In this document: one piece after another, positions 1 to 51,355 of the stretch
How positions within the stretch are numbered: the stretch's first letter is position 1
Layout: each line of letters starts with the position of its first letter
Sequence record: SRR31156797_647
Length of the DNA: 51,355 nucleotides
Reading direction: 5' to 3' (one strand)
Notes under the pieces: model-generated
Databases searched by the model: none
What the model saw: only the letters and a program-made list of their open reading frames with translations
Told to the model about the DNA's origin: nothing
Translations under genes and position numbers: made by a program

Positions 1-28
1 CCGCATTCGACCACTCTGCCATCTCTCC
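1..28 (-). tRNA. tRNA-Ser, 5' portion only (runs off the left edge of the window)
   Basis: Reverse complement GGAGAGATGGCAGAGTGGTCGAATGCGG matches the acceptor stem and D-arm of bacterial tRNA-Ser. The anticodon lies outside the window. Confidence 0.85.
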
Positions 29-78
29 AATATGTCTGTAAGCCTTATCAGCTCTTATATCTCTTGTGATAACGGGTG

Positions 79-86
79 CAAATATA
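79..86 (-). promoter_or_regulatory. Bacteroidota housekeeping -7 promoter element (TATATTTG) for the tRNA
   Basis: Exact TAnnTTTG match about 50 nt upstream of the tRNA 5' end. Confidence 0.6.
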
Positions 87-174
87 GGATGAAATTTGAT
101 TGCCACCAAACATTTTTTTGCAATAAATTACAAATTGTTCTGAAGCCGCTGTAAGTCAGATAAGTTAATTTTAT

Positions 175-1116
175 TTAGCCGTGCAAATCAAGCTCATTTA
201 GCATGTATAAGGAGTGTTCAACGGTTTTAAAAATTTCGGAACAATACTCATTTACTGCTTTTGGACTCCCTGGCATAGCATAAATCAAAGTTTTATTCAT
301 AACACCGGCAATTCCCCGACTAACCAATGCATTTGCTTTCTCCATACCATATTTCACACGAATTAATTCCATGATTCCTGGAATTTCTTTTGTGATGTGC
401 TTTTGTACAACTTCAGGGGTGATATCTTTTGGTCCAATCCCAGTTCCTCCTGTTGTAAGAACCATATCATACTCTTCCTCTTTTGCTATATTTAGTAGTT
501 CCGATAATTTTACTTCTTGATCAGGAATGATATGCTTATCAATGGTGTAATGGCGATTTCTTGATTTCAAAAAATCTTCACACAACTTTTCAGCTAATGG
601 ACCGCTTTTATCTGCATATTCTCCTCTGCTGGCTCTATCGCTTAGTGTAATTATCATTGTTTTAATTACACGAGGCTTGTAGGTTAAAATATCTCCAGCT
701 TTTAGTTCTCCATCTTTCAATACTCTACAGAAAATACCTTCTTTTGGCATTACACAGTTTCCAATTTCTCTAAAAATGCTACAATTATCACCATGACATT
801 TTTTACCTATTTGAGTTACCTCAAGTTCCATATTACCAAGTGTGAATTTATCAAGAGGAGCGGTATGGTGTAGCAAGAGTCCTTCGGTAGTAATATTCTC
901 GGCAAATTCTCCAAAGTCGATTTTTCGTTTGGCTTGTTCTGAGAATTTATCAATACTTTCTTTGGCAAGTAAACTAACTTGTCGGTGCCAATTTCCTGAG
1001 TGTGCATCTTTAGCAACTCCTATAGAATTTAATTCTATTTTATCAACTGGCTTTTTAACGGTTCCTTTTTTCTCAGATATATTTACAGAGAGTACTGCTA
1101 CTTCTTTAATGCTCAT
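175..1116 (-). CDS. MOSC-domain / MogA(MoaB)-type molybdopterin adenylyltransferase fusion
   Basis: N-terminal MOSC motifs (DAHSGNWHRQVSLL, FAENITT, LEVTQIGKKCH). C-terminal MogA motifs (TLSDR, TTGGTGIGPKDITPE, MPGSPKAV). Confidence 0.9.
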   Translation of the reverse strand: MSIKEVAVLSVNISEKKGTVKKPVDKIELNSIGVAKDAHSGNWHRQVSLLAKESIDKFSEQAKRKIDFGEFAENITTEGLLLHHTAPLDKFTLGNMELEVTQIGKKCHGDNCSIFREIGNCVMPKEGIFCRVLKDGELKAGDILTYKPRVIKTMIITLSDRASRGEYADKSGPLAEKLCEDFLKSRNRHYTIDKHIIPDQEVKLSELLNIAKEEEYDMVLTTGGTGIGPKDITPEVVQKHITKEIPGIMELIRVKYGMEKANALVSRGIAGVMNKTLIYAMPGSPKAVNEYCSEIFKTVEHSLYMLNELDLHG

Positions 1117-1130
1117 GGTTTCTGTATTTC

Positions 1131-1586
1131 TTATTTCAAATCTGTTTTTGTTTTCTCCTGAAGTGTAACTTGTCCTATTACCATATTTTTATCAACAGCT
1201 TTACACATGTCGTAAATGGTAAGTAGGGCAACGCTAGCTGCGGTTAGAGCTTCCATTTCAACTCCTGTCTGTCCAATGCATCGCACTCTGGTGTGTACTT
1301 TAACACCATTCTCAACAATAGTACATTTTACTTCTGCTTTTGTGATTTGCAAACTGTGGCAAAGTGGTATTAAATCGCTGGTTTTTTTTGCAGCTTGAAT
1401 TCCTGAAATCTCGGCAATAGTTAAAACATCACCTTTTTTCATCGAGTTCTCCTGAATCAACTTAATGGTTTCGCTTTCTAATTGGATTACTCCAGTAGCT
1501 TTAGCTTCTCTAATTTGTGGAGTTTTATCGCCCACATCTACCATGTTAGCTTTTCCTTCATTGTCTATATGACTAAATTTCCCCAT
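1131..1586 (-). CDS. moaC: cyclic pyranopterin monophosphate synthase MoaC
   Basis: MVDVGDK, LIPLCH, TGVEMEALT and YDMCKAVD motifs. Confidence 0.96.
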   Translation of the reverse strand: MGKFSHIDNEGKANMVDVGDKTPQIREAKATGVIQLESETIKLIQENSMKKGDVLTIAEISGIQAAKKTSDLIPLCHSLQITKAEVKCTIVENGVKVHTRVRCIGQTGVEMEALTAASVALLTIYDMCKAVDKNMVIGQVTLQEKTKTDLK

Positions 1587-1601
1587 CTTATTTTCAATTT
1601 A

Positions 1602-2402
1602 TTAACCACCAATACCATAAAAGCTTCCTTTTTTATTTTTGGTTCCAGCTTCAGGTTTTTGATTTATAGATTTATCGATTGCTTTCTTAGCACCCAATTG
1701 TTTTAAATCAAATTCACTCTGATTGAACAAGCAAGGTTTTACTTTGCCATTGGCAGTCAGCCTGATTCTATTGCATTCCTGACAATTACCACCTTTACCG
1801 CCCTCAACAATCGAAAACTCGCCGGTAGCCAAATCCATTTGCTTGATAAAACGCAAATCCAGATCATTTTGAGAACAATATTTTCTGAGTGCTTCAATAT
1901 CATCAAGATCGGCATCAGGCATACGAACACAATTTATTTTTACAGGATGTAAGCCTGCATTTTTAGCTGCCTTAATTCCTTTAAAAACATCTTCGATATC
2001 ACCTAAACGAGTAATTGTTTTGTATTTTTCGGCATTTAGAGTATCTAAACTGATATTTACTCGGTTTAAACCAGCTTTAGCTAAATCTGCAGCATATTTT
2101 TCCAGCAAAATACCATTTGTAGTCATTGCCAAATCTTTAATGCCCGGAATTTGTGCAATTTGTCGAACCAAATCGATAATTCCTTTTCTTACTAAAGGCT
2201 CGCCACCAGTTAATCTAATTTTATTGATTCCGGTTGAGACAGCCTCTTTTATAAAGTCTACAATTTGCTCAAAACTTAAAACCTCTTCATGAGCAATTAA
2301 GTCAATACCTTCCTCAGGCATACAATAGGTGCAACGTAAATTACACCTATCGGTAACCGAAATTCTCAGGTAGTTGATATTTCTTTTATAATTGTCTAAC
2401 AT
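1602..2402 (-). CDS. moaA: GTP 3',8-cyclase MoaA (compact form, 266 aa)
   Basis: YLRISVTDRCNLRCTYC radical-SAM motif, second cluster CxxCNRIRL...KPCL, C-terminal GG. Start placed at ATG 2402 (MLDNYKR), overlapping the moeA end. Confidence 0.92.
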   Translation of the reverse strand: MLDNYKRNINYLRISVTDRCNLRCTYCMPEEGIDLIAHEEVLSFEQIVDFIKEAVSTGINKIRLTGGEPLVRKGIIDLVRQIAQIPGIKDLAMTTNGILLEKYAADLAKAGLNRVNISLDTLNAEKYKTITRLGDIEDVFKGIKAAKNAGLHPVKINCVRMPDADLDDIEALRKYCSQNDLDLRFIKQMDLATGEFSIVEGGKGGNCQECNRIRLTANGKVKPCLFNQSEFDLKQLGAKKAIDKSINQKPEAGTKNKKGSFYGIGG

Positions 2403-3561
2403 GTACAAATTCTCCTTCGGTAAATTCGTCAACTTCTCGCGGAACAGCCATAATGCCGTCAGCAAGTGTAAATGCATTTATATGAGCTGATCCATGATAC
2501 TTTATTGGAACCACGCGGTTGTTTGCATTAAATCGAACAGGAATGAACTCGAGTCTGTCGGTTCTTTTCCTCTTATAATCTTGAGAGATTGGCATTCTTA
2601 CCATTGGTGCATTATAATTGTGACCCATCAATCGGTACAGTAACGGCTTACCCAATAGTTCAAATTGAACAAATGATGAAACGGGATTTCCTGGCATGCC
2701 GAATACATATTTTCCATCTTTGGCAGCAAACACAGTATGTTTACCGGGCTTAACTGCTAATGTGTGAAACCAGATGTTAAAACCGAGCTCTTTAAGTATT
2801 TGTGGGACATAATCGTAATCTCCAACAGAAACGCCACCGGAAATGATTAAAATATCATTTTCTTCAATACATTTTATCATGGCTTCTTTAGTTGCTTCCT
2901 TGGAATCCGAAACAATGCCTTGATAATTGCCCTTTATTCCCATTTTTTGCAATTGAGCTTGCAATTGCCATGAGTTTACATTTCTAATTTGCGATTGATT
3001 TGGTTTCTCATGAGGCTCTACCAACTCACTTCCTGTTGCAATTGTAGCTACTTTAGGTTGTTTGTATACCAGAGGTTTAGTACAACCAACTGTTGCTAGC
3101 ACAGAAATGTGTTGAGATTTTAAACGTGTTCCTTTGCTAAGAACAACATCATTCTCTTTAATATCTTCTCCTTTTATGCAAATATTTGATTTTGAATCCT
3201 CTTTTGTGAAACGAATTAAGTTGTTGTCTAATTCTTCTGTGTGTTCCACCATAATCACCGTATCAGCACCTTCAGGAACCATAGCACCAGTCATAATTTT
3301 TGAGCACTGCTTGTCACCAATTGGTATACTTGGTGCGGTACCTGCAGCTACAACTTCAAGTACTTTAAGATTTTCCTTTAAATCTGATTTCTTGCAGGCA
3401 TATCCATCCATTGCCGATTTATTAAATGGAGGAATGAACATGTCAGAACAAACATCTTCAGCCAAAACACGATTTAGACAATCGGAAATATCAATGTGCT
3501 CCTTTTCCAATTTTTTTGTGGCATGTTTAACCGTTTTTAGAGCTTCGTGAAAGGTAATCAT
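2386..3561 (-). CDS. moeA: molybdopterin molybdotransferase MoeA
   Basis: PPFNKSAMDGYA, IMTGAMVPEGAD, SGGVSVGDYD and MPGNPVS motifs. Confidence 0.95.
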   Translation of the reverse strand: MITFHEALKTVKHATKKLEKEHIDISDCLNRVLAEDVCSDMFIPPFNKSAMDGYACKKSDLKENLKVLEVVAAGTAPSIPIGDKQCSKIMTGAMVPEGADTVIMVEHTEELDNNLIRFTKEDSKSNICIKGEDIKENDVVLSKGTRLKSQHISVLATVGCTKPLVYKQPKVATIATGSELVEPHEKPNQSQIRNVNSWQLQAQLQKMGIKGNYQGIVSDSKEATKEAMIKCIEENDILIISGGVSVGDYDYVPQILKELGFNIWFHTLAVKPGKHTVFAAKDGKYVFGMPGNPVSSFVQFELLGKPLLYRLMGHNYNAPMVRMPISQDYKRKRTDRLEFIPVRFNANNRVVPIKYHGSAHINAFTLADGIMAVPREVDEFTEGEFVHVRQL

Positions 3562-3565
3562 ATTG

Positions 3566-4108
3566 TTAGTTTTTTATCACCCATTTATTACTTGCAAATT
3601 TTATCAAAGCTGGATCAAAGTTGAATGTGTCACCATTAAATTCAATTTCGCGATCAGCTAAAAGTAAATGTTTTTCGGTTTTGGGTTTTGTTTGGTTATT
3701 GTTTTTATTTTTTAACATTAAAAATAGTCCTGGCGTAAGCAGTTCTCTTAATCCGCCCGATTCAATTATTACAGGTGTATTACTCTTTATAAATTTATCA
3801 AAAAAAGAGAGAACTTCAGACAAATATTTATCTTTGGTTTGAACAAAGTAAACTGCATCACTTCCAGCTTTTAGCATTCTGTTGCTATCCTTGTTGTATT
3901 CTGTTGTTGTCTCTTTAGTAATTGTAAAATTTTCAGTCTTTTTTAAAATCAAGGTTTCTGATTTTAATTCATGAAAGTGCGGGCAGATTTTAATACTAAT
4001 AATAGTATGTTGATCTTTTAGCTGATCAATCAATTTACAAGCAAAAAGTGTTTTTCCAACATCTTGACCTGTTCCTGCAATTAGTAGTATGTTCTCTCTC
4101 AATTCCAT
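3566..4108 (-). CDS. P-loop protein, MobB-like; first gene of the pterin-cofactor operon
   Basis: N-terminal Walker A-like GTGQDVGKT, a VIIESG Walker B-like strand, and operon position. Confidence 0.6.
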   Translation of the reverse strand: MELRENILLIAGTGQDVGKTLFACKLIDQLKDQHTIISIKICPHFHELKSETLILKKTENFTITKETTTEYNKDSNRMLKAGSDAVYFVQTKDKYLSEVLSFFDKFIKSNTPVIIESGGLRELLTPGLFLMLKNKNNNQTKPKTEKHLLLADREIEFNGDTFNFDPALIKFASNKWVIKN

Positions 4109-4143
4109 AAAAAAAATCCTCCAACTCAGTGCAGAATTGAAGG
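4109..4143 (-). terminator. intrinsic terminator in the riboswitch leader (probable expression platform)
   Basis: Minus-strand CCTTCAATTC-loop-GAGTTGGAGG hairpin followed by a T run that ends at the ATG at 4108. Confidence 0.75.
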
Positions 4144-4211
4144 TTCATGTTTAAAGAAATCCAAGCATGATTACTTAATGCAATAGAGCTATTCATTCTT
4201 AAAATAAAACA

Positions 4212-4335
4212 TTTCTCCTTTCCAATTTTGGATTCACAATCCTGCGGGAGGCAAATTCGTTTCCAAATTTACCCATCGGTTTATCACTCGTGCTTCTAAA
4301 AAATAGTTGTTTAGAAATGATAAACTCGGAGTTAA
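4212..4335 (-). ncRNA. Moco RNA motif (molybdenum/tungsten cofactor riboswitch), variant lacking P3
   Basis: Minus strand reads AACTCCGAG...GGGTAAATTT-GGAAAC-GAATTTGCCTCCCG...TGGAAAGGAG, the hallmark Moco motif elements, directly upstream of the moe/moa genes. Confidence 0.88.
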
Positions 4336-4554
4336 ACTATTATTAATGGGAGTAAAGATATTAATATTAATGAATCTACAAATGTGTATGTGTTTCTATT
4401 ATTGTGCCAAGGTTTGCGTAAACTGCAACAATATTTACTATTGACCTTATTTTATGAGGCTTATCTATGATATTTCAATCTTTTAAATATTTCTTTTATC
4501 AATGAGATTGAAGACTATTTATAATTAGTTTGATTAAAAAGTAGATTGCATTGT

Positions 4555-4562
4555 TATATTTG
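4555..4562 (+). promoter_or_regulatory. -7 promoter element (TATATTTG) for the CDF gene
   Basis: TAnnTTTG 22 nt before the ATG, with TTTG at 4529-4532 as a possible -33 element. Confidence 0.55.
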
Positions 4563-4583
4563 TAGTAGATAAAATAATTTAAA

Positions 4584-5510
4584 ATGGGAAAACACAATCA
4601 CTCTCACGACCACGGAGAACTAAAAGGCAGAAATTTAGGTATTGCAATACTATTGAATATTGGAATTACGGTAGCACAAGTTGTAGGTGGATTTATTTCT
4701 GGTAGTTTGGCGTTAATGTCGGATGCATTGCACAATTTTTCAGATGTTTTGGCATTGGTAATAAGTTGGTTTGCAAGCAAATTATCTGGACGAAAACAAA
4801 CTGCCAAACAGACTTTTGGATATAAAAGAGCTGAAATATTAGCTGCATTAATTAATGCTGCATCCTTAATTGTGATAGCATTTTTCCTTTTAAAGGAAGC
4901 TATAGGACGATTTTCGGAACCTCAGGAAATTCAATCCGGATTGGTGATAATTCTTGGCGCTTTGTCGATTCTTCTGAATGGCTTAAGTGTATTGCTGGTT
5001 AAAAATGATGCAAAAAACAATATCAATATGCGATCGGCATATCTGCATTTACTATCGGATATGGTATCTTCTATAGCTGTGGTTCTGGGAGGTTTGGCTA
5101 TGACATTTTGGGATGTTGCCTGGGTGGATAGTGTTTTATCTATTGTGATAGCTTTGTATCTGGTGTATTCAAGTTGGGGACTTATAATGGAAAGTGTACG
5201 AATATTAATGCAATTTGCACCAGTTCATATCAATTTAGATGAGATTAACGATAAGGTTAAGACTTTAAATGAAATAGAAAATATGCACCACGTTCATGTT
5301 TGGCAATTGGACGATAAGCAAATTAATTTAGAAGCGCATATTAGTTTTAAAGAGGATCTTCCACTTAGTAAAGTAAATAAGGTACTCCACAAATTGGAGC
5401 ACCTTTTGAATGATGAATTTGAAATAAATCATGTGACTTTACAGCCTGAAATTAATGGCTTTTGTGATGATGAAAGTGTGGTGATTCAAGAAAAACCACA
5501 CGATCATTAA
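4584..5510 (+). CDS. czcD: cation diffusion facilitator (CzcD/ZitB-type Zn/Co/Cd efflux)
   Basis: His-rich N-terminus; SLALMSDALHNFSD, TFGYKRAEIL, LHLLSD and HHVHVW motifs. Confidence 0.9.
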   Translation: MGKHNHSHDHGELKGRNLGIAILLNIGITVAQVVGGFISGSLALMSDALHNFSDVLALVISWFASKLSGRKQTAKQTFGYKRAEILAALINAASLIVIAFFLLKEAIGRFSEPQEIQSGLVIILGALSILLNGLSVLLVKNDAKNNINMRSAYLHLLSDMVSSIAVVLGGLAMTFWDVAWVDSVLSIVIALYLVYSSWGLIMESVRILMQFAPVHINLDEINDKVKTLNEIENMHHVHVWQLDDKQINLEAHISFKEDLPLSKVNKVLHKLEHLLNDEFEINHVTLQPEINGFCDDESVVIQEKPHDH

Positions 5511-6157
5511 GTCAAAGATTTGATTAAATCCATAGGGTGCTCAAGAATAGTTTGTGCACCATTTTCAAGAAGTTCTTCCATATCTCTAAATCCCCAAAGA
5601 ACGCCGGCTGCATGCATTCCAGAATTGTGTGCAGTTTCCATATCTACGCCTGAATCACCTACGTAAATTAATTCCTCAGGAGGAATTCCCATTTTTTCAC
5701 TTATTAGTAAAGCACCTTTTGGGTCTGGCTTTCTTGGAATATCACCACCAGCACCCAATACGTGTTCAAGTTTCCAATCGGCTAGTAGAACTTTTACTAC
5801 TTTTTGAGTTAATTCATTTGCCTTATTCGAGAATACAGCGATTTTAATATTTTTTTCACTTAGACTGGTCAACAACTCAGAAATTTCTGGATACAGACAA
5901 GTTTTAACAATACAATTTTCATCATATACTTTCATCATGCGATCAAAACTCGATAGAATTTCAGACTCAGTTCTGTTATTTTCCGGAAGTGCTTTTTCTA
6001 CTAATGTTTTAACGCCTCTGCCAACAAAGGTTTTGTATGTGGAGTAATCGTGTGTTGGGAAACCTTTCTCTATCAGTGCTTTATTCATTGAATCTGCGAT
6101 ATCTTCAATCGAATTGGCAAGAGTGCCATCAAGATCAAATACTACTCCTTTTATCAT
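5507..6157 (-). CDS. HAD-family hydrolase (phosphoglycolate phosphatase-like)
   Basis: FDLDGTL, SNK, KPDP and YVGDS motifs. Confidence 0.9.
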   Translation of the reverse strand: MIKGVVFDLDGTLANSIEDIADSMNKALIEKGFPTHDYSTYKTFVGRGVKTLVEKALPENNRTESEILSSFDRMMKVYDENCIVKTCLYPEISELLTSLSEKNIKIAVFSNKANELTQKVVKVLLADWKLEHVLGAGGDIPRKPDPKGALLISEKMGIPPEELIYVGDSGVDMETAHNSGMHAAGVLWGFRDMEELLENGAQTILEHPMDLIKSLT

Positions 6158-6221
6158 TTTGTTTTGTTTTGAATGTGTAATGCAAATATTATCATCATTT
6201 TTGAATATCCAAAGGGGAAAT

Positions 6222-6255
6222 AAAAAATACCGATAAGATATTTCTTATCGGTATT
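6222..6255 (-). terminator. intrinsic terminator
   Basis: Perfect AATACCGATAAGA/TCTTATCGGTATT stem with an A run on the left, i.e. a U tail on the minus strand. Confidence 0.8.
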
Positions 6256-6275
6256 ATGATCGAAAAAAATACTTA

Positions 6276-7007
6276 TTATTTTACAATTGTTCGAAGCTCA
6301 GCATTGTAATCAACAAGAATGTCATACCATTCATCAAGCATGTTTTGCCAACTTCCCTTACCATATAATTTTTCAAACTCTTTCATAAATCCAATGTCCT
6401 GCGACCAGGCTTCATAACTGTCAAAATTCCAAACCAATCCAATATCTGCACTTTTAGGAGTATGAAGTGGATTGTTAAAAACCAAAAAGGCAACTCCGAG
6501 ATTTTCAGAAGTTTTCATGAGTTTCTTTGCAATTGCTTTAAACCTGTAATACTGACCTCTTTTTAAATCAACTGCCCATGCTTCGTAATGTTTAGAATTC
6601 ATAACAAGATCTTTTCCAAAGGAGAGTTTATCGTTAAAATTCCATAAGCTAACAGCACCATATTTTTCAACTAACGGATCAATATTTTTATTCCAATCTT
6701 CTTCATGACCATTTTCTTTTGTTGGTCTGGAATCTAATGCGGCGTAGGTGGTAGGTCCCATTATCCAGACGTACCAGCCAGCTTTCAAACCGTAATCTAC
6801 TCTTCTTAAACCAGCAACATGATCACCTTCGGGGTGGAATTTTTCGTTGTGAGATTTAATGGCTTTTTCAAATTCGTCAGCCATACCTCTTTTAGGTAAA
6901 ATGTAAACACTTTCTACTACAATCGTCTTTTTCTCCTCTTTCTCCTGTCCAAATGCGATAAATGCAAAAAACAAAAACGCAGACAAGAGCATAATCCTCT
7001 TTTTCAT
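6276..7007 (-). CDS. secreted hypothetical protein with an apparent internal duplication (alpha/beta-barrel-like)
   Basis: Sec signal peptide (MKKRIMLLSAFLFFAFIAFG/Q), 243-aa ORF, own terminator. Confidence 0.75.
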   Translation of the reverse strand: MKKRIMLLSAFLFFAFIAFGQEKEEKKTIVVESVYILPKRGMADEFEKAIKSHNEKFHPEGDHVAGLRRVDYGLKAGWYVWIMGPTTYAALDSRPTKENGHEEDWNKNIDPLVEKYGAVSLWNFNDKLSFGKDLVMNSKHYEAWAVDLKRGQYYRFKAIAKKLMKTSENLGVAFLVFNNPLHTPKSADIGLVWNFDSYEAWSQDIGFMKEFEKLYGKGSWQNMLDEWYDILVDYNAELRTIVK

Positions 7008-7248
7008 GACAAATATGTTTTAGTGAATAAAAACCCAATTTACGACTTTTATATGGAATGATTCTAATTAAGATTTATTAAACGACTGGTAAACAGTTAT
7101 TAATATTGGTGATTTGGCAGTTGCTATTTTTAAAATGATTCGTTAATCAACAAGTTTTATTGGCTGTAATAAAGTGTGATGATGTTAATTCTCTGTTATT
7201 TCTTCGAAAGATTTTAAGTGATTTCGGTATTCTACTTTAAAAAATTTC

Positions 7249-7256
7249 TATATTTG
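7249..7256 (+). promoter_or_regulatory. -7 promoter element (TATATTTG) of the thr leader/operon
   Basis: Exact TAnnTTTG about 30 nt upstream of the leader ATG. Confidence 0.65.
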
Positions 7257-7286
7257 ATTATCTTAAGAATGAGGTAATATCAAATA

Positions 7287-7409
7287 ATGAATAAAATGAC
7301 TAACATAGAATCAATGATGCACATGCCAATTAGAGGTATGCGCTATTCTATGCATTTTATTTCGATGAATATTACAGCAACAATTACACCTACCACAACA
7401 ACCCTTTAG
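7287..7409 (+). CDS. thr operon leader peptide, 40 aa, Met/Thr/Ile-rich (not in the ORF track)
   Basis: Hand translation MNKMTNIESMMHMPIRGMRYSMHFISMNITATITPTTTTL* (8 Met, 8 Thr, 5 Ile), lying between the promoter and thrA. Confidence 0.8.
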   Translation: MNKMTNIESMMHMPIRGMRYSMHFISMNITATITPTTTTL

Positions 7410-7603
7410 GGGGTTTATATAATTACATATCACCAAAGGGGAGAGTTTATACTCAAAAGTTCATAAATAGAATTATGCAACCACAATAATAACGCGTAAT
7501 TTTCTTTGTGTTAGGCTATTAATTTAACTATAACCAATATATAATCATTGATGATAGAATTAACATTTGTACGGAGAGGAAGTCATCAGAAGAAATCAAA
7601 AGC

Positions 7604-10036
7604 ATGAAAGTTATAAAATTTGGAGGAAGCTCGGTTGCTAATGCAGAAAATTGCAAACGGGTAATGGAAATCATTAAGCAGAATAATGAGAGCTGTAAGC
7701 AAGTTGTAGTTGTGTCGGCTTTTGGCGGAGTTACAGATGATTTGGAACGATGCATTAATTTGTCTTGTGATCGAAACAAAGGTTACGAGCAGGCTTTACA
7801 TGATGTGAAAAATAGGCACTTTGATGTTATTCAAGAATTGAATTTATCAGATAAGGTTTGTGATACTGTAAAAATCAAGTTTAACGAACTTGAGGAAGTT
7901 TTAAAGGGTGTCTATTTACTTCAGGATATTTCGGAGAAAGTACGAAATACTGTTATGGGTTCTGGTGAGTTGTTGTCAGCTGTAATTATTTCAGAATATC
8001 TTAAGGTGTCAGGAATTGAGGCTATTTATTGTGATTCTAGAGAGTTTATTAAAACTCAAAATGGTAAGGGAGTTTATCTAAATAATGAACAAACCAATCG
8101 GAATCTTGAAATAATTAAGGATAAGGATTTTGATGTTGCGGTTTTTCCTGGTTTTATTGCATCGGGACAGAAAGGTGAAATGACTCTTTTAGGACGAGGA
8201 GGATCGGATTATACCGCTGCAATATTAGCTGCAGGTTTAAGTTGTTCTGAACTTGAGATTTGGACCGATGTGAGTGGTATGTATAATGCTGATCCGAGAT
8301 TGGTATCGCAAGCTAAGCCAATCAAGAGAATGTCTTTTCAGGAAGCCATGGAACTTTCCCATTTTGGAGCAAAGGTTATTTATCCTCCTACATTGATTCC
8401 AGTGGTTCAGAATCAGATTAATGTTCGAATAAAAAATACTTTTGCACCAAAGGATGAAGGAACTTTAATAAGTAAAACTCCTGGCGAGATTCGTTCCGTT
8501 GTTAGAGGATTATCTTCTGTAAATAATATCAACTTGTTTACTTTATCTGGTAGTGGTATGGTTGGGATAAGTGGTTTTGCATCTCGATTTTTTACTTGTT
8601 TGGCTCTAAGTAAAATTAATGTTGTTCTTATTACTCAGGCATCTTCGGAGCATAGCATAAGTGTTGGAATTCATAAGGATGATTCGGAACAGGCAATTGA
8701 AGCAGTTCGTGATGAGTTTGCTATGGAGATTAAAATGAACTTGGTAAATGATCCGGGAGTTGAGGAAGACCTTTCTATCGTTGCCATTGTTGGTGAGGAT
8801 ATGGGATTTACACCGGGAATATCAGGTAAAGTGTTTAGTGTTTTAGGTAAGAATGGTGTAAACATTCGTGCTATGGCTCAAGGTGGAAACGAAATGAACT
8901 TAACTTTTATGGTTCCAACAAAGGATATCAAGAAAGTTTTGAATGTTATTCATGAGGAATTTTTCGATACCACTTATAAAAAGGTAAATCTGTATATCGC
9001 TGGAGTTGGAAATGTTGGAAGTAAACTACTTGAATTCATTAAAAATCAATATGATTTTTTAATAGAGGAAAAGGGAATACAGTTAATTGTTCGCGGAATT
9101 AGCAATAGTAGAAAAATGTACTTTTCTGATGACGAAAAATTACTAGTGAATTGGTCTGAAAAATTGAATGACAAAGGTGAGGTAGCCGATTTGCAAAAAT
9201 TTGTTCAAAGAATGGATCAGGCAAACCTACGCAATAGCGTTTTTGTTGATATTACAGCAAGTGAACATGTTAGTAAAATTTACCAGCAAGTTTTAAATTC
9301 AACAGTTTCTATTGTTGCTTGTAACAAGATTGCAGCATCTTCAGATTTTGAAAATTATAAAAGAATTAAAATGGCGGCTAAAAAGCACAACGTTGAATTC
9401 ATGTTTGAAAGTAATGTTGGAGCTGGTTTGCCCGTAATAAATACGATCAATAACTTGATTGATACTGGCGATAAAATTGTTGGCATTGATGCGGTAGTTT
9501 CTGGAAGTTTAAATTTTATCATGAATGAATTTAATAATGGTAAATCCTTTCCTGAGGCAGTTAAAATGGCAATGGAACAAGGATTTACTGAACCGGATCC
9601 TAAGATTGATTTAAGTGGTATGGATGTGCTCAGAAAATTATTGATTTTATCGAGAGAAGCTGGTTATCCGTTGGAGGTAGAAGATGTGGAACATCAGCCT
9701 ATGATTCCTGAATCGTGTTTAAACGGAAGTACTACAGAAGAGTTATTGAAAGATTTGGAAGCAAATAACGATTACTTTGAAGGATGGCGAAAGGTGATGA
9801 CGGAGAAAAATATTCGATATCGATACATTGCTTCATTTAAAGATGGCAAAGCAAATGTTGGCATGAAGGAGGTAACTCCGGATCATCCATTCTATGATAT
9901 TCATGGAAAAGACAATGTTATTTCATTGAATACAACTTGGTATGATGATCAACCTTTAATTGTGAAAGGTGCAGGGGCTGGAGCAGAGGTGACTGCTTGT
10001 GGTATTTTTGGCGATATCATTAGAATAAGTAGCTAA
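7604..10036 (+). CDS. thrA: bifunctional aspartokinase/homoserine dehydrogenase
   Basis: KFGGSS, LGRGGSD, two ACT domains, GVGNVG and VGAGLP motifs. Confidence 0.96.
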   Translation: MKVIKFGGSSVANAENCKRVMEIIKQNNESCKQVVVVSAFGGVTDDLERCINLSCDRNKGYEQALHDVKNRHFDVIQELNLSDKVCDTVKIKFNELEEVLKGVYLLQDISEKVRNTVMGSGELLSAVIISEYLKVSGIEAIYCDSREFIKTQNGKGVYLNNEQTNRNLEIIKDKDFDVAVFPGFIASGQKGEMTLLGRGGSDYTAAILAAGLSCSELEIWTDVSGMYNADPRLVSQAKPIKRMSFQEAMELSHFGAKVIYPPTLIPVVQNQINVRIKNTFAPKDEGTLISKTPGEIRSVVRGLSSVNNINLFTLSGSGMVGISGFASRFFTCLALSKINVVLITQASSEHSISVGIHKDDSEQAIEAVRDEFAMEIKMNLVNDPGVEEDLSIVAIVGEDMGFTPGISGKVFSVLGKNGVNIRAMAQGGNEMNLTFMVPTKDIKKVLNVIHEEFFDTTYKKVNLYIAGVGNVGSKLLEFIKNQYDFLIEEKGIQLIVRGISNSRKMYFSDDEKLLVNWSEKLNDKGEVADLQKFVQRMDQANLRNSVFVDITASEHVSKIYQQVLNSTVSIVACNKIAASSDFENYKRIKMAAKKHNVEFMFESNVGAGLPVINTINNLIDTGDKIVGIDAVVSGSLNFIMNEFNNGKSFPEAVKMAMEQGFTEPDPKIDLSGMDVLRKLLILSREAGYPLEVEDVEHQPMIPESCLNGSTTEELLKDLEANNDYFEGWRKVMTEKNIRYRYIASFKDGKANVGMKEVTPDHPFYDIHGKDNVISLNTTWYDDQPLIVKGAGAGAEVTACGIFGDIIRISS

Positions 10037-10114
10037 TTGCCTGTTATCTTAGAAAATAAAGTAATTTAAAAATATAGCTGGAAGTTAATTGCTTACAGCA
10101 AAAATCTGAAATAC

Positions 10115-11041
10115 ATGTCAGAATCAGTAAAAGTTTTTGCCCCGGGTAGCGTTTCTAACGTTGGTTGTGGTTTCGATATATTAGGATTTGCCATCGATGG
10201 GGTGGGAGATGAGATGGTAGTTAAAAAAAATGATAAAAAGGAGATCGTAATTGCTCCTGTTAACGGATATGAGAATTTACCAACCGATCCAAAGAAGAAT
10301 GTTGCAGGAGTTGCAATTCAGGCACTTCTTGATGATTTGAAGAGTGATCAGGGCTTTGATATTGAAATTGTAAAAAACATTAAGCCTGGAAGTGGAATAG
10401 GATCGAGTGCGGCAAGCGCAGCAGGAGCCGTTGTAGCAGTAAATGAATTGTTGGGAAATCCTTATAGCAGAATAGACTTGGTCGATTTTGCTATGAAAGG
10501 AGAGGAAGTTGCTTCGGGAGATGTTCATGCCGACAATGCAGCGCCAGCTACTTTAGGTGGTTTCTGTTTAATTCGCGGATATAATCCATTGGATGTAATC
10601 CATATTCAGCCGCCTAAAGATTTGTGGTGTGTTGTTATTCATCCACAAATTGAGATAAAAACAAAAGAATCGCGTGAGTTATTATCTCCAGAGGTTCCTT
10701 TGAAAAAGGCAATTCGCCAATGGGGAAATGTGGCGGGTTTAATGTCGGGATTGTATACCTCAAACTATGAGTTAATAGGAAGATCATTAGAAGATCATAT
10801 TGTAGAGCCACAAAGAAAGGTTTTAATTCCTGAATTCGATGAATTGAAACTTTCAGTAATGGAGGCTGGTGCATTGGGCTGTTCTATTTCTGGTTCAGGA
10901 CCATCGGTTTTTGCTTTGGCTGAAGGGAAAGATTCTGCTGATGTAATTGCATCGGTAATGGATACTGTTTATAGAAAAACAGAATTGGACTACAAGATAT
11001 ATGTGTCCAAAGTTAGTGATGGAGGAGTGAAAGTTTTATAA
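10115..11041 (+). CDS. thrB: homoserine kinase
   Basis: GHMP motif PGSGIGSSAAS; HADN; SGSGPS. Confidence 0.95.
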   Translation: MSESVKVFAPGSVSNVGCGFDILGFAIDGVGDEMVVKKNDKKEIVIAPVNGYENLPTDPKKNVAGVAIQALLDDLKSDQGFDIEIVKNIKPGSGIGSSAASAAGAVVAVNELLGNPYSRIDLVDFAMKGEEVASGDVHADNAAPATLGGFCLIRGYNPLDVIHIQPPKDLWCVVIHPQIEIKTKESRELLSPEVPLKKAIRQWGNVAGLMSGLYTSNYELIGRSLEDHIVEPQRKVLIPEFDELKLSVMEAGALGCSISGSGPSVFALAEGKDSADVIASVMDTVYRKTELDYKIYVSKVSDGGVKVL

Positions 11042-11067
11042 AAGTGGTATCCTGAAAAGAAAGAACA

Positions 11068-12363
11068 ATGAAATATTTTAGTACAAATAATAAAGATTTA
11101 CGATGCGGATTTAAAGAAGCAGTAATAAAAGGACTGGCTCCTGATAAAGGTTTATTTTTCCCAATATCAATACCAAAATTAGAGAAAGAGTTTTTCGATA
11201 ATTTGCCAGGAATGAGCATGGCAGAAATAGGTTTTGAGGTGGCGAAGCATTTTGTTGGTGAGGACATCAGCCACGAAGAACTAAAAAATATAACAGAAGA
11301 AGTGTTTAATTTTCCTATTCCTTTGGTTAAAATAGAGGAGGGGATTCATAGCTTAGAGTTGTTTCACGGACCAACTTGTGCCTTTAAGGATGTAGGAGCA
11401 AGGTTTATGAGCCGTTGCTTAAGTGCATTTGCAAAACAAAACAAGGAGGATATTACCATTCTTGTTGCCACATCAGGAGATACAGGAAGTGCTGTGGCGA
11501 AAGGATTTCTTGGAGTAGAAGGCGTAAGTGTTATCATACTTTATCCAAAAGGAAAGGTTAGTAAAATTCAGGAGCAACAGTTGACTACAATGGGTCAAAA
11601 TATTTCTGCACTTGAGGTTGATGGTACATTCGATGATTGTCAGGCTTTGGTAAAACAAGCCTTTGCCGATGAGGATCTAAATAAAAAAATGAAGCTTACA
11701 TCGGCTAATTCGATTAATATAGCCCGATTGCTTCCACAGAGTTTTTACTATTTCTATATATTGGCTCAGCTACAGAATCGCGATAAGGATATTGTTGTGT
11801 CGGTACCAAGTGGAAATTATGGAAATTTAACGGGTGGATTGTTGGCTAAACAAATGGGACTGCCTATAAGGAGCTTTGTGGCTTCGGCGAATAAGAATAA
11901 GGTTGTACCTGATTATTTAGAGCATGGAAATTATGAGCCGAAAGAATCAGTCCAAACCATTTCGAATGCTATGGATGTGGGAGCACCAAGTAATTTTGCC
12001 CGAATGATGGAACTGTATCGAGAAGAGCATTTCGAAATTATTAAAGATATTAAAGGAGCTTGGTTTTCTGATCAAGAAACAGAAAAGGTAATGTCTGAAG
12101 TTTATTGCAATTATAAGTACATTTTAGATCCTCATGGAGCAGTTGGCTATCTTGGATTGAAAAAGCACATCAATAAAGAGAGTGAGATTGGTGTCTTTTT
12201 GGAGACGGCACATCCTGCTAAATTTAAGGATACAGTGGAAAAAGCAATAGATGTGGAGGTGGAAATTCCAACATATTTGAAAGAATGTCTTCAGAAGGAA
12301 AAAAAAAGTATTCTGATTGGAAGGGAGTATTCTGACCTCAAAAACCAATTATTAAATAGTTAA
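11068..12363 (+). CDS. thrC: threonine synthase
   Basis: LELFHGPTCAFKD, ATSGDTG, PSGNYGN and TAHPAKF motifs. Confidence 0.96.
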   Translation: MKYFSTNNKDLRCGFKEAVIKGLAPDKGLFFPISIPKLEKEFFDNLPGMSMAEIGFEVAKHFVGEDISHEELKNITEEVFNFPIPLVKIEEGIHSLELFHGPTCAFKDVGARFMSRCLSAFAKQNKEDITILVATSGDTGSAVAKGFLGVEGVSVIILYPKGKVSKIQEQQLTTMGQNISALEVDGTFDDCQALVKQAFADEDLNKKMKLTSANSINIARLLPQSFYYFYILAQLQNRDKDIVVSVPSGNYGNLTGGLLAKQMGLPIRSFVASANKNKVVPDYLEHGNYEPKESVQTISNAMDVGAPSNFARMMELYREEHFEIIKDIKGAWFSDQETEKVMSEVYCNYKYILDPHGAVGYLGLKKHINKESEIGVFLETAHPAKFKDTVEKAIDVEVEIPTYLKECLQKEKKSILIGREYSDLKNQLLNS

Positions 12364-12381
12364 TATGATATTGGATAAGAT

Positions 12382-12414
12382 CAAAAGTAAGGAATTTGCT
12401 TACTCTTTGTTTTT
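12382..12414 (+). terminator. weak intrinsic terminator after thrC
   Basis: Imperfect CAAAAGTAAG/CTTACTCTTTG stem plus a T run. Confidence 0.45.
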
Positions 12415-12699
12415 CAATTATATGAGAACATGTTTAATAGTCTGATGAAATGTGAAGAGTTGTGTAAAAGGCTTGTAGTGAATGGTTAAGGAGTTTTTGT
12501 TTGAGTTTTTGTTGATTGTTTTAATTGGGAAACGCTTGTCGTAAATTGTATTGAGTTAAATTAATTGTTGAGATAAATTCTGTTATGATTTAATAAATAA
12601 TCCTGTTTCATACATTAAAAGGGACTTTTATAAAAAAGGACCTGATTATTATGTTGATATTTGCAAAATAGATTTTTTAATATTTTTTCCTAACTGAAA

Positions 12700-12730
12700 T
12701 TTGCAAACGTTCAGAAATCCTTTATATTTG
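12700..12730 (+). promoter_or_regulatory. -33/-7 promoter for HU
   Basis: TTTG (12700-12703), 19-nt spacer, TATATTTG (12723-12730). Confidence 0.7.
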
Positions 12731-12781
12731 TATATGATTCAAATTTAAAAGCATTTTTTAACCCTAAAATTTTATAAAGTT

Positions 12782-13054
12782 ATGAACAAAGCTCAATTAA
12801 TTGATGCAATTGCTAGCAAAGCTGGTTTGACTAAAGCTGATTCTAAAAAAGCATTAGATGCTTTTATCGAAACTACAACTGAAGCATTAAAAGGCGACGA
12901 TAGAGTAGCTCTTGTAGGATTCGGTTCTTTTTCAGTTTCAAAGCGTGATGCTAGAACTGGTAGAAATCCACAAACTGGTAAGCCAATTAATATTCCAGCT
13001 AAAAAGGTTATTAAATTTAAGGCTGGTTCAGAATTAGCTGACTCTGTACAATAG
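12782..13054 (+). CDS. hup: DNA-binding protein HU
   Basis: MNKAQLI, GFGSF and RTGRNPQTG motifs. Confidence 0.97.
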
Positions 13055-13077
13055 ATAATTGTAAGTCAAAAGAAATT

Positions 13078-13107
13078 GAGGGGGTGTAGCAATACCTCCT
13101 TTTTTTT
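13078..13107 (+). terminator. intrinsic terminator after hup
   Basis: GGGGTGT-AGCA-ATACCTC hairpin followed by a T run. Confidence 0.75.
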
Positions 13108-13125
13108 ATACCCTAAATTTTGAGA

Positions 13126-13815
13126 ATGGAAAAACAACAACTAATCGAATCAGTTCGTTTTCTTGAACAATTTACAACAGAGCGTCGATTGGATCTAATC
13201 GACAAAAATATCTGTAACAGGACGAAGTACATTACTGTTGTCCTGGAGAATATTTTCCAGCCTCAAAATGCTAGTGCAGTCATTCGATCCTGTGATTGTT
13301 TCGGAATCCAGGATTTGCATGTGATAGAAAATTCGAATGAGTACACCTTAAATCCAGAAGTGGTTATGGGCTCCTCAAAATGGGTTGACCTGCATAGACA
13401 TAATGCTAAAGAAGAAAATACCTTAGACACGATAATAAGCCTAAAAAAACAAGGATATAGAATCGTAGCAACTACTCCCCATACAAATGATGTATTGTTG
13501 CCCGATTTTGATTTGCAAAAAGGGAAATCTGCATTCTTTTTTGGAACTGAATTAACAGGTTTGTCCGATGTTGTTATGGATAATGCTGATGAATTTGTGA
13601 AGATTCCCATGTATGGTTTTACCGAGAGTTTTAATATTTCGGTATCAGCGGCCTTAGTCTTAAATCATTTGTCTACCGAAATTAGAAGAACAAAGGTAAA
13701 TTGGGAACTGAGTGAGGTGGAAAAACTAGAATTGAAATTAGAATGGTTAAAAAAAACAGTCCGATCTGGAGATAAAATGATTCAGGAGTTTATTCTTCGA
13801 AATAAAAGCATTTGA
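13126..13815 (+). CDS. trmH: TrmH/SpoU-family tRNA 2'-O-methyltransferase
   Basis: SPOUT motifs NASAVIRSCD, FGTELTG and IPMYGFTESFNISV. ATG at 13126 preferred. Confidence 0.85.
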   Translation: MEKQQLIESVRFLEQFTTERRLDLIDKNICNRTKYITVVLENIFQPQNASAVIRSCDCFGIQDLHVIENSNEYTLNPEVVMGSSKWVDLHRHNAKEENTLDTIISLKKQGYRIVATTPHTNDVLLPDFDLQKGKSAFFFGTELTGLSDVVMDNADEFVKIPMYGFTESFNISVSAALVLNHLSTEIRRTKVNWELSEVEKLELKLEWLKKTVRSGDKMIQEFILRNKSI

Positions 13816-13978
13816 TTTAAAGGATTTTGGTGTTTTTAAGCCTGGGATTTTAAAGCAGTGAATATTTTTGGAAAATATTTCGGAAATGGTAAAAAGATTG
13901 TTATTTTTGATGAAGACAATATTACTGTAGATAAATAAAATTTATTCCCTTTTTCTGGACTTTAAATAATCCCACTAT

Positions 13979-14686
13979 ATGAATTGTGTTGTAATAGATG
14001 ATGATAAACTTTCGAGAAAGGTAGTTGAAAGTTACATTGAAAGAACTGATTTTTTAACTTTTGGAGCATCTTATCCAAGTGCGATTGATGCAATTAATAA
14101 CATAAAGAAAAACGAGCCCGTAGACTTAATTTTTCTGGATATTGAAATGCCGGAAATGAGTGGGATGGAGTTTTTAAATAGCTTGAATACTACTCCTCAA
14201 ATCATTATTATATCGTCAAAAGAGCAATATGCTCTTGAAGCATTCGAATATGATGTTACTGATTATCTTTTGAAACCGATTAGCTATAGTCGATTTTTTA
14301 AAGCTGTAAGTAAAGCTAATAAGCGCTATAAGAATAGTGTAGGCTTTGTTCAGGATAAGAATGAAATTTTTATCAAGAGCAATTCATCATTGGTTCGTTT
14401 GAATTATGATGATATTTTATGGATTGAAGCCTTAGAGAATTATGTAGTAGTGAATACTTATCAAGAGAAGTATACAATTCACTTTACAATGAAGGCAATT
14501 GAAGAGAAAATGCCAGCTGCAAGATTTTCAAGAATTCACAGATCTTACATTGTAAATCTTAGCAAAATTGAAATGATTGAAGACAATTCTGTTGTAATTG
14601 AAACAGATGGAGGTCCTAAATCAATTCCAATTGGTAAATCTTATCGCGATAAATTAATGGGTGATATTAATTTAATGACCCGATAG
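13979..14686 (+). CDS. LytR/AlgR (LytTR) response regulator
   Basis: Receiver motifs (IDDD, FLDIEMP, YLLKP) and LytTR motif RIHRSYIVN. Confidence 0.93.
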   Translation: MNCVVIDDDKLSRKVVESYIERTDFLTFGASYPSAIDAINNIKKNEPVDLIFLDIEMPEMSGMEFLNSLNTTPQIIIISSKEQYALEAFEYDVTDYLLKPISYSRFFKAVSKANKRYKNSVGFVQDKNEIFIKSNSSLVRLNYDDILWIEALENYVVVNTYQEKYTIHFTMKAIEEKMPAARFSRIHRSYIVNLSKIEMIEDNSVVIETDGGPKSIPIGKSYRDKLMGDINLMTR

Positions 14687-14738
14687 TTTTTTAATAGCAG
14701 GATTTTTGTGAATTTTGTATTCAATAAAAATTCTGGAT

Positions 14739-15932
14739 ATGATTACCAATCGACAATTATTTCTACAACATGTAGCAACAACCTCTGATTTTCCAATTGC
14801 TTTGGAAATTGAAAGAGCCGAAGGAATATATATGTACGACCCGAGCGGGAAGCCTTATTTGGATCTCGTTTCGGGCGTTTCTGTTAGTAACCTGGGACAC
14901 GGACACCCTCGTGTTCGTCAGGCTGTAAAAGATCAGGTAGATAAATATATGCACTTAATGGTGTATGGTGAATTTATCGAAACACCGCAGGTTAAGCTAG
15001 CCAAACTACTTACCGATAATCTTCCTGAGAGTTTGAACTCTGTTTATTTTGTGAATTCAGGAAGTGAAGCCAACGAAGGAGCATTAAAATTAGCAAAACG
15101 TTATACAGGGCGTTCAGAAATCATTCATTTTACAAGAGCGTATCACGGAAGTACACATGGTGCTCTAAGTGTATTATGTGATGAAGAAATGAAAAATGCA
15201 TTTCGTCCATTATTGCCGGATGTTCGAATGATCGAATTCGATAATATGGAACATTTGGATCAGATCACTGAAAAAACTGCATGTGTAATTTTAGAACCGA
15301 TTCAGTCTGAAGGGGGAATGATTATTCCTTCGAAAGAATACATTCAAGCTTTACGTGCACGTTGTACAGAGAAAGGAGTTTTGCTAATTTTCGATGAAGT
15401 ACAGATGGGCTTTGGACGAACGGGTAAGCTGTTTGCTTTTGAGCATTTTGATGTAGTTCCGGATATCTTGTGTTTGGCAAAAGCAATGGGTGGTGGAATG
15501 CCGGTAGGAGCTTTTATTTCGGATAAGAAAATATTAGATTCTTTTAAATCGAATCCAATGTTGGGGCACATAACAACTTTCGGTGGACATCCGGTTTGTT
15601 GTGCTGCAGCACATGCCTCATTAGAGGTTTTATTAGAGGAGAATTTAGTAGCAGATGTTCAGAGAAAAGGGGAGCTTTTTGTTGAATTGTTGAAAGAACA
15701 TCCTATGGTAAAAGGATTCCGTCAACTGGGGCTTTTTGTTGCTGTTGTCGTTGAATCTAAAGAAATTATGCTTGAAATAATGAAAGAAGCATATGAAATT
15801 GGAGTGGTTATGGATGCCTTTCTATTTTGTGACGATGCTTATCGAATTGCACCTCCATTGAATATTACGGACGAAGAAATTCACCATGCTGCCAATTTAC
15901 TAATTCAGGCAATGGATAAGGTTAACAAATAA
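14739..15932 (+). CDS. class III PLP aminotransferase (acetylornithine aminotransferase-like)
   Basis: NSGSEANE, EPIQSEGG, FDEVQMGFGRTG and AKAMGGG motifs. ATG at 14739. Confidence 0.88.
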   Translation: MITNRQLFLQHVATTSDFPIALEIERAEGIYMYDPSGKPYLDLVSGVSVSNLGHGHPRVRQAVKDQVDKYMHLMVYGEFIETPQVKLAKLLTDNLPESLNSVYFVNSGSEANEGALKLAKRYTGRSEIIHFTRAYHGSTHGALSVLCDEEMKNAFRPLLPDVRMIEFDNMEHLDQITEKTACVILEPIQSEGGMIIPSKEYIQALRARCTEKGVLLIFDEVQMGFGRTGKLFAFEHFDVVPDILCLAKAMGGGMPVGAFISDKKILDSFKSNPMLGHITTFGGHPVCCAAAHASLEVLLEENLVADVQRKGELFVELLKEHPMVKGFRQLGLFVAVVVESKEIMLEIMKEAYEIGVVMDAFLFCDDAYRIAPPLNITDEEIHHAANLLIQAMDKVNK

Positions 15933-15935
15933 ATT

Positions 15936-16745
15936 ATGCGATCTTCAATTCTTCTTATTCTACTTTTATCGGTTTCATTCTTTGGAACTGCTCAATCAGA
16001 TTTAGTCAATTTTGAAACAGAGACAAAGCAGCTGTTTGAACAATTGCAATTGGCTCAATCAGATTCAATTAAATTGAAAATTTGCGATCAGATAGAGGAT
16101 GGATTTGAACAGATATTGAATCAAAAAGAAAGTTTTGACTACCCATTTTCTAAGCTTGATAAAATGGGTAAGTTAACTTCCCCAGATAATTTGTTTAGAA
16201 TTTACAATTGGAACTGTGTACTTTCTAATGGAAGCTATCGTTATTATGGGCTTTTACAATTGGTGAAAAAAGGAAAATCAGAAGTGATTCTTCTAAAGGA
16301 CAATCGTGTTGATGCCAGTATGTTTACAAATCAAACCGAGGAAAATTGGTCTGGTGCGTTGTATTATAAAATTATTCCATTTAAATCGAAAGGGGCAAAT
16401 ACATATTTGCTTTTAGGCTGGGATGGAAATAATTATTCAACAAATAAGAAGCTGATTGAAGTTTTAAGCATTGATAAAAAGAATAATATTCAGTTTGGAA
16501 AAGCATTGATTTCCTGGCGAGGTAAAATGCTGAATAGAGTTGTGTTTGAATATGCCCAACAGGCAAGCATGACCATTCAGTATATTGAGAAAGAGAAGAA
16601 ATTGGTATTTGATCATTTGGCTCCCTCACTTCCGGTTTATGAGAACCAATTTGAATATTATGGACCCGATTTTTCTTACGATGCCTTGGTGCTTAAAAAA
16701 GGAATTTGGGAGTTAAAAGAGAATATTGACATTAGAAATAAATAG
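15936..16745 (+). CDS. secreted conserved hypothetical protein
   Basis: Signal peptide; 269-aa ORF tightly coupled to both neighbours. Confidence 0.7.
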   Translation: MRSSILLILLLSVSFFGTAQSDLVNFETETKQLFEQLQLAQSDSIKLKICDQIEDGFEQILNQKESFDYPFSKLDKMGKLTSPDNLFRIYNWNCVLSNGSYRYYGLLQLVKKGKSEVILLKDNRVDASMFTNQTEENWSGALYYKIIPFKSKGANTYLLLGWDGNNYSTNKKLIEVLSIDKKNNIQFGKALISWRGKMLNRVVFEYAQQASMTIQYIEKEKKLVFDHLAPSLPVYENQFEYYGPDFSYDALVLKKGIWELKENIDIRNK

Positions 16746-16749
16746 AAAT

Positions 16750-18714
16750 ATGAACGAATCATTTAAATATCAAACCGAACAGTTTGCTGATATCAAAATA
16801 TTAAGATATCAGGTTCCTGGATTTGAGGAATTGAGTTTGCGCCAGAAGGAGTTGATTTACTATTTGGCTGAAGCAGCTCGTTGTGGAAGAGATATTTTAT
16901 TCGATCAAAACAATAAATACAACCTTAGCATAAGAAGAACTTTAGAAGCAATTTTGAAGTCATATGATGGAGATAGAGATTGTGACGAGTTTAACCAGTT
17001 TGTGGTCTATGCCAAAAGAGTTTGGTTCTCAAACGGAATTCATCATCATTATTCAATGGATAAGTTTCTTCCTGAATTCGATGAAGAATATTTTGGAGAA
17101 TTATTAGCGAATACGAATTCTGAATTGCTGCCCTTAGGGGATAATGAGGATGTAGTTGATCTAATGACACGTTTGGTTCCAGTTATTTTTGATGAGCAAG
17201 TAGCTAATAAGCGTGTGGTATTAAATCCGGATATGGATTTGATAGCAGATTCTGCAAACAACTATTACGAAGGTGTTACTCAGGCTGAAGTTGAAGCCCA
17301 TTATGAAAATGCTGAGAAGGGCGATCCGGAAAGACCTCTTTCTGCAGGATTAAACTCCAAATTACTTAAGGAAGATGGCAAGCTTGTAGAAAAGATCTGG
17401 AAAATTGGAGGAATGTATACAGATGCAATCGAGAAGATTGTGTTTTGGTTAGAGAAAGCGATTGATGTTGCCGATAGTGATTTGCAAAAAGAATCTTTAA
17501 TCAAGCTGGTCGATTTTTACAAAACTGGCGATTTACAAACATTCGATGAATACTCAATTTTATGGGTAAAGGATCTGGATGCTCATGTAGATGTGGTGAA
17601 TGGATTTATTGAAGTTTATGGGGATGCTTTGGCATTTAAAGCAAGCTGGGAATCAGTTGTAAATTTTAAAGATATTGAAGCCACCAAGCGTACCGAAATC
17701 ATTTCGGACAACGCACAATGGTTCGAAGACAATTCACCGGTTGATGAGCGATTTAAAAAAGATGAGGTGAAAGGTGTCAGCGCTAAGGTGATAACAGTTG
17801 CCATGCTAGGAGGAGATTGTCATCCTGCAACACCGATTGGAATTAACTTACCCAATGCCGAGTGGATTCGTAAGGAGCACGGAAGTAAATCGGTAACCAT
17901 TGATAATATTACTCATGCTTATCATCAATCATCGCTAAAAGGGGGAATGATTGAAGAATTTGCTTATAGTGATGAAGAAGTAGCCCGAGCAAAAGAACAT
18001 GGACATTTAGGAGGAAATCTGCATACCGATTTGCATGAATGTTTGGGACATGGTTCAGGTCAGTTATTGCCAGGAGTTGGAATGGATGCTTTGAAAAATT
18101 ACCATTCTACATTAGAGGAAGCAAGAGCAGATTTGTTTGCTCTTTACTATATGATGGATCCTAAAATGTTGGAAATTGGTTTGATGCCAACTCTTGATGT
18201 GGCAAAAGCTGAGTACGATGGATACATGCGAAATGGATTAATGACTCAGTTGACGCGAATCGAATTTGGGAAAGACATAGAGGAATCTCACATGCGAAAC
18301 CGTCAATTAATTGCCAAATGGGTGTTTGAAAAAGGAGAATCAGATAAGGTGGTTGAGAAAGTTACAAAGGATGGGAAAAACTATTTTGTTGTAAATGACT
18401 ATCAGAAATTGAGATCATTGTTTGGAGAATTGCTTGCCGAAGTGCAGCGAATTAAATCTGAAGGAGATTTGGAGGCTGGAAAAGCATTGGTGGAGGATTA
18501 TAGTGTCAAAGTGGATGAAGATCTGCACAAAGAGGTTAAAGAAAGATTCGAAAAACTGAATTTAGCTGCCTATGCCGGCTTTATCAATCCTGATTATCAT
18601 CCTGTATTGGAAGATGGAAAAATAGTAGATGTGAAAATTTCATATCCAATGGATTTTACTGAACAAATGTTGGTATATGGTAAAAAGTATTCTTTTTTGC
18701 CACATATAAATTGA
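16750..18714 (+). CDS. dipeptidyl peptidase III (peptidase family M49)
   Basis: HECLGH and EEARAD zinc motifs; GINLPN. ATG at 16750. Confidence 0.93.
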   Translation: MNESFKYQTEQFADIKILRYQVPGFEELSLRQKELIYYLAEAARCGRDILFDQNNKYNLSIRRTLEAILKSYDGDRDCDEFNQFVVYAKRVWFSNGIHHHYSMDKFLPEFDEEYFGELLANTNSELLPLGDNEDVVDLMTRLVPVIFDEQVANKRVVLNPDMDLIADSANNYYEGVTQAEVEAHYENAEKGDPERPLSAGLNSKLLKEDGKLVEKIWKIGGMYTDAIEKIVFWLEKAIDVADSDLQKESLIKLVDFYKTGDLQTFDEYSILWVKDLDAHVDVVNGFIEVYGDALAFKASWESVVNFKDIEATKRTEIISDNAQWFEDNSPVDERFKKDEVKGVSAKVITVAMLGGDCHPATPIGINLPNAEWIRKEHGSKSVTIDNITHAYHQSSLKGGMIEEFAYSDEEVARAKEHGHLGGNLHTDLHECLGHGSGQLLPGVGMDALKNYHSTLEEARADLFALYYMMDPKMLEIGLMPTLDVAKAEYDGYMRNGLMTQLTRIEFGKDIEESHMRNRQLIAKWVFEKGESDKVVEKVTKDGKNYFVVNDYQKLRSLFGELLAEVQRIKSEGDLEAGKALVEDYSVKVDEDLHKEVKERFEKLNLAAYAGFINPDYHPVLEDGKIVDVKISYPMDFTEQMLVYGKKYSFLPHIN

Positions 18715-18769
18715 ACCTAAACAACATGTTTTACTACAAAGAGTAAGAAAGAATTTCACGAAGATACAC

Positions 18770-18805
18770 AAAGGGCTTTTACTATTAGTAAAGGCTCTTT
18801 TTTAT
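18770..18805 (+). terminator. intrinsic terminator after DPP III
   Basis: AAAGGGCTTTTACT-ATT-AGTAAAGGCTCTTT stem plus a T run. Confidence 0.8.
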
Positions 18806-19049
18806 TTTTGATGCTCTCACTCGAACTGAGGGTATCAATAATTTTAATCACCAAGGTAAATTCTACATATTCATTTATAAATACAACTTGCAGTAAGACA
18901 AAAGGTTCGTGTTTAGATTGTTGATTTAAATCTTATTGTTCTTGGCATGGATTTACTATTGTAAAAGTTCGGCAATAGGCTTGATGAATTCAAGGTTTCA
19001 TTTCCTGATTTATAACATGCGTTCGGTCACTTCACAATTCTAGTACTTG

Positions 19050-19350
19050 ATCTTAAAATTGCTATCGAATAGGAGCAATTTGCTATTCCCGACTTCTAAT
19101 TTCCTATCACGGATAACAAGTTTCCTATCGGCAATAGGAAAAGTGATAAAAAAGACACAAAACTTACTATCATACCATAGCAAGTTTTGTGTCTTAAAAC
19201 GCAAGTTTGCTTTTAATGATAGCAAATTGCTATGTCTTCTATGAAATTTTCCTGTAGCCGGAATCAAATTTTCTATGTCAACATATCATTTTGCATGTGC
19301 GGGATAGAAATAATGATATTGGCGATAGGAATATGGGTTTGGTAAACTTG
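19050..19350. repeat. degenerate 21-bp-period array of quasi-palindromes (consensus about GATAGCAAATTGCTATC)
   Basis: CTAT half-sites at 19062, 19083, 19104, 19125, 19167 and 19230 (spacings are multiples of 21). Internal 14-bp perfect inverted repeat AAGACACAAAACTT/AAGTTTTGTGTCTT. Confidence 0.7.
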
Positions 19351-19381
19351 CCAATATCTGACAGGTTTATGTAATATCTCC

Positions 19382-22015
19382 TTACAAATTAAACTTCAAT
19401 TTAATTCCTGTATCTCTGTGGTGCTTGCCATCAAAACTCCAAACTACTTCAACATCTAATAGTAGGAAAATCTGCGATAAGCCGTATCCTACTTCCCAAT
19501 AGTTCTCTTTGTTTTCGTGAGTTAAATAGTTTGCAAATACTCTTTCCTGAAGTGCTAAAGAATTGTTCAGAATTGGCAGGCGCTTCAGCAATAAACGATC
19601 CGATGTGTATTGCAAATGAGCCTCTAAATAATCTTCAGTGGTAGAGTGCTGATAATAATCCAACAATCGGAAACTATCCCAGATATTGCCAATCATTACG
19701 GTTGGTTTACTGGTGTTAAAGTGTTTGTAATCGGCAAAAAAACTTTGCTTGTTCGAAAGATAGGTGCCAGCCTTAATTTTATATTCCAATCGGTCGTTAA
19801 AACCCATTTCCAAACCTTGCTTTACCGATGCTGCTAAAAGAGAGTAATCTGTTTCCGAGTCGAACACATCTTTAATTCCTTGCTTGTAGGTTAAGCCAAA
19901 AGTTGGCTGATTGTGATACCAGGTCATTCTCTTCACGCCCTTATCCATATAATATCTGTGATGAGGTGTATATTCCAGATTGGCTGTAAATGTAAATGCT
20001 TTATTGTCTTTCACCAATTCAGGATTGATTCCTTCAGGAATGTTAGATGTATATTCATTGTCATCTGGATCGGAAATGTACCAGGAGTTGGTATTATACA
20101 ATTGTTTTCTGTTGGCATATTCCAAACTGGTATGTAAACTCAGTCCATTTGTAATATCGGTTGAGTGCCAAATTCGCGCATAGTTTTTATCGTATAATTT
20201 CAAATAATTGTCTTTAAAATAGAGCGAACTTATTGCATTTAGCATGGGGTCAATTCCATTTCGGGCATTAAAATCGACAGCCTCGCTTCCGGCTTTAAAT
20301 CCAATCCAGGCACGTTTTTTTCCATTGTAACGGTATTGACTACCCACCGAAAAATCGAGATGTTTTCGTGAAAATGCATAGGTAAAATCGGGTGCTATAC
20401 TAAAGTAATGACCAAGTGTGTCTTTCTTTGTGTATCGAAAAGGAGCATTAAAAGTAAAACCTTGCACCGTGTTGTACGATATTTTATCTAAACCGATTAA
20501 AGCGGGAGTAGAAAGGCTTGAGTTCTCTTCTTTGTATTTGTAATATTTCCCCCAAAGAATATGTTTGAATTTGAATTCGCGATTGGCTCTGCGAACAGAA
20601 TCTTTATACTCTGGGGTGTTGCGAACAATTTCGATTGAATCTTTCTTTATGAAACTGACCTTCTCATCATCCGAAAGTGGGATAGGTCTCATTTCTGCCC
20701 AGTAAAGCGAATCCTTATCTTTGGCATCCTTAGCCACTTTTACTTTTTCAATTTTAATTTCCAGGGGTTGTTTGACTTTTTCATTGCGCTTTACCTGATT
20801 GTCTTTTTCCATCAGGCGATACAATTTGCGCATTTCAGAATTGTTCATGTCATTCTTTTCCAGAAGAGTTTTGATCTCATCTTTGCGCTTTTTCTCTTTC
20901 GTTGATAGAACTTTGGATTCTTCTTCGTTGGTCAGAGCCGAAATATTTTGTTCTTCTTGTTTAAGGGCAAGTTCTTGCTGCTTTAGGTAGTCATGATCCA
21001 AATCAGGATTTAGTTTTACCTTGTAATCCTTAATAGAAGCAACATACATAGCATTTAAGCCAAATCCCATGCCTTTAAATTTGATGTTGAAATCGAAACT
21101 TACCGGCATCCAGACACCATCGCTAACCGGAGCATACAGTTGATGCATGTGAACCTCGGTCATTGGTAAACTTAGTTTTAAATCGGCAGAGTGTATGTTC
21201 CAATAGGTTTCGGCAATGTTTAAAAATCCGCGAAACAGATCTTTACCTTTTCGTTTGGGTATAACTTTAATTCTGTTGATTGTTCTTCCCTGATCTTCGA
21301 ATACCGATTCCAATTGAAATTTGTACACGCTAAATGCACTTCTGTCTAATGGGGAAATGAATCCATCATCGCGGGTATTGTACAAATTTGTGGTAATAAA
21401 TTGCATAGGATCTGCTTGTTCATCCAAACCTGATGATCGCATTGAAATCACTTCTTCTTCCACTTTATTTGGCAATTCGAAATGTATTTTCGAGATGTTT
21501 TCGGTAACGAAAGTTTTACCAACAGTGATGTCTTCTTCGGCTAATTTCTTTTTAAATAATTTTGGAACACTTGTAATTTTTCCAGATCCTTTCAGATAAA
21601 CCATATTATCATATTCACTCACCTGTTTGGTGTAATAATCGCCCATGGCAATAGCTTTACGCATTACGAAATAGGCTGGATCTTCGCCGCTGGCTAATAC
21701 TTTTACTTCCTTTAATTGATAGGTTTGAGAGGCAAGAGCAACATCCATTTCAAGGTCATTTTCACCCATGGTTACTTTAACTTCTTTGGTTTTGTAACCC
21801 AAATATCTGTACTGTAGATTCCATTCCCCAACTGGCAGGTCGAGGTGATATTGTCCATCAATATTTGAGGTGGTTCCGGTAGCCAATTCTTTAATGTAGA
21901 TATTGGCAAAGGGAATTGCCTTTCCATCAGTATCAGCAATTTTTCCTGATATTTGTTGAGAATATCCTGTAAAAGATAGAAGGCAAAAAAGTAGAAATAG
22001 TAAATTTTTTGTCAT
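19382..22015 (-). CDS. outer-membrane protein with N-terminal carboxypeptidase-regulatory-like domain (DUF5686-type)
   Basis: Signal peptide; ISGKIAD...IPFANI...GTTSNIDG...YLGY domain; beta-rich C-terminus. Confidence 0.8.
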   Translation of the reverse strand: MTKNLLFLLFCLLSFTGYSQQISGKIADTDGKAIPFANIYIKELATGTTSNIDGQYHLDLPVGEWNLQYRYLGYKTKEVKVTMGENDLEMDVALASQTYQLKEVKVLASGEDPAYFVMRKAIAMGDYYTKQVSEYDNMVYLKGSGKITSVPKLFKKKLAEEDITVGKTFVTENISKIHFELPNKVEEEVISMRSSGLDEQADPMQFITTNLYNTRDDGFISPLDRSAFSVYKFQLESVFEDQGRTINRIKVIPKRKGKDLFRGFLNIAETYWNIHSADLKLSLPMTEVHMHQLYAPVSDGVWMPVSFDFNIKFKGMGFGLNAMYVASIKDYKVKLNPDLDHDYLKQQELALKQEEQNISALTNEEESKVLSTKEKKRKDEIKTLLEKNDMNNSEMRKLYRLMEKDNQVKRNEKVKQPLEIKIEKVKVAKDAKDKDSLYWAEMRPIPLSDDEKVSFIKKDSIEIVRNTPEYKDSVRRANREFKFKHILWGKYYKYKEENSSLSTPALIGLDKISYNTVQGFTFNAPFRYTKKDTLGHYFSIAPDFTYAFSRKHLDFSVGSQYRYNGKKRAWIGFKAGSEAVDFNARNGIDPMLNAISSLYFKDNYLKLYDKNYARIWHSTDITNGLSLHTSLEYANRKQLYNTNSWYISDPDDNEYTSNIPEGINPELVKDNKAFTFTANLEYTPHHRYYMDKGVKRMTWYHNQPTFGLTYKQGIKDVFDSETDYSLLAASVKQGLEMGFNDRLEYKIKAGTYLSNKQSFFADYKHFNTSKPTVMIGNIWDSFRLLDYYQHSTTEDYLEAHLQYTSDRLLLKRLPILNNSLALQERVFANYLTHENKENYWEVGYGLSQIFLLLDVEVVWSFDGKHHRDTGIKLKFNL

Positions 22016-22044
22016 GATTTGGTATTTGCTATTAATTTATATGA

Positions 22045-22071
22045 GACGAGGGTGTTTTGGGTTTTGTTACA
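22045..22071 (-). promoter_or_regulatory. putative ECF-sigma promoter TGTAAC-N17-CGTC
   Basis: Minus strand TGTAACAAAACCCAAAACACCCTCGTC, about 30 nt upstream of the ATG at 22015. Confidence 0.5.
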
Positions 22072-22461
22072 ATTGTTTTTTTAATGAGTTTTCGTGTATT
22101 GTTTTGATGATTATGGTTGGCTATCTTAAATAAGAATGCAATTAATAGGTTTATGGTTGCCTGATGTACTTGTAAAAAGTGTTGTGCTGGTTAATACTGC
22201 TATTTTTTCGATTAGATATTAGGTAATAATTATTAAATATGTTTTGCATTGTTAAGTTTAAATGAAACAATATGATCTGAATGTCAAGTGTGAATTTATA
22301 GAAAACACTTGAGCTGATCTTTATTGTTTAATGTATTTTATGCTTTTTTAACAGCCTATTTTCGATTTGATATTCTTACTATAAGTGAGAGGATTAATAA
22401 AAGTATATTCCGAATCCATGTTCTCTTTTTCAGCAGGAGAAGGATAGGATGAAGTGGTTTT

Positions 22462-22493
22462 AAAAAATGCCACTGGTTAAAACCAAGTGGCAT
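22462..22493 (-). terminator. intrinsic terminator of the ABC pair
   Basis: ATGCCACTGGTT/AACCAAGTGGCAT hairpin with a U tail on the minus strand. Confidence 0.7.
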
Positions 22494-22528
22494 ATAATAG
22501 TTTTCAAATTCTACTTTTCTACATTTAA

Positions 22529-24175
22529 TTAGTTCTTGATTTTAGCCCACGATATTTTTCTGAAACTTCTTAATCTGAAGTAGAGAATAAATGCTAGAAT
22601 TGGAATCGCAATAGGAATTGCATAAGGCAATAAACTTAAACCATAATGAAGAAAACCGATTCCAAATGCGGAAATCATTAATAGCATTCCTTTTGCGAAA
22701 TTTCCACCTGCATCTTGAGTCAGTCTTTCCTTTGTAAATGGTAATATTGGCTCACTCCACGATTGCATAAGTGAAGACACAATACTAATCAATAGAAAAC
22801 CTAAAACAAGATCATCGATAACAGGCAAGCCCCAAATTGCAATGGCAGCAGTCGAAACAAGTAAATATACCGGAATATAGTATTTAATCATTACTGATTT
22901 AAATGAGCCCAATAATATTTCACCGGGTTTTTCAATTGGCAATATCTGGTAAAACCAGCTTGATTTGTTTTGATCGCTATAGCCCAGTTGTTGAGTGATG
23001 CTGAATGATACAAATATAGTTGTATAAATAAACCACAGGTATTTATTGCTTTCGGCTAGCGATTCCAAATTGAATGCATCCTTTGATTTAAAAGCAAATA
23101 TCAATATGAAAATAAAAATATAGCCAAATGATGGATAAACTGTTTGTTTGAATTTTCTTTCTCGCCCACTCATTAGCCAAACCATGTCAAATGCTGTTGA
23201 TTCAACCCTATTTTTGGTGGATAATCTGCTTAATCGTGATACAAAGCCTTTACCCTCATTTTTCTCCTTAACTACCTTTTTCTCTTTACTACCGGCAACA
23301 TCAAGTTGTGCCAAAGCTTTGTTGAATTTCGGAGCTAGTACTTTTATTACAAAAATTAAACTTAGAATTGGAACCAATAGAGCACATGCAAAGAAAATTA
23401 GGTGTGAGGAATCGTAAACACTATTTATAGTGGCTTCCATACTGTTGCTCATCCAAAGCGGAGGAACAAGGTAAGACCACCAATGGATTGGAATCTGAAT
23501 GTTCGAAATATCGTACATATCCATCATTCTTGGCATAATTTGATATCCACCCATGAATAGAATAGCCATTGCCACCTGAAAATACACAATGATATCTTTA
23601 AGCTTTTGTCCGTTCACCACATTCATTAATCCTAAATAGAAAATATTGGTTAGAAACAGAGTGAATAAAGCTGCCAAAACAATTAGTAAAAGTAAAAATA
23701 GCATAGCTACAAAGCCATGATTAATAAGAGTTGTTACAATTACAAATAAGGACAACGAGAAACTCATGTGTAACATGTAAAAAGCAATGTGCAGTATTTT
23801 TGCCAATACAATGGTTCTGCTATTTATAGGTCGCGGCATTAGAATACTATTGTCGCGAGTATCCATTAGTACGTTGGTAAATTCTGATATCATCAACATG
23901 GCAATCATGACCATGATGTAAGAAAAGAAGATGGTATAACTTACCAAAGGGTTTGGTATTGTAAGAATAAGAAGACCAATTAGTAGTCCTAAAACGCCGT
24001 AAATGAATGTTTGTAGTAACAATTGATGGTTGGAATCTTTCCCTTTTTGCGACATGGACATACTTCTACGGTTGTCCATTTTTAGCTTTGCTGACAGAAT
24101 GATACAAACTTGGTTGAAATCTGCACCCATTGCATTAATTAAGGGTTTAAAGAGGAATAAAATAGTTCGTACCAT
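22529..24175 (-). CDS. multi-pass membrane protein, putative ABC exporter permease
   Basis: Many hydrophobic helices; directly downstream of an ABC ATPase. Confidence 0.75.
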   Translation of the reverse strand: MVRTILFLFKPLINAMGADFNQVCIILSAKLKMDNRRSMSMSQKGKDSNHQLLLQTFIYGVLGLLIGLLILTIPNPLVSYTIFFSYIMVMIAMLMISEFTNVLMDTRDNSILMPRPINSRTIVLAKILHIAFYMLHMSFSLSLFVIVTTLINHGFVAMLFLLLLIVLAALFTLFLTNIFYLGLMNVVNGQKLKDIIVYFQVAMAILFMGGYQIMPRMMDMYDISNIQIPIHWWSYLVPPLWMSNSMEATINSVYDSSHLIFFACALLVPILSLIFVIKVLAPKFNKALAQLDVAGSKEKKVVKEKNEGKGFVSRLSRLSTKNRVESTAFDMVWLMSGRERKFKQTVYPSFGYIFIFILIFAFKSKDAFNLESLAESNKYLWFIYTTIFVSFSITQQLGYSDQNKSSWFYQILPIEKPGEILLGSFKSVMIKYYIPVYLLVSTAAIAIWGLPVIDDLVLGFLLISIVSSLMQSWSEPILPFTKERLTQDAGGNFAKGMLLMISAFGIGFLHYGLSLLPYAIPIAIPILAFILYFRLRSFRKISWAKIKN

Positions 24176-24179
24176 AAGT

Positions 24180-24977
24180 TTAATTTTCGAATACGTTAAT
24201 AATTTCTTCCGCTTTCTTGCTGTGTCCAGATGTTCCCGTAAGCTCCGTAAATAAAGATTCCAAAGAACCGGTACTAGCTTTTGAATTCAGTTCTTCAAAA
24301 CTACCATCAGCAACTACATTTCCCTGATCGATTAGAATGATTCGGTCAGATATTTTCTCCACAACATCCATAATGTGTGAACTATAAAATATGGTTTTGC
24401 CTTCTTTTGCCAGTTGAGTCAAAATTTCTTTTACAATGATAACCGAATTGGCATCGAGACCAGATAGTGGCTCATCCATAAAAATGATGTCAGGATTGTG
24501 AATCAGACCAGAAATGATCAGGATTTTTTGTCGCATCCCTTTCGAGAAAGAATTCAATCTTTCATCAGCATGAGCTTTCATCTCAAATAAGTCTAATAGT
24601 TTTTCCGTCTTATTATTAATGTCGTTCAATTCCATTCCTTGTAATTCACCTACGAATTGCAGATATTCTCTTGGTGTTAGCGTTTCATATAAAGCTGCAT
24701 TTTCGGGAATGTAACCAATTTTACGTTTGATCTCGGTGGCATCTTCTCGTAGATTCATGCCAAGAATGCAGATATCACCTTCAAAATCGGTAAGCAAGCC
24801 GCACAAAACTTTTACGGTTGTTGATTTACCGGCGCCATTGGGTCCTATGTATCCTATAATTTGTCCAGGTTTGATTTCCAGATTAATTCCTTTTAATACT
24901 TTATTTTCAACTCTACCATTTTGGTAGCTTTTCTCAAGATTTTGAATCGTGATTACCGGTTTTTGATTTTCTTGCAT
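24180..24977 (-). CDS. ABC transporter ATP-binding protein (ABC-2 type)
   Basis: GPNGAGKS, FSKGM, FMDEP and SSH motifs. Confidence 0.92.
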   Translation of the reverse strand: MQENQKPVITIQNLEKSYQNGRVENKVLKGINLEIKPGQIIGYIGPNGAGKSTTVKVLCGLLTDFEGDICILGMNLREDATEIKRKIGYIPENAALYETLTPREYLQFVGELQGMELNDINNKTEKLLDLFEMKAHADERLNSFSKGMRQKILIISGLIHNPDIIFMDEPLSGLDANSVIIVKEILTQLAKEGKTIFYSSHIMDVVEKISDRIILIDQGNVVADGSFEELNSKASTGSLESLFTELTGTSGHSKKAEEIINVFEN

Positions 24978-25113
24978 AGTTTCTATCTTCTGTCAATAAT
25001 GTATATAAAAGTAGAAAAAGGTTAAATAGCATTGGCATGTAAATGGAAGTTTTCGATTTTAATGGAATATTGGAGGAGTAAATGAAGTTTTTGCACGATT
25101 ATATTCAAATCGA

Positions 25114-25185
25114 CTGACATTTTTCTGCACTTTTTTCACCTTTTCTGTCTTATTGACAGTTTTGCGGTATTGGCATAGGCTTTGA
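25114..25185 (+). promoter_or_regulatory. putative sigma54-like promoter (TGGCA-N6-TTGA) with upstream TGACA boxes at htpG
   Basis: TTGGCATAGGCTTTGA at 25170-25185; CTGTC-N5-GACAG at 25145-25159; CTGACA at 25114-25119. Confidence 0.5.
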
Positions 25186-25236
25186 CTATTGGGAAAACGT
25201 TAAATAGAAATTAAAATCTAAAAAAAATATAAAAGT

Positions 25237-27288
25237 ATGTCAACAGGAAAAATTGGTGTTACCAGTCAGGATCTGTTTCCTATTATTAAGAAATTTTTGT
25301 ATTCTGATCATGATATCTTTTTGAGAGAGATTGTATCGAATGCTGTAGATGCAACTCAGAAGTTAAAAACATTAGCTTCAACAGGAGAATTCACAGGCGA
25401 ATTAGGCGAGTTGAAAGTTAGCGTTGCTATTGACAAAGAAGCTAAAACCATTACCATTTCGGATAATGGTATTGGTATGACTCAGGAAGAGATTGAGAAA
25501 TACATCAATCAGATTGCGTTCTCAGGTGCTGAAGAATTCATGGATAAATACAAAGATCAGGCTAACGCAATTATTGGTCACTTTGGTTTAGGTTTCTATT
25601 CTTCGTTTATGGTATCAGATAAAGTAGATATCGTAACTCTTTCTCATAAAGAAGGCGCAAAGGCTGTTAAGTGGAGTTGCGAAGGAAATCCAGAGTACTC
25701 TTTAGAAGAGGTAGAAAAAGCTGAAAGAGGAACTGATATTGTAATGCATATTTCTGAAGAAGAAGAGTCTTTCTTAGAAGAGAGTCGTATTCAGGAATTA
25801 TTGAACAAGTACTGTAAGTTCTTGCCAATTGAGATTGTTTTTGGAAAGAAAACTGAATTTAAGGATGGTAAGCAGGAAGAGACTGATGAGGAGAATATTA
25901 TTAATGATACAAATCCTGCCTGGACTAAGAAACCAGCTGATTTAAAAGAAGAAGATTACGGTGATTTTTACCGTCAATTGTATCCTGCAGGAGAGGATCC
26001 TTTGTTCCACATTCACTTGAATGTTGATTATCCTTTCAACCTTACCGGTATTTTGTATTTCCCAAAAATAAAGAACAGCGTAGAAATTCAGAAGAACAAG
26101 ATTCAGTTGTACTGCAACCAGGTATTCGTTACCGATTCGGTAGAAGGTATTGTTCCTGAATTCTTAACTCTTCTTCATGGTGTTATCGATTCACCAGATA
26201 TTCCATTGAATGTATCTCGTTCATACTTGCAGTCTGATGGAAATGTGAAGAAAATTTCGAACCACATTACCAAAAAAGTTGCTGATAGCTTGAACGAAAT
26301 TTTTAAGAAAGATCGTGCGGAGTTTGAAAACAAGTGGGATGATTTGAGATTATTTGTTCAGTACGGAATGTTGACTGAAGAAAAATTTGCTGATCGTGCC
26401 AAGAAATTCTTCATGGTGAAAAATACTGAAGGAAAGTATTTCACTTTGGAAGAGTACGAAGCAATCATTAAGGAAAATCAGACTGATAAGGAAAACAATA
26501 TCATTGCATTGTATGCTACTGATATGGATGCTCAGTTCACATATATTGAAGCTGCTAAAGCAAAAGGATACGATGTATTGTTGATGGACAGCCAGTTGGA
26601 TAATCATGTTATCAATCACTTGGAGCAGAAGGATACCAACAAGAAATATGTTCGTGTTGATTCTGATGTGGTTGACAAGTTGATCCAAAAAGATGAGGTA
26701 AAAGAATCTAAGCTTACAGAAGAGCAGAAGACAGATTTGATTCCTGTTTTCAACTCTCAATTGCCAACCGATGGTGTAAACTATATGGTGACTTTCGAAT
26801 CTCTTGGAGAAGAAGGACAGCCATTAATGATTACTCAAGCAGAATTCATGCGTCGTATGAAAGATATGGCTGCAATGAATGCCGGAATGGGATTCTATGG
26901 TGAAATGCCAGATTCATACAACTTGGTTGTAAATACTGATCATGCATTGGTATCAACTATCTTGAATGATAAAGATGCTAAACTAAGCGATAAAATTTCT
27001 GAAGTAAGCACCAAGTTAACTCCTTTGTTCGAAGAGAGAGATGCTTTGGAGGCTTTGAAGAAAGATAAGAAAGAAGAAGAAGTTCCTCAGGAGGAAAAAG
27101 ACAAGATGACCGAAGTTCAAAATAAGATTACTGAAGTGAACTCGGAAAAAGAAGGATTGTTGAAAGAGTTTGGTAAAGACAATCAGTTGGTGAAGCAATT
27201 GATCGATTTAGCTTTGCTTGCTAACAACATGTTGAAAGGAGAGGAGCTAGCTAAGTTTGTAAAACGTAGCGTTCAGATGATTAAATAA
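25237..27288 (+). CDS. htpG: chaperone HtpG (Hsp90)
   Basis: FLREIVSNAVDA, DNGIGMT, IGHFGLGFYS and LNVSR motifs. Confidence 0.97.
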   Translation: MSTGKIGVTSQDLFPIIKKFLYSDHDIFLREIVSNAVDATQKLKTLASTGEFTGELGELKVSVAIDKEAKTITISDNGIGMTQEEIEKYINQIAFSGAEEFMDKYKDQANAIIGHFGLGFYSSFMVSDKVDIVTLSHKEGAKAVKWSCEGNPEYSLEEVEKAERGTDIVMHISEEEESFLEESRIQELLNKYCKFLPIEIVFGKKTEFKDGKQEETDEENIINDTNPAWTKKPADLKEEDYGDFYRQLYPAGEDPLFHIHLNVDYPFNLTGILYFPKIKNSVEIQKNKIQLYCNQVFVTDSVEGIVPEFLTLLHGVIDSPDIPLNVSRSYLQSDGNVKKISNHITKKVADSLNEIFKKDRAEFENKWDDLRLFVQYGMLTEEKFADRAKKFFMVKNTEGKYFTLEEYEAIIKENQTDKENNIIALYATDMDAQFTYIEAAKAKGYDVLLMDSQLDNHVINHLEQKDTNKKYVRVDSDVVDKLIQKDEVKESKLTEEQKTDLIPVFNSQLPTDGVNYMVTFESLGEEGQPLMITQAEFMRRMKDMAAMNAGMGFYGEMPDSYNLVVNTDHALVSTILNDKDAKLSDKISEVSTKLTPLFEERDALEALKKDKKEEEVPQEEKDKMTEVQNKITEVNSEKEGLLKEFGKDNQLVKQLIDLALLANNMLKGEELAKFVKRSVQMIK

Positions 27289-27311
27289 TATTTAATCTCT
27301 TATATATTTAT

Positions 27312-27343
27312 AACAGCCGGACTTTTTAAGTTCGGCTGTTTTT
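27312..27343 (+). terminator. intrinsic terminator after htpG
   Basis: AACAGCCGGACTT/AAGTTCGGCTGTT stem plus a T run. Confidence 0.85.
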
Positions 27344-27451
27344 GTTTTAATCTGTCAAAAATAAAGTTATGTAATTAACTTTTGTTTATATTATTTATAT
27401 TTGAACTCTTATAAAAATTTTATCAAAATACGATTAAACTTTAACCCGAAT

Positions 27452-28093
27452 ATGGCAAAGAGAAAACCCAAAAAACCTATTGAAAAAAATGTTGAAAAAC
27501 CGGTAACTCCTAATGGTATAAAAAAAGAGTTTTACATTAAAATTGCAGTGGAAATTCTATCTGTAGTATTTGCTGTATTGCTGGCATTGGGTGTTGATGA
27601 GTGGAGAGAAACTAAAAAGAATGAGGCATTGGCTCTTCAGGCGGAAATCAATTTAAAGGACGAAATTGATTTAAATATTGAAAGATTAAGAGTAATGATT
27701 TCTGAAAATAAAGAGCGTGTAATTCTGATTGATTCATTGATTGGGCATTATAATGCACAGCCAAAATTGAGAGGAATTGAATTGCCTGCTATGACCTTTA
27801 GTTTACTTTCAACTGCGGCTTGGCAGTCGGTTAAAACAACAAAAGCCATTAACCACATTAAATTCGATATGGTACTTTTTTATTCTGCCTTTTACGATTT
27901 GTTTGATATTCACAAAAAGAAGATGGAAGGCTACTTATACGATAATGAAATACGTATTGAGAAGTGGAACAGCAAGGATGCTGTTTTAGAGTTGATGAAA
28001 AGGAGAAAAATTTATGAAAATTTTAATTCTACCGCCGCTCAAATAGAGCGATTTTATGAAGGAAATAAGGATAACCTAAAAGTAGAAGAATAA
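27452..28093 (+). CDS. single-pass membrane hypothetical protein
   Basis: EILSVVFAVLLALGVDEWRE transmembrane segment followed by a helical domain. ATG at 27452. Confidence 0.7.
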   Translation: MAKRKPKKPIEKNVEKPVTPNGIKKEFYIKIAVEILSVVFAVLLALGVDEWRETKKNEALALQAEINLKDEIDLNIERLRVMISENKERVILIDSLIGHYNAQPKLRGIELPAMTFSLLSTAAWQSVKTTKAINHIKFDMVLFYSAFYDLFDIHKKKMEGYLYDNEIRIEKWNSKDAVLELMKRRKIYENFNSTAAQIERFYEGNKDNLKVEE

Positions 28094-28194
28094 GCTTTTG
28101 ATAAATTAAAAATCCCAATATAGTTATATCGAGATTTTACTATTTTAATCAAAGGAATGTTTGATATATTTATGTAAAGTCGACTATTTTTATA

Positions 28195-31100
28195 TTATTT
28201 GGAAGGAATACTAATATAGAATGTGCTGCCTTTCTGAGGTATTGAATCTAACCAAATTTTTCCATTTAGTAGTTTAGTTAATTCTTTTGATATAGCTAAA
28301 CCAAGACCAGTTCCACTTAAAAATTGTGTGGATGCATCCTCAACCTGTATAAATCGTTTGAAGATTTTATTTTGATCTTCTAAAGGAATACCAACTCCTG
28401 TATCTTTTACAAAAAATAATAATTCTGAATGTTTTGTTTTTTTACAACCTAAGGTTATGCAGCCTTTTTCAGTGAATTTAAGAGCATTGTCAAGAAGATT
28501 TAAAAGAATTTGCTGTAATCTACCTTGATCTGTTATGATTTTGAGATTATTCAACTCATCTTTAAAATCTAGTATAAAATTTAAATGACTTTTTTGTTCT
28601 TCTTCAATCTGTTCTGAAAAATTGATGTAGATATCTTGTATAAAATCCTTTACTAAGAATTCTGATTTTGTAATAACTAGTTGACCAACTTCAATTTTAG
28701 AAACGTCAAGAATGTCACTAATTATTCTTAAAAGTTGTTTTCCATTTTTATGAATAATATTAATAAACTTATTCCTTTTTGATTCTTCCATTTCTTTTTG
28801 ATTAATAAGATCAGAAAAACCTATAATACTGTTTAAGGGAGTTCTTATTTCGTGACTCATATTAGCCAGAAAAGAAGATTTTAAACGATCACTTTCTTCA
28901 GCTTTTAATTTTGCTTCTATTAATTTTTGTTCATATTTTTTTAACTCTGTCACATCTTCAACAAATCCTTCAAGGTAGCTCGACTTATCATTTGTATCTT
29001 TTACAAAGCGTACATTTATATTACCTATCCAAACCTTGCCTGATCTATTTATAAATTTTTCAGCATAAGTAATAATTTTACCTTCTTCGAGTAATTTTTT
29101 AATCATAATTGCTCTACGTTCTGGTTCGAGATAGAATTCTTTAGTATTGCATTTACTGATGGCTTCATTTACATCTGAGAAACCTATCATTTTTGCAAAG
29201 GCTATATTGGCATTGATTAATTGTCCATCGAGTGTGGATTGGAAAATGCCTAGAACACTATCATTAAAAATAGCTTTGTATTTTTCTTCCGATAATTTTA
29301 ATTCTAGTTCGGCTTTTTTTACATGCGATATATCTCGAACAGATTCAATTGCTCCATAAATTTTTCCATTTTCATCTATTAAAGGTGATGCTGTTACACG
29401 AACTGTTGCTCCATTACCGCCGTATAAAGAAGGGACATATACTTCTCCCATAATGTATTGACCTTGTTGAGTAACATTTTGATATTTACTCTTTAATAAT
29501 GGATCATCATTTCCAATCAAATCAATAAGAATTGGTCTGCGCTCTCCATAGAAAGGAATAGAGTATTCAAAATTTCCCTTTCCAATAATTTTAGATTTGG
29601 GAATTTGAGTCATACTTTCAAGTGCTTTGTTCCAGGCAATTACTATTTTGTCTTTATTTATTACAAATGTGGCATCGGGAAGAAATTCAATTATATCGCT
29701 TAATTGTTTATGAGCTTTTATAACATCTTGTTCTGCTTTTTTTCGCTTTCGGATATCCGTAACAAATGATAGCACAAATTCTTTATTCTTAATATTTATC
29801 TTTCTTAACCTGACGGTAGCAGGAACAATTATACCCGCTTTATTCTTTAATTCCCATTCGAAATCAACGCAACCTTTAAGCATTGTTTCATTAATTTTTG
29901 CTAGAGCTTCTTCTTGGTTGTGTTTTGAACTACTTAAATCTTGAATACTTAAATTTCGAATTTGATCTTTAGAATATCCAAATAATTTTTCAGTGGTTTG
30001 ATTGACTTCTGTAATTTGACCTGATGGTTGATGTACAAATAATGCATCAGGAGAATGTTCTTTTAGCTGATTGAGGAAATAACTGATATTTTTTAAATCA
30101 CTATTTTTTTCAATAATCTGCTTCTCATATTTTTTTTGTTTTTTATTAATAAGGTCTAATTCTCTTGCCATATTGTTAAAGGCTTTTTCAAGAGAACCTA
30201 TTTCATCGTTCGTATTTACAGGGATTCTAAAATTAAAATTTTCTTTCCCGAACTCTTGAGCTCCAATTGTGAGGTTTTTTAATTTTGAAGTTAAGAGGTT
30301 AGATAGCCAAATTGCGATAAGGATTACAATAAAAATCATTATTACGGAGGCAAAACTTAAATTTTTAATTGTGCTTATTGAGAATTTATGTAGGATTTTT
30401 TTATTTTCTTTAAGATTAGATTGTAATATTTCTCCTTCTTTTTTTACCAAGTTATTTATCTGGATTTCCATTTTGGAGGCAGATTTATGAAATTCATTAA
30501 CATCTGCGCCAAGACAAACAATACCAAATCCTCTTGGAGAATTGCCATATTTCCCTGTAAAATAAGGTATGGGAGAAGCTGTCATTAATTTCCACTTACC
30601 ATCCCAAAAGTATTGATAGGATCCGAACCCTCCATCCTTCGTAATTTGGAATAAGCCATATCCTGTCCACATAGGTTCACGAGAGTATCGAATATCTAAA
30701 GCCATTTGACCTGAGTCAAGTCGTTGCTCCTTAGATGAAGCTTGAAAGTCTTCTGGCTCGTACCACTGAGGTACTGATTTAAGAAAAGTATATGCATCAG
30801 ATTCACCGGAACTTTTCCACTTGTCGTATAACTGTTGATGCATCCAAGGAGCTACTCTTCTTCCTGTTTGTGGATTAAACCCAGATATATAGTAATTTTT
30901 AGGATGTGCAATTAGTAAACCTTCAGGTCCCCATAAATAGCAATAATTTGCTGATTCAGAATTAGGAATATCCCTAATTTCTCCTTGTACAGGAGATGCA
31001 TAATCAGTAAATTCTTGAATGTGTCTAAAATCCAATGCTAAAGATATGTATCCAATTTTAATACCATTTTTATAATATGGAGTAATAAAACGAATGATTG

Positions 31101-31977
31101 CTTTATATCTTTTACCTAAAGGATTTTCAATGCCGGCAAATGCTGATTTTTCGGGATTAAATTTTATATCAATTTCATTTGTGTTTTTGATGTTATATTT
31201 TCCTCGAATTTGTGCTTTAACATAGGCACCTATTACATCACTAACATATATTTCGCCTTTTTTCAAGCTTTGAATCTTATCAAAATACCTTTCAGCTTTT
31301 ATATAGGTGTTTCGCGGATATTTTATATTTTTTAGATTCTTACTTAACGTACTATATTTTATTTCTTCGTGTCCAGATAGGTTAATAAAACTAATTTCTT
31401 TATAGATAGGAACTTGTTTATTCTGAATATTTGAAGATTGTTTACAACTATAATATTTACTGGTTTGTGGTAATGGAGCGCTTATAGAGATAGGTTTAAT
31501 AACTTCTTTATTTAAGGATTTCCAAATCCCATTTTTTTTGTCATAACTATACTTAGCGGGAATTCGTAAAGGTGAGGTGTTAACAGTTGCAAAATTTTTA
31601 AATGTGCTATATGCAATAGGGAGAGTAGTTAAAAGAATTATATCTTGATCTCTTTGGTATAAGAAATTTGCAATTTGCTTACCTATTTCTACTCCCTGGT
31701 TTTCAATATTATTTTGATATGTAGAATCAAGTGATGTGATACTCTCCTTAATGTATTCTGATGATGCATTTTTGAATGTGTTGTAGTGGTGTTTGTATAT
31801 TTTTTCAATATTTGGAATTAATCTTTTTTCCAAAGAAATAGCTCCATAAAAAGCAATAAACGCAATTATTGCGATTGGTATAACCTTAAGTATTATAAAA
31901 AGAACTATGAGTTTGGATTTAATCTTGAAAGAATTAATCCAACTAAAAAAGTTAGTAAAACTTTTAAATGGTGACAT
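28195..31977 (-). CDS. sensor histidine kinase: large extracytoplasmic (Cache-like) domain, HAMP, three PAS, HisKA, HATPase
   Basis: Two TM segments; DEIGSLEKAFNNM (HAMP); PAS motifs; FLANMSHEIRTPL; NALKFT, DTGVGI, GTGLGL. Confidence 0.92.
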   Translation of the reverse strand: MSPFKSFTNFFSWINSFKIKSKLIVLFIILKVIPIAIIAFIAFYGAISLEKRLIPNIEKIYKHHYNTFKNASSEYIKESITSLDSTYQNNIENQGVEIGKQIANFLYQRDQDIILLTTLPIAYSTFKNFATVNTSPLRIPAKYSYDKKNGIWKSLNKEVIKPISISAPLPQTSKYYSCKQSSNIQNKQVPIYKEISFINLSGHEEIKYSTLSKNLKNIKYPRNTYIKAERYFDKIQSLKKGEIYVSDVIGAYVKAQIRGKYNIKNTNEIDIKFNPEKSAFAGIENPLGKRYKAIIRFITPYYKNGIKIGYISLALDFRHIQEFTDYASPVQGEIRDIPNSESANYCYLWGPEGLLIAHPKNYYISGFNPQTGRRVAPWMHQQLYDKWKSSGESDAYTFLKSVPQWYEPEDFQASSKEQRLDSGQMALDIRYSREPMWTGYGLFQITKDGGFGSYQYFWDGKWKLMTASPIPYFTGKYGNSPRGFGIVCLGADVNEFHKSASKMEIQINNLVKKEGEILQSNLKENKKILHKFSISTIKNLSFASVIMIFIVILIAIWLSNLLTSKLKNLTIGAQEFGKENFNFRIPVNTNDEIGSLEKAFNNMARELDLINKKQKKYEKQIIEKNSDLKNISYFLNQLKEHSPDALFVHQPSGQITEVNQTTEKLFGYSKDQIRNLSIQDLSSSKHNQEEALAKINETMLKGCVDFEWELKNKAGIIVPATVRLRKINIKNKEFVLSFVTDIRKRKKAEQDVIKAHKQLSDIIEFLPDATFVINKDKIVIAWNKALESMTQIPKSKIIGKGNFEYSIPFYGERRPILIDLIGNDDPLLKSKYQNVTQQGQYIMGEVYVPSLYGGNGATVRVTASPLIDENGKIYGAIESVRDISHVKKAELELKLSEEKYKAIFNDSVLGIFQSTLDGQLINANIAFAKMIGFSDVNEAISKCNTKEFYLEPERRAIMIKKLLEEGKIITYAEKFINRSGKVWIGNINVRFVKDTNDKSSYLEGFVEDVTELKKYEQKLIEAKLKAEESDRLKSSFLANMSHEIRTPLNSIIGFSDLINQKEMEESKRNKFINIIHKNGKQLLRIISDILDVSKIEVGQLVITKSEFLVKDFIQDIYINFSEQIEEEQKSHLNFILDFKDELNNLKIITDQGRLQQILLNLLDNALKFTEKGCITLGCKKTKHSELLFFVKDTGVGIPLEDQNKIFKRFIQVEDASTQFLSGTGLGLAISKELTKLLNGKIWLDSIPQKGSTFYISIPSK

Positions 31978-32095
31978 AGGGGATTAAATAAATTGTATAT
32001 GATACTATTAATATACAATTATTAATCTATGATTTCAACCTAACGAACAATGTTATTCTGGTCAACATGTAGTGGGTTACTATCATGAAAGTCAT

Positions 32096-32123
32096 AAAAA
32101 AAAGCCCGATAAGGGCTTTTTTT
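32096..32123 (-). terminator. intrinsic terminator after the DEAD-box gene (symmetrical)
   Basis: A8-GCCC-GATAA-GGGC-T7. Confidence 0.75.
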
Positions 32124-33453
32124 ATTTTTTCTTAAATTTATTTTGTTTTTTCCGGTTTCTCTTTTGAGCTTCCAACTGTTTTAGTCTACCTTTCGAACCA
32201 GAAGGAGTTTTCATGTTTTTAGCCTTTTTCTGATGAAAAGCTCCAGTATCTCTACTAATGGTATTTTTTACCTTAATATTTCTGGTTTGTTTCTTTTCAT
32301 CTTCTAATAGTTGAGAAGTAATTTCTACATCCAATGGAACAGATTCAAGAGAAACTGGTTGTTGAATCAAATCCTCAATTTTTTCCATTAATTCTTCTTC
32401 AACCTCATTCACAAAACTAATTGCAGTACCTTCTTTTTCGGCACGACCAGTTCTACCAACACGGTGAACATACTCCACATAGTTAGTTGGAATATCAAAG
32501 TTGATAACATGACTTACATTTTCGATATCGATACCACGAGCTGCAACATCCGATGCTACCATTACTCTTGCACGTCCTTCTTTAAAAGCATTCAGTGCAT
32601 TGATACGAGTGTTTTGCGCTTTATTGGAGTGAATTACACTCAAGTCTTCACCTAAAATATTCTCTAAGCGCTCAACAATTCTGTCGGCATTCTTTTTTGT
32701 TTCGGTAAAAACCATCACTTTATTAAATACCTCTTTATCTTCCAAAAGATATTTTAGCAAGTTAATCTTACTTAAAATATTAGGTGCATGATATTGTTGC
32801 TGATGAATATTTTTAACTGTTGTAGCCTGCGGTGCCACTTCAATTCTTTCAGGATTAACAAGGAAATCCTCCGATAGCTTGGCAACTGTATCCGAAAAAG
32901 TTGCTGAGAACAAAAGGTTCTGGTGTTTTTCCGGAAGAACTTCAAAAATGGCATTTAGCTGTGGCATAAAACCCAAGTCCATCATTTTATCGGCTTCATC
33001 AATTACCAATGTTTTGATAAAGGTAAATTTCAGAACTCTGGTCATGTAAATATCCATTAAACGACCAGGAGTAGCTACCAATATATCAACACCATCGTAC
33101 ACTTTTTCTTTTTGAGTATTGATATTTACACCACCGTATACACCTAATGCACGAATATTTATATATGGTGTTAATAACTCAATTGTTTCGCAAACTTGTA
33201 AAACTAATTCTCGAGTAGGAACAACAATTAAGGCACGTGGATCCATTCCTTTTGCATAACCAAGCTTCATTAAGATTGGCATAAGATAGGCGAGAGTTTT
33301 TCCGGTTCCTGTTTGGGCAATTCCAATAATATCTTTACCTGATCGAACAGGGGAAAACACTTCATGCTGGATATCAGTAGGTTTGTCGAAACCTGCCTCG
33401 TCCAGAGCCATTTTAATTTGCTTGCTTAATTTGATGTCGTCGAATGATATCAT
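32122..33453 (-). CDS. DEAD-box RNA helicase (RhlE-like)
   Basis: AQTGTGKT, PTREL, TPGRL, DEAD, SAT, ARGID and HRVGRTGR motifs. Confidence 0.96.
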   Translation of the reverse strand: MISFDDIKLSKQIKMALDEAGFDKPTDIQHEVFSPVRSGKDIIGIAQTGTGKTLAYLMPILMKLGYAKGMDPRALIVVPTRELVLQVCETIELLTPYINIRALGVYGGVNINTQKEKVYDGVDILVATPGRLMDIYMTRVLKFTFIKTLVIDEADKMMDLGFMPQLNAIFEVLPEKHQNLLFSATFSDTVAKLSEDFLVNPERIEVAPQATTVKNIHQQQYHAPNILSKINLLKYLLEDKEVFNKVMVFTETKKNADRIVERLENILGEDLSVIHSNKAQNTRINALNAFKEGRARVMVASDVAARGIDIENVSHVINFDIPTNYVEYVHRVGRTGRAEKEGTAISFVNEVEEELMEKIEDLIQQPVSLESVPLDVEITSQLLEDEKKQTRNIKVKNTISRDTGAFHQKKAKNMKTPSGSKGRLKQLEAQKRNRKKQNKFKKK

Positions 33454-33543
33454 CGTGGTACTTTTTTGAAAATTTCAGCAAAAATACGTAAAATAAGTCA
33501 ATGAGATAGAGTTGAATTGATTTTTCATTGATTTTAGAAATTA

Positions 33544-34068
33544 TTATTTCCAGATTAAACCTATTTCTTCCTTTAATGCCTCAATGGCTTTATCAATTGC
33601 GGAATTTTGAAATTGCATATGTGACTCAATAACAGCCTTGCTTAAACCTAATGATGCATCAGTTGGAATTAATTGTAAGGCTTCGGCATTAATTAGTTGA
33701 ATCATACTTTCTTTTGCATCTTTTAATAACACCCAAAGTTTAGGTGATATGTAGATTTGCTGAGAAAGGTTGTGTTCAAATTCCGTGCGAATAGAATTGA
33801 TCAATTTATGTTGAAATTGTTGATTGTTTAACCCATTTTCATTTTCACGGATGATAAGAGATTCAGGATGAATTCTCTCCAAAAAAATAATTAAACGCTC
33901 GTAAGCTTGCAATCTAATAGGTGTAATTTCTTTTTGATTAGCCAAATAGATATCAAATTTTTGTTTTTTCTCCTCTCGCTTTAAAAACTCACGAATTACA
34001 AGATATGCTGCCATAAAAACAACAAGCGATGGTAGAATGTACTTACTTATTTCCAGAAAGTCCTTCAT
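33544..34068 (-). CDS. conserved Bacteroidota membrane-anchored hypothetical protein
   Basis: N-terminal TM; LQAYERL...LERI and IRTEFEHNLSQQIY segments. Confidence 0.75.
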   Translation of the reverse strand: MKDFLEISKYILPSLVVFMAAYLVIREFLKREEKKQKFDIYLANQKEITPIRLQAYERLIIFLERIHPESLIIRENENGLNNQQFQHKLINSIRTEFEHNLSQQIYISPKLWVLLKDAKESMIQLINAEALQLIPTDASLGLSKAVIESHMQFQNSAIDKAIEALKEEIGLIWK

Positions 34069-34246
34069 TTTTTATACTTAGGTTTAGAATTTTTACTTTT
34101 TATAAGTTCCTCGAATGTTTAAAAACAGTATCTTTACACTTGGTAAGCAAAAAAATGATAATTAGAACCACTCATTTTGTTTACACGGGGGAAAATATCT
34201 AACAAAAGTATTAACCAATTTTTTAAATCCCTAAATTAAATTTAGA

Positions 34247-35440
34247 ATGTTGAAAGTTTCGGACCGAATTGCAGCAATGGAAATATCTCCAACTCTTGCA
34301 ATGTCACAGAAAAGTAGAGAAATGAAAGCTCAGGGGATTGATGTTATCAATCTGAGTGTAGGTGAACCGGATTTTAATACCCCTGACCACGTAAAGAAAG
34401 CGGCTCAACAGGCGATTGAGGATAATTATTCGCACTATTCACCAGTTCCTGGCTTTGTAGAATTACGTCAGGCGGTTGTTAATAAATTAAAAAGAGAGAA
34501 TAATCTTGATTTTACTGTAGATCAAATAGTTGTTTCAAATGGTGCAAAACAATCTATTGCAAATGCGATGATGAGTGTAGTGAATAAGGGTGATGAGGTG
34601 ATAATTCCTTCTCCTTTTTGGGTTAGCTACAGCGAGATTGTAAAATTGGCAGAAGGAACTGCTGTATACGTACCAGCTAATTTAGATCAGGATTTTAAAA
34701 TCACTCCTGCACAATTGGAAAATGCCATTACAGCAAATACTAAAGCATTTTTGTTTAGTTCACCAAGTAATCCAACAGGAAGCTTATATTCTAAGGAGGA
34801 GCTGAAAGCCTTGGTCGATGTATTTGTAAAATATCCAGATATTGTAATCATGTCCGATGAAATTTATGAACACATCAACTATGTTGGAGCGCACGAAAGT
34901 ATTGCTCAATTTGCAGAAATTAAAGATCGTGTGGTTGTTATTAATGGTGTTTCGAAAGGTTATGCCATGACTGGATGGAGAATTGGTTATATCGCTGCTC
35001 CAATATGGATCGCTAAAGCATGTGGGAAACTTCAGGGGCAAATGACATCTGGAGCATCTTCGGTTGCACAAATGGCATCGGTAGCAGCTTTGGAAGGTGA
35101 TCAGTCAACAACGGTTTCCATGCGAAAAGCTTTTCATAAAAGAAGAGATTTGGCACTTGCGCAACTTAAGGAAATACCTGGTTTCGAGATTCGAGAGCCT
35201 AAAGGAGCATTTTACTTGTTTCCACAGGTAAGTGAATTGTTTGGTAAGTCGAATGGTAGTCTAACTATTAACTCTTCAACTGATCTTAGTTTGTATCTTT
35301 TAGAGCAGGCAAATGTGGCAACAGTAACAGGGGAAGCTTTCGGAGCACCTGAATGTTTGCGCTTGTCATATGCTACCAGCGAAGAACAAATGGCGGAAGC
35401 TATCAGAAGAATTAAAGCAGCTATTGAAAAATTAAAATAA
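34247..35440 (+). CDS. aspC: aspartate aminotransferase (class I PLP enzyme)
   Basis: GEPDF, SPSNPTG, DEIY and SKGYAMTGWRIG motifs. Confidence 0.88.
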   Translation: MLKVSDRIAAMEISPTLAMSQKSREMKAQGIDVINLSVGEPDFNTPDHVKKAAQQAIEDNYSHYSPVPGFVELRQAVVNKLKRENNLDFTVDQIVVSNGAKQSIANAMMSVVNKGDEVIIPSPFWVSYSEIVKLAEGTAVYVPANLDQDFKITPAQLENAITANTKAFLFSSPSNPTGSLYSKEELKALVDVFVKYPDIVIMSDEIYEHINYVGAHESIAQFAEIKDRVVVINGVSKGYAMTGWRIGYIAAPIWIAKACGKLQGQMTSGASSVAQMASVAALEGDQSTTVSMRKAFHKRRDLALAQLKEIPGFEIREPKGAFYLFPQVSELFGKSNGSLTINSSTDLSLYLLEQANVATVTGEAFGAPECLRLSYATSEEQMAEAIRRIKAAIEKLK

Positions 35441-35463
35441 GAATATTATTAATATCATATTTG

Positions 35464-35495
35464 AAACCGTCATGACAATCATGACGGTTTTTTTT
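35464..35495 (+). terminator. intrinsic terminator
   Basis: AAACCGTCATGA-CAA-TCATGACGGTTT plus a T run. Confidence 0.88.
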
Positions 35496-35608
35496 GTTAA
35501 AAACTGTTAAGCGTAAAACTTAATATACGTGATTGATTTATAAGAGGTGTCATAATACTGAAGAGATGGAAATTTTGACAGGGAGAGGATAACTTTAAAA
35601 TCAAAATC

Positions 35609-36232
35609 ATGAAAACCAAATTGTCATTTTTACTTTTTTGTGGATTATTTATCCATACATTGACCACCTCAGCACAGTATTCCAATATCAAGCCTCTTGA
35701 AAATTCAAATGAAAATTTTCAGCGGACATCCAAATTCGAGATCGGATTTCATTACGGACCAGCGTGGACGTCAGAAGATGTGAAAGAATTTGCGAAGAAT
35801 GGTGGGGCATTTAGTCTTGATTTGGGTGTGAATAGTGGAACTTTTTATTTTGGAACCGAATTGACGTTTACCTCCTGGACCGATTTTGTTGATTCACAAG
35901 ATGCAGAAGAATTGAATTTTGAGGAGTCGAATTTTTTATGGTTGGTTCATACAAAACTGTTCCTTGGAGAAGGAAAAGTAAAGCCATACCTGGGAATTGG
36001 AACGGATTTAATCAGTCTTGGTGAAGCTATTTTAGATAGTGAAGATGATGATTGTTATCACAATTCTTATCATTGTGCTTGTGATGATGAACCAAATTAT
36101 AATGCATGGTTTGTTCCAAGTTTTGGAATTCGATTTGCCATGGGACCAGATGTTTCTGGTAATATCGGTTTTAGCGTGAATTCTTCGCGTGATTATACTT
36201 TTACAAGATTACAGATTGGTATTGTTTTTTAA
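35609..36232 (+). CDS. small outer-membrane beta-barrel protein (paralog 1)
   Basis: Signal peptide, alternating beta strands, VKPYLGIG, C-terminal LQIGIVF. Confidence 0.75.
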   Translation: MKTKLSFLLFCGLFIHTLTTSAQYSNIKPLENSNENFQRTSKFEIGFHYGPAWTSEDVKEFAKNGGAFSLDLGVNSGTFYFGTELTFTSWTDFVDSQDAEELNFEESNFLWLVHTKLFLGEGKVKPYLGIGTDLISLGEAILDSEDDDCYHNSYHCACDDEPNYNAWFVPSFGIRFAMGPDVSGNIGFSVNSSRDYTFTRLQIGIVF

Positions 36233-36242
36233 TCCTTGGACT

Positions 36243-36887
36243 ATGCAATACAAAAGAACAGTACTTCTTCTGGTTTTCATGTTCCTATTTTCTTTGTTAT
36301 CGAAATCGCAAGAGAAATATTATCAGTATTCAAAACCAACACACAAAGATAAAGTGAATTTGGATTTGATAACAGAGTTTGAAATCGGTTTTCATGCAGG
36401 AAAAAATTGGACTTTAGGTTCCACAAATAATATTGCGAAAACAGGACAGGTTTACAGTATATATTTAGGCTGGAATAATTCTAAGTTTTATGGAGGAACA
36501 GAATTCAGTTTGAAATTTTGGGATGAAATTATCAGTGATAAAAAAGCGAATGAGGTGGATTTTAATCAGAAACAGTTATTGTGGCTTGTACACATGAAAT
36601 GGTATATAACCAAAGGAGATGTGCAACCATTTTTAGGAGTTGGAACTGATATGTTGACAATTCTAGAAGGAATCATCAAACCAAAAGATGATGAAAACGA
36701 AAATTATCATAGAAATCTTGATGAAGATCGATTCTTAAATTACAATGCTTGGTTTGTTCCTACTGTTGGGGTACGGATTAAGTTAAAGGACAAATTTTTT
36801 ACTAATATTACTTATGCCTTGGATCATTCCGATAATTATGATTCCATGCGATTGCAAATAGGAATTTCATATCAACCACAGTTTTAG
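36243..36887 (+). CDS. small outer-membrane beta-barrel protein (paralog 2)
   Basis: Signal peptide from ATG 36243; shares FEIGFH, GTE, LWLVH, GTD, NYNAWFVP and RLQIGI with paralog 1. Confidence 0.75.
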   Translation: MQYKRTVLLLVFMFLFSLLSKSQEKYYQYSKPTHKDKVNLDLITEFEIGFHAGKNWTLGSTNNIAKTGQVYSIYLGWNNSKFYGGTEFSLKFWDEIISDKKANEVDFNQKQLLWLVHMKWYITKGDVQPFLGVGTDMLTILEGIIKPKDDENENYHRNLDEDRFLNYNAWFVPTVGVRIKLKDKFFTNITYALDHSDNYDSMRLQIGISYQPQF

Positions 36888-36891
36888 ATAT

Positions 36892-36922
36892 AAAAAAACT
36901 CCCCCAAATTTGGAGGAGTTTT
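36892..36922. terminator. bidirectional terminator between convergent genes
   Basis: A7-CTCCCCCAAATTTGGAGGAG-T4. Confidence 0.75.
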
Positions 36923-36944
36923 AAGTATATATGTAATAAGAATT

Positions 36945-38144
36945 TTACTTGTACAATTCTTTTAAACGATTTGCCATTCCTTCGGCAAGTGCTGCACACT
37001 GGTCGAAATTTTCGCTGTTTGGAGCACAAAGAGCTTCCGGTGTAGCTTCAATGGTTTCCCATTTAATTGCTTCAGCAAATTTATTCAATCGCTTAAGACC
37101 TCCGCCTCCCCACGATTTTGAACCAAACACACCAAGAACGTGATCTTTAACGCCCATATGTTCCAATTCATTAATTAAAGTCTCCATGGTTGGGAAAACA
37201 TCTCCGTTATATGCACAACTTCCTAAAATTACACCTCTAAATCTAAAGATATCATTAATGATATAAGATGGGTGTGTTTTAGAAGAATCGTGAATACGAA
37301 TTTTTTTGATGCCTCTTTTTACCAATTGGCGAGCGATATTGTCTGCCATCTTTTCAGTATTTCCATACATCGAAGAATAAACAATAACACAACCTTCATC
37401 GGTTTTGTACTGGCTCCACTTGTCATATTTAGCAACAATATCAGCAATGTGTGTTCTCCAGATTGGACCGTGAGTAGCACAAATCATTTTGATATCTAAA
37501 CCACCTAGTTTCTTAAGTGCATTTTGAGTTGGACGACCATATTTTCCTACAATATTTGAGTAATAACGGCTAATCTCTTCTTCAAGGTAATCTAAATCTA
37601 ATTCATCATCGAAAATACCACCATCAAGAGTACCGAAAGCACCAAACGCATCACCAGAGAAAAGAATTCCATTGTTCGATTCGAAAGTTACCATGGTTTC
37701 TGGCCAGTGTAACATTGGAACCATATGGAAATTTAACATGTGTTCTCCCAAATTTATTTGATCTCCTTCTCTTACTTCCAAAAGGTTTGCTTTAATTCCG
37801 TAGAAACGTTCTAACATTGGGAATGTTTTTTTGTTTCCAACGATTTGCATTTCCGGGTAGCGCTCAACCAAAGAACGAATCGATCCGGAGTGATCTGGCT
37901 CCATGTGATTCACAATTAGGTAATCTGCCTTACGTCCATCAAGAACTTCTTCGATATTATCTAAATATTCATCCATTGTACCTTTTTCAACAGTATCTAC
38001 AATGGCAACTTTTTCATCAACGATAACATACGAGTTGTAGGCAACTCCTTTAGGTAGTGGCCAGTAGTTCTCAAAAATGTGGGTTCTACGGTCATTTGTT
38101 CCTACCCAAAAAATCTTGTCAGTAATGTTGGTTTTGTTGTGCAT
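36945..38144 (-). CDS. fprA: flavodiiron protein (A-type flavoprotein, NO/O2 reductase family)
   Basis: HMEPDH, HWPE, SGDAFG and HGPIW diiron motifs; SMYGNT flavodoxin loop. Confidence 0.95.
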   Translation of the reverse strand: MHNKTNITDKIFWVGTNDRRTHIFENYWPLPKGVAYNSYVIVDEKVAIVDTVEKGTMDEYLDNIEEVLDGRKADYLIVNHMEPDHSGSIRSLVERYPEMQIVGNKKTFPMLERFYGIKANLLEVREGDQINLGEHMLNFHMVPMLHWPETMVTFESNNGILFSGDAFGAFGTLDGGIFDDELDLDYLEEEISRYYSNIVGKYGRPTQNALKKLGGLDIKMICATHGPIWRTHIADIVAKYDKWSQYKTDEGCVIVYSSMYGNTEKMADNIARQLVKRGIKKIRIHDSSKTHPSYIINDIFRFRGVILGSCAYNGDVFPTMETLINELEHMGVKDHVLGVFGSKSWGGGGLKRLNKFAEAIKWETIEATPEALCAPNSENFDQCAALAEGMANRLKELYK

Positions 38145-38287
38145 TCTTTATGATTTTGAATATTTTGCATTTTCAGACTTTAAATTCTCTTTGTATCGCT
38201 CAACTTTGAGTAAAACAAAAAGTTGAAAGACAGAATAAGCAATTTGATCAGCAAAGTCAAATTTGATTAGCCTTGTTTTTCAGCCCA

Positions 38288-38295
38288 CAAAATTA
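38288..38295 (-). promoter_or_regulatory. -7 promoter element (TAATTTTG) for fprA
   Basis: TAnnTTTG match about 140 nt upstream of the ATG. Confidence 0.45.
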
Positions 38296-38349
38296 AGAAT
38301 AAATTTTTTTCTGAAATGCTTTAGTAACATCTTCTTTCAAAAAAATGAT

Positions 38350-39021
38350 TTATTGTTGAAGAAGCCTGATAAGCTTTCGTTTGTTTAGGATTTTTATGTC
38401 TCTTCTATTGGTTTCAATAAGTCCTTCTTGTTCCATTTCTTTAAGACTACGTGCAAAGGATGGTCTTGTAACACCAAAAAATTGTGCCATTTCAGATTGC
38501 GATTTAGGCAGAGTAATTTCTGTTTTATCGGGCGCAGCTAGTTTTAATAGATAGTTAGCCAACTTTCCTTTAATGGTTTTAAAGTTTAAAAACATGAGTT
38601 TATTAGCTAAAAATTGACTTCTATTCGAAATTAAATTCAGGTAATTGATGAGAAAAGTTTTATTATCCTGAAAAAGATCTACAACAGAAGCTTTTGCTAA
38701 TGAAAAAATCTCCACATTATCATTTGCGGTTACATTTACCGGGAATTGATTTCTCTGACCAAATAAAAATGCAGAAGCAATAGGATAGGGTGCCATAATA
38801 TCCTCAATTTTAATGCTTTTTCCTGATGGGTCAAGCATTTCTCCTTTTACGCTGCCTTGTAACACTATCATTAAATTTTCGCACCTGTCTTCCCTAAAGG
38901 CAACCATATCGCCTTTTGTATATTTTTTAATTTGATATTGAGCATTATTAAGAAGTATTTCCAGTTCTTCAGGATTTATCCCTCTGAAGACTGGCGATTG
39001 AGATAGTTGTTGATAGAGCAT
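38350..39021 (-). CDS. Crp/Fnr-family regulator, HcpR-like
   Basis: cNMP-fold domain plus HTH with GVTRPSFAR recognition helix, adjacent to fprA. ATG at 39021. Confidence 0.85.
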   Translation of the reverse strand: MLYQQLSQSPVFRGINPEELEILLNNAQYQIKKYTKGDMVAFREDRCENLMIVLQGSVKGEMLDPSGKSIKIEDIMAPYPIASAFLFGQRNQFPVNVTANDNVEIFSLAKASVVDLFQDNKTFLINYLNLISNRSQFLANKLMFLNFKTIKGKLANYLLKLAAPDKTEITLPKSQSEMAQFFGVTRPSFARSLKEMEQEGLIETNRRDIKILNKRKLIRLLQQ

Positions 39022-39154
39022 TACTGTTGTCTTAAATATTTCCTCAATAATAAGGCTTTCCAATCAATCTTCAAATAGTAAAAGAGGAAATTGTCTTTTT
39101 ATTTAATGAATGAGTTATTTGAATAAAAAAGATACTCATTTACTCTTTAATTAT

Positions 39155-40390
39155 TTATACCATTTTCAATAAATTTCTTCTAAAGCTAATAACAGCAATT
39201 GTAGTTAGAATAGCACCAATGCCTAATAAAATTAGCATTTTAGGAAGAATATCTATTAGTGGCAATTGTCTCCAGAAAATATCGAAAAAACCTTCCATAG
39301 CCCAGTAGTTTACTGAAACAACAGCAAGCTTTTTCATGATTGCTGGCATAAAAAACAAAGGCATCATACTGCCACCAAGAGCTGAAATAAGTAGAATAAC
39401 CAAGGTTGATAAACTTTCTACTTGTTTTCTGCTTTTACAAACAGATGCCATAAAAATTCCAAAACTAGAACAGGCGATTGCAGCACAAACAATCATAAGA
39501 ACAAGTGCAGGAAGATTAATAAATATATCTAATCCCAACGCTAACCACGCATAAAGAAACATTACAGTAAGTTGTAAAATTGCCATAAAAAGAGTGGAGA
39601 GCATTTTTCCATATAAGATTCCTGAAGGACTAACCGGAGCAACAAGTAATCGTCTAAATGTACCTTCCTCTTTCTCTTTAAGAAGGGAAGCACCACTTGC
39701 TGATACACTAAATAGAAGCATCATGATTGCAATTCCGGCAATGGCTTGAACCAATCCCAGATTTCCATTCTTTTTTTCACCCACTAGCGCTGTCATTGGT
39801 AATTCAGAATTTTCTTCTATTTCCGAAGATTCATCTGAATTGTTGAATCCTTCGAATTGCTCTGCAACTTGTGCCTGAATGTCTTTGATTTCAGATTCTG
39901 CTAAATCTGGATTCTTCTCTTTTATCCAGGTGTTGACTTTGCCTTTGATTCCCTTTTTCATGGTTACGCCAAAAAGGTTCGACCATAAAGCTTGTTGAAG
40001 TAATCCTATTTCTATTTCTTTGGCTTCGTCGTAAAACAATTCCATTGGAACCTTTTTTCCAGTTTCAACAGAGTCCTGAAATCCTTTGTAAAGAACCAAA
40101 ACAGCACTGTTTTTCCCTTTTTTTACTAGTTTTTCAGCTTCTGAGTATGTTTTGGTAATTAACTGAAGACCTTTTTCATTATTCAGTGTTGTGTAAACTT
40201 CTTTCGACAGTTCAGTATTATCCTGATCTGAGAATAGCAATGAAATTGGACGTGATTCTTTAGATTTACCAATGCCTCCATACATTAAGGCAAAAATTGT
40301 CATTAACGCTATTGGAAGAAGAATTGATAGAAAAACAGCAGTTTTATCCTTAAAATATTGTTTGATGTCTTTGAGTGCTATAGTAAACAT
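39155..40390 (-). CDS. ABC-2 exporter permease
   Basis: One TM, large loop, then five TMs; EKEEGTFRRL..AP and LGGSMMP motifs. Confidence 0.88.
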   Translation of the reverse strand: MFTIALKDIKQYFKDKTAVFLSILLPIALMTIFALMYGGIGKSKESRPISLLFSDQDNTELSKEVYTTLNNEKGLQLITKTYSEAEKLVKKGKNSAVLVLYKGFQDSVETGKKVPMELFYDEAKEIEIGLLQQALWSNLFGVTMKKGIKGKVNTWIKEKNPDLAESEIKDIQAQVAEQFEGFNNSDESSEIEENSELPMTALVGEKKNGNLGLVQAIAGIAIMMLLFSVSASGASLLKEKEEGTFRRLLVAPVSPSGILYGKMLSTLFMAILQLTVMFLYAWLALGLDIFINLPALVLMIVCAAIACSSFGIFMASVCKSRKQVESLSTLVILLISALGGSMMPLFFMPAIMKKLAVVSVNYWAMEGFFDIFWRQLPLIDILPKMLILLGIGAILTTIAVISFRRNLLKMV

Positions 40391-40415
40391 GAGATGTGGA
40401 TTTTTGGATGGATAG

Positions 40416-41342
40416 TTAGTCTCTTAATGATTTTCCGGTTAATTCAAGGAAGATACTTTCTAGACTTAAGCTGCGAATATCTATTTTGTCTAGTAGAATA
40501 TTCGAGTTCGCACAAGCTTGTATTAGTTCTGGAAGATTGGCATTAGCTTGAGATGATGAAAAAATCATATTGTTCTCTTGAATTTGTAGCTGTGTTTTGT
40601 ATTTTTCTTGTAAATCGTTCAAATCAGACTTTTCAGGATTTAGAAATTTCATGTGAATCTCCTCCTTAATCGTTGATGCTTTTTTTAATTGATCCAAACT
40701 TCCTTCAGCAATTATTTTACCTTCATCAATAATTCCAATTCTATCACACAGTCTCTCGGCTTCTTCCATATAATGTGTTGTGTAAATCATTGTTAGTCCG
40801 CGGGAATGAAGTTCTTCAATTACTTCAAAAATCAGATTCCTACTTTGAGGATCGATGCCTACAGTTGGCTCATCCATAAAAACAATTTCGGGCTCGTGAA
40901 GTAGTGCAGCAGCGATATTAATTCTACGTTTCATTCCTCCAGAGTAGGTTTTTATTTTATGATTCTTTCGCTCAGAAAGACCAAGGAATTCTAATAGTTC
41001 ATTCGACTTATTTTGAAGCCTACGTCCTTTAATTCCATACATAGTTCCCCAAAACTTAAGGTTTTCTTCAGCAGTTAAGTCTTCATAAAGGGCAATTTCC
41101 TGGGGAACAACACCAATTAATTTTTTACAACTAGAAAGGTTTTTATACAGTGATTTTCCATTATATAGAATTTCTCCTGTATCGGGTTTTAATAAAGAAC
41201 TTAAAATGCTAATTGTGGTTGTTTTACCAGCACCATTTGGTCCTAGCATTCCATACAATTCACCTGTTTGAATTTTTAAATTAACATCAGATAGAGCTTT
41301 TACTTCTTTATATGATTTGCTGAGGTTTTTAGCAATGAGCAT
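40416..41342 (-). CDS. ABC-2 exporter ATP-binding protein
   Basis: GPNGAGKT, YSGGMKRR, DEPTVGID and TTHYMEE motifs. Confidence 0.93.
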   Translation of the reverse strand: MLIAKNLSKSYKEVKALSDVNLKIQTGELYGMLGPNGAGKTTTISILSSLLKPDTGEILYNGKSLYKNLSSCKKLIGVVPQEIALYEDLTAEENLKFWGTMYGIKGRRLQNKSNELLEFLGLSERKNHKIKTYSGGMKRRINIAAALLHEPEIVFMDEPTVGIDPQSRNLIFEVIEELHSRGLTMIYTTHYMEEAERLCDRIGIIDEGKIIAEGSLDQLKKASTIKEEIHMKFLNPEKSDLNDLQEKYKTQLQIQENNMIFSSSQANANLPELIQACANSNILLDKIDIRSLSLESIFLELTGKSLRD

Positions 41343-41407
41343 AGGAATAGTGGGTTAGTTTTAAATCAAAAACTAATTTAGGCAACTTTAAGTAAAATAA
41401 AAAGTAA

Positions 41408-43696
41408 TTAACGAAGAAGTGCTACGTTTCCTTTTTTTAGAATAGATCGACCATCTAAATAGGTTACTTCCAAAACATAAATGTAAACATCTATATCCTG
41501 CAATTCACCTTTGAAAAAACCATCCCATCCAGTATTTATACTCTTGGTTTCAAATAGTTTTTGCCCAAGCCTGTTGTAAATAATAAGGGTAGCTTCCTTA
41601 AAATCGGAACCTCTAATGAATAATTTATCATTGTGCCCGTCTCCATTAGGAGAGAAAGCTTTTGGTAAGCCAACAAAAGGATAATCTTCTACAAATCCTA
41701 CTTCAATACTATCTTTTGCGGTACAATTGAATTCGTTGTTTACTTCCACCCAGTAAATTCCTTCTGTATTGACAGATATTTTCTGAGTGATTTCACCTGT
41801 AGACCATGTGTAAAAACAGTTTGGCGTTCCTGCATCAAGAACGATTCCTTTATCAGGATAGGAAATCAGATCTTTTCCCAAATTTACTTCGGGAACAGGT
41901 AGTACTTCAAGGTCAATGCAACTTGTTTCAATATTGCCATTGGCATCACTTACTTCAACACAGTATTCTCCATCTTCTTTTAAATAAATTTCAGGTGAGT
42001 ATTGATTTAAATTAACCCAGTTGTAGGTAAGAGGATAAACTGGATTACCTTCAATCTGTGCAGTAATAAAAGCGGAATCGCCCTGACATATGGATCGGTC
42101 TTCGCCAAGAAATACTCCAAATTTTTGTCCATGTTTGTAATCTACAATAATAGTATCTTTATTCGAGCAGCCGTACTGATCTGAAACCTCAACAACAAAT
42201 ACACCACCGCTATTAATTGTAATTGTCTGAGTGGTTTCTCCATTGTTCCAAATGTAATCTGCTCCAGGATTTTGAGCATCTAAAACAGTTGTTTCTCCAT
42301 CCCAAAGAATCAAATCAGCACCTAAATCAATAATAGGATTCATGTGATAAGATATTTCAGTTTTGGCAGATTTTTTAAAGCCATCAGGATCGGTAACTAT
42401 AAGCTGATAAATACCTTCGGTATCAATCGGAATTGTTGATTCGGTTGAGCCTGTATTCCATTCATAAGTGTAATCTTGATCTATGGATAGACTTGGACTA
42501 AGTGACATTTTTTCTTCGCCACACATGTGAATTACATCTGGTAATTCAAGCGTGAAAAGATCTTCAGATGATTTAAATTTAAAGGATTTGCTAGTGGAGC
42601 ATCCTTGGGAAGATGTTTTTGTTACCGAATAGTCTCCAGATTTAGTGAAAGAATTGTAGCTATTAGTTGAACCATCACTCCAAAGGTAGGTGCATTCATT
42701 GGAATATATACTTATCGTATTTTCATCCTCTTCAAATGTTAAATAATCAGGAATATTTATTTCAGGGGATTTGACCTTTACCACCTGAACATTTGCTTTT
42801 ACAACTTGCTCATCAGTTAAATCGGTTACAGTTAGTTCGTAATTTCCTTGTTCGGATATATGAATCTCTTTGCTAGTAGCATCGGTATTCCATTTGAACG
42901 AATAGTCAGAAGGAAGATCAATTTCAGCTTGAAGTGTAATTTCATCTCCTTCACAAATGTACTTGGTATCACCTAAATCTACCTGAAACGATTTTACAAT
43001 TTCTACTCCAGCATAAATGGTATCGCTATTACACCCGAAAGCATCTGTTTCAATTAATTTTAAAATATGGTTTCCCTCTTTATCTGGCCATTTTAATTTA
43101 AGATCAATTTCTTTGTTGTATGCTGAAACCTCATTTTTATCATGAACCAATTTTGCACCATCAGGAAGTATAAATGAGTAGGATGAGTTTTTACCAATTA
43201 GAGCGGAATAGTTTTGTGTTGATTTTGTTTTCGCTTTCGGATAATAATCTTCTATTTCAGGAGCTGCAAGAGGTAAAACCTGAATGGTTGCAGATTCAGC
43301 TCCCTTTTCGATAGTAAGTGGCGTTAAATCTTCCAGCCAGGCTTCTTTTAATTCTAAAGTATAATCTTGAATTCTGTTGCTGAAATTTCTTAAGAAAAAA
43401 GAGATTTCATATTCTGAGTCCTCAATACCTTTATCTCCATTCAAAATCATTGCAGGACTGTTATTAATAGAGTAACTAACAAACCATTTTTTATTTTTTG
43501 GACCTTTAATGAGAAGTTTTATTTCTTGAGCCGACTCAACAATGCCATTATTTGCCGAGCAATACATAACTTGATAATCGGAATCTATTTTAACATGATC
43601 GGTTTGTGCAAGTAGCAAAAAGGGCGAATTCAGAAGAGTAAGAATTACAATAATTCTTTTGATTAAAGTACTAAATATGTTATTTGCATCTATCAT
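41408..43696 (-). CDS. T9SS type-B CTD (gliding-motility-associated C-terminal domain) surface protein with six Ig-like repeats
   Basis: C-terminal AFSPNGDGHND...IYNRLG...GWDG...KKGNVALLR; six repeats of about 70 aa with pattern LG.D..C...Y.W..G....I....G.Y.V.V. Confidence 0.88.
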   Translation of the reverse strand: MIDANNIFSTLIKRIIVILTLLNSPFLLLAQTDHVKIDSDYQVMYCSANNGIVESAQEIKLLIKGPKNKKWFVSYSINNSPAMILNGDKGIEDSEYEISFFLRNFSNRIQDYTLELKEAWLEDLTPLTIEKGAESATIQVLPLAAPEIEDYYPKAKTKSTQNYSALIGKNSSYSFILPDGAKLVHDKNEVSAYNKEIDLKLKWPDKEGNHILKLIETDAFGCNSDTIYAGVEIVKSFQVDLGDTKYICEGDEITLQAEIDLPSDYSFKWNTDATSKEIHISEQGNYELTVTDLTDEQVVKANVQVVKVKSPEINIPDYLTFEEDENTISIYSNECTYLWSDGSTNSYNSFTKSGDYSVTKTSSQGCSTSKSFKFKSSEDLFTLELPDVIHMCGEEKMSLSPSLSIDQDYTYEWNTGSTESTIPIDTEGIYQLIVTDPDGFKKSAKTEISYHMNPIIDLGADLILWDGETTVLDAQNPGADYIWNNGETTQTITINSGGVFVVEVSDQYGCSNKDTIIVDYKHGQKFGVFLGEDRSICQGDSAFITAQIEGNPVYPLTYNWVNLNQYSPEIYLKEDGEYCVEVSDANGNIETSCIDLEVLPVPEVNLGKDLISYPDKGIVLDAGTPNCFYTWSTGEITQKISVNTEGIYWVEVNNEFNCTAKDSIEVGFVEDYPFVGLPKAFSPNGDGHNDKLFIRGSDFKEATLIIYNRLGQKLFETKSINTGWDGFFKGELQDIDVYIYVLEVTYLDGRSILKKGNVALLR

Positions 43697-43889
43697 TCTG
43701 ATTGAAAATTGACTGATAATTTAAAAATATCGTGCTTTAATATCTGTTATAAATATACTTGAAAAAAAGCACAAATGAAATTTAATCAATATAAATAGCT
43801 GTTTAGGCATTTTAATTAAGCGTTTAGTCATATAAAAATGATTTTCTCATTGCTGAGTTTTTATCTGTTGTACGCAGAAAAATGAATAG

Positions 43890-43905
43890 TGTAACATCGG
43901 TTACA
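43890..43905 (+). promoter_or_regulatory. Crp/Fnr (HcpR-type) binding palindrome TGTAAC-N4-GTTACA
   Basis: Perfect palindrome TGTAACATCGGTTACA, 21 nt upstream of a -7 element. Confidence 0.75.
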
Positions 43906-43926
43906 GTTTTTTTTTCGGTCTAGATC

Positions 43927-43934
43927 TACATTTG
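43927..43934 (+). promoter_or_regulatory. -7 promoter element (TACATTTG)
   Basis: TAnnTTTG 31 nt upstream of the ATG at 43966. Confidence 0.7.
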
Positions 43935-43965
43935 TACCAAGAAATCATTAAAAATCTGTTTCAAG

Positions 43966-45255
43966 ATGGAGAATCAATATTTTAAAACCACAGATAGTTT
44001 ATTTGAGATTTGTACGAAGTATCCGGAAACGGTAAAAATTTTCGTATCAAACGGATTCAAGCAATTAGAGGACGAAAAGAAAAGAGCTTTGTTTGGGAAA
44101 TCACTTTCTCTGGAAGTTGCTCTTAAAATGAAAAAATTAAATGTGGAAACCTTTACCGATTTATTGGTTGAGGGGATTGATTCGAATCGAGGTCAGGTTG
44201 ATGGTGATTTAAATCAGAAGACGAAAGAACAAAAGGAAGATTCTGTGCACGTTCAAGGTTTATTGCCTTGTCCGGTTCGAGTTCCTTTGGTTGAGGGAAT
44301 TGATTCTTTTATTAAAGGATACGAGAAGGAGCACAAAAATGAAATCGTATATGATTTAAAGGCTGCTTCGATGGGATTGGATTGGTTGATCGATGATGTA
44401 ATCAATCAGGATAATGCAGATAATTTGGCAGATATCTTTATCTCAGCAGGTTTTGATTTGTTTTTTGACGAAAAGTTGATGGGAAAATTCAAGAAGCAGG
44501 GTGTTTTTAAGGACAGTACTGGTTTCGATCGTTTGAACAAAGATTTTGATAATGATGAAATTTGCTTGAAAGATCCTGAAGGACACTACTCTATGATTGG
44601 TGTTGTTCCAGCAGTTTTCCTTGTGAATAAGGATGAATTAGGTGACAGACCAGTTCCTCGTACCTGGGCAGATATCTTTAAACCAGAATTTAAAAGAAGT
44701 GTAAGTTTGCCAATTAGTGATTTCGATTTGTTTAACTCTATGTTACTTCATATCTACAAAGCATACGGAGAAGAGGGAGTAAGGGGATTAGGAGCTTGTT
44801 TGTTGGAAAGCATGCATCCTTCGCAAATGGTAAAATCCCATACTAAAAAGAATCAAAAACCTGCCATTACAATTATGCCATACTTCTTTACCAAAATGGT
44901 AAAAGTAGGAGGACCTATGATTGCAGTTTGGCCTGAAGATGGAGCAATTATCAGCCCGATTTTCATGTTGACTAAAGAGGATAGATTAGATAAAACACAG
45001 CCGGTTATCGATTTCTTTGCTTCGGAAGGTGTTGGTGAGATTCTTTCACACCAGGGATTGTTTCCAAGTATCAATCCAAAAGTAGACAACAGATTACCGG
45101 AAGAGAATAAATTCATGTGGTTAGGTTGGGATTACATCAATAGTAACGATATTGGTTCGTTAATTACAAAATGCGATGCTATCTTTAAAAAGTCCATACA
45201 GGATGAATCGTTTGCAAATATGGGACCTTTAAATTATTCTCCCAATAACGATTAA
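43966..45255 (+). CDS. substrate-binding-protein fold (AfuA/PotD-like) with an N-terminal DUF1858-like domain and no signal peptide
   Basis: PRTWADI and VWPEDGAIISP SBP motifs; LPCPVR; N-terminal EICTKYPETVKIFVSNGF; no hydrophobic leader or lipobox. Confidence 0.75.
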   Translation: MENQYFKTTDSLFEICTKYPETVKIFVSNGFKQLEDEKKRALFGKSLSLEVALKMKKLNVETFTDLLVEGIDSNRGQVDGDLNQKTKEQKEDSVHVQGLLPCPVRVPLVEGIDSFIKGYEKEHKNEIVYDLKAASMGLDWLIDDVINQDNADNLADIFISAGFDLFFDEKLMGKFKKQGVFKDSTGFDRLNKDFDNDEICLKDPEGHYSMIGVVPAVFLVNKDELGDRPVPRTWADIFKPEFKRSVSLPISDFDLFNSMLLHIYKAYGEEGVRGLGACLLESMHPSQMVKSHTKKNQKPAITIMPYFFTKMVKVGGPMIAVWPEDGAIISPIFMLTKEDRLDKTQPVIDFFASEGVGEILSHQGLFPSINPKVDNRLPEENKFMWLGWDYINSNDIGSLITKCDAIFKKSIQDESFANMGPLNYSPNND

Positions 45256-45288
45256 TTATTAAACACTAACAGAAAAACAAAACCAGAT

Positions 45289-45996
45289 ATGAACTTAGTT
45301 ACAGTTTCAGGACCTCCATCATCAGGAAAAACAGCGGTGATTTTGAAGACCATTGATTCGTTTCAGAAACGCGGATTGGAAGTTGGAGTCGTAAAATTTG
45401 ATTGTCTTTATACCGATGATGATATTTTATATGAGAAAGCAGGAGTTAAAGTGAAGAAAGGCTTATCTGGCTCTCTTTGTCCTGATCATTATTTCGTAAG
45501 TAATATCGAGGAAGTTACTCAGTGGGGAATTAAGGAAGGCTTGGATATTTTAATTACTGAGAGTGCAGGTTTGTGTAACCGTTGTTCTCCTTATGTGAAA
45601 AGTGTAACTGCAGTTTGTGTGATTGATAATCTAAGTGGTATCAATACACCAAAGAAAATCGGACCCATGTTGAAATCTGCAGATATTGTGATCATTACCA
45701 AAGGTGATATTGTTTCGCAAGCAGAGAGAGAAGTATTTGCATCGAGAGTGAATACAGTGAATCCTGGAGCAAGCATTATGCATGTAAATGGATTAACGGG
45801 GCAGGGAGCTTATGAGTTGAGTACTTTATTATACGATGAAAAAATTGAGGTGAAAACTTTAGTAGGTGAGAAGCTTCGATTCTCAATGCCATCGGCACTT
45901 TGTTCATACTGTTTAGGCGAAACCCGAATTGGTGAGAGTTACCAAATGGGTAATGTTCGTAAAATTGATATGGAAGATAAGAAGGGGAAAAAGTAA
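45289..45996 (+). CDS. G3E-family (HypB/UreG/CobW-like) Cys-rich GTPase
   Basis: GPPSSGKT, KFDC, LCPDH, ESAGLCNRC, TKGD and C-terminal LCSYC. Confidence 0.85.
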   Translation: MNLVTVSGPPSSGKTAVILKTIDSFQKRGLEVGVVKFDCLYTDDDILYEKAGVKVKKGLSGSLCPDHYFVSNIEEVTQWGIKEGLDILITESAGLCNRCSPYVKSVTAVCVIDNLSGINTPKKIGPMLKSADIVIITKGDIVSQAEREVFASRVNTVNPGASIMHVNGLTGQGAYELSTLLYDEKIEVKTLVGEKLRFSMPSALCSYCLGETRIGESYQMGNVRKIDMEDKKGKK

Positions 45997-46028
45997 TAAG
46001 GAGAAAGTAACAAATTCCAATTCACTTG

Positions 46029-46048
46029 CCATCTGCTTTAGCAGATGG
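46029..46048. repeat. REP-like intercistronic hairpin
   Basis: Perfect stem CCATCTGC-TTTA-GCAGATGG with no U tail on the coding strand. Confidence 0.5.
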
Positions 46049-46065
46049 ATTAAAAAAGCAACAAC

Positions 46066-47094
46066 ATGATCACAATACAAGATATACAAGATAAAACAAT
46101 TGCCGATTTGTTCGAGGAGTATCCATTTCTTCCAGGGTTTTTCGAAGAGAATACTTTGGAGGTTGATGGACAGATTAACGAAAAGTTGGATGATTTCCTT
46201 AATATTCTAGAGGACGAAGAAGAGAAGGAAAATCGTGCAATGGATAAGGTTCAGGTAATGAATTCTATGACAGAATACATTAGCCAAATGTTACAATTTT
46301 TGGGCGAAGATGAGGATGAAGGTGTAAATAGCATCACCTTATTGCCAGGAACAAATAAATCTGGAGAAAGAGAAGAGTTTGGTGAGTTAACCATTAATAA
46401 AAGTGAGATTGTTTGTATTGTAGGTCCTACAGGATCGGGAAAAAGTAGATTGTTAGCAGATATTGAGTGGGTAGCTCATAACGATACGCCAACATCAAGA
46501 ACCGTTTTAGTGAATGGTGAAAAAGGAGATAAGAAATGGCGTGTGACATCAGGTCATAAATTGGTAGCTCAGTTATCTCAGAACATGAACTTTGTTATGG
46601 ACCTTTCGGTTTATGAGTTTATTGAATTGCATGCGCAAAGTCGATTGGTTGAGGATGTGGAAGGCGTGATCATGAAGATTTTTGATCAGGCAAATAAGTT
46701 GGCTGGTGAGAAATTTAGTTTAGATACTCCAATTACCAGTTTGAGTGGAGGACAGTCGAGAGCCTTGATGATTGCAGATACAGCGATCTTAAGTAAGTCG
46801 CCAATTATCTTGATTGATGAGATTGAGAATGCTGGTATCGATCGTAAGAAAGCATTGGAATTGTTGGTAGGAGAAGAGAAAATTGTCTTAATGGCAACTC
46901 ACGATCCAATTCTGGCACTAATGGGTGACCGACGTATCGTAATTAAAAATGGTGGAATTCATAAAGTAATTGAAACCAGTGGAGAAGAGGAAAACCTATT
47001 ATCGGAACTGGAAAGAATGGATTCTGTAATACAGAACATGAGAACTCGTTTACGCCACGGAGAGATTATTCGTAAAGAAGACATTGGGTTTTAG
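46066..47094 (+). CDS. ABC-family ATPase with an N-terminal DUF1858-like extension; no cognate permease
   Basis: GPTGSGKS, LSGGQ, IILIDE and ATHD motifs; N-terminal TIADLFEEYPFLPGFFEEN. Confidence 0.85.
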   Translation: MITIQDIQDKTIADLFEEYPFLPGFFEENTLEVDGQINEKLDDFLNILEDEEEKENRAMDKVQVMNSMTEYISQMLQFLGEDEDEGVNSITLLPGTNKSGEREEFGELTINKSEIVCIVGPTGSGKSRLLADIEWVAHNDTPTSRTVLVNGEKGDKKWRVTSGHKLVAQLSQNMNFVMDLSVYEFIELHAQSRLVEDVEGVIMKIFDQANKLAGEKFSLDTPITSLSGGQSRALMIADTAILSKSPIILIDEIENAGIDRKKALELLVGEEKIVLMATHDPILALMGDRRIVIKNGGIHKVIETSGEEENLLSELERMDSVIQNMRTRLRHGEIIRKEDIGF

Positions 47095-47098
47095 TGTT

Positions 47099-47133
47099 GA
47101 ATTAAGAATTATCAATTAGAAATTAAGAATAAA
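47099..47133. repeat. degenerate heptamer tandem repeat
   Basis: GAATTAA GAATTAT CAATTAG AAATTAA GAATAAA. Confidence 0.5.
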
Positions 47134-47202
47134 AAAATAAAATCAGATTTTGAAATTGGAGGAGATCTTAAATTTCAAATCTATTAAAAGGAGGAAATAG
47201 TT

Positions 47203-47445
47203 ATGCATGACGGTTGCGCAGGAAGTTTCGAAAATGGACAACAAGTAGTTGACAAGGTAAGAATGATGGGTTTTGCTCAGCAATTGATGCCAATGCCTAT
47301 GGACATTGAGTGTCACGGATGTAAAGAAACCTTCACTATGGAAGAGTTCGAGGGACATTGCCCTAAATGTGATATGGTACACGGTGTAACACCTTGCCAT
47401 GCTTTCGATCCAAACAACATTATGGCTGCGGGTGTAGGATACTAG
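47203..47445 (+). CDS. small Cys/His-rich metal-binding protein (MHDGC start, CxxC...CxxC, TPCH)
   Basis: 80 aa; AAGGAGG at 47188-47194; CHGC and CPKC zinc-ribbon-like pair. Confidence 0.8.
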   Translation: MHDGCAGSFENGQQVVDKVRMMGFAQQLMPMPMDIECHGCKETFTMEEFEGHCPKCDMVHGVTPCHAFDPNNIMAAGVGY

Positions 47446-47498
47446 TAGTGACATGCCACGGCATGTCATTACGGATAAATGCCATGGCGTGTCCGTAC
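47445..47498. repeat. tandem GTAG-type REP palindromes
   Basis: GTAGTGACATGCC-AC-GGCATGTCATTAC followed by TACGGATAAATGCCATGGCGTGTCCGTAC. Confidence 0.65.
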
Positions 47499-47502
47499 AG
47501 AG

Positions 47503-47540
47503 AAATCCCAATAGAAAATTAACATCTGTTGGGATTTTTT
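47503..47540 (+). terminator. intrinsic terminator closing the 43966-47445 operon
   Basis: AAATCCCAATAGA/TCTGTTGGGATTT stem plus a T run. Confidence 0.75.
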
Positions 47541-47589
47541 GTGCGACATAATTAGTAAATTAGCCTTAATCTTTAAATTATATACAGAT

Positions 47590-48273
47590 ATGAATCTAAA
47601 TTTAGTTGATCAGTTAACCCTTCTTGCATTAGATGATGATAAGGGAAGTATTGTTGCGGACTCTTTCTCTTTTGGTTACGGATTGGCTGGGGCTGTAATT
47701 CTTGAATTATCCTTACAAGAAAGAATTGAGATTAAAGAGAAGAAGATAGAAGTAAAATCCAGTGCTAGTTGTAATGATATTTTATTGGATTACTTTTTGG
47801 ATATGATTCGCAATTCGAAAAAGAAAAGAAAGATTCAAACTTGGGTTGAGATGATGGGAAACAAGGCAGATCATATTAAGGATGAAACTGTAAACAAGCT
47901 GATAGATGATGGCATTTTAACCAGAAAAGAGGAAAAGATTCTTTGGGTATTTTCTAATGATAAATATCCGACCAAAAATGCCAAGCCCGAAAACGAATTG
48001 AGAAAACGCTTGAATGATATTCTTTTAAACCAGCGAGAAATTAGCTCAAAGGAAGCCATGTTGATTAGTCTTATTGATATGTGTGATCTTAATAAAGAAG
48101 TGTTTGGAAAAGAAAGAGCGAAGGAGTACAAAAAGAAGATAAAAGCAATTATTGAAGAAGCACAGCTAAGTTCCGAAGTAGGAAAAGCGGTGAAAGAAAT
48201 TCACGATGCTTTAATGGCTGTGGTCATCATGCTTATAACCACCTCAACTACAACAGCTGTAATTAGCAGCTAA
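47590..48273 (+). CDS. GPP34/GOLPH3-family protein
   Basis: LVDQLTLLALDDDKG...GLAGAVILEL...KILWVF...YP pattern. ATG at 47590. Confidence 0.8.
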   Translation: MNLNLVDQLTLLALDDDKGSIVADSFSFGYGLAGAVILELSLQERIEIKEKKIEVKSSASCNDILLDYFLDMIRNSKKKRKIQTWVEMMGNKADHIKDETVNKLIDDGILTRKEEKILWVFSNDKYPTKNAKPENELRKRLNDILLNQREISSKEAMLISLIDMCDLNKEVFGKERAKEYKKKIKAIIEEAQLSSEVGKAVKEIHDALMAVVIMLITTSTTTAVISS

Positions 48274-48304
48274 TAGAATTGAAGAAAATATTCTGCCCCG
48301 GGAT

Positions 48305-49036
48305 CTATTCCGGGCTAATTTTTGTTTTCCGTGTGCGTTTTCTGAACTTGGTAATTCTTTCAGCATAATACAGTTGTAATTCCTCAACAAACAAAAGAGG
48401 ATCTGAGTATTCCTTAAGAACAATATAGGTTCGACGACTCTTTGCTATTATTAAGAGTTCTTCCAAACGTTCCTTTTCTCTTTCGAGATACAAATCCTGG
48501 GTTTGATTCTTTTGAAACGTTTCTGAATCTTCGATTGATTGTTGTAGCGCATTGCCACTAAATATATGGGCATGATACAACTGCAAATCCTGCAAGCTTC
48601 CTGTGCGATAAATATCAATGAGTTTGGAAGTAATATCAGTGGCCAAATCCATCTTGTCTTCGTTCATTGAGAATTTATCGGGATGAACATGTAGCATGGC
48701 TTCACGGTACAAGCGCTTTTTCTCTTTCGCTTCCTCAGGTTTAGATACTTTAGTTTTATTATTGGGTAGAAGCTTAAGACCAATGGGTTCGCGATAATTC
48801 TTCCCGCGTCGCTTCTGTTCTAATCGTTTCTCTTTTTTAGCCTTTTTCTGTTTTTTATATAGAACAGTGAGTTCCTGCAACTCCACAATCTCATTGGTTA
48901 AACGAGCACGAAGGATGTTTTCAAAGGCAAGAGTTTCTTGTTCGATGAGATCTAATTCCTTTTGCAAAGCGTCAATGCTTAACTGCAGAACCGACTGATC
49001 ATTATCATTCAAATGGGGAAGTTTCTTTTCCTTCAT
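48305..49036 (-). CDS. coiled-coil protein with a central J-domain-like HPD motif
   Basis: KKRLYREAMLHVHPDK. ATG at 49036. Confidence 0.65.
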   Translation of the reverse strand: MKEKKLPHLNDNDQSVLQLSIDALQKELDLIEQETLAFENILRARLTNEIVELQELTVLYKKQKKAKKEKRLEQKRRGKNYREPIGLKLLPNNKTKVSKPEEAKEKKRLYREAMLHVHPDKFSMNEDKMDLATDITSKLIDIYRTGSLQDLQLYHAHIFSGNALQQSIEDSETFQKNQTQDLYLEREKERLEELLIIAKSRRTYIVLKEYSDPLLFVEELQLYYAERITKFRKRTRKTKISPE

Positions 49037-49052
49037 TGGTTTACAAGTGCAA

Positions 49053-50177
49053 TTAAGAAAACATCTTACGATAGCAACGCTTGCGTTTGTGTTGTACATG
49101 GTCGAAAGATTTCCACAATTGAATGGCTACATAATTATTCTCTAACATTCCAGTGGTTTCAGCAAATCGTAATCCATCGGCATTCGAGGTTTTTAACAAT
49201 TCATTCATTAATATCGAAACAAAGCCTAATTTTTGGGATTTGTAATCTACACCAGTAAGCATTAAATCCATTTCGCATGGATTTTCTAAACTCTTTTTAA
49301 TGTGCCACCATCCGAAAGGAAAGAGTTTTCCTTTCGCTTTTTGCATTGCCTTTGATAAGGATGGAATCGCAATAATAAAGCCCATTAACTGATCTTCCTG
49401 ACTCGTAATGATTTTTACGTATCGAGGATTCAGAATTGGGAAATATTTTGAAACATAGAATCGAATTAATTTCTCGGGTAATTTAAACGTGCCAAACAGA
49501 TCCGCGAAAGCATCATTAAATACGTTAAAAATTTTTTCCTTATACGGTTCCAGTTCTTTTTTAGTGGTGAAATTAAGGATGTTTAAATGGTGTCGTTTTT
49601 GAATTAAATCAGCCAGACGACTTGCTTTCGCAGGAGTTTCTTCGGGCAAGCTAATTCTAAATTCAAGCCAATCGATCTCTTTGAGATAAGAGAAATTCTC
49701 AAAATGATTCTGATAGTATGCAAAATGATAATCAGAAGCTATAGAAGGCAACCATTCATGCCCTTCGATTAATACACCAGCATGATCGAGATTAGAAAAA
49801 CCAAGAGGTCCCATGGCACCAATCATACCTTTTTCTTTTAGCCAATTTTCAGCAACTGTAAACAACTGTTTCGAAATGGCAGGATCATCAATAAACTCCA
49901 TACGAGTGATTCGCCCCATTTTTTCACCAGTTTTATCAATGGCTAGTTGATTAACAATAGCACCAATACGACCCACAACTTTATTGTCATGATAAGCAAG
50001 CCAAAATTTAGCGGTACAAAATTCAAAGGCAGGATTCTTTTCGGGAAGCAACAATTCCAACTCTCCAGACTTTATAGGAGGAACCCAGAATTTGTTGTCT
50101 TTATAGAGTTCGTAAGGGAAATTAACAAAGGCTTTGCGTTGGCGTTTATTTTGTACTTCTATAATTTGAATGGTCAT
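49053..50177 (-). CDS. GNAT-like (YghO-type) protein
   Basis: FVNFPYELYKDNKFWVPP, VVGRIGAI, GVLIEG and KGKLFPFGW motifs. Confidence 0.75.
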   Translation of the reverse strand: MTIQIIEVQNKRQRKAFVNFPYELYKDNKFWVPPIKSGELELLLPEKNPAFEFCTAKFWLAYHDNKVVGRIGAIVNQLAIDKTGEKMGRITRMEFIDDPAISKQLFTVAENWLKEKGMIGAMGPLGFSNLDHAGVLIEGHEWLPSIASDYHFAYYQNHFENFSYLKEIDWLEFRISLPEETPAKASRLADLIQKRHHLNILNFTTKKELEPYKEKIFNVFNDAFADLFGTFKLPEKLIRFYVSKYFPILNPRYVKIITSQEDQLMGFIIAIPSLSKAMQKAKGKLFPFGWWHIKKSLENPCEMDLMLTGVDYKSQKLGFVSILMNELLKTSNADGLRFAETTGMLENNYVAIQLWKSFDHVQHKRKRCYRKMFS

Positions 50178-50490
50178 ATTTAAAATTTATTCTAGAATAA
50201 GGAATACAAATAGACCTTAGGGTAGATGAGGGGTAAATATTCGGTAAATGTATACAATTCAGCCTTATTTTTTTCTATGTATTTAAATCTGTAAAGGTGA
50301 TCTTGCTTTAAGATTCTAGTACGAAGAGTTTTGACTGTTCTAGTATAGAATATTTCTAAAACTATTCATAGTAGTTTTTGCTTAGAAAAGAGATGAAATA
50401 GGAGAAGAGGAGTGATACTAAAGGACAGATGTCCCATCTTATCCTGTCATTTTAATTATCTTCGTTTTATCACGAACAAAAAACAAAAGA

Positions 50491-51141
50491 ATGAAAGCTC
50501 AAAATATCATAGATAGAACCGTAGAATTCGTAAAACAAACACTAATTGATGCTGAAGGAGGACACGATTGGTGGCACATTTATCGCGTTTGGAAAACTGC
50601 CAGACAGATTGCCAAAAAGGAGGATGTTGATTTGTTTATAGTAGAATTGGGCGCTTTGTTGCACGATATTGCTGACTCTAAATTCCACAATGGCGATGAG
50701 AGCATAGGACCTAAAAAGGCAAGGGCTTTTTTAGAATCTTTACAAGTTGATGAGGCTGTAATTGTACACGTAGAAAACATTATTAGCAACATCTCCTTTA
50801 AAGGTGGAAAAGAGGCTCAAAAGTTTACATCACTGGAATTGGATGTGATACAAGATGCCGATCGTATGGATGCTATAGGTGCCATTGGTATCGCACGAAC
50901 CTTTAATTATGGTGGGCACAAAAACAGGGAGATCTACAATCCTGAAATTGCACCCAATTTAAATATGACAAAAGAGGAGTATAAAAACAGTACAGCACCA
51001 ACCATCAATCATTTTTATGAGAAGTTATTGTTACTGAAGGATCGTATGAATACCAAAGCAGGTAAAGCTATGGCTGAAAAGCGCCACACATTTATGGAAC
51101 AATACCTTGAGGAGTTCTACGGCGAGTGGGAAGGAAGGTAG
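50491..51141 (+). CDS. HD-domain phosphohydrolase (YedJ-like)
   Basis: GHDWWH, LLHD, QDADRMDAIGAIG and HFYEKLL motifs. Confidence 0.9.
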   Translation: MKAQNIIDRTVEFVKQTLIDAEGGHDWWHIYRVWKTARQIAKKEDVDLFIVELGALLHDIADSKFHNGDESIGPKKARAFLESLQVDEAVIVHVENIISNISFKGGKEAQKFTSLELDVIQDADRMDAIGAIGIARTFNYGGHKNREIYNPEIAPNLNMTKEEYKNSTAPTINHFYEKLLLLKDRMNTKAGKAMAEKRHTFMEQYLEEFYGEWEGR

Positions 51142-51355
51142 AAGTTGCCAATAGGTAACAATTGTAATGTAAAGATCAAGTAGCTTGACTTGGAAGTGAT
51201 ACCAATAGCAATTGCAAAGATCCAGTGAGCATGTGAAATTGCTTATGAGAAAACACAACATAAGTAGAGCCAATTGGAAATCATATTCGTTGTAATTTCA
51301 ATTGAAATGAGGACTAAGGGAAATCGACTTAAGTACCAATGACAATTGGCTTAAG

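Follow-up and report, generated by a model that had tools for sequence, protein, structure and literature searches.

SufC is an ABC ATPase that drives a soluble scaffold, SufBD, and the G3E GTPases HypB (with HypA) and UreG insert nickel into [NiFe]-hydrogenase and urease. Periplasmic ferric-binding proteins of the FbpA type are known as 'bacterial transferrins'. In methanogens, a trio annotated 'ATPase / Ni2+-binding GTPase / COG2000 Fe-S protein', of unknown role, lies beside coenzyme M biosynthesis genes in the passages that mention it (PMC12068725). The HcpR2 regulons predicted for the majority of Bacteroides and for several other groups consist of hcp, the hybrid cluster protein gene, alone, within the sections of Rodionov et al. 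2005 that treat them (PMC1274295). We found no paper on the four-gene cassette described here in the literature searched.

We analysed a stretch of 51,355 nucleotides from record SRR31156797_647 (the window). The cassette comprises four co-oriented ORFs (43966-47445, plus strand) bounded by a perfect palindrome and by a strong hairpin with a U-run (Table 1). The original prediction of a single unit encoding four soluble proteins was borne out, with ORFs, palindrome, -7 box and terminator-like hairpin all seen. The palindrome, TGTAACATCGGTTACA, occurs once in the window, centred 68 bp upstream of the first ATG; allowing up to two mismatches gave 3 matches against 2.15 expected, so that we give weight only to the perfect copy and to where it lies. 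Given the spacing to the -7 box, which is of the Bacteroidetes type, the predicted site falls near -41.5, and we infer that it would act in class II activation. The hairpin and U-run at the unit's end fold with -20.1 kcal/mol (z -5.9; 0/200 shuffles equally stable). A rule-based sigma-70/terminator scanner listed no terminator, this hairpin included, and fewer promoter-like sites than in shuffles.

Table 1 Features of the cassette and of the upstream regulator locus in the window.
Feature	Coordinates	Strand	Remarks
Flavodiiron protein gene	36945-38144		neighbour of the Crp/Fnr regulator
Crp/Fnr-family regulator	38350..39063	-	4.9 kb upstream of cassette; adjoins flavodiiron protein gene
Palindrome TGTAACATCGGTTACA	43890..43905	.	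16 bp, perfect; predicted HcpR2 (Crp/Fnr-type, NO-responsive) site
-7 promoter box TAcatTTG	43927..43934	+	Bacteroidetes-type; starts 29 nt past palindrome centre
ORF 1, DUF1858 + SBP_bac_6 protein	43966..45255	+	429 aa, soluble
ORF 2, Cys-rich G3E-superfamily P-loop NTPase	45289..45996	+	235 aa, soluble
ORF 3, ABC ATPase	46066..47094	+	342 aa, soluble; all catalytic motifs
ORF 4, six-Cys protein	47203..47445	+	80 aa, soluble
Stable hairpin without U-run	47445..47472	+	directly after stop codon; -18.6 kcal/mol, z -6.25
Terminator-like hairpin, then UUUUUU	47503..47543	+	hairpin 47503-47537; unit end

Solubility was judged by a hydropathy test, not by SignalP or TMHMM. Kyte-Doolittle maxima for ORFs 1-4 are 1.22, 1.04, 1.39 and 0.42 (19-residue windows), none reaching 1.6, and in-frame stops 4-14 codons 5' of each of the four starts make a hidden signal peptide impossible. 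By hydropathy and sequence, ORF 1 lacks a signal peptide, a lipobox and any hydrophobic segment, and 16/16 aligned SBP homologues begin with the polar DUF1858 module. Nor does the neighbourhood supply a conserved membrane partner. Of the 30 largest neighbour clusters, just one has a median TM-segment count of 4 or more: an ABC-2 permease confined to Marinifilaceae and equipped with an ATPase of its own; same-strand flanking genes with at least 3 TM segments occur in 4/56 loci, all four of different size, and no permease or other membrane partner is conserved across the 56. The claim that the cassette encodes no membrane protein holds in the window and in relatives, and the argument that an 'ABC transporter' label does not fit stands with it, there being neither an export signal nor a conserved permease.

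ORF 1 begins with a DUF1858 three-helix module (residues 10-63, E 6e-15), followed by a linker and an SBP_bac_6 domain (residues 152-394, E 2e-84; profile search). Its predicted LPCP motif lies in LLPCPVR (residues 99-105), where Cys102 is invariant, and 119 columns are invariant among 16 aligned sequences from several phyla. In the structure model (pLDDT 83.7), the SBP domain is a ferric-binding-protein fold, matching FbpA/FutA with Z 21-22 and rmsd 3.5 Å over ~290 aligned residues. This fold class also binds sugar phosphates, polyamines, thiamin, PLP and metal citrate, which counts against an iron-specific reading. Published occurrences of DUF1858, in the portions of three reports that concern it, add support to the proposal made below: a strongly NnrR-dependent gene adjoining nirK (PMC6710368), the nitrate-respiration protein DrpB (PMC6282519) and SufT fusions (PMC4982691).

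ORF 2 scores 50.9 bits against the cobW/HypB/UreG family PF02492 (cut-off 20.7), with UreG 5xkt (E 7e-6) and HypB 2hf8 (E 2e-5) as nearest solved structures. Against the equivalog models it reaches 48.4 bits for hypB (cut-off 121.2) and 27.2 for ureG (cut-off 204.2), and by these sequence scores it is a separate subfamily of the G3E superfamily. Eight cysteines had been claimed; we counted seven, at residues 39, 64, 96, 99, 110, 205 and 208, all conserved. The CPDH (64-67), CNRC (96-99) and CSYC (205-208) motifs are as predicted, the last being C-terminal, alongside Walker A GPPSSGKT, ESAGLCNRCSP and TKGD in place of NKxD. Conservation is high, with identity of at least 98% at 49% of positions across 77 unique sequences; the structure model is poor (pLDDT 53.9).

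ORF 3 is the intact ABC ATPase foreseen (ABC_tran, 61.4 bits), with Walker A at G120-S127, LSGGQ at 226-230, Walker B at 246-251 and H279. Its N-terminal extension of ~100 aa carries a conserved YPF motif, and a likeness of this extension to DUF1858 proved not significant when tested. The nearest solved domains are those of MJ0796, EcfA2 and BceA (~50 bits), and the best 25 of 129 NCBIfam matches include no SufC model; closeness to ordinary transporter NBDs counts against a metallocentre machine. The ABC gene is nevertheless tied to the G3E gene. In 56/56 distant loci the gap between them is at most 12 bp (median -4), and natural G3E-ABC fusion proteins form two clusters, one with 5 members of 509 aa and one with 11 of 538-616 aa, each on several contigs. 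G3E and ABC ATPase are the coupled core of the cassette.

ORF 4 is the small MHDGC/CxxC/CxxC/PCH protein originally described, with C37xxC40, C53xxC56 and P64-C65-H66. H-[DE]-G-C near the N-terminus is invariant in its family, as are H2, C5, C37, C40, C53, C56 and C65, and the two Cys pairs probably form zinc-ribbon or rubredoxin-like knuckles. Among named Atlas clusters, those nearest to it are rubredoxin-like, a lead only since their scores (0.87-0.88) lie under the tool's 0.9 line. Identity as HypA is not supported: the best domain match, to HypA, is sub-threshold (19.9 bits, cut-off 28.9), no HypA occurs among solved chains matching at E up to 1, and the likeness is that of a generic zinc ribbon.

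The palindrome matches the HcpR2 consensus GTAACnnnnGTTAC as given in the relevant section of Rodionov et al. 2005 (PMC1274295). The box keeps its position in 19/19 close-relative loci for which upstream DNA exists, counting the window slice as one, and in 18 distant loci; counted as a site with at most one mismatch in the 200 bp upstream of the cassette, it is found in 37/81 sources. It also precedes the adjacent hcp in 10 loci and an operon-heading Rrf2 gene in 4, and an Rrf2 regulator adjoins the cassette in 24/61 distant loci. One complete relative genome (G002) holds five copies of the 14-nt core, three of them intragenic; of the two intergenic copies, one precedes hcp and the other the cassette, both promoters having an identical 29-nt spacing between site centre and -7 box. 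The same spacing recurs in the promoter of the cassette in three relatives and, with GATATTTG, in that of hcp in two. The Crp/Fnr regulator in the window is likely the HcpR2 that reads the palindrome. Its best solved relatives are 1o5l (E 2.5e-35), 9day, 1zyb and 5v30/6np6 (E 1.3e-16), and in 5 distant loci the strand opposite the cassette carries a member of its BLAST cluster, at a distance of 84-126 bp. From a perfect HcpR2-type box before genes for soluble proteins with no membrane partner, we predict induction of the cassette by nitric oxide together with hcp. The suggestion that flavodiiron protein is a client fared less well: its link is family-level synteny only, with no HcpR2 core before the flavodiiron gene in the window.

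All four genes keep their order in 65/67 sources with at least 2.4 kb of downstream sequence (66 loci plus the window), and the cassette ranges over many phyla of anaerobes, record titles placing it in Bacteroidota, Bacillota, Spirochaetota, Cloacimonadota, Fermentibacteria, Aminicenantes and others. The survey called for in the original prediction thus returned a conserved permease-less cassette with a link to hcp, through both a common predicted HcpR2 box and co-occurrence. hcp adjoins the cassette in 24/61 distant loci and lies apart in 37/61; in Marinifilaceae the two are always apart, with hcp elsewhere in 5/5 genomes. In a Bacteroidales-order sample of 301 genomes, 12/12 orthologue carriers (at least 326 bits) have hcp against a background of 148/301; the corresponding Clostridia-class figures are 11/11 (at least 412 bits) and 142/300. 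Pooled, 23/23 carriers have hcp against a background of 47-49% (hypergeometric P 1.6e-4 for Bacteroidales and 2.2e-4 for Clostridia, ignoring relatedness). The cassette is missing from most of the 148 hcp-positive genomes in the Bacteroidales-order sample, 12 of which are orthologue carriers, so Hcp has no general need of it, and one carrier, a 2.7-Mb MAG (G311), has no Hcp detectable at E 1e-80. SAM methyltransferases are repeated neighbours of the cassette and of its variants, a cupin adjoins in 14 distant loci, and no Hcr-type reductase gene occurs among the conserved neighbours.

Paralogues of the core point to its chemistry. Paralogous ABC (42-49% identity) and G3E (37-49%) genes adjoin a PF04060-type Fe-S protein in 10/10 loci fetched, 7 of which also hold a NifS/IscS-like desulfurase; the paralogous G3E keeps CPDH, LCxRCSP, TKxD and a C-terminal CxxC. 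Variant operons combine an SBP_bac_6-like protein, G3E and ABC with either NifH/NifDK-like genes or a FecCD importer, and variants adjoin ArsR-type regulators and FecCD/Peripla_BP_2 importers. The FecCD importers beside variants have their own ATPase and their own exported-type binding protein.

We propose, with a probability of roughly one half, that the cassette encodes a cytoplasmic ATP/GTP-driven machine that delivers or restores iron or Fe-S centres, with the hcp product as likeliest client. The neighbours of the paralogues (NifS-like desulfurase and PF04060 protein) and the modelled SBP fold suggest this reading, and it is these that favour the metal or Fe-S machine originally claimed, whose biochemical function stays a prediction. 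HcpR2, on sensing NO, would activate the cassette from about -41.5. ORF 1, with its transferrin fold and with Cys102 roughly where FbpA has its first iron ligand, might then hold iron or iron species released by damaged centres. The ABC dimer could work on the G3E dimer in place of a permease, with ATP spent on opening the binding protein or on driving a scaffold, by analogy with SufC on SufBD. Metal or cluster would pass to the G3E dimer, bound by its seven conserved cysteines, until GTP hydrolysis releases it to the client, the way HypB and UreG handle nickel, and ORF 4 may serve as adaptor or electron donor. Soluble 'transporter-part' genes would then be likely to build or repair iron-containing enzyme centres, a role not yet described for such a set.

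Seven invariant cysteines on a SIMIBI-class NTPase could instead mark a nucleotide-driven redox or activation system. An Fe-S-bearing G3E dimer, like the nitrogenase Fe protein, would act with the ABC ATPase to supply Hcp with low-potential electrons or return its oxidized or nitrosylated cluster to the reduced state, with a rubredoxin-like ORF 4 in the electron path. A permease-less ABC ATPase, A2, is a precedent in the ATP-dependent MCR activation complex, which has an Fe-S electron path in the portion of the report describing it (PMC12176620), and the rubredoxin-like Atlas clusters, the NifH/NifDK-like genes of one variant operon and the lack of an Hcr-type neighbour point the same way. We nonetheless find this unlikely: it leaves the transferrin-fold protein without a role, a desulfurase beside the paralogues suggests cluster building rather than reduction, the Atlas scores are under the tool's line, and a profile search found no flavin or NAD(P)H domain in the cassette. 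The G3E membership of ORF 2 also invites a more general role. The cassette might buffer or traffic cytoplasmic metal under NO stress, tied neither to Hcp nor to iron, for example by recapturing zinc, nickel or cobalt displaced from thiolate sites, the part played by COG0523 proteins when zinc is limiting. Separation from hcp in many loci, the ArsR-type and importer neighbours of variants and the carrier without detectable Hcp agree with such a role; that up to four ordinary COG0523-type proteins (324-436 aa) are already encoded in the genomes of relatives, that the regulator site is common to hcp only, that every sampled carrier has hcp and that the paralogues are partnered by Fe-S proteins make it decidedly unlikely.

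The breadth of ligands taken by the SBP fold class, together with the recurrent methyltransferases and the cupin, would suit a small-molecule handling or sensing module, in which ORF 1 binds a nitrogen-oxide-related or other ligand and the two NTPases transduce or process it. Yet the four proteins contain no DNA-binding or signalling output domain (profile search), the core in its paralogous form does without an SBP-fold protein, and such high conservation of Cys motifs fits metal chemistry better; we regard this module as quite improbable. Database names ('ABC transporter substrate-binding protein', 'ABC-type Fe3+ transport system') and the kinship of the ABC domain with transporter NBDs would make the cassette an ordinary importer, its permease encoded elsewhere and its binding protein exported by an unrecognized route. 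We hold this to be very improbable, given the polar DUF1858 N-terminus with no export feature, the 56 loci without a conserved permease, an ATPase gene coupled or fused to that of a G3E NTPase, and adjacent FecCD importers that bring their own parts.

The metallocentre machine that we favour shares features with each described system and coincides with none of those compared. With the ferric importers FbpABC/FutABC it shares the fold of ORF 1 residues ~90-413 and the Pfam family SBP_bac_6; it differs in its 10-14% identity, lack of export signal, added cytoplasmic DUF1858 and lack of a permease, and the invariant Cys of ORF 1 would lie near FbpA His9, as judged from aligned ranges only. With HypB/HypA and UreG it shares the P-loop superfamily (PF02492 above cut-off) and, like HypB/HypA, has a small Cys-rich partner with a His beside the N-terminus. 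The Cys-Pro-(Asp)-His of ORF 2 presumably stands at the place of the UreG CPH motif, and its Cys just past Walker B presumably corresponds to that of HypB. ORF 2 departs from both in falling far under the equivalog cut-offs, in its seven conserved cysteines, TKGD and extra C-terminal CxxC, in its constant coupling, sometimes fusion, to an ABC ATPase, and in regulation with hcp rather than with hydrogenase or urease genes. SUF likewise pairs a permease-less ABC ATPase with soluble partners and the desulfurase SufS, and paralogues of the G3E-ABC pair adjoin a NifS/IscS-like desulfurase and Fe-S protein; the cassette, however, has no SufB/SufD-like genes (profile search), its ATPase is nearest to transporter NBDs rather than a SufC model among the matches listed, and it adds a G3E NTPase and a transferrin-fold protein. 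The Bacteroidales paralogous module lacks the SBP-fold and six-Cys proteins, runs ABC then G3E with a short ABC protein without N-terminal extension, has a different upstream palindrome and is linked to sulfur genes, not hcp. Finally, the GTAACnnnnGTTAC box before both the cassette and hcp, with a Crp/Fnr regulator nearby, resembles the HcpR2 regulon, to which, as it is set out in the sections cited above, the cassette would add a second, widespread member besides hcp.

The cassette comprises four co-oriented genes encoding an SBP-like protein, a G3E-family NTPase, an ABC ATPase and a small six-cysteine protein. As the original prediction held, all four products appear soluble: every 19-residue stretch has a Kyte-Doolittle mean below 1.6, and the SBP-like protein, whose N-terminus is a polar DUF1858 module, peaks at 1.22. 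In-frame stops 4-14 codons 5' of the ORFs (14 codons for the SBP-like ORF) rule out longer N-termini. By this hydropathy test, the SBP-like protein lacks the signal peptide or lipobox of an exported substrate-binding protein, and its DUF1858 N-terminus is common to all 16 homologues aligned. The sequence motifs described earlier were all recovered, but the G3E protein has seven cysteines rather than the eight claimed. The window has a G+C content of 34.5%, and its nearest relatives belong to Marinifilum and Labilibaculum (88-94% protein identity), whose genomes supplied our genome-wide counts.

Features of the cassette and its surroundings in the window
Feature	Coordinates	Strand	Description
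Molybdenum cofactor biosynthesis cluster	175-4108	-	MOSC/MoCF_biosynth fusion, MoaC, MoaA-like radical SAM, MoeA
Flavodiiron gene beside Crp/Fnr regulator	36945-39063		ODP + flavodoxin domains (flavodiiron gene)
Crp/Fnr regulator	38350-39063		4.9 kb upstream of cassette
762-aa protein	41408-43696		Ig-like repeats + CHU_C type IX secretion signal; divergent from cassette
Palindrome	43890-43905
TAcatTTG box	43927-43934		3' of palindrome
ORF 1, SBP-like protein (429 aa)	43966-45255	+	DUF1858 + SBP_bac_6 (Pfam, NCBIfam)
ORF 2, G3E protein (235 aa)	45289-45996	+	cobW/HypB/UreG-superfamily NTPase (Pfam, NCBIfam)
ORF 3, ABC ATPase (342 aa)	46066-47094	+	ABC ATPase (Pfam, NCBIfam)
ORF 4, small protein (80 aa)	47203-47445	+	sub-threshold HypA zinc-ribbon match only (Pfam, NCBIfam)
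Antisense ORF (122 aa)	47143-47511		overlies hairpin region
Hairpin without U-run	47445-47472		5' of terminator hairpin
Hairpin with U-run	47503-47543
GPP34-family protein	47539-48273		directly 3' of cassette

Two hairpins, both far stabler than shuffled sequences, lie at the 3' end of the unit. The one without a U-run (-18.6 kcal/mol, z -6.25) begins at the small gene's stop codon and has near-perfect arms of 13+13 nt (GTAGTGACATGCC..GGCATGTCATTAC); the second (z -5.9) carries a U-run. A sigma-70/terminator scanner, which is ill-suited to Bacteroidota promoters, called no terminator. The antisense ORF looks spurious. The downstream gene encodes a homologue of Golgi phosphoprotein 3 (PF05719, E 2e-43); because the TTG at which it is annotated to start overlaps the terminator, translation probably begins at the ATG near 47590. 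Contigs from an RNA-Seq metatranscriptome (X17) cover the G3E, ABC and small-protein genes in part, and a 581-nt contig from a second run (X16), whose RNA origin is only guessed, joins the ABC gene to the small gene; DNA carry-over is possible in both, so neither is counted here as showing expression or co-transcription.

In the AlphaFold2 model of the SBP-like protein (pLDDT 83.7), a helical module at the N-terminus is joined through a linker of low confidence to a domain with two lobes. Residues ~90-413 have the ferric-binding-protein fold (Z 21-22, rmsd 3.4-3.6 Å, 286-290 aligned residues). Eight ferric-binding entries head the structural match list at 10-14% identity (Foldseek E about 1e-12), among them C. 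jejuni cFbpA, N. gonorrhoeae and H. influenzae FbpA, FutA1, KfuA, HitA and SfuA. Iron ligands in the FbpA/FutA class are His/Glu/Tyr/Tyr. The 16 aligned sequences share 119 invariant columns, including Cys102 of the motif LLPCPVR. FbpA residue 1 aligns with model residue 93, so Cys102 would fall about at the place of the first iron ligand of FbpA, which we take to be His9, judging from aligned ranges rather than at residue level. Some kinship of DUF1858 with ScdA_N may exist; for the N-terminal module here, kinship with ScdA_N/RIC was rejected, as the ScdA_N and hemerythrin domains of RIC/YtfE/ScdA gave no match at E up to 1 in 16 SBP-family members. Published work places DUF1858 in several contexts: a gene adjoining nirK in Bradyrhizobium that is among the most strongly NnrR-dependent (PMC6710368), DrpB of Thermus nitrate respiration (PMC6282519) and fusions to the Fe-S maturation factor SufT (PMC4982691).

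The second protein belongs to the G3E P-loop NTPases (PF02492, 50.9 bits against a cut-off of 20.7) and scores well below the equivalog cut-offs for hypB (TIGR00073, 48.4 vs 121.2) and ureG (TIGR00101, 27.2 vs 204.2). Where G3E GTPases have the guanine-specificity motif NKxD, it reads TKGD (137-140), with the Asp retained and the Asn replaced; among 77 unique sequences, conservation is at least 98% at each of the four positions. In the same set, 49% of positions reach at least 98% identity, including all seven cysteines, CPDH, ESAGLCNRCSP, TKGD and the C-terminal CxxC; identity between phyla is 75-85%. The AlphaFold2 model of this protein is poor (pLDDT 53.9). In the ABC ATPase (PF00005, 61.4 bits), the Walker A, signature, Walker B and H-loop motifs are all intact by reading of the sequence and are kept across 74 unique sequences. 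Likeness of its N-terminal extension to a DUF1858 module fell short of significance (hhalign probability 0.4%; weak DUF1858 matches in 5/29 members, best E 0.015). In the small protein, H2, C5, C37, C40, C53, C56 and C65 are invariant among 29 sequences. H-[DE]-G-C is invariant too, but the His is preceded by 1-4 extra residues in 8 of 68 relatives' sequences aligned. The nickel site of HypA is an N-terminal Met-His-Glu (MHE). Kinship with HypA was rejected because both family scores fall below cut-off (PF01155, 19.9 vs 28.9; TIGR00100, 18.4 vs 88.1; Cys-pair region only) and a 29-sequence profile run against solved chains at E up to 1 retrieved no HypA.

A survey of genomes, one for each species, with an SBP-like protein profile returned at least 447 confirmed stretches, from which we used the best 80 loci, drawn by record title from many anaerobe phyla. 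By tblastn, all four genes keep the same order in 65 of 67 sources that extend at least 2.4 kb downstream (66 loci and the window); the two exceptions, L057 and L079, gave no small gene at E 1e-5, and the remaining 14 sources end at contig edges. The unit in the window contains no permease gene. Among the 30 largest neighbour clusters of the 80 loci, a single one has a median of at least four predicted transmembrane (TM) segments. This cluster is an ABC-2 permease belonging to a separate exporter, which has its own ATPase and lies near the cassette only in Marinifilaceae. No cluster of TM proteins is conserved beside the cassette in these loci. A same-strand flanking gene with at least three TM segments lies within 400 bp in 4 of the 56 loci having at least 1.5 kb on both sides, and these four are unrelated and differ in size. 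The original prediction of a unit without a membrane protein is thus borne out, and the absence of a conserved membrane partner means that the default 'ABC transporter' annotation does not fit, although a permease might conceivably be encoded elsewhere. Despite its very strong conservation, the cassette is annotated everywhere as transporter parts, and the present reading corrects this systematic mis-annotation ('ABC-type Fe3+ transport system').

The promoter region ties the cassette to hcp, the hybrid cluster protein gene. The palindrome (TGTAACATCGGTTACA) is perfect, occurs once in the window and equals the consensus of HcpR2, a Crp/Fnr-type, NO-responsive regulator; that consensus, GTAACnnnnGTTAC, was derived from hcp upstream regions (Rodionov et al., PMC1274295), and according to that study most such regulons contain hcp only. 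Of 81 sources, 37 have a site with no more than one mismatch in the 200 bp 5' of the cassette, namely all 19 Marinifilaceae sources having upstream DNA and 18 distant loci, mostly Bacillota. Ten of the 37 have a second site before an adjacent hcp, and in four spirochaete loci the site lies 5' of an Rrf2 gene heading the operon. Each of three Marinifilaceae genomes has two to three copies of the perfect 16-mer, of which one precedes hcp and another the cassette. In a complete Marinifilum genome (G002, 4.8 Mb), the 14-nt core GTAACNNNNGTTAC is found five times, against 18 for a reversed control pattern; three copies are inside ORFs, and the two intergenic ones precede hcp and the cassette, making the cassette the only predicted regulon partner of hcp there. 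The distance from site centre to the start of the -7 box is 29 nt in both promoters, which would fit a class II Crp/Fnr activator near -41.5. Outside the two predicted functional sites, the core looks avoided in this genome.

Regulator genes also recur near the cassette. The best solved relatives of the window's Crp/Fnr regulator are 1o5l, 9day, 1zyb and 5v30/6np6, and in five distant loci members of its BLAST cluster are encoded on the strand opposite to the cassette, at a distance of 84-126 bp; in 24/61 distant loci a Rrf2-family regulator adjoins the cassette instead. The cassette and the gene for the 762-aa protein share a 269-bp intergenic region, with the predicted HcpR2 box ~200 bp from the start of the latter.

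Linkage to hcp, a check named with the original prediction, extends beyond the shared box. A Prismane-family gene of Hcp length adjoins the cassette in 24/61 distant loci, and each of five Marinifilaceae genomes tested has one hcp, away from the cassette. Clear G3E orthologues co-occur with Hcp in 23/23 genomes: 12/12 in a sample of the order of G002 (at least 326 bits; background 148/301) and 11/11 in a class sample around a Tissierella carrier (at least 412 bits; background 142/300). The hypergeometric P values of 1.6e-4 (order) and 2.2e-4 (class) ignore relatedness and so overstate independence. Weaker G3E matches in the class sample come from seven genomes, all with Hcp. Two findings count against a strict dependence: one cassette carrier, a 2.7-Mb MAG (G311), has no Hcp at E 1e-80, and the majority of Hcp-bearing genomes are without the cassette. 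The flavodiiron protein, the other client proposed originally, fared less well, being linked by family-level synteny only and lacking a box. Its gene was rejected as part of the regulon: boxes with up to two mismatches are absent near it in the window, and the other exact cores in G002 are all intragenic. In 12 close relatives, the flavodiiron gene and its neighbouring Crp/Fnr regulator keep their synteny with the cassette.

We found that the G3E and ABC genes form a two-NTPase core, separated by at most 12 bp in 56/56 distant loci (median overlap 4 bp). A full HMMER scan of 1.84 billion representatives at E 1e-3 returned 553 proteins, a number that falls to 88 at E 1e-30; many are fragmentary. 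Among these proteins, two metagenome clusters are G3E-ABC fusions, each occurring on several contigs: P0126 (509 aa) with five member sequences and P0127 (613 aa) with 11 members of 538-616 aa. An order-level search also gave a second tier of full-length G3E matches (181-261 bits, 24 genomes). In all ten of these loci that we fetched, a G3E paralogue (37-49% identity) retaining CPDH, LCxRCSP, TKxD and the C-terminal CxxC adjoins a short paralogous ABC ATPase (42-49%); a PF04060-type Fe-S protein is present in 10/10 and a NifS/IscS-like cysteine desulfurase in 7/10. Cassette, paralogous module and hcp share one contig at locus L093. A set described as 'ATPase, Ni2+ binding GTPase, COG2000 Fe-S protein' stands beside coenzyme M genes, its role unexplained, in Fig. 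2 of PMC12068725.

Further arrangements occur in Clostridia. One variant has G3E-ABC-SBP_bac_6-like genes followed by a NifH-like and two NifD/K-like genes; another, ArsR-flanked, combines a FecCD importer (complete with ATPase and Peripla_BP_2 protein of its own) with genes for G3E, ABC, a methyltransferase and an SBP_bac_6-like protein that is soluble. Profile comparison of two neighbours in the variant operons with the SBP and small-protein families was not significant. Selenocysteine in a Clostridia G3E paralogue (TGA in the match) was rejected, the L103 ORF being uninterrupted with stops at and just past its end. At L096 (7093-7250), L097, L102 and L094, another palindrome (ACTGCAAAATTTCAGT-like, CTGC..N..TCAG) is found repeatedly upstream of the paralogous ABC-G3E-NifS-FeS module, between it and a divergent Crp/Fnr gene, which suggests that this module has its own regulator and signal.

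The best-supported reading is that the cassette is a cytoplasmic, NO-regulated two-NTPase machine for delivering or restoring iron or Fe-S centres, its likeliest client being Hcp. What each protein would bind, and in which order hand-over would run, we infer by analogy with HypB/UreG and SufC. Four rivals stand beside this reading. The cassette might act in general metal trafficking during NO stress. It might handle a small ligand, and binders of PLP, sugar phosphates, metal-citrate and thiamin come close behind the ferric-binding matches of the SBP-like protein. Or the paired NTPases might form a nucleotide-driven redox activation system. Least likely is an importer with a remotely encoded permease, which sits poorly with the polar N-terminus of the SBP-like protein and the lack of a conserved TM neighbour across 80 loci.

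We know of no established route for assembly or repair of the [4Fe-2S-2O] hybrid cluster and other NO-sensitive iron centres in anaerobes. If the metal-centre reading is true, the cassette offers a defined four-protein system for testing these processes under NO stress, and it would show a transferrin-fold binding protein at work in the cytoplasm for the first time, alongside a permease-less ABC ATPase. The cassette would then also be tied to the unexplained trio of ATPase, GTPase and Fe-S protein that stands next to coenzyme M and sulfur genes. Our literature search found no paper describing the cassette, although the supplementary site tables of PMC1274295 may include it in the regulon. Newly found here are the two-member regulon with identical promoter geometry in a complete genome, the consistent hcp co-occurrence, the G3E-ABC fusions, and the paralogy tying the hcp-linked cassette to a sulfur-linked trio and to nitrogenase-like and FecCD contexts.

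More tentative, at some three chances in ten, is the proposal of a new class of cytoplasmic metallocluster machine. Its core would be an ABC ATPase coupled to a Cys-rich G3E GTPase, two NTPases acting as one unit (fused in some organisms) with varied donors and clients. In the present cassette, the transferrin-fold 'binding protein' would act inside the cell and supply iron or a cluster to hybrid cluster protein during NO stress; elsewhere that core would be paired with a cysteine desulfurase and PF04060 Fe-S protein, or with nitrogenase-like enzymes. Such a class would add a route of Fe-S or hybrid-cluster insertion beside ISC, SUF, NIF, SMS and MIS. SufB and SufD are the scaffold partners in the SUF system; the cassette has no SufB/D-like protein, and the SufC model is absent among the best 25 of 129 NCBIfam matches of its ABC ATPase.
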